This document shows positions 1 through 64,000 of a stretch of DNA of 64,000 nucleotides, piece by piece. Each line of letters begins with the position of its first letter. The stretch's first letter is position 1. The notes under the pieces were generated by a model that ran no database searches, had not been told where the DNA came from, and was given only the letters and a program-made list of their open reading frames with translations. Position numbers and translations under genes: made by a program. Source of the DNA: Paraphysomonas bandaiensis (taxonomy: Eukaryota > Protista > Chrysophyceae); the NCBI GenBank assembly GCA_965644295.1, contig CBFFRP010000125.1, positions 124,001 to 188,000 of the forward strand, read 5' to 3'.

Positions 1-172
1 TCCATTGGAAGCTATGGGAAGAATTCTAGAGTATTTCACTGTATTCTGCCCCACCCTATCTATGTATATACGCCAATATATTGTAAGTCTACGTACTTCT
101 AGTCTCTGAATATATCATACAATCTTCTCGGCTACATCTAGACTCCACCAACACCAGTCGCTTACTGGGAAA

Positions 173-852
173 ATGCTGTCGATACACAGTGTTTTATTTA
201 GATGTTTTCTATTGATTTCTATATTATCATCAGTAGTTTCGAAGAAAAACAGTGCTGTAGATGTCCCATCACTCACCTCAGCCAATGCTGATGAATTTCT
301 TTCTAAAAAACTTGTTTTGATTGAATTTTATGCTCCATGGTATGTACATATATGTGAAGACTCTATATGTTGTTAGCTACTGTCAGGTGTGGTGCATGTC
401 AGAATTTTGAGAGGACTTATACCTTGATTGCAAAAGCACTTCAGCCTGATGGCTTCGTCGTTGTTAAAGTGAATATTGACGAAAATCAAGCACTTGCTTC
501 ACGGTTTGCTCTACGTCACATCCCGGCGGTGTACCTTATTCGCGAGGGTAGCACTTACAGTTATGATGGACCAACCACTTTCGACGCGGTTGTCAACTTT
601 GCCAGGTCAGAGTATCGTGAATCGCAGCCTATATCATACCTGGTGAGTCCCATGGGGCCCATAGGAATAGCGAAAGGGATGCTGGTTCGGATTGGAATTG
701 CTATGGTGAACATACAACCGTATATCATGGAGAAATTGGGATTGTCTCAATTTGCTTCGTATGCTATCACAGCGCTCACTTTTGGCTTCGTTCTTTTTTT
801 GATCATATTTGTTGCAGTGTACATACACCTTTCACACGAGAAAATTGATTAA
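173..852 (+). CDS. Thioredoxin-related transmembrane protein (TMX-like)
   Basis: Signal peptide; FYAPW|CGAC thioredoxin motif restored by a short intron (~340-387); C-terminal TM helix and EKID tail. Confidence 0.85.
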
Positions 853-1316
853 ATGTATGGAGTATTAGTTACAGTTCAAGTTCGCTCTGGTTGTAATATA
901 CATATGTTTGTGCAAAATAGAAAGTGTAGCCCTATTGTAACAGAACGAATGTATTGATAGTTGTACTTGAGTTGGCTTGGCATAGCTGAGCATTTTGTAC
1001 CAGCGTACTTGTGTTGAAATACCTTCCTACTGTGCGGACATATCATAACACGACTACTATGAATGGTTTAGGTTCATGTATGTGGTTTGAGTACTCTAGA
1101 AAGTACAACAGAGATATAAGCTACACACTGATGTCCTCATGTCGTATCCACCTATAATGCCTACAATAGTAATACCCGTCTTTAACCCATGCAGCCTAAT
1201 GCCTAATAGCCCGAATTTATTGACTTGCGTTATACATTCTACTATTGAGTAGCTACAAACACAATTCATATTTCTAGTGGGTTACGAAGGATAAGCGATA
1301 CAGAGAATTGACAACA

Positions 1317-2564
1317 TTAGTTGTTTCGACGCTTTATCGTGCTTTTGCGCATTAGAGTGTCTTTTCCTTGCCATAACTGATCACTCGCACTCATCAATCT
1401 AACACCTTTGTGATACGTAACAAACATCCAACGTGCCAAGTATACATGTAGACATATATACACACAGAGCAATATCCAAAATATCTTTGCATCAACTGAT
1501 CTCAAAGTGTTGTCATTTTCGAAAAGTCGGGGCACTACAGTAACTTCGATACCCAACAAAAACATTCCAAACAGCATAATTAACACGTATTTGTCCAGAA
1601 AAGTTAAATACGATATTGGGGGGAGCCCCTGGGAAGCCACAAACTTGAAAGCTACGGCAGTCAATATCATTGTCATCACAATCGCTAAACGGTCATTGAT
1701 TTCTTCTGGAGGAAGAGCAAAGCATGTTAAGGTAAGGCCACTGATTAAACTGAACGGTATCATGATATTCCAAATGTAGAATCCCGCCTTCCGGCGCACA
1801 GGCAGGGTCAGTGTGTAAGTCGGGTGCTGTGATGCTGTAAACGTATTGTTGGCCTCTGCTAAATCAAAGGGGTAATGCACTTCCCACTCAGGCATCATGT
1901 CCCCCACTCTCTGACTGATAGTGTTGCGATACTTCCATCCTCCAGCATCCTGAAGCGCGAAGTTCACAGAACGGAATGGTGCACAGCCATGCTCTTGCTC
2001 AGAAAGCACAATCTGCAGACTCTGAGCATCAAAGGGAAAGTCGTGCAAGTCTAATGGCTGACGAAATGTGCCACGCAAACGTTTTTCGAGGACTACTTTC
2101 CCTATCTTGGGGTCCGCAAGATAGGCACGCTGTCTATACCCGCCACCACCAAGTTTGATGTTGAAACGGATTGCCTCCTTCGATAATTGGGTCACATCCA
2201 ATGGTTGAACTAAATACTCTGACTCATGAAGCTCGGATAAATTCTGACATAGAATAACTGGAGACCAAGTCTCATTCCAGTCTGGCTGCAATTCTGTTCC
2301 TAGCTCAACAAAATCCTCATGGTCACCTTCCCACGCTCCCACATTTTTCCCTTTCTGAACACATGTCGCATCCGGACGACACAAAGTCGTATCAATCCAA
2401 GACACGAAAAAGAGTACATCTGCACAAAATGTGGAGCTTGCTGCATTGATATCAGATACACTGAATACTCGATAGCCTATTGTCACATTCATGTCCTCTT
2501 CTACCTGCTCGACATGTGCTGGCTGAATAGGTGTGACTTTCACATTACCGTCGATTGATCTCAT
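1317..2564 (-). CDS. Cys-less pentameric ligand-gated ion channel (GLIC/ELIC-like)
   Basis: Intronless ORF. DLHDFPFDAQ Pro-loop, W-x-P motif, RR..FYIWNIMIP M1, DRLAIVMTMILTAVAF M2, LPPISYLTFLDKY M2-M3, four TM helices. Confidence 0.85.
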   Translation of the reverse strand: MRSIDGNVKVTPIQPAHVEQVEEDMNVTIGYRVFSVSDINAASSTFCADVLFFVSWIDTTLCRPDATCVQKGKNVGAWEGDHEDFVELGTELQPDWNETWSPVILCQNLSELHESEYLVQPLDVTQLSKEAIRFNIKLGGGGYRQRAYLADPKIGKVVLEKRLRGTFRQPLDLHDFPFDAQSLQIVLSEQEHGCAPFRSVNFALQDAGGWKYRNTISQRVGDMMPEWEVHYPFDLAEANNTFTASQHPTYTLTLPVRRKAGFYIWNIMIPFSLISGLTLTCFALPPEEINDRLAIVMTMILTAVAFKFVASQGLPPISYLTFLDKYVLIMLFGMFLLGIEVTVVPRLFENDNTLRSVDAKIFWILLCVYICLHVYLARWMFVTYHKGVRLMSASDQLWQGKDTLMRKSTIKRRNN

Positions 2565-3217
2565 CACAGCAGTATTCCAGTATACGTTGCGTAAAACAGG
2601 CTTCGTTACACAGTGAAAAGTGGGCTATCACTTATAAGGCTCTCATTGTATTCCTGTTATTGATATTAGCCCAATGGAGAGGTGACTACAGACACAGTCA
2701 TTCACCTATAGACACAGTCGCTTCGTAGACTGATAATACATACACAACAATCAATAGTTCACGAACCCATCGCTACAATACAATGAGGGGAGTAGACCAC
2801 AACGAATCCACTCGCTCTCTTGGATTGTTTTGACTGTGGTGTCGATCAGCACAAGTGAGACCCACTTCGCCCAGACGACAGCAGGACAGTATCATTGTAT
2901 GTACTTTATGTATTCCGTTGTAGTCATGGAATACATTGGAATGTCAGAGACTGCTGTATTGTGGTCATGCAGTGTACGTAGTATACAAGAGGTACTCTCA
3001 TCAACATATACCATGTATGTAGGCAGGTTTACGTACATGCTGTGATGTGGTGTATGCCGTATGATGTGAAGTAGAAGTAGGAAGTAGGAGTGTTTATCTC
3101 ATGTGTATGTATATCTCTTCATAACATGTGTACTACTAGATACCATCAGCCCTCATCTTAAGTATTTGTGTACAATGTATTGAATTGAAGTTATTAGTCA
3201 ACAGGATATCAATACAA

Positions 3218-6200
3218 ATGCAAGTTTCAGACCGAGAAGCATTGCTTGAGAAGAAGCAAGCATTAGAGAGTCAACTGCATGATCTCATTGGCCCCCCTCT
3301 ACCTTCTAAAGGGAAGTTTTCATCAACGAAGAGAGAAGCTCACTGGGATCATGTTTTAAAAGAGCTGGTGAGTGAATTTGACCTACTTTGTACTGTTGAC
3401 TCTTTCTTGTAGGTGTGGCTTGCAAATGATTTCTCAAAAGAGAGACTGCGACACAAGTCTGCAGCAAAGAAGCTGAGTAAGGCAGTGGATGCATATCATA
3501 GCACAAAGGAAATAAGAATTGCTAAGAAAATTAAGGTAAAGCCTAGACTACATGAATGCTTCGGTTTTAACTTGTCTGAATACTTGCTCAGGATGATTTG
3601 GTACAGAACAAACGTACTGCAGCCAAGATTGCGAGAGAAGTATCAAAGTTCTGGTTAAAAATTAACAAAGTTGTGACCTTTAAGCAGAAAGGAGAAGCAG
3701 ATGAAGCCAGACAAAAGGTTTTCGTACACGAGATGTATTTATTGTCTGTGCTGTGTTTCTTCTGATTGTAAATATAGAATCCATTTTCTGATATTTGTGA
3801 TACCAGGCAATGGATAAGCATTTGGTTTTCTTAGTGAAGCAAACCGAGCGCTACACACGTATGCTGGTGTCGAACATGGAGCAAGGAGGTTCACTTGGAC
3901 TAAATATACAGCGTGCAGGGTCGCCACGTCCTCCGAGTGCTTCTAAGAAACGACGATTACTAACCGATAGGGCCGGTCAAGAAGAGTGCAGCCACAGTGG
4001 AAGCCCTTCTATGAGAACACCCAAGCACATGCATGATAATGCAAGTGGTTTTGAAGATGATGCACTAGATATTGCATTCAATGATGATAGCGATGCTAGC
4101 AGTGGAGAATTCGAGTTTGAGAATGAGCCGGATGATGAGAGTACTCTTATAGAAGCAGAAGATCACGAGGCTTCGGAAGGAGCTGACAAGGAGGCCGAGA
4201 TAGCAATGCTTAAGAATGAGTCGGAGATTCCAATTGAGCAATTACGGGCCATGTACGGTGGTATGGAGGGTGCTAGTGCTAGTGATAGCAATGCTGAAGG
4301 CGGGAGTGACAGTGAGGAAGATATGAGTCTGAGTGGTAGGCGTCGGACTCGAGTAACGGGTGCGGGTAGCAGCTCCTCTGTGGGTGATGTTGATGGTGGA
4401 ATGATTAGTGATGATAGCGATGCTAGCAGTGGAGAATTCGAGTTTGAGAATGAGCCGGATGATGAGAGTACTCTTATAGAAGCAGAAGATCACGAGGCTT
4501 CGGAAGGAGCTGACAAGGAGGCCGAGATAGCAATGCTTAAGAATGAGTCGGAGATTCCAATTGAGCAATTACGGGCCATGTACGGTGGTATGGAGGGTGC
4601 TAGTGCTAGTGATAGCAATGCTGAAGGCGGGAGTGACAGTGAGGAAGATATGAGTCTGAGTGGTAGGCGTCGGACTCGAGTAACGGGTGCGGGTAGCAGC
4701 TCCTCTGTGGGTGATGTTGATGGTGGAATGATTAGTGATGATAGCGATGCTAGCAGTGGAGAATTCGAGTTTGAGAATGAGCCGGATGATGAGAGTACTC
4801 TTATAGAAGCAGAAGATCACGAGGCTTCGGAAGGAGCTGACAAGGAGGCCGAGATAGCAATGCTTAAGAATGAGTCGGAGATTCCAATTGAGCAATTACG
4901 GGCCATGTACGGTGGTATGGAGGGTGCTAGTGCTAGTGATAGCAATGCTGAAGGCGGGAGTGACAGTGAGGAAGATATGAGTCTGAGTGGTAGGCGCCGG
5001 ACTCGAGTAACGGGTGCGGGTAGCAGCTCCTCTGTGGGTGATGTTGATGGTGGAATGATTAGTGATGATAGCGATGCTAGCAGTGGAGAATTCGAGTTTG
5101 AGAATGAGCCGGATGATGAGAGTACTCTTATAGAAGCAGAAGATCACGAGGCTTCGGAAGGAGCTGACAAGGAGGCCGAGATAGCAATGCTTAAGAATGA
5201 GTCGGAGATTCCAATTGAGCAATTACGGGCCATGTACGGTGGTATGGAGGGTGCTAGTGCTAGTGATAGCAATGCTGAAGGCGGGAGTGACAGTGAGGAA
5301 GATATGAGTCTGAGTGGTAGGCGCCGGACTCGAGTAACGGGTGCGGGTAGCAGCTCCTCTGTGGGTGATGTTGATGGTGGAATGATTAGTGATGATAGCG
5401 ATGCTAGCAGTGGAGAATTCGAGTTTGAGAATGAGCCGGATGATGAGAGTACTCTTATAGAAGCAGAAGATCACGAGGCTTCGGAAGGAGCTGATAAGGA
5501 GGCCGAGATAGCAATGCTTAAGAATGAGTCGGAGATTCCAATTGAGCAATTACGGGCCATGTACGGTGGTATGGAGGGTGCTAGTGATAGTGAGAGTGAC
5601 TCTAGAAGTCATTGTGATGTGATGGAGTTAGATAATAGTGATCGTGAGTTTGAAACGAAGAAGAAAGTTGCGAGGCGTAAGCGGTCATCAGTTGATGTGT
5701 CTGCTATAGATGAAGGGCAGAATGGTGTAGATGGCGCTCTTCAGAGACTTGAGAATGCAGACAAAGAAGCTCGTTCTGTTCATGTCAGTGTTTTGTTTGT
5801 GTAATGGCTTGACTATACTGATGTTCATATATATTCAGGTTGATCTTCCGTTCATACTATCGAGCCGATTATCCTTGCGAGAGTACCAGCATATCGGCCT
5901 CAACTGGTTAGTATCCCTTCATGAACGTAGACTCAATGGTATCCTAGCTGACGAGATGGGGCTTGTGAGTACTTAATCTTAGAAATGCATTGTACTTACA
6001 CTGCTGGCAGGGGAAGGCTCAACCTTACGACTGTAAAGTGCTAACACCAACTGGGTGGCGGGAGATTGGATCTCTGTCTGTTGGTGAACGCGTTGTCGGT
6101 CGGGATGGGTGTTCTACTACAGTAACAGGGGTCTATCCCAGAGGAATCAGACAGACATACCGTGTAGAGTTCGATGATGGGTTCGGTGTTGAGGTATCCG

Positions 6201-9200
6201 ATGATCACCTTTGGCAGGTATACGATCCCTCAGTAGGATCCACTGTGCTTTCCACCAAGCAAATTGTCAGTGGAGGTAGTGTCACGCGCTGGTATATACC
6301 TTTGGTCGAGCCTGTGATTTACGAATGCTTGAACGTTAAGCTGGATGTTGACCCGTATGTTGCTGGTGTTCTTGTCCAGTGCGGTAGCATTAATAGTGGC
6401 AAAGCGTCTTTTATAGTTCATAAGCATGATAAACACCACTTCTGGAGCCAGTTGTCAAAATATCATGAGAGTCATGTCAATATCTCTTGTAATGAGAATA
6501 CTGATATGGTGACTATTGAATGCTCTGGACTGAACTGGGGAGATGTTGACGGTGTGTCTGAAAGTAATAATATGCGCGTTGTGAAAGGCATACGTCGGAA
6601 GTATCTGCAGAGTTCCGTTGCAGATCGCACAAACCTCCTTCAAGGTGTATGTGATGTTGCCGGATACACGGACATTCATGGTGATGTTATAGTGGTGACA
6701 TCAGCTTCTATTGCCAGTGATATTGTCGAGTTGGTGCAGTCTCTGGGGGGGGTAGCCAGGTTACTAACAACATCTGAAGGGTCTGTTCAAATCACACTGC
6801 GAATGCCTGTCGATATATGTCCCTATTTTTTGTCCAGAAAGGCACAGGAGTTTGTAAAAGTAGCACCTCGCTGCAAGCCCTCGAGATATATCAAATCGAT
6901 TTCACCTATGCGAATGACCGATGTTATGTGCATTTCTGTGGATGCTTCAGACCATTTATACGTTACTGAGCACTTCATTGTGACGCATAACACTATACAG
7001 GTGGGAGTGTAGTTGGTATTAGAATGAAAAATAACTCAACAGTTGTATTAGACTATAGCTTTATTGGCATATTTGGCGACATTTCGTGGTCTCTGGGGAC
7101 CCCATCTCATTGTTGTGCCCACAAGTTGTTTAATAAATTGGGAAATTGAGTTCAAACGATGGTATAGTTTGCAGCGCATATGTCTAATTTGATGCAGTGA
7201 CGTATACGTTTACGACAGGTGTCCAGCATTCAAAGTTCTCACTTACTATGGCTCCCAAAAAACTAGAAAAGCGCTTCGCACGGGATGGTCGAAGCTAAAC
7301 TCCTTTCACATTTGCATCACATCCTATCAAGTAGTGGTGCAGGATTCATCGTCGTTCAGGAGAAAACGGTGGTACTACATGATATTGGACGAAGCTCACA
7401 ATATCAAGGTGATGTGGATTTTGCAGTTGTAATAACTAACGCTTTCGTGTTTACAGAATTTTAAATCTCAACGATGGCAAACATTGTTGAATTATAATAC
7501 TCAGAGACGCTTGCTCTTGACTGGAACTCCCCTGCAGAACAATCTGATGGAGCTTTGGTCGTTGATGCATTTTCTCATGCCCCATATATTTCGATCAAGA
7601 AAGGTCTGTATGAAACGAGTACGCTCCGTGGTGTTATGTTTCTTATGTAGGAATTTTCATATTGGTTCAATAATCCACTTAGTGGCATGGTTGAAGGTAA
7701 CCGAGGCATTAATAACGACATCATATCTCGTCTGCATGGCATTATGCGACCCTTTCTGCTCAGAAGACTCAAAAAGGACGTAGCGAAGCAGCTACCTCCT
7801 AAGTACGAGCATGTAGTAATGTGCAAGCTTTCCAAGCGACAGGCCTTTTTGTACGAAGAGTTCATGTCGCGGTCGTCAACCAGGGCACTTATGAGTGGCG
7901 GCAACTACATGGGGATGATGAATATACTGATGCAATTAAGAAAGGTTAACTTCCACAAAACTGTTCGTCTGATATTTTAAACCTTCACACAGGTCTGCAA
8001 CCATCCAGATTTGTTTGAGCCTCGCCCAATAGTCTCCCCATTTAGAATAGAAAGCCTTCAGTATAAAGTAAGCTCTCTTACCTTTTGTCCGGAAGTTCTG
8101 GATTTCAACTGTACATTGGGAAATCTTTCTATGTTCGAATATGACCACTTTGCAAGAACGAATATATATGAGTTATCTGCGTCATCTATACCACGTGTTG
8201 AGATAGATGATGTGAATATGGATATAGATGTCCCTACCGCTCTCAGGCATGTCAAATATCGTGCATTCGTGGATGCTTACACGAATCGAATAAAAAATGA
8301 AGTAAACTTCAGGTTGAAGCGAAACACCGATATATCATCTAGACGGTGTGATATGATAAATTGCTCACTTTCATATAACTGGAGAGTGGAAAGGGCTTGC
8401 AATATTGGGCCAAGTGTCGTAGAAAAGGCTTTTCTAAGCAGGAAAAATAGTCTTATTGCTCGGGATACCCCATTGTGTTGGAGGAGGCTCGTTCGAACTT
8501 CACACGAAAGAGCGGCAGACATGTACGATGTGGTGTCTAGGTTTGTGTTTGTGCTCCCAAAGGCCATCAGCGACGGTCCCCAGATAGTGCTTAGCAGAAT
8601 TTCCTCAAGAATGATAGCACCAGTTATTCAAAGAACCCTGATCGATGTAGACTCTCCTTTGAGAAAAAAAATACAAGCAGACCTCAATGTATATTACGCC
8701 TCATACATTCGTCAACGAATATATTTTCCTGATAGAAAATTAGTTCAGTTTGACAGCGGGAAGTTGCAGGCGCTTTGTGTGCTCCTGAGGCGTCTCAAGA
8801 AGGGTGGACATAAGTGTCTTATATTTACTCAAATGTCAAAAATGTTAGACATATTGGAAATATTTTTAAATTTACATGGGCACACCTATGTCCGTCTTGA
8901 TGGGTCGACTGGCGTTGAGAAGAGACAGCGTCTCATGGATCGGTTCAACACGGACCCTAAGTTGTTTTGCTTTATACTGTCTACTCGAAGCGGAGGCTTG
9001 GGAATAAATTTAACTGGAGCTGACTCGGTTATATTCTATGACAGTGACTGGAATCCTGCGATGGATGCTCAGGCGCAAGATCGAGCGCACCGCATAGGCC
9101 AGACCCGTGAAGTTCATATCTATCGCCTTGTGTGCCGTAGCACAGTTGAAGAAAACATTCTCACCAAAGCACGGCAAAAGAGGCACCTAGATTTTCTGGT

Positions 9201-11283
9201 CATGTCTGAGGGAGATTTCGACGTGGGATCGCTCTTTTCTGCTGGTAATCTTATGGATCTACTCGGGAATGGTGACTCGTCATCATCAGTTACATCTAAA
9301 TTAACGAAATCTCGTGGTACAATGGAGCAACGCCGAGAAATGGAAATGAACGTAGACGTGATTGATGTTGAAGCTGCTATGGCGGCTGTAGAGGACGAAG
9401 AGGACGTGACTGCAATGAAAGGCGCGAAGGCAGAAGCAGCAGAGGAAGCTGCAGAGTTTGACGAAAGTTCTAGTGTACCACAACTCCCTGAGGATGCGGA
9501 TGAAAAAGAAAGCAGTGCATTAGTGTCTCAAAAGTCAGTGAGCAAGGAAGATGACATGGAGGAAGAATTCGCTTCATGGCAGGCTTCAGTTGGCGCGAAG
9601 GACTTCGGAGCGCTGGAGGCAGCACTGAAGCCAGTTGAGCGATACGCACTTAATTTCCGAACTGTGATTGACCCCTACTACTCCCTGCACTACCTGTCCG
9701 AACAGCAGCGCTTAGATGAAATGCAGGCCGACGAAGCCTCCCAGGTATACTTGTTTCATGCGTTCTTGTCATGCTTTTGTGACAGTTGCGTCAGGGGTGG
9801 GATATCGAGACCATTGAAAAGGAAAAAGAAGAAGAGGAGTACAGAGCACTCGCTGATGGTGAACTGCTAGCTGTGAATCTTACTCGTCGAGAACTGTCCC
9901 GAGTTAAGTCTCTCTATTTGCAAGAGAAGTCCAAGCGACGTAAAGCTCGGAAACTTCGGCAGCTAACAGGGGAGGGATGGGTGCATTATATTGATGATCT
10001 TACAGGAACACCTTTCTGGTACAATGAAGATACTGGCGAAGCATCATATGGACAGCCTGATATTATCAAGCAGAGAGAAGTCCTCAAGGCCGCTATGGAA
10101 AGAAAGTACAATGCATTTCCTCTACCGCTCATCCTCAAGGTTCTATCGTATCTGGACCCTTATCCTGATAGAATTCGTTGCTCGTATGTATGTGCTAGGT
10201 GGAAGAAGGCGGCTTTCGACGAATCTTTCTACAAAACTGTGTTGTCGATTGAGTCAGGGGCACGAGATATATCTACTGTTGGGGGAAGTTCCTCTCAGGC
10301 TGATCTTGGAGATAATACTTTTACTTCTATTTCAGACGCTCTCGCCGCTGCTAAGCCTGGCGACACGATATCCCTGGGAAATGGTCATCATTGGGAGCCC
10401 TGCCTATTGTTTGACAAGCCTGTTAGGATTATAGGATCTGAGGATGACCCATCAAGAGTATGTGTGGAGGTTGCAGATGGAGTAGAGGTAGTACCAAAGG
10501 CGGGAAAGGTGGCCCTTATTGGCATCACGCTGATGCGGTCTCGACGAAATGCAATGCCGAAATCATTATTCACTGCTAAGGGCGTTACAGTTAGCGTAAG
10601 TTATATACTTCTGTATGTAATACGAACTTATAGATATCTTCAGATGATATCCTGTGTACTCAATAATGACAATGCGCCTGGAAGTTGTTTGTACTTAGAG
10701 AGCGGCGCAGAACTTAATATGCATAGCTGCACTGTTCAGGGGGGGAAAAGAGCGGGAATCACACTCCTCAATTCTTTGGTTACAGCCTTCTACACGAAGG
10801 TAATGTACTTAAATTATTATGTTGTGGGCTAACTTCGCTTCTCAGATTCACTTGAACGACGGTGCTGCAATATCTTGTGTAGGCAGTGCAGTGGTACTCG
10901 AAGATAGCCGTGTTATTCATAACTCTACTGCTGCACGGTGTAGCTTCAACAGTGCATGCTCAATGTCGTACTGCGACATCAAGGACAATAGCAGTAAGCC
11001 TGTTGCAGCTGATTTTAGCTCAACATTTTACAGTGGGAATTGCTCGGGAGATGTCAATGCGCTTGCTGAATTCAACTCCCGGGTTGTTGAGGTCTTGGGA
11101 GATGGGAGTGGTGTACCTCATGGAGAAAGCTTGCCAAGTGAAAAGGAATGCGTAAATGATAGAACTGATAGGAAAAAACGTGAGCATGGTTTTCTTGGAG
11201 ATAGTCCTGAGGACTGTGTGTTGAAGAAGGCACGCACAGATCATACAATAGACGATAGTGTTAGCTATTACTCTGAGGAATAG
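3218..11283 (+). CDS. SWR1: SWR1/SRCAP/PIE1-type Snf2 ATPase (multi-exon) with HSA domain, intein, and C-terminal WW/F-box/beta-helix extension
   Basis: HSA ([20 protein letters not shown]); [27 protein letters not shown]; ILDEAHNIK; [24 protein letters not shown]; split ATPase with insert; [15 protein letters not shown]; [25 protein letters not shown]. Exons join in frame through short GT-AG introns. Confidence 0.93.
4082..5586 (+). repeat. Coding tandem repeat, 327-bp unit x ~4.6 (109-aa acidic unit) inside SWR1
   Basis: Units start at 4082, 4409, 4736, 5063 and 5390. Near-identical, with synonymous variants CGT/CGC (copies 1-2 vs 3-4) and GAC/GAT (copy 5). Confidence 0.97.
6017..6991 (+). 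mobile_element. Class 3-type intein (325 aa) with degenerate LAGLIDADG homing endonuclease, inserted in SWR1 Walker A
   Basis: GK|[14 protein letters not shown] (block A); SDDHLW (block B); [12 protein letters not shown] and [10 protein letters not shown] (decayed LAGLIDADG motifs); VMCISVD..HLYVT (block F); IVTHN|T (block G). Removing it restores DEMGLGKTIQ. Confidence 0.95.
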
Positions 11284-12220
11284 TTACTAGATACAAATTT
11301 CCTAGAATAGCTGCAAATAGTTATCAACAACTGACGTAAAAAATATATGGACTACGTAATTTTGTGAATAGCTAATCAATTTTTAAGTAAACAGAAGAAG
11401 AATTCGTTGTAGAATAGTGAATCACTAGAATAACAAGAAACCATCATATTTAGTAGTTAATTTCTTATTGTTAGCAATAGACGTTTATCCCCATTTTGTC
11501 TCAAAAAATGCTTTTTTTGACCTGATTTGGGCTCAACAGGGCGCTCATATCAGCACCGGGCAAATATAGACATTCAACTTCAATATTCGGTTGAACAGAA
11601 GCTCACTTCTATCTTTATTATGATAATGACAGTCGCATGTACGTGATTTTATTATAGTACACAATTATAGAGAAACCACAATCATGAGCCAAATATCAAG
11701 AGCAGATCATCTAACACTCCAGGTTATATTCCATCTTTCGACTGCTGTATAAGTTCACAACGATGTCAGTGCAAGTGATCTGTCTTCATATCCAGGACTT
11801 CGAAACAACTTCAAGAATATTACAGGAGAGTTTAAGTACCATATCTGATGCTATATAGGTGGTTAGGGGCAGTGGCACCCAGTTCTTTCAGGGTTGGAGC
11901 CATATCATGCTTCTCAGGATATTGTGTGTCTCATATCATACACACATCCTTCGATAAGGTGCACTTGCAGAGGTAAAGCCTGCTGTATATAAATGTGATG
12001 ATGATGCTAATTAAGGCAATAAAAAGCCTCTCTTTCATCTTCAACTGTTTACATTTATCATCACACTTACAGTATACATATCATTCATTTGAAACTATAT
12101 GAGTTCTCATTTGTGTTATTAATGTTAATCAAGGAACATCTATTTCTTAGTACAGCAAGCATGCTACAAATAGCTATACAATCTAATATTAACTTTTCAA
12201 CGTCATGAGGATAAGCTACA

Positions 12221-12340
12221 ATTTAACCTAGGGATAAGGAGTATCGTCCCTTGTCTAAATTTTAAAACTCGGGCTTTTCGCCCTCGTTTCAAAATTTTGA
12301 GCGCGGGACGATATAGCCTCCTTATTGCCCGTGGTTAAAT
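12221..12340. mobile_element. ~120-bp imperfect palindromic (hairpin) element
   Basis: ATTTAACC..GGGATAAGGA..TATCGTCCC..AAATTTTAAAAC..GGGC-loop-GCCC..GTTTCAAAATTT..GGGACGATA..TCCTTATTGCCC..GGTTAAAT: arms are reverse complements. Confidence 0.7.
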
Positions 12341-37778: not shown

Positions 37779-38128
37779 TATAAGGGCAGGAGTGGAAGTG
37801 GTTTAGTTTTGTTGTGGATAAGTCGATGGCATGTATATGCAGAACTCTATAGCAGTGCAGTGAAGTACATACATACATACACTGTCGTTGGGGCTGTTGA
37901 GATGGGCATGCGGCATGCTGTATAGGCAGAGATATCGCCTGCTCTTCTCTGAACTGCTGAGTACAGTCCACTGCTGGGATCTACAACATGCGTACTTGGG
38001 TACTCCTACCTCGTTAATTCGTACGTATGGACATGTATGTAAGTACTTCTCAATGTCAATAACAATCCAGCTTGAATTACAGTGTCTGGAATTAGATTTA
38101 ATCGCCATCACTATCCGACCAACCAACC

Positions 38129-40476
38129 ATGTCCATGTGGTTTCTGGTTCTTCTGCTGACCGATCTACGGCTACTGTCGAGTCAGATATCCACAAGGACC
38201 TCTCCACAATCTCAGCCGCTATTAACGGGAGTAAGCCACTCTCTGCACAGATGCTGCAGTCTGTTATCATCTGAAAATCGCGATAATGCGTTGATTTCTT
38301 GTGCGAATAGCAGTGCCTCAGAGGGATTTGCAGATATGATATCAGCCGTTCCGTATCATTCTGGATCGGAGGGTCCTCGGCTTGCTGTTACACTGCTCAC
38401 TCGAGCAACTTCAGAGGTGTTTTCTTATGCGGATTACAGTTACTTTGTACAGGCTGTATATGCTAGCCACAACGGGTATGCATTACTTCCACTTGTACCT
38501 GACTCGCGTACAGCGGATTACGAGTTCTACCGCAAACTAGTACCTGTGAAAGAGGCGTTGATGGGCCGAGCGATGGATTCAGATTTTATTGTGTGGATGG
38601 ACGCAGGTTCATCGATACATTTACAACAATATTTTCCTCTAACTTCCAGATTATTTTATGTAGATATTATATTTTTAGACCTTGGCATGAGAATAGAGAA
38701 GGTATCTCACTATTATATGTCATCAAAGCCTTTACGTTATTAATTTTGTCAGATAGCAGCATCGTACCCAAAGGCTCACCTTATTATTTCTGCTGATGTA
38801 AGCGCTAAGGTGAACAGCGGGTGTTTTATTTTTCGCAACTCCCCATGGTCTCTTCAGTTTATTGACCGATGGCTAGATGCCCGCTCTGTGTCCAAGGGGT
38901 TCTTCACAGATCAAATGGGGTTCGAGTACCTTTATGAGCGCATAAGTGATACGGATCGTGCAAAAATTGCGATATTGCCTCCCGACGCACTCAATTCAGA
39001 TGCGCCTCCCATGGGTCGTCAGCTTCCGCACAACCAAGTGCTGCATCTGGCCGCGGAGAGCGCCGGCATGAGAGCAAATGCCTTTAAGATAGCGGCTGAC
39101 GAGGTGTGCGCTGCTATGAAAGAGGGGAGGGCACCGACTCATCAGCTTGGATTATCCAGAGAAGTTATACGATCCACAGCAGAGACAAGGTTTGTAGGGT
39201 GTAATTCTGTCTTGTGTACAACGTGCATATGAACGTGCTTCTGTATTGCAGTTACGGCTCTGAAGCTCAACGTTTATCGCAAAAATTTACGAACTACAAC
39301 TACTCTGATCATACTGAAGATCGGCCTCACATAATACAAGAAATTACTGACCTGAGGTGAGAGTCAGCCTTTAATTTCTTCGTGTTCATCATTGTTGAGC
39401 TCTGTAGATATGATATGAGCAAACATTTATACGCTGTATCGTATGCTAATAATGAAGCTGAAACTCCGGAAACAATGCAGCTAAGACGATTGGTCAGTAA
39501 ATGTATATCACACGTTGCATACGGCGTACAGGACCACATCGAGCGTACTTTAGGCGTTAGCATCCGTAACCTAACATCCCTTCCTCTAGCACAGGCAAAG
39601 GCTGTCACGCGCCATCCAGATTTCACTAACCTTTTGAATTTGTTTAAGCTGTCTTGTGAATGCTCCTATGAGCTAGTACATGCCCTTCAGGTGGAAATAT
39701 ATTCCAACACATCTGATACGTACATGGAATGGAAAGAGTTGACTATTGATATTATGTACAAAATTGACTTCATGCTAACGGCGGTAGGTGTTAACTACAG
39801 CTGAAATTGCCGCCTCATTTCAATGCCTTAGGTTACTCACCAGCAGCGGTTTTTGGTTCTTGATATGAAGGCCTCTCTTCTGGGAACTATTGGTGAGTGA
39901 TAGTGCTTTAAGAAACAATGCATGTATATTTTGCTTGCTACATTCATGGTTGTTGTGAATTTCCTGTTTAAGTCTATTTAAATAGGGGAACTCTTGTCGT
40001 ATGTTGGTGATATCAACGGCAGTATATCTCATCTGGAGAGGTCGTTAGAGATATACAACACTTTGCGTATGATGAATGAAGAAAGCGGTTCAGGAGGAGG
40101 GGGGGGAGACAAGCGGGCAATGCTTGGAATAAAATCTGCCCTGGCCAAAGGGCTGTGTATGAATCACCAATACACCGAGGCGATGACACTGTTTTCTGCT
40201 ACTTTGAGAGAGGAAGCTAGTCATGTTGGGCAGTATCATCATAACCTCGCACAAAAATACATTAACGCTGCCGTATGCGCACTCACTGCGGGACTTCTTG
40301 AACAAGCTAAGCCTCTTCTGCAGAGTTGTTTGATTACATGTGAAAAGAATTCGCACGTACCTATGGGTGATACGTGCACATCAGCGGCAAAATATTGGGC
40401 TAGATTAGAAAAAAAGATGCTGCAAGATACTGCCAAAAGTTCAAGTGGCAGTATTGGAGTAGAGTCAGAGTTGTAG
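38129..40476 (+). CDS. GT34-like (GMA12/MNN10) glycosyltransferase with C-terminal TPR-like helices
   Basis: Signal anchor; YASHNGY; WMDA|D DxD motif across an intron; NSGCFIFRNSPWSLQFIDRW; DQ motif; multi-exon. Confidence 0.75.
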
Positions 40477-40841
40477 CTTATAAAAAATTACTTTATATTA
40501 CTATTAAATATGCCACTCTATCGGGAATTCTGATTCTTTCTGCCTTCACACTACTACGTCATGCTCCTTATTCATACATCATAACTGGAATTCAAGCACC
40601 CAAGTGGTGTAATTTACGAGTACAGAATCATAATGGCCCAAACCAAGGGCATATATAGAATGCTTGATGAGTATTCCAGAGGGAATAGACTACATTGTTA
40701 AAATATTGAGTTCTATTCCAGATGTGAGATCACTTTAAAATTGAAAGAAGACGATATCACCACTATTTATCTAATAACACTCTGCGGCCAGCCTCATTGG
40801 GTGAATGATATCGATATATTCATTACTTAAACATATAAAAA

Positions 40842-41174
40842 CTAGTTGTTAACAGAATATTTATAGTTGCATGCTGGACATTCATAAAATACGGTTTGAC
40901 CTTCATCGACTGAGCGCAATTGCATGGTGTAAAAATACATTTCACCGTGACCACATTTAGGGCACGGTTCTTCGATAACTGCATTCTTATTTGCAGTAGA
41001 CCCTTCGTCCTGTTGGATCCAAGCTGGTTCTATCGTCGGCGCACTTTTTGTGGTAACTTCTTTCACCCCGAGTTCACTGAACTTACACCGATAAGGGCAC
41101 GCTGTGCAGATAGCGTCGTCTCCCTCAGGAGGATCCATAATAGTTCCACATTGGGGGCAGAAAGGCCATGTCAT
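40842..41174 (-). CDS. RPA12: RNA polymerase I subunit RPA12
   Basis: FCPQCG..CTAC zinc ribbon; CPKCGH..YTMQLRSVDEGQTVFYECPAC TFIIS-like ribbon. Confidence 0.9.
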   Translation of the reverse strand: MTWPFCPQCGTIMDPPEGDDAICTACPYRCKFSELGVKEVTTKSAPTIEPAWIQQDEGSTANKNAVIEEPCPKCGHGEMYFYTMQLRSVDEGQTVFYECPACNYKYSVNN

Positions 41175-41417
41175 ATTTCGCTTTTTAAATGTATAACTCA
41201 GAAATGCGTTTCTTTCAACGATAATTAACTCTTCTCTCAGATGTAGCCAACATCCAGTGTGCGGGAATATTATACGGATGTAGCAGGTATGTGTAGAATA
41301 ATTGTTGGCTGTACAACAATTCAAGAGAGCCAACCAGAGGTGTCCAATAGAAACACTTTGATCGATACCAAACATATATAATTGGATATCGTAAGAACTA
41401 AATACATCGGTATTTTC

Positions 41418-42331
41418 TGTATGTATGTATGTATGTATGTATGTATGTATGTATGTATGTATGTATGTATGTATGTATGTATGTATGTATGTATGTATGT
41501 ATGTATGTATGTATGTATGTATGTATGTATGTATGTATGTATGTATGTATGTATGTATGTATGTATGTATGTATGTATGTATGTATGTATGTATGTATGT
41601 ATGTATGTATGTATGTATGTATGTATGTATGTATGTATGTATGTATGTATGTATGTATGTATGTATGTATGTATGTATGTATGTATGTATGTATGTATGT
41701 ATGTATGTATGTATGTATGTATGTATGTATGTATGTATGTATGTATGTATGTATGTATGTATGTATGTATGTATGTATGTATGTATGTATGTATGTATGT
41801 ATGTATGTATGTATGTATGTATGTATGTATGTATGTATGTATGTATGTATGTATGTATGTATGTATGTATGTATGTATGTATGTATGTATGTATGTATGT
41901 ATGTATGTATGTATGTATGTATGTATGTATGTATGTATGTATGTATGTATGTATGTATGTATGTATGTATGTATGTATGTATGTATGTATGTATGTATGT
42001 ATGTATGTATGTATGTATGTATGTATGTATGTATGTATGTATGTATGTATGTATGTATGTATGTATGTATGTATGTATGTATGTATGTATGTATGTATGT
42101 ATGTATGTATGTATGTATGTATGTATGTATGTATGTATGTATGTATGTATGTATGTATGTATGTATGTATGTATGTATGTATGTATGTATGTATGTATGT
42201 ATGTATGTATGTATGTATGTATGTATGTATGTATGTATGTATGTATGTATGTATGTATGTATGTATGTATGTATGTATGTATGTATGTATGTATGTATGT
42301 ATGTATGTATGTATGTATGTATGTATGTATG
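41418..42331. repeat. Perfect (TGTA)n microsatellite, ~914 bp
   Basis: Uninterrupted tetranucleotide run, about 228 units. Confidence 0.99.
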
Positions 42332-42483
42332 CGCAGGTCGGGGTGGAGGTACAGTATGGTCATATATGACTGTGTATGTACAGCTCTGTATATGGGTGTG
42401 TATATCGGCATCTTGTGAAGTAGTTTAGATATATAATACTTAGTCCAGTTACAAGGCCTAGATGTTATGCACTTAGAATAAGC

Positions 42484-45400
42484 ATGATTCCTCCCATGCC
42501 TCCTAAACCTAAAAGTATTATATCTGTATCATTAAAGAAACCTCTTGGACTAACTCTTGAGGAGAACGAAATACTCGGCTTGGAAGGTGGAGTGCATGTC
42601 GTTGCCGTGGCTCCAAATGGCAATGCTGCTAGATGTAGTAGTGTAACTGTTGGAATGATTCTTATGGAAATATGTGGTGTGGATGTTAGCGATCTAGACT
42701 TTGATCAGATCATGGACTTGCTCATCACTGCACCGGAGGACGAGGAGATCGATCTGGTATTTGCTAGCGGCGTGGAGGGTATGGAAGAGAGCGATTACGG
42801 GGAGGGAAGTGGATCAAGTGCCTCTATTGATGCGAAGGACTCAACTAGTTCCCGTATCGATGCTCTCGAAACAGTCCTGACTGGCATAGAAACTGCTCTC
42901 AACATTGCGCCTGTAAACAAGAATGATTCTATTGGAAGAAACCTCAGCCCTTCTCGGCCACCCCCCCCACCCCCTCCTAAGGGAGCCCCCAAGGGAACAT
43001 CACCATCTCCCAATTCAGCAATGAGCAACCCACAGCCGCCGCCTCCTAAGGGAACATCGCCATCTCCCATTTCAGCAAAGAACAACCCACAGCCACCGCC
43101 TCCTAAGGGAGCCCCCAAGGGAACATCACCATCTCCCAATTCAGCAATGAGCAACCCACAGCCGCCGCCTCCAAAGGGAACATCACCATCTCCCAATTCA
43201 GCAAAGAACAAATCACAGCCAGCGCCTCCAAAGGGAACATCACCACCACCCAATTCAGCAATGGGCAACCCACAGTCACCACTTTCTAAGGGAACATCGC
43301 AATCTCCCTATTCAGCAAAGAACTACCCACCGACGCCCTCCGCTTCAACGATGAGCAGCCCACAGCCACCACCTCCTAAAGGAACGCCGCCATATCCCAA
43401 TTTAGCGGTGAGTAGCACTCCACTCAATCCTTCAGGACAATCCTCCGGTGTTCCACCCCCTCCGCCACCACGACGTAACTCTGTACCTGAGGGACAAGTA
43501 ACGACGTCACCTCCTGTTCCTCCTCCTCCTCCGCCGCCGCCGAGAACAATGGGAGATCAGACAACACGTCCACGTATCAAAACTCATAATCAGCCGCTGC
43601 CTCCGCGACAGGCCCTTCCACCTAAACCAGAGTCTCCAGTAGAGACTTCTCCCGTTCCATCATTTGTTATTCCTGCAAGGCCTGGTAGCGACGATAATAA
43701 TAGGTCTGTTGTGAGTTCTGGGTGTAGTGACGAAGATAGTGAAAGTTCATTTGGTGGGAATACGAGTGAAAGTAGTTCACAGGGTAATGTCAATTCGCGT
43801 ACGGAAGACAGCTCAAAGAACTCACTCATATATGACCCTCCGGCTCCTCTTCCGCTTTCTATTTCCACTCATTCAGTGATTTCCAAGCACCCTGCACATT
43901 CAGAAGATGAAGGGGTATTTTTAAGTAGTGGTATTAATGTGAGAAAAGAGGAGACAGAAGTGAGCGCATGGCAAGAAGCAAGGGCACCAACCCCTCCCCC
44001 GAGACCAGCCTCACATCTCACCAACAATGTTCATGTGCAACATGCTGGATTGAAGTCTGTCGATACTAGCGAAGCCTCTTCAGAGGTTGCTCTCTGTTCA
44101 CAATGTCGCATGTCCTTTACTTACCCCAACGAGAAAGTTGTATCAGTGCCATCTGAGAACCACTCGCCGAGGATGTTAAATTGCCTCCATAGTTACTGCG
44201 CATCTTGCTTGTACAATATGTGGAAGAAAAATGGTGTGTCAGTTACATGTCCTGCGTGTAAAGTAGTGACCACCATTGGTGTCAATGGAGTTATGGGCTT
44301 ACCAAGCCCTTTTCTGCTGTTACGAGGCATTCCTAATGTTTGTGGAAACTGCGAAGAGAATCCTGCAAACTGGAAGTGTTGTCAGTGCTCCGCTGACTGC
44401 GCATTGCTGTGCGATAGCTGTCAGTCCGTTCATGTTAGTATGAAAGCCTTTCGCTCGCACCAAATCGTGCCTCTTAGTGTTCGCAATGACAACAGGGATG
44501 TAAAACAAAATGAATTAAAGCTATGCAAAAAGCACACTTCCAAATTTATGGATGTATACTGCGTGGACTGTGAGGAGGTCATATGCATGACCTGTGCAGT
44601 GTTTGATCATAGCAGTCACTCGGTTGTACCGTTGTTGGAAGGACGAGATATTGAAGCAGACAGCATTTCTAGCACTATTGAAAATATGCGCCAGAAAGTT
44701 GAACGTGGAAATATTTCTTTAATGCATTTGCAAAGCCTACTGCTAAGTTTAGATGGGAAAAAGTCGAATATAATTGAAATTATTGAAAATCTATTTCAGG
44801 GTCTCAGAACTGCACTTCAGATGAGGGAGTCTGAAGTACTTAGTACGATTGACCAGCAGTATGAAGAAAAAGTGAATGAGCTGAACGGGCAATTGACGTT
44901 TACGGAGCTTGCGATGGAGTTACGCCAGCATGTACTGACCACGGCCGAAAATTTTGTTTTCCAATCTAATGACTATCAGGTAGTCTCTTTATTGCGGTTT
45001 TGTTTGTGGCTGATGTGTAATATATATTAGTTACTGGATGTTGCCAGTCTACTGAAAGAACGCATATCTTCTCTCAATAAAGAGCATGTGGCTTCCATGC
45101 CGATGGTATTTTATATATTACTATCTATGTCTCCTAGTTACCCGTTCTGTAGGTTACTGCTGATATGGCTTTGATATCAGGGTCAGATGTATTTATTCGA
45201 AGTATGATGCCATCTGTAGGAATGTTACGCGGTTCGCATTGGACTGCAAGTCCCGAGAAATGCTGTGTAGATGATGTGAAGTCTGGATTATTTAATAACT
45301 TGTGGTGGCTGGAAGTTAAGGTGTCGCTGGTCAACGCTGATGGGGTACCTCTCGCATGCGGGGGACACCCGATATCGTTTGAAGTAGTTAATGTTGAAGG

Positions 45401-46282
45401 GCTAATAGAGCGTGAACGTGATTCCAGTGCTGTGTCTAAAATTGATTGTTTGAAAAAGCGGCGATTCTCGAGTAGAGATGTGCCATCGGCTGAAGCTGTT
45501 GCTGCGCAGTTGGAAAATGTTGAGAGAGGAAGATTCATTATAGATGATATGCAAGGAGGATTTAAATTCATATTCTTTTCGAATAAATCTTGCCTATTAT
45601 CTGCCCATGTGAAAGTATTTGGGAAACATATATTTGGCTCGCCTACGTCTTATACATTTGGATGTCTTGGTACACCAACCATAGTATTCGGTCCGAAAAG
45701 TGGGAGTGTATTATTTGCGTCTAGTGTGCTTACGATTAATGGCTGGCCCGATGCTAATTCTCCTGAAAATTTGAGAGTTATGAATACGTCATCTGGGTGG
45801 TTGACCGAAGGACAAGGCACTGAAACTGTGGTGCTCGGGTTCAATGCTGTCGTTGCACTGCATCAAGTTCGCTTGCTGAATTGGGCGGCAAGAAGGTAAA
45901 ATATAGTGATGAGCGTGGTTTTCTTGATGGATATCGTTGCAGATATCAAGTTGCCGTTCGTAAGTTTGACCCGACTGCTGATGAAAACACTGAAGAAGAA
46001 TGGATTTGTTTGAGTGCAACTCCAGCCCCGACACAGATAAGGGCAGGAGTGAGCAAGGTACGTTTGCAATGTATTGGAACTATTATGTTCACTGGTCATT
46101 CTGGATTTTAGAGCTGGCTGGTTACTCTTAGTCCCGAAGAAAGAGATGATATTGGACCTATTGATGCGCTAAGACTAGATATTTCTGAAGGGAATAACAC
46201 TGCATTTTATGGTGTTAATATCGAAGGGTGGGTATTGTATGAAGGGTGCGTTAATTATTATACTTCGTTTGATGATGAATGA
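42484..46282 (+). CDS. PDZ + Pro-rich repeats + RING/B-box/coiled-coil (TRIM-like) E3 ligase
   Basis: KPLGLTLEE..GNAA (PDZ); PPKGTSPSPNSA repeats; CSQC..PRMLNCLHSYCASC..CPAC (RING); two B-boxes; coiled coil; possible filamin-like and beta-sandwich C-terminus. Confidence 0.82.
42950..43400 (+). repeat. Coding imperfect tandem repeats (~57-69 bp) encoding PQPPPPKGTSPSPNSA
   Basis: About 7 visible copies of CCTAAGGGAACATCACCATCTCCCAATTCAGCA. Confidence 0.85.
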
Positions 46283-47607
46283 GTCTTACATCAACTTCTT
46301 TTGCCGCTATGTATTGCCCCTATTATTGTTCACATTCCTGTGTTAGTATTGAGTTGAAATAATTTGGGTGGAACTGTCGACTTGGTTATGATATAATCGA
46401 AATAGATAATATTGAAGAATATTTTATTCGAAACTAGCATAAATAAATGGTTTGAAATTGTAACTGAACACTGAGCTCACACGATATTCATTTTTTAAAA
46501 TTTGTGATAACCATTTGTCACCATTCACAACTATTGAAGTTGTCACTACAACCATCTACTACTTTATGCTCTTGGTTATCAGTCAATATATTTCAGTTAG
46601 ACTAAAATGTGACACACATCACGTCCTATATCACCACTGTTTGTAAGTATGTGGAAGGTTTTGACACTTTATTATTATGGATATTTAGAGTTCCGGATTA
46701 TTTTGGGACTTATTTTCATTTTGACTTAACTGCACTCAATAGTATGTAAAGATGTGAATCTTGATGTAACCTAGTCTAGACAACTATTTCATTATGACGA
46801 GGACGACGAATAATATACATCTCGAAGTATAATTTAAGTAGTATATAAACTAAAACTATAATATAATATATAATAGAGTGTGAATGCACAGGTATTAACC
46901 ATAGAGGAGTATTTCATTGTACTTTAGCCAATAATACAGACGGACTTAACCTCTGAAACATTTCTGCCACATGACTTCTCGGAGTATCATAAACACACTT
47001 TCCAAAGTATATGCTGGAGTGATCCTGCGGTAAAATAGACGAAATCAGAGAAGTTTCGTTCCTTCATGGAGCAATAGGATATGCCGCACAGAGTTGGGTT
47101 TTAGGGCACAGTCACTTCCTATCTATATTCATGATGTCAACAGGTCATACTTTGCAGGTAACATCAGAATACCACTACATCTTATGCATATGAATCGCTG
47201 TTTCGCCAAACACCCTCGAAAACATAAGAGTCTACTTATAAGTGGACGGCACGACAAAGTTTATCAACGACTAGATAAACCCGTCACGACACGAATGTAG
47301 CATCGCTTCTTGTGACAGATATTCTTATCCAATGCGCTTGATTCGGTGGAAGGGGGGATAGTTGAGTATTATGACGGTATTCGGGTTTCTTCCACATAAG
47401 AAGACAACACAGTAACAACATTAGTGACAAGCTTCATAGTGGAGAAGCTCGGAAAAGCGACCTCACTGAAGAAAACAGAGCCATAAACGTCTATATCTCA
47501 CACACCCATTCGAAATACACCTGCATATTTAGTTAACGCCTGCTAAGAGACTGAATTGAGATATCCAGACAAATATATGCGTAGGATTCCTACCTCATTA
47601 TACGTCG

Positions 47608-47642
47608 TACATACATACATACATACATACATACATACATAC
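47608..47642. repeat. (TACA)~9 microsatellite upstream of the CCT gene
   Basis: Seen directly in the sequence. Confidence 0.9.
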
Positions 47643-47969
47643 GTACTGTATACTGCTGTACATCCATGCATACAAATATAAAAAATTCAGTTTTTCGACG
47701 TCTCTTTAAGATCACTCATTCATCCCTCCTTCGCTGAGGAATGTGCTGGAAGATTTCTAATGGGCTGGTGTGGGGGGTTGATGTCGTTGAGTGGCATATT
47801 TCACTGCTTGACATAACTCACTTTTTGCTCGTTTCAGTTGCGCTACGGGCAGTTCATATACATATACACATAATTCAGCTTCGTCAGCTGATTCTAGTGA
47901 CGAGGCTACTTTAAGCAGAACTAATCTCGCGTCTACATCTTGTTAACTTCAATTCATTTGAACGAACAG

Positions 47970-48544
47970 ATGTCCTCGAAACGAAACGTGATGGCCACAC
48001 CCAGGCACCCCTCTGCCCCTCAGGCGGACCTAGAGATCCCAGTGAACACCTTCAGTCATTGCCAGATGAATTTTTGCTTGGAACCGAAGTGGAGGCCACC
48101 CTCTGTGACTGTGATTTAGACCTACAAGACTTTGATCTATTCGATTTTTCTGATGTATTGGATGACTCTGCTCTGTTTGATGACAATACTTCAAGTTCAG
48201 TCGGAGATAGTTCTTCTTTTACACTAATTGAGAGTAGTAGCCAAGTGTCCACGTCAAGTAGTTCCTCACCTTCCAATGTCAGCGATAGTCGCAATTCCAG
48301 TCCCTTTGATGTTTATTCTTTCACTTCCTCTTCCGCCTTAAATCCCAGCACTTTACGTAGGAGGGAGGCTATTACGAGGTGGATGCGCAAGCGTGAAAGG
48401 CGTTCTTTCTCTAAAAAACGTGTTATTTCGTCTATATCAGCAAAGCAAAGGAAAGCGATTCCGAATCGATCAAGCAAAAGTGGTAGATTTGTGAAAAGTA
48501 CTACTGGATTTGTATCCATCACTGATTTGCAGGGCTGTGACTAA
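47970..48544 (+). CDS. CCT-motif protein (5' exon not resolved)
   Basis: RREAITRWMRKRERRSFSKK...RSSKSGRFVKS matches the CCT consensus; frame is open upstream to an AG at 47969. Confidence 0.65.
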
Positions 48545-48899
48545 GTAAAATGTAGCTATCATGATCTCTAAATAAAAATAATGAACAATATGTGATTAAT
48601 ACATCTAGAATAAGGGTTTAGTTTTCGATCAGCTACTGTGGAACATTGGAGTATAAGTAGAGCGCGAGTCTTGCCAGATGATTGGAAGCAACCAGTAAAG
48701 GGAGAAACACTCCACTATGATAAAATTGTTCATCAAAGCAATCATCTGACCGAAGAAATTACTTGAATAACGCTTTGACGGCTCTTAGGAGCTGTGGCGT
48801 TCTGTGTGCGTTGAAGAAAACATAGGCACAGCAGCGATAGAACACTCAGATACCGTCTGAGAAAGCAGAAACTAATCATTCCACACAGAAAAGTGTGCA

Positions 48900-50225
48900 A
48901 CTGTAATGGACTCGAGTCATTGGATAGCAATCTTATCATTATTATTGAACAGGGTGGCATCATATGAACAAATATCACGAGTATTTTTTGAACTAAATGA
49001 GGAACTATCAAACTGTAAATGTGGCAACGCAGAGAATTTACAGTCGGGAAGGGCTCTTATTGAAGCAAAAGGGTGGATACAAACACCACTAATTCCCAAG
49101 TGGATTGGAATGTCGCCTTACGCCTGGTACGTGTATCACTGGTGCAGCTGGATGGTTATGGGTGATCTACCTTTTTCTTTGTCGAGAGAGAAAATTCAGG
49201 GGGATACTCTAACGGAAGATATATATATATGGAACAACCTTAATGAGGTATTTGGAGGAGATTCACGAAGTGGTCGCTAATATCATTAAGGAAATGTTAC
49301 CGATCACATTTGCTTGTTGTTGACGGATGGAGTTGTGCTAGAGCACACTATTTTACTGCGTTTGCTGTTTGGACAAGAGGGAATGTTGTACAACAAGTGT
49401 TGCTATGCTGTGGAGTCTAAGATAATGACGAGGATTGCGATATCAATTTTACAGCAGAATCAATCGGAGATTATCTGTTCGATAATTTACAGCTAATTGG
49501 ACTGTTATGTGGGCACCCTATACCTTTAATTGATTGCTGGCTGCAATGAGGTTTATTGCAACGGAGAGGTACTTCGACTTTTGGTGGATAATCTTGTCCA
49601 ACTATGCCCCAAACTACGCGAGTTGAAGCTGCACAAGAATAAACTACTACATGGTCAAAGCTAAAGAGCGTCAAATGGAGTTTGCTGTATATGCTATGTG
49701 GTAAAGAGGTATATATATGAAATTTCCACTCATCAGCGTGGGCGTGATTTTGATGTTGATGACAGGGTAGGAGTGCTTTTGTCTCAATTAGAGAGGTTTG
49801 CCATCGTCTGTAAACTTTTGCTATCAGATGGATAAGAGCAGCTTGACCTAGATGATATCGGGGTGCAATTTGATGATTTAATTTGTCAGTACATTGGGAT
49901 TAAATTTCACATGGGTGGAAACGCGGACATTGTTAAAAATACAGAATTAGAGATAGCAGTGTAGTCAGAATTCAGCGTGGTAGGGAAGAAGAACTGAACC
50001 GCGTTGAAAAGCACATATGCGACGCTTTTTGATAAATGATGTACCTGCACACCACGGTGGCCTCGATGAAGAGAAAAAGAGGATGATGAGGAGTACAACC
50101 GAAAGCGCAATAAAGCACGAATCAAACTGCTAACACAATATCGTTGCCTGAAGCATTCGTCTGGCATTACCAATGTATGTGAAAGGTTGTTTAGCAGAGC
50201 AAAGATTGTTATTACTGATGCAAAC
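48900..50225 (+). pseudogene. Decayed hAT-like transposase
   Basis: Disrupted fragments: AWYVYHWCSWMVMGDLPFS; LCGHPIPLI; KLREL; LDLDDIGVQFDDLI; ADIVKNTELE; TNVCERLFSRAKIVITD (hAT dimerisation motif). Confidence 0.7.
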
Positions 50226-50953
50226 GAATGACACTGAAGTCAACATTTTCAAAAATTTACCAGGTTTCGTTCGTTTTACCAGGTTTGGGCACCACGTCGA
50301 CTTTATAAAAAGACACCATGCAAATCTGCATCTTTGAGGAAATTCTAATCCAGAAAGTGATTCTAAAATCTATCAATATAATTGAAAGCAATTAATTTCA
50401 ATGCCAATGATTGGATGATTGGCTAATTTTGTTGGGTATCTGTCATAATATTGGAATGCAATATGCTATTTTTACACTCAGCTTTACATGTATGTGACAA
50501 CATGTCTTCTATTACGTCTATTAAGCCTCTAAGTAGTGGTGTCAGTATTCATCTCAATATACTATATCGTATTGGAAACAACCTGTAGATGCTGCATTGT
50601 GGGAGCCAGTATAAATTGCAACAAATAAAATATATCGCACTTCTAGAGAAACAGCAGAATTGTCAACAACCCCGACTTTAAGAATGTATACATCTTGAGG
50701 GTAGATGATTCGATTAATGTAGGTTACGATACATTAGAAATTAATGAAGGACGGGGAACGCCCCAAGTCACTTAGTAACATGCATGTACGATATCTACCA
50801 GACTAAGAAGTAAGTAAACAATGTGCTTAGCCCACGTTTTTGATTCAAGTAGTATTTTAATAGTATATATTGCTTCTATTCACGTAGAGTGCTTGAACTG
50901 GACAGCAATAAGCACAAACTATGACACTGAAGTCATTGTTTTACATTCTCAGG

Positions 50954-57602
<6,649 letters not shown>

Positions 57603-58013
57603 GCTTATTAGCCAGAGTCAGCAAACTATTTCAATTCAAAGATAAAATATACAGCCTGTGGTGAGTAAGAATGCGTGATATAGTCACCAAACTTCCAGCT
57701 TAATAGGTGGAATATTTTTTCGAGTGAGAAGCATATTCTACATCGACTTAAAGTGATTTACTCACTCCTGCCTGTATTAACATGCACTCTACACTCTACC
57801 TTTAATACAAAGATAGATATTCAGGTGAGACTACATAGAATACGCCGTCGTAGTGTGAGGTATTTTACTGTTGGCAGTTGTCACCTGCGGTATTTCAAAA
57901 TACAGTTGATATACAGAAGATGTATATGTACAGTCGAAGTGTTGCTGTGTTGTAACTTTAAAGTTAGCAGTTGCAAAAGAGTTAATTCAGATATCAGTAT
58001 CAATCACAACTAG

Positions 58014-58496
<483 letters not shown>

Positions 58497-59599
58497 GGTC
58501 CTCATTCGTAGTCAATGTAAAATCTGTGTGTAATAACTACAAAATATTTAGCTTATTACACAATGCACATTTTGTAGCGATTGAGTCAGAGGAAATAGAG
58601 TTAGATCCCTCTATTATGTCATGTTGTGCTCATATTAGTCAGATATATGTGGAATGACAAGGTGATGGGGTGAATGTCATTCATATTCATATACTCAAGC
58701 AGGAAGCTGGTCATACATATTATATTGAGAACTGAGATGTCTAATTGAATACTATGTTTGAATGTTTACCGATATATTTAAATGTTGTCAGATGTCAGAT
58801 ATATATGCCCTGTTCAATAGATCCAATATTTTTTCACTATGTAATATATTATATATTTCATATTGTCATTCAATAACCAATAACAACGTGAATTTAGAAA
58901 ATAGCGCAGTACTTGGTGTAGCAATATGTTCGTCATCAACATCAAAAAGAATTACAAATGCTCATTATTTGTTGTATTAGTAATGGTTCACACATGTATC
59001 AGATATATATTGAAGGAAGCCGATAGGCAATATGAAACCAGACAACATATTATTACGATATTTACACAGGTTTCTAGCATCCTTTAAGCCTTATAATGAT
59101 TTCCGAAAGCAATATTTTACCAGGCGGGCCACTGGTATCACATTCATAATTAATATCAGCTTGTGGGAATGCCTTACATACAATTGTCCTTTATATGAAC
59201 ACACAAGGCTAGTAGAAAAAGTTAAGTGAAATGGTGGACTACATAATAAGCTAATGTATCATCAGTATAAGCACCATGCACCTTTGTACAGCCCTCAACT
59301 GCCAACAATGATGTTGCCGTCTTCGTTTGCCAACAATGATATATATTCAAGTATAATAGTGTAAATCATGACGTGTACTGGTTTGGGACCACTATTTGTC
59401 GCTGTGTCACCTGTAGTGTACGTGTGCAAGAATAAACGGGACAGCGGTGTGTGTGCAAGTATAATAGAATTAAATCATGAATAGCACTCAAATCGGGACG
59501 GCATCATCATATATGAACAATTTTCACAAGCATTTTTGAACTACCAGTAGAACTACTAAACAGGGTTTGTAAATGGTAATACAGAGAATGTACAGTTGG

Positions 59600-59830
59600 A
59601 AAGGGCCTATGATTCAAAAGAATATGGCTCAGGGTGGACGGGATTCGTAAGCCATATCAAAAGTCCCATGTGAGTTGGTGTGACAAGGTTCAATCTCTTT
59701 AACTGAAAATGGTCCTTGAGATGGTTGAGAGTCAAGTGCAAGGTGTCGCCCTATATGCCTGGAATATGTATCGCTGCTGGTGCAACTGGGTGGTTATATG
59801 GATGATCTACCTTTTTCTTTTTTTTTACCA
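59600..59830 (+). pseudogene. Second decayed hAT-like transposase fragment (BED finger/N-terminal region)
   Basis: KEYGSGWTGFVSHI; DNA similarity to 49110-49185 (..GGTGCArCTGG..GATCTACCTTTTTCTTT). Confidence 0.6.
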
Positions 59831-59892
59831 GGAATACTACATCTTTTGGAAAATATATCCAAGAGTTCACTGCATGGTATATATGATCAAGA

Positions 59893-60406
59893 GGCCCTCA
59901 ACAAAGTCGGACTCGCAACTTTTCGTGTGGTGTTCTGGGGGGTAAGTACCGGAGAGATTCTCTCTGGGAAACTAACGTGAGCCGCAAACGTATAGCCAGC
60001 AGATATTCTTCTGCAAACTCATAGCCGAATGCTTGTGTGGTATAAGGGACACTAATAAGTGTCACTTGTGTAGACGTCTTTGGGCCCTGACGAATAAATA
60101 GGCATCCGGAAATGAGCCCACCTCAAGGGCATCCGGGACAGGGCCCACCTTAAGGGTAACTGGGGTATTGGGCTGCCTGCTGAAGTCAAGCGTCGGGGAT
60201 GTTCACCTAAAGAACTCAGAGCGGAAGTGGTCGCACCTTGGTGCCTGCGGCGACGCACAAGCAGCTTCCGTAGCGTCAAATAGTAGGATAAAAAAGTGTG
60301 TACTGATTAGTTACAGGGGCAGAGGTCTAACTAGTTTGTCTAGCATTCATCTAGCTACTAAGTTGGTGCAGGTTATTAACACCTATTGCTAATAATAAGA
60401 CTTTCA
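59893..60406 (+). mobile_element. Retroposon copy D (both ends present)
   Basis: TSD ATATGATCAAGA at 59881-59892 and 60407-60418; family 5' terminus and 3' CCTATTGCTAATAATAAGACTTTCA. Confidence 0.9.
59895..59984 (+). ncRNA. Putative HDV-like ribozyme at the retroposon 5' end (also 12728-12815, 35808-35897 and 61634-61707, all minus strand)
   Basis: Family consensus: P3 ACC/GGT around L3 TTTTCGT; P2 CGG(A)CTCRC/GTGAGCCG; AGTA..GAA internal-loop P4; J4/2 CTAA; imperfect P1 CCCTCAAC/GTTCTGGG. P3 is damaged in this particular copy. Confidence 0.55.
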
Positions 60407-60451
60407 ATATGATCAAGATGTAAAGGAAAAGTGTCCACTAATCTGCGTGGC

Positions 60452-60918
60452 TAAAGGCAACCAAAAACGCAAGAAAACACGCATCAAAATGACATCACGA
60501 TATCGTGGTATGAAGCATTAGTATAGTAGTACTACCAATGTTTACAATAGGTTGTTCAGCAGAGAGCAAAGATTGTTATGACTACTGTATATGCGTGCAA
60601 ATCGGTACGTTTGTAATATTGAATAATTTTCTGAATTAGCAAGCCCAGTTATTAGTTAATTAGCCTATAGATGTAAAACTAGTTTCTAAACACAACCGTT
60701 CTCATGTAATAATCAGATATTCTATATTTTCTGAACTACAATATCATACCAAAGGTACCGATTTGAACGCATATAAATGTCAATATTATGACAAGAAGGT
60801 GTCTAGGTGTCATTTGCCAAAATCGTCATAGCAATCTTAGCTATGCCGAACAACCTATCGTAAACGATATTGTGATGTCAGTTTGGTGCGTGTTTTCTTG
60901 CGTTTTTGGTTGCCTTTA
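60452..60918. mobile_element. MITE with ~55-bp TIRs (TA- or TTAA-flanked, Kolobok-like AGG termini)
   Basis: TAAAGGCAACCAAAAACGCAAGAAAACACGCAtCAAAaTGACATCACgATATCGT and its reverse complement at 60864-60918. Confidence 0.8.
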
Positions 60919-61242
60919 ATTGAACCCTTGGTAACTAATTGCTATTATTATTGTTGGGTATCTCTCACCAACTAATTGCCAATTAATTGTTACTCAAGCC
61001 TGCTTTGCTCTATAGAGGTGCTATTGAAACGGTAATGCCTATCTGTGGAGACAGCTTTAATTTGAATATGTATATTAACTTATTTACAGAGGGGTGGGTG
61101 GTGGTGATATATAGTGTCTCGACGATACATACATGATGAGAGCGGGATGAATATTATCGTGAAAACCAATCTTGTATGTTATCACTGCGTAAAATTTTGA
61201 AATTACTCTACAGGGTTTTATATGCGAAGCATCGGAAGCAGT

Positions 61243-61707
61243 AGTGAATGTCTTATTACTAGCAACAGTGTCAGTGCTTAAGTCTGATATCCTACTATTA
61301 TATAACGCTACGAAAGCTGCTTGTGCGTCACCGCAACAACCAACGCCTTCGCCCCATCTCTCAAAGCAAACGCAAAGAGAAAGTAGAATGTTAATATACC
61401 TGGCATCTGCTAACTTCAGGATTTTTGAGTTGTTAAGGTGAACAGCCTGGATGCTTGACTTCAGCAGGCAGCCCAATACCCCGGATGCCCTTGAGGCGGG
61501 CCCATTCCCGGATGCCTGCTTATTTTATTCAGGGTCCAAAAAGGTCAACTGCACAAGTGACACTTATTAGTGTTCCTTGTACCACACAAGCATTCGGCTA
61601 TAAGTGGAAGAACAATTTCTGCTGACTATATATGCGGCTCACGTTAGTTTCCCGGTGCTTATCCCCCAGAACACCACGAAAAAGTTGGAGTCGGACTTTG
61701 TTGAGGG
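61243..61707 (-). mobile_element. Retroposon copy E
   Basis: Family 5' terminus at 61707; 3' tail AGACATTCACT at 61243. Confidence 0.85.
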
Positions 61708-62139
61708 TCAGAAATACATTATAATATCGAATGATTTCATCAAATATTATATATACTTATACACCATAGTGAGACTAGCTTCGAAGTCATATATTCATCA
61801 TGATTTTCCTGATTGCGCTTCATCGACGAGTGTCGAGTTTTTACATCAGTTCAACTAAAATACAACATACAATATATTATATTAGTGAAATAATACATAA
61901 GAAAAAAGAGGTCTTCGTTATCATTAACTAAAATTAAAGGTATTATTATTATTAAATAATATAGAATATAACAGTTAGTATAATACGTGAGACTCTTTAA
62001 TTCCTACAGCGACACAAAGACATCTATAAATACAGATATTTTAGCTAAACTAGCACTGCCTGTTATTATAATACACATTCAGTTCGATACCGACATGGTC
62101 GAGCAAAGAATGTAATTTGATGAACCTGATATCATGTAG

Positions 62140-63997
62140 CTAAAACTGAGTTCGACTGTTGATCGATGCTTTATCGCCATCGATAGGTGAGGGCCACTGA
62201 CATATACCAACGGAACTTAAGGGAAGTGTTCTCAGAGGGACTGAAGCAGCTGGGTCGTCCGTTTGCATTGTTTGTTTCGGTATCACAGATTTCTCATAAT
62301 CTGTGATTGCTTTATGCATACAGTTTTGAGTTTTTTTCTCATTTTCTCCAGTTTCCACAACTTGCACGTTCGAAGGAAAATGATGGACGTGGGCATTGCC
62401 TCCGCTATTCCGCTTCCTCGAACTAGAAGCCGCTAGTGCAGTACTAATGTACGAGGGGTGCGGGGAGCTTCTGATTTCGGAGCTCTGCGAATTACTAACA
62501 CTTGTACTTCCTGTGGGATCATCATCTGAGAATGAGAACGGCGACCAATTAGCAGAAGCATGGGCGGCTACACCACTGCTACTACTGCTACTGCATGTGT
62601 CACTTGAATTACTTGAGCTTCCCTGCGTTGAAGTAGTGCCGCCCTCAACCGAAGTTGTCGCCCGGGGATTACTGACACCATTGTACGCTGCAACAACATC
62701 AGACATGGAGAACGCCAATGATGTGAGAAGCTGGGAATTAAGTTTAGGGACCCCAGAAGTCCAATTTCCAGTGCTACCCACCATATGCTGCTGTCGTACA
62801 GTACGCACAATGTGTTCGTGGCTGGGCATATAGTGTCCATAGTTTCCTGCCGCCGCAGTAGCAGCAACTTTGGATGCGATCAAGTAGTCGACGGAAGCAG
62901 CTGTTGAGACTTCGTAAGGTACTCGGCTAATCGCTGCGGGAATATCATTCATAGCGAAGGACGAGGGGTAATGCCCAGCTGGCTCAGGTGGCTGCATTGC
63001 AGTGTTCATGACAAGCATGTCATCAAGGCGGTGCTCGAAGTGCGCAGTCTGAAGTGGTGTATATGGGTGATAAGATGACACTCGAGTGACTTGTTTATTC
63101 TCTTCGTTTTGCACTTGTAGTTGTTGATTCTGTAGTCGCATCGGTTGACTGCAGCTCTCATTGCAGGTTTCTCGCTGAGTGATGCCATCCATCCCTACAC
63201 GCACATCAGAACCCGAAGAATGACTTTTACTTCCACATTCATGGGGCAGGGAAAATGGCCGTGTTGACTGCATAGGCATCAGGAACGAATTCTCGTTGGA
63301 CAGCATGGAATCGGAGCCCCGCTCTGATCGTCGCTCTTTAGCCTGCCTCTCTCTAACGTACGGAGCAAGCTGGCTGGGGTATGAGGGATACGCCTCGTAG
63401 TGCTTCAGCTTACTGGATACAGCACTAACATTGCTATCTGACGGGTCCATGACACGGCTCATGACTTCTACTGAAGATTGTGGACGTTCGGAATCGATAC
63501 GCCCAACCTCTTCACTTTTTATGAAAGCGGCTTTGCCCTTAGTAGCAGGACATTTTCGGTAGCAGTGATTCTGAAATATCCAAATAAATATCTATTAAGT
63601 TGATAGAAATGACACAGACCTGCCGGTTGCACATGACGGACTTGTTGCTGCAACAGCACTTCTCCTTGCACTGAAGTATTTATTATTTACTCACACAGAT
63701 TATAAAATGCTCATACCACTGGGCACCCTTCAACAAACACTTTATCACCATGCTCGTCTTTCATTTTCTCCGCGCATCTATATACACTTATTTTTACTAA
63801 ATAGAATTATAAAAACAACAACCGCACCGTTCACAAAAAATATGGGGACAAGACGGTCGAGGACATATAACTTTACGCTTCCTTATATTTCCACACCTGT
63901 GGCAGGAAACTCGATGCTCAGGTGCGGATCTATGAGATGGCGAGTATGTTGATACTACGCTGGCTAGAATATCCAGCGCATTGGAGGTATCGTCCAT
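62140..63997 (-). CDS. Cys-rich zinc-finger protein (zf-4CXXC_R1-like) with long Ser-rich tail; may extend beyond the window
   Basis: CHRCGNIRKRKVICPRPSCPHIFCERC..GCPVCKEKCCC..CNRQNHCYRKCP over short exons, spliced to the 440-aa ORF. Confidence 0.7.
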
Positions 63998-64000
63998 GAC

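Follow-up and report, generated by a model that had tools for sequence, protein, structure and literature searches.

A class 3 intein with a degenerate endonuclease in the Walker A motif of a protist SWR1/SRCAP gene

The window, a 64,000-nt stretch of the genome of Paraphysomonas bandaiensis, carries a gene for an SNF2-family ATPase that is interrupted in its Walker A motif by an intein (Table 1). The organism is a marine golden-alga-type protist. Searched against references exon by exon, the host gene finds its best PDB matches in SRCAP (E 1e-85) and Swr1 (1e-77), ahead of INO80 (1e-55), and it joins an upstream HSA domain to an SNF2 ATPase with a long insertion. The same domain set recurs in the orthologues that carry the intein, and one SWR1/SRCAP copy was detected in the genome. 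The matches and the HSA domain bear out the SWR1 identity proposed in a preliminary description of this DNA, and we assign the host as an SWR1/SRCAP remodeller whose orthology suggests a role in loading H2A.Z.

Table 1. Features of the host gene and its intein, in window positions.
Feature	Position	Strand	Remark
Host SWR1/SRCAP gene: HSA, acidic repeats, split SNF2 ATPase, Helicase_C, WW-like, F-box, C-terminal tail	3218..11305	+	Ends approximate
HSA-domain exon of host	3413..3535	+	E 3e-8
327-nt tandem repeat, 4.6 near-identical copies, coding host acidic region	4082..5593	+	
Phase-0 GT-AG intron, 6 nt upstream of insertion point	5965..6010	+	Same position in 7/7 filled SWR1 loci
990-nt exon: Gly-Lys, intein, Thr-Ile-Gln	6011..7000	+	
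Class 3 intein, 325 aa: Hint splicing domain and central degenerate LAGLIDADG endonuclease domain	6017..6991	+	
Ala1, no N-terminal nucleophile	6017..6019	+	
Block B: Ser61 (B7), His64 (B10), Trp66 (B12)	6206..6214	+	
LAGLIDADG block C remnant; catalytic Asp replaced by Cys122	6350..6385	+	Alignment
LAGLIDADG block E remnant; catalytic Asp replaced by Ala215	6638..6664	+	Alignment
Block F Cys305 (F4), probable first nucleophile	6929..6931	+	73/73 aligned inteins
Block G Thr323-His324-Asn325 and extein Thr+1	6983..6994	+	
Phase-0 GT-AG intron, 9 nt downstream of insertion point	7001..7051	+	GT after TIQ codons in 7/7 filled loci

The insert comprises 975 nt, or 325 codons free of stops, beginning AQPYDCK and finishing VTHN immediately before Thr. 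Its first residue is Ala, with no Cys, Ser or Thr there, as class 3 requires, and Trp66 (6212–6214), Cys305 (6929–6931) and Thr323 (6983–6985) make up the full WCT triad (Trp B12, Cys F4, Thr G5) by which that class is defined (PMC2807308). The +1 extein residue (6992–6994) is Thr, one of the two (Thr or Ser) that class 3 inteins use there. The in-frame length, Ala start, HN/T end and triad first reported are thus all confirmed by the sequence. The insertion point, which falls between the Walker A residues Lys and Thr, also stands as described, but the DEMGLGK/TIQ motif around it is not continuous in the DNA: introns separate DEMGL from GK and TIQ from TIALL, leaving just five host codons in the intein's exon (GK before, TIQ after).

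Blocks A, B, F and G of a Hint fold are present, followed by the C-terminal His-Asn and Thr. Across an alignment of 73 inteins, the block B His and block F Cys occur in every member and the block B Trp in 72. The predicted structure (pLDDT 92) matches the yeast VMA1 intein PI-SceI with a TM score of 0.73 and class 3 DnaB inteins with 0.8 over the target length. Pfam PF14890, PF14528 and the NCBIfam intein models gave nothing or scores below cut-off, so other inteins in this genome are possible; the profile check proposed earlier was negative in that respect, but homologue matches (down to E 1e-66), the structure model and the block alignment support a Hint intein. These matches, the intein-like model and the uninterrupted GLGKT of most other SWR1-like loci argue that the insert is not a chance feature. 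Sequence and model together confirm it as a genuine class 3 intein, one that would be expected to splice itself out.

No fewer than six further protist SWR1 genes with introns contain this intein together with the introns on either side of it. In all, the survey of filled and empty SWR1 orthologues called for in the preliminary description yielded seven filled loci, which have the insertion site and both introns in common and whose hosts form one clade (SH-aLRT 96), with relatives outside it empty. The intein is absent from all 80 additional SWR1-like loci examined in other organisms, 66 of which have a contiguous GLGKT; because the survey is biased towards genes with few introns, it may miss empty alleles within the filled clade. 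The single clade of filled hosts and the empty relatives outside it indicate a single ancient invasion, with the intein inherited vertically ever since. We also considered whether the neighbouring introns arrived along with the intein, or whether introns in the Walker A motif act as a specific shield. Neither idea is supported, as the pattern is not specific to inteins: 13 of 18 empty SNF2 paralogues appear from their sequence to be interrupted by an intron within or next to the Walker A motif, and kinesin matches break at the P-loop equally often, about 30 beginning at profile positions 76–89. Top AAA and DEAD matches are for the most part uninterrupted, although they lean towards intron-poor genes. 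The Gly-Lys codons look like a splice donor.

The nearest non-eukaryotic relatives are inteins of phage SNF2-like helicases (Erythrobacter phage vB_EliS-L02, Vibrio phage 501E54-1 and mycobacteriophage helicases), many of them at the same GLGK/T position. Best full-length identities are 33–36% and resolve no one phage donor; no giant-virus donor was seen, the viral matches examined appearing phage-like. Top profile-search matches that resembled long eukaryotic proteins proved to be multi-intein phage-type proteins with summed scores. In this genome, related inteins occupy the matching site of a RAD16-like and a SMARCAL1-like gene, and the three detected, including that of SWR1, are 36–44% identical to one another. 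In the tree, the SWR1 and RAD16 inteins and this genome's SMARCAL1 intein form one clade (SH-aLRT 95–97), separate from other SMARCAL1 inteins; supports are SH-aLRT only and the decayed endonucleases give long branches. An AU test against SMARCAL1 intein monophyly, picked after the tree was seen, gave p=0.04.

An active LAGLIDADG endonuclease has an acidic metal-binding residue in each of blocks C and E, where this intein has Cys122 and Ala215. In the alignment, 53 of 59 prokaryotic and phage relatives retain the block C Asp and 57 of 59 the block E Asp, versus none of 14 eukaryotic inteins at either position; Cys takes the place of the block C Asp in 8 of the 14. A PF14528 profile search of the genome gave no match. 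Relative to the other SWR1 inteins, the splicing domain is about 60% (N-terminal part) and 70–80% (C-terminal part) identical, as against about 24% in the endonuclease region. The element has long been resident and fixed, with an endonuclease that its sequence marks as dead; it is not a recent colonist. The prokaryotic or viral type of origin proposed earlier stands as phage-type ancestry.

We consider it highly probable that a phage-derived class 3 intein invaded SWR1 once, lost its endonuclease activity, has since been inherited vertically and is removed at the protein level. It would have entered the Walker A codons in an ancestor of a chrysophyte-like protist group and subsequently lost both catalytic residues. 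The SWR1 precursor would then have 325 extra residues separating the two Walker A residues Lys and Thr. Following the established class 3 mechanism, Cys305 would attack the Lys-Ala1 bond, the N-extein would move to Thr+1, and cyclisation of Asn325 followed by an O-to-N shift would restore GLGKTIQ. Only an exact deletion would leave the ATPase intact, so selection may keep splicing efficient while the endonuclease decays, allowing the intein to persist. Its presence in the RAD16-like and SMARCAL1-like paralogues would be most simply explained by past homing between paralogues.

Could the intein instead be a domesticated switch, its splicing conditional on redox, zinc, temperature or DNA, through which H2A.Z deposition and perhaps the two further SNF2 repair ATPases are gated? 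It has been retained for long in an essential-type gene although its endonuclease is dead, the model shows the fold of that domain intact, Cys recurs at the block C Asp position, and conditional splicing of a class 3 intein has a precedent in M. smegmatis DnaBi1 (PMC6195587). Yet the redox-trap partner of DnaBi1, Cys48, aligns with Thr47 here, and all 13 aligned eukaryotic inteins have Thr or Ile at that position. Cys6 and Cys32 are not conserved, nor is any other non-catalytic Cys of the splicing domain, and the endonuclease region diverges widely between orthologues. Per position, strains differ more often within the intein (12/988) than across the exteins (4/1311; Fisher p=0.011), and the difficulty of exact loss accounts for retention without benefit. 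We find no support for the redox- or metal-sensitive switch suggested earlier and regard a domesticated switch as unlikely; slightly less likely still is that the SWR1, SMARCAL1-like and RAD16-like inteins serve a free-living eukaryote as one shared stress-sensitive splicing switch for H2A.Z deposition and DNA repair.

That the intein is still mobile and spreading by homing is very improbable. The endonuclease-fold domain is full-length and three paralogues are filled within one genome, but the catalytic Asp residues are lost throughout the aligned eukaryotic members, the three inteins have diverged far from one another, and introns 6 and 9 nt from the insertion point disrupt any exon-based target.

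Removal from the RNA, which the preliminary description named as refuting its reading, was checked in a transcript contig from run X8 in which seven GT-AG introns are gone, 6011–6998 is kept and host exons are joined on either side; this is one contig, 99% identical, from a run labelled with a different organism code and classed as RNA by a tool's guess, and contigs drop rare variants. Because the insert is present in a fully spliced transcript contig, its removal must be at the protein level. The contig rules out an intron for the main transcript, and the insert's ends (GC and AC) are not splice sites. Although many short introns surround the insert, removal from the RNA or an assembly or contaminant artefact is barely credible given this contig, the non-canonical termini, the recurrence of the insert, with its two neighbouring introns, in six assemblies of independent metagenomes or runs, and a GC3 of 0.42 that agrees with the host's 0.43.

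Nuclear, apparently class 3 (cluster 1) inteins were described in Anaeramoeba by Gallot-Lavallee et al. (2023), all in P-loop motifs; that paper also describes inteins in the SNF2-family hosts chromodomain (CHD-type) SNF2, SWI2 and HARP/SMARCAL1 (PMC10710043). By that description, the two systems have in common nuclear encoding, P-loop sites, several host proteins and phage-like N-termini; intein transfer between paralogues and introns near insertion sites are also reported there. They differ in that P. bandaiensis is a stramenopile and Anaeramoeba a metamonad, three related inteins were detected here as against 45–103 there, the introns here flank the filled site and are common to a clade, and the main text of that paper does not name SWR1/SRCAP as a host (PMC10710043). 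The SWR1 intein is like MP-Be DnaB (PMC2807308) and M. smegmatis and M. chimaera DnaBi1 (PDB 6BS8, 6RIX) in its Ala1, WCT triad, Thr+1, His two residues before the Trp, ATPase P-loop site and Hint fold, and has Ser at B7 as in MP-Be DnaB (PMC2807308). Unlike those DnaB inteins, it has a eukaryotic, nuclear host with spliceosomal introns; whereas DnaBi1 is a mini-intein, it retains a full, catalytically dead LAGLIDADG domain, and it lacks the disulfide partner Cys48. The phage helicase inteins mostly keep both endonuclease Asp residues, in a prokaryotic-virus context. PI-SceI has the same two-domain Hint and LAGLIDADG architecture and a nuclear ATPase host, but is class 1 (Cys1), with an active endonuclease and 15% identity.

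Literature searches on inteins with SWR1, Paraphysomonas or chrysophytes, in coverage that excluded subscription papers, returned nothing relevant, in line with the earlier statement that no SWR1 intein was known. The implied novelty of class 3 inteins in eukaryotic nuclei was overstated, given the Anaeramoeba report; what is new is the host (SWR1/SRCAP) and the lineage. The case extends nuclear class 3 inteins to a second lineage of eukaryotes and bears on the question, raised in the Anaeramoeba paper, of whether those amoebae are outliers or the tip of an iceberg (PMC10710043). Since standard Pfam and NCBIfam intein models overlook such elements, protist genomes probably harbour more of them. 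The locus is also a clear example of an intein that has outlasted its endonuclease by a long time throughout a clade and has left traces of its spread among ancient SNF2 paralogues. Matching transcriptomes exist, and if the organism is in culture, class 3 splicing and its conditional control would be directly testable in a eukaryotic nucleus.

Translation of window positions 6017-6991, within the SWR1/SRCAP-type gene, gives 325 codons without a stop, starting with Ala-Gln-Pro and closing with Thr-His-Asn, followed by a Thr (residues are numbered from Ala1). The insert separates the Lys and Thr of the Walker A motif, as the preliminary description had it, and the positions first assigned to Trp66, Cys305 and Thr323 were all recovered; the host motif DEMGLGK/TIQ, however, is not contiguous DNA otherwise, as introns divide it further (see table). 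The published definition of class 3 inteins (PMC2807308) asks for a non-nucleophilic residue 1, a B12 Trp, an F4 Cys, a G5 Thr and a Ser or Thr as residue +1, and the insert has every one of these features. His64, Cys305, Thr323, His324 and Asn325 are invariant in 73 aligned relatives, and Trp66 is present in 72 of the 73. In the PDB, the insert matches the sequences of the gp41-1 intein and mycobacterial DnaB inteins. Its AlphaFold model (pLDDT 92, pTM 0.91) resembles PI-SceI throughout and, within the splicing domain, the class 3 DnaB inteins 6BS8 and 6RIX. The Pfam and NCBIfam intein models either gave no match to the insert or scored under the cut-off. With the signature residues present and conserved in relatives, and an intein fold in the model, the original class 3 assignment stands, and the SWR1 intein as a whole is well supported.

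Features of the SWR1 intein locus and related inteins of the same genome
Feature	Position	Description
Last codons of DEMGL	end at window 5964	Exon boundary
Upstream intron	window 5965-6010	GT-AG; spliced out in contig of run X8
Intein-bearing exon	window 6011-7000	990 nt; Gly-Lys, insert, Thr-Ile-Gln
Downstream intron	window 7001-7051	GT-AG; spliced out in contig of run X8
RAD16-like gene intein	C218:324862-325878 (L005)	Ala-start; related to SWR1 intein
SMARCAL1-like gene intein	C123:62144-63214 (L006)	356 aa; Ala-His-Pro start

Compared exon by exon, the host gene matches SRCAP (E 1e-85) and yeast Swr1 (1e-77) best on both sides of the insert, with INO80 weaker (1e-55). An HSA domain lies upstream, and Helicase_C, an F-box and a weak WW match lie downstream. 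A single SWR1 copy was detected in the genome, whose HSP90 shares 98% identity with an MMETSP transcript, 87% with Paraphysomonas imperforata and 85% with Chlorochromonas danica. On this one gene, the organism is probably a chrysophyte related to Paraphysomonas, and there was no diatom among the named matches that were traced. The C terminus (window 9786-11305), with WW-like and F-box domains plus an additional tail, differs from that of yeast and human SWR1; the F-box is common to related orthologues. The acidic region contains a 327-nt tandem repeat (window 4082-5593; 4.6 copies, 99% identity), and similar duplicated acidic units occur in two orthologues lacking the intein (L132 and L196).

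Removal of the segment at the RNA level, which the preliminary description had named as one outcome that would overturn an intein, is ruled out for the main transcript. In a 5,280-nt assembled contig of run X8, in which rare isoforms would not appear, seven GT-AG introns are absent across window 5650-8300 and positions 6011-6998 are intact. The run is labelled with another organism code, and there are 16 differences between its contig and the window, so its source is a close strain or species. The insert begins with GC and ends with AC, and the spliceosome therefore has no route to its exact removal. Omission of the entire 990-nt exon would keep the frame and lose the Walker A lysine.

By the established class 3 route (PMC2807308, PMC6195587), Cys305 would attack the Lys-Ala1 bond, the N-extein would then pass to Thr+1, and Asn325 would cyclise, with the ester rearranging to a peptide. 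Because the insert parts the Walker A Lys from the next Thr, we infer that splicing is required for a mature SWR1 ATPase. The suggestion of a redox switch gained no support. Whereas Cys48 is the disulfide partner in DnaBi1, the class 3 DnaB intein of M. smegmatis, the SWR1 intein has Thr47 at the aligned position, and no other Cys of the splicing domain is conserved; this position is Thr or Ile in 13 of 13 aligned eukaryotic inteins. Differences between strains are more concentrated in the intein than in its exteins (p=0.011). Conditional splicing by a route other than the redox trap has a low probability.

Of the two LAGLIDADG catalytic Asp residues, one is kept by 53 and the other by 57 of the 59 prokaryotic or phage relatives, and neither occurs in any of the 14 eukaryotic members; the SWR1 intein has Cys122 and Ala215 at these positions. 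Cys occupies the block C position (window 6380-6382) in 8 of the 14, which may reflect shared ancestry or constraint. The proposed survey of SWR1 loci with and without the intein (filled and empty) yielded six further filled loci from metagenomes and sequencing runs, each with the identical site preceded by the same SWR1 exon and with both flanking intron positions. Among 80 further SWR1-like loci, a sample biased to intron-poor genes, none carried the intein and 66 had contiguous GLGKT. Between SWR1 inteins, identity is ~60% for the N-terminal part of the splicing domain and 70-80% for its C-terminal part, but ~24% for the endonuclease region. In a tree built on one host exon, for which five filled genes had data, these form a clade (SH-aLRT 96) with the nearest empty genes outside. 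GC3 of the insert equals that of the host. The simplest reading is an old, immobile intein: a single invasion, then vertical descent with endonuclease decay.

Phage collections hold 587 records with relatives, the best in helicases and terminases at 33-36% identity; no single donor stands out among them. Many close non-eukaryotic relatives lie on gene-dense contigs of phage-like character, where they occupy the same GLGK/T position in SNF2-like helicases; the viral or prokaryotic type first proposed is thus borne out by relatives at the same site. Several long phage-type proteins, including P0054, P0057 and P0060, carry several related inteins each, some with a Pro start. Within the genome we detected three related inteins, in the SWR1, SMARCAL1-like and RAD16-like genes, at one Walker A position and with 36-44% mutual identity. 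A 51-nt GT-AG intron splits the RAD16-like intein between blocks F and G, where its homologue P0012 ends. In an intein tree of moderate support and long branches, with a careful tree unfinished, these three form one clade (SH-aLRT 95-97) and four other SMARCAL1 inteins fall apart from it; an AU test chosen after inspection of the tree gave p=0.04 against SMARCAL1 intein monophyly. This split and the AU result suggest that the intein once homed from paralogue to paralogue and that the SMARCAL1 site was occupied on two separate occasions.

Introns gather in or beside the Walker A codons in apparently 16 of 21 SNF2-family motifs of the genome (loci L007-L049 included), exactly at the intein position in the SNF2 paralogue L038, and many of its kinesins are alike in this. 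Elsewhere in the window, a second Hint-fold protein is encoded by an ORF at 24661-25605, whose Hint domain is of the Vint type (PF14623, E 3e-18), and a TGTA microsatellite of 228 perfect copies accounts for the stack of overlapping ORFs at 41418-42331.

Nuclear, apparently class 3 inteins have been described in the P-loops of several Anaeramoeba proteins, and the same study reported inteins in remodellers of the chromodomain-SNF2, SWI2 and SMARCAL1 types, as well as movement from one paralogue to another and introns close to insertion sites (Gallot-Lavallee et al. 2023, PMC10710043). The SWR1 intein is alike in its nuclear class 3 P-loop type and SNF2-family host, and its kind was therefore already known, which narrows the novelty first implied: apparently class 3 inteins in eukaryotic nuclei were reported in 2023, but neither a SWR1/SRCAP host nor any chrysophyte intein was found in the non-subscription literature searched. 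The finding thus adds a new host, SWR1, and a new lineage, together with an immobile class 3 intein that persists across a clade.
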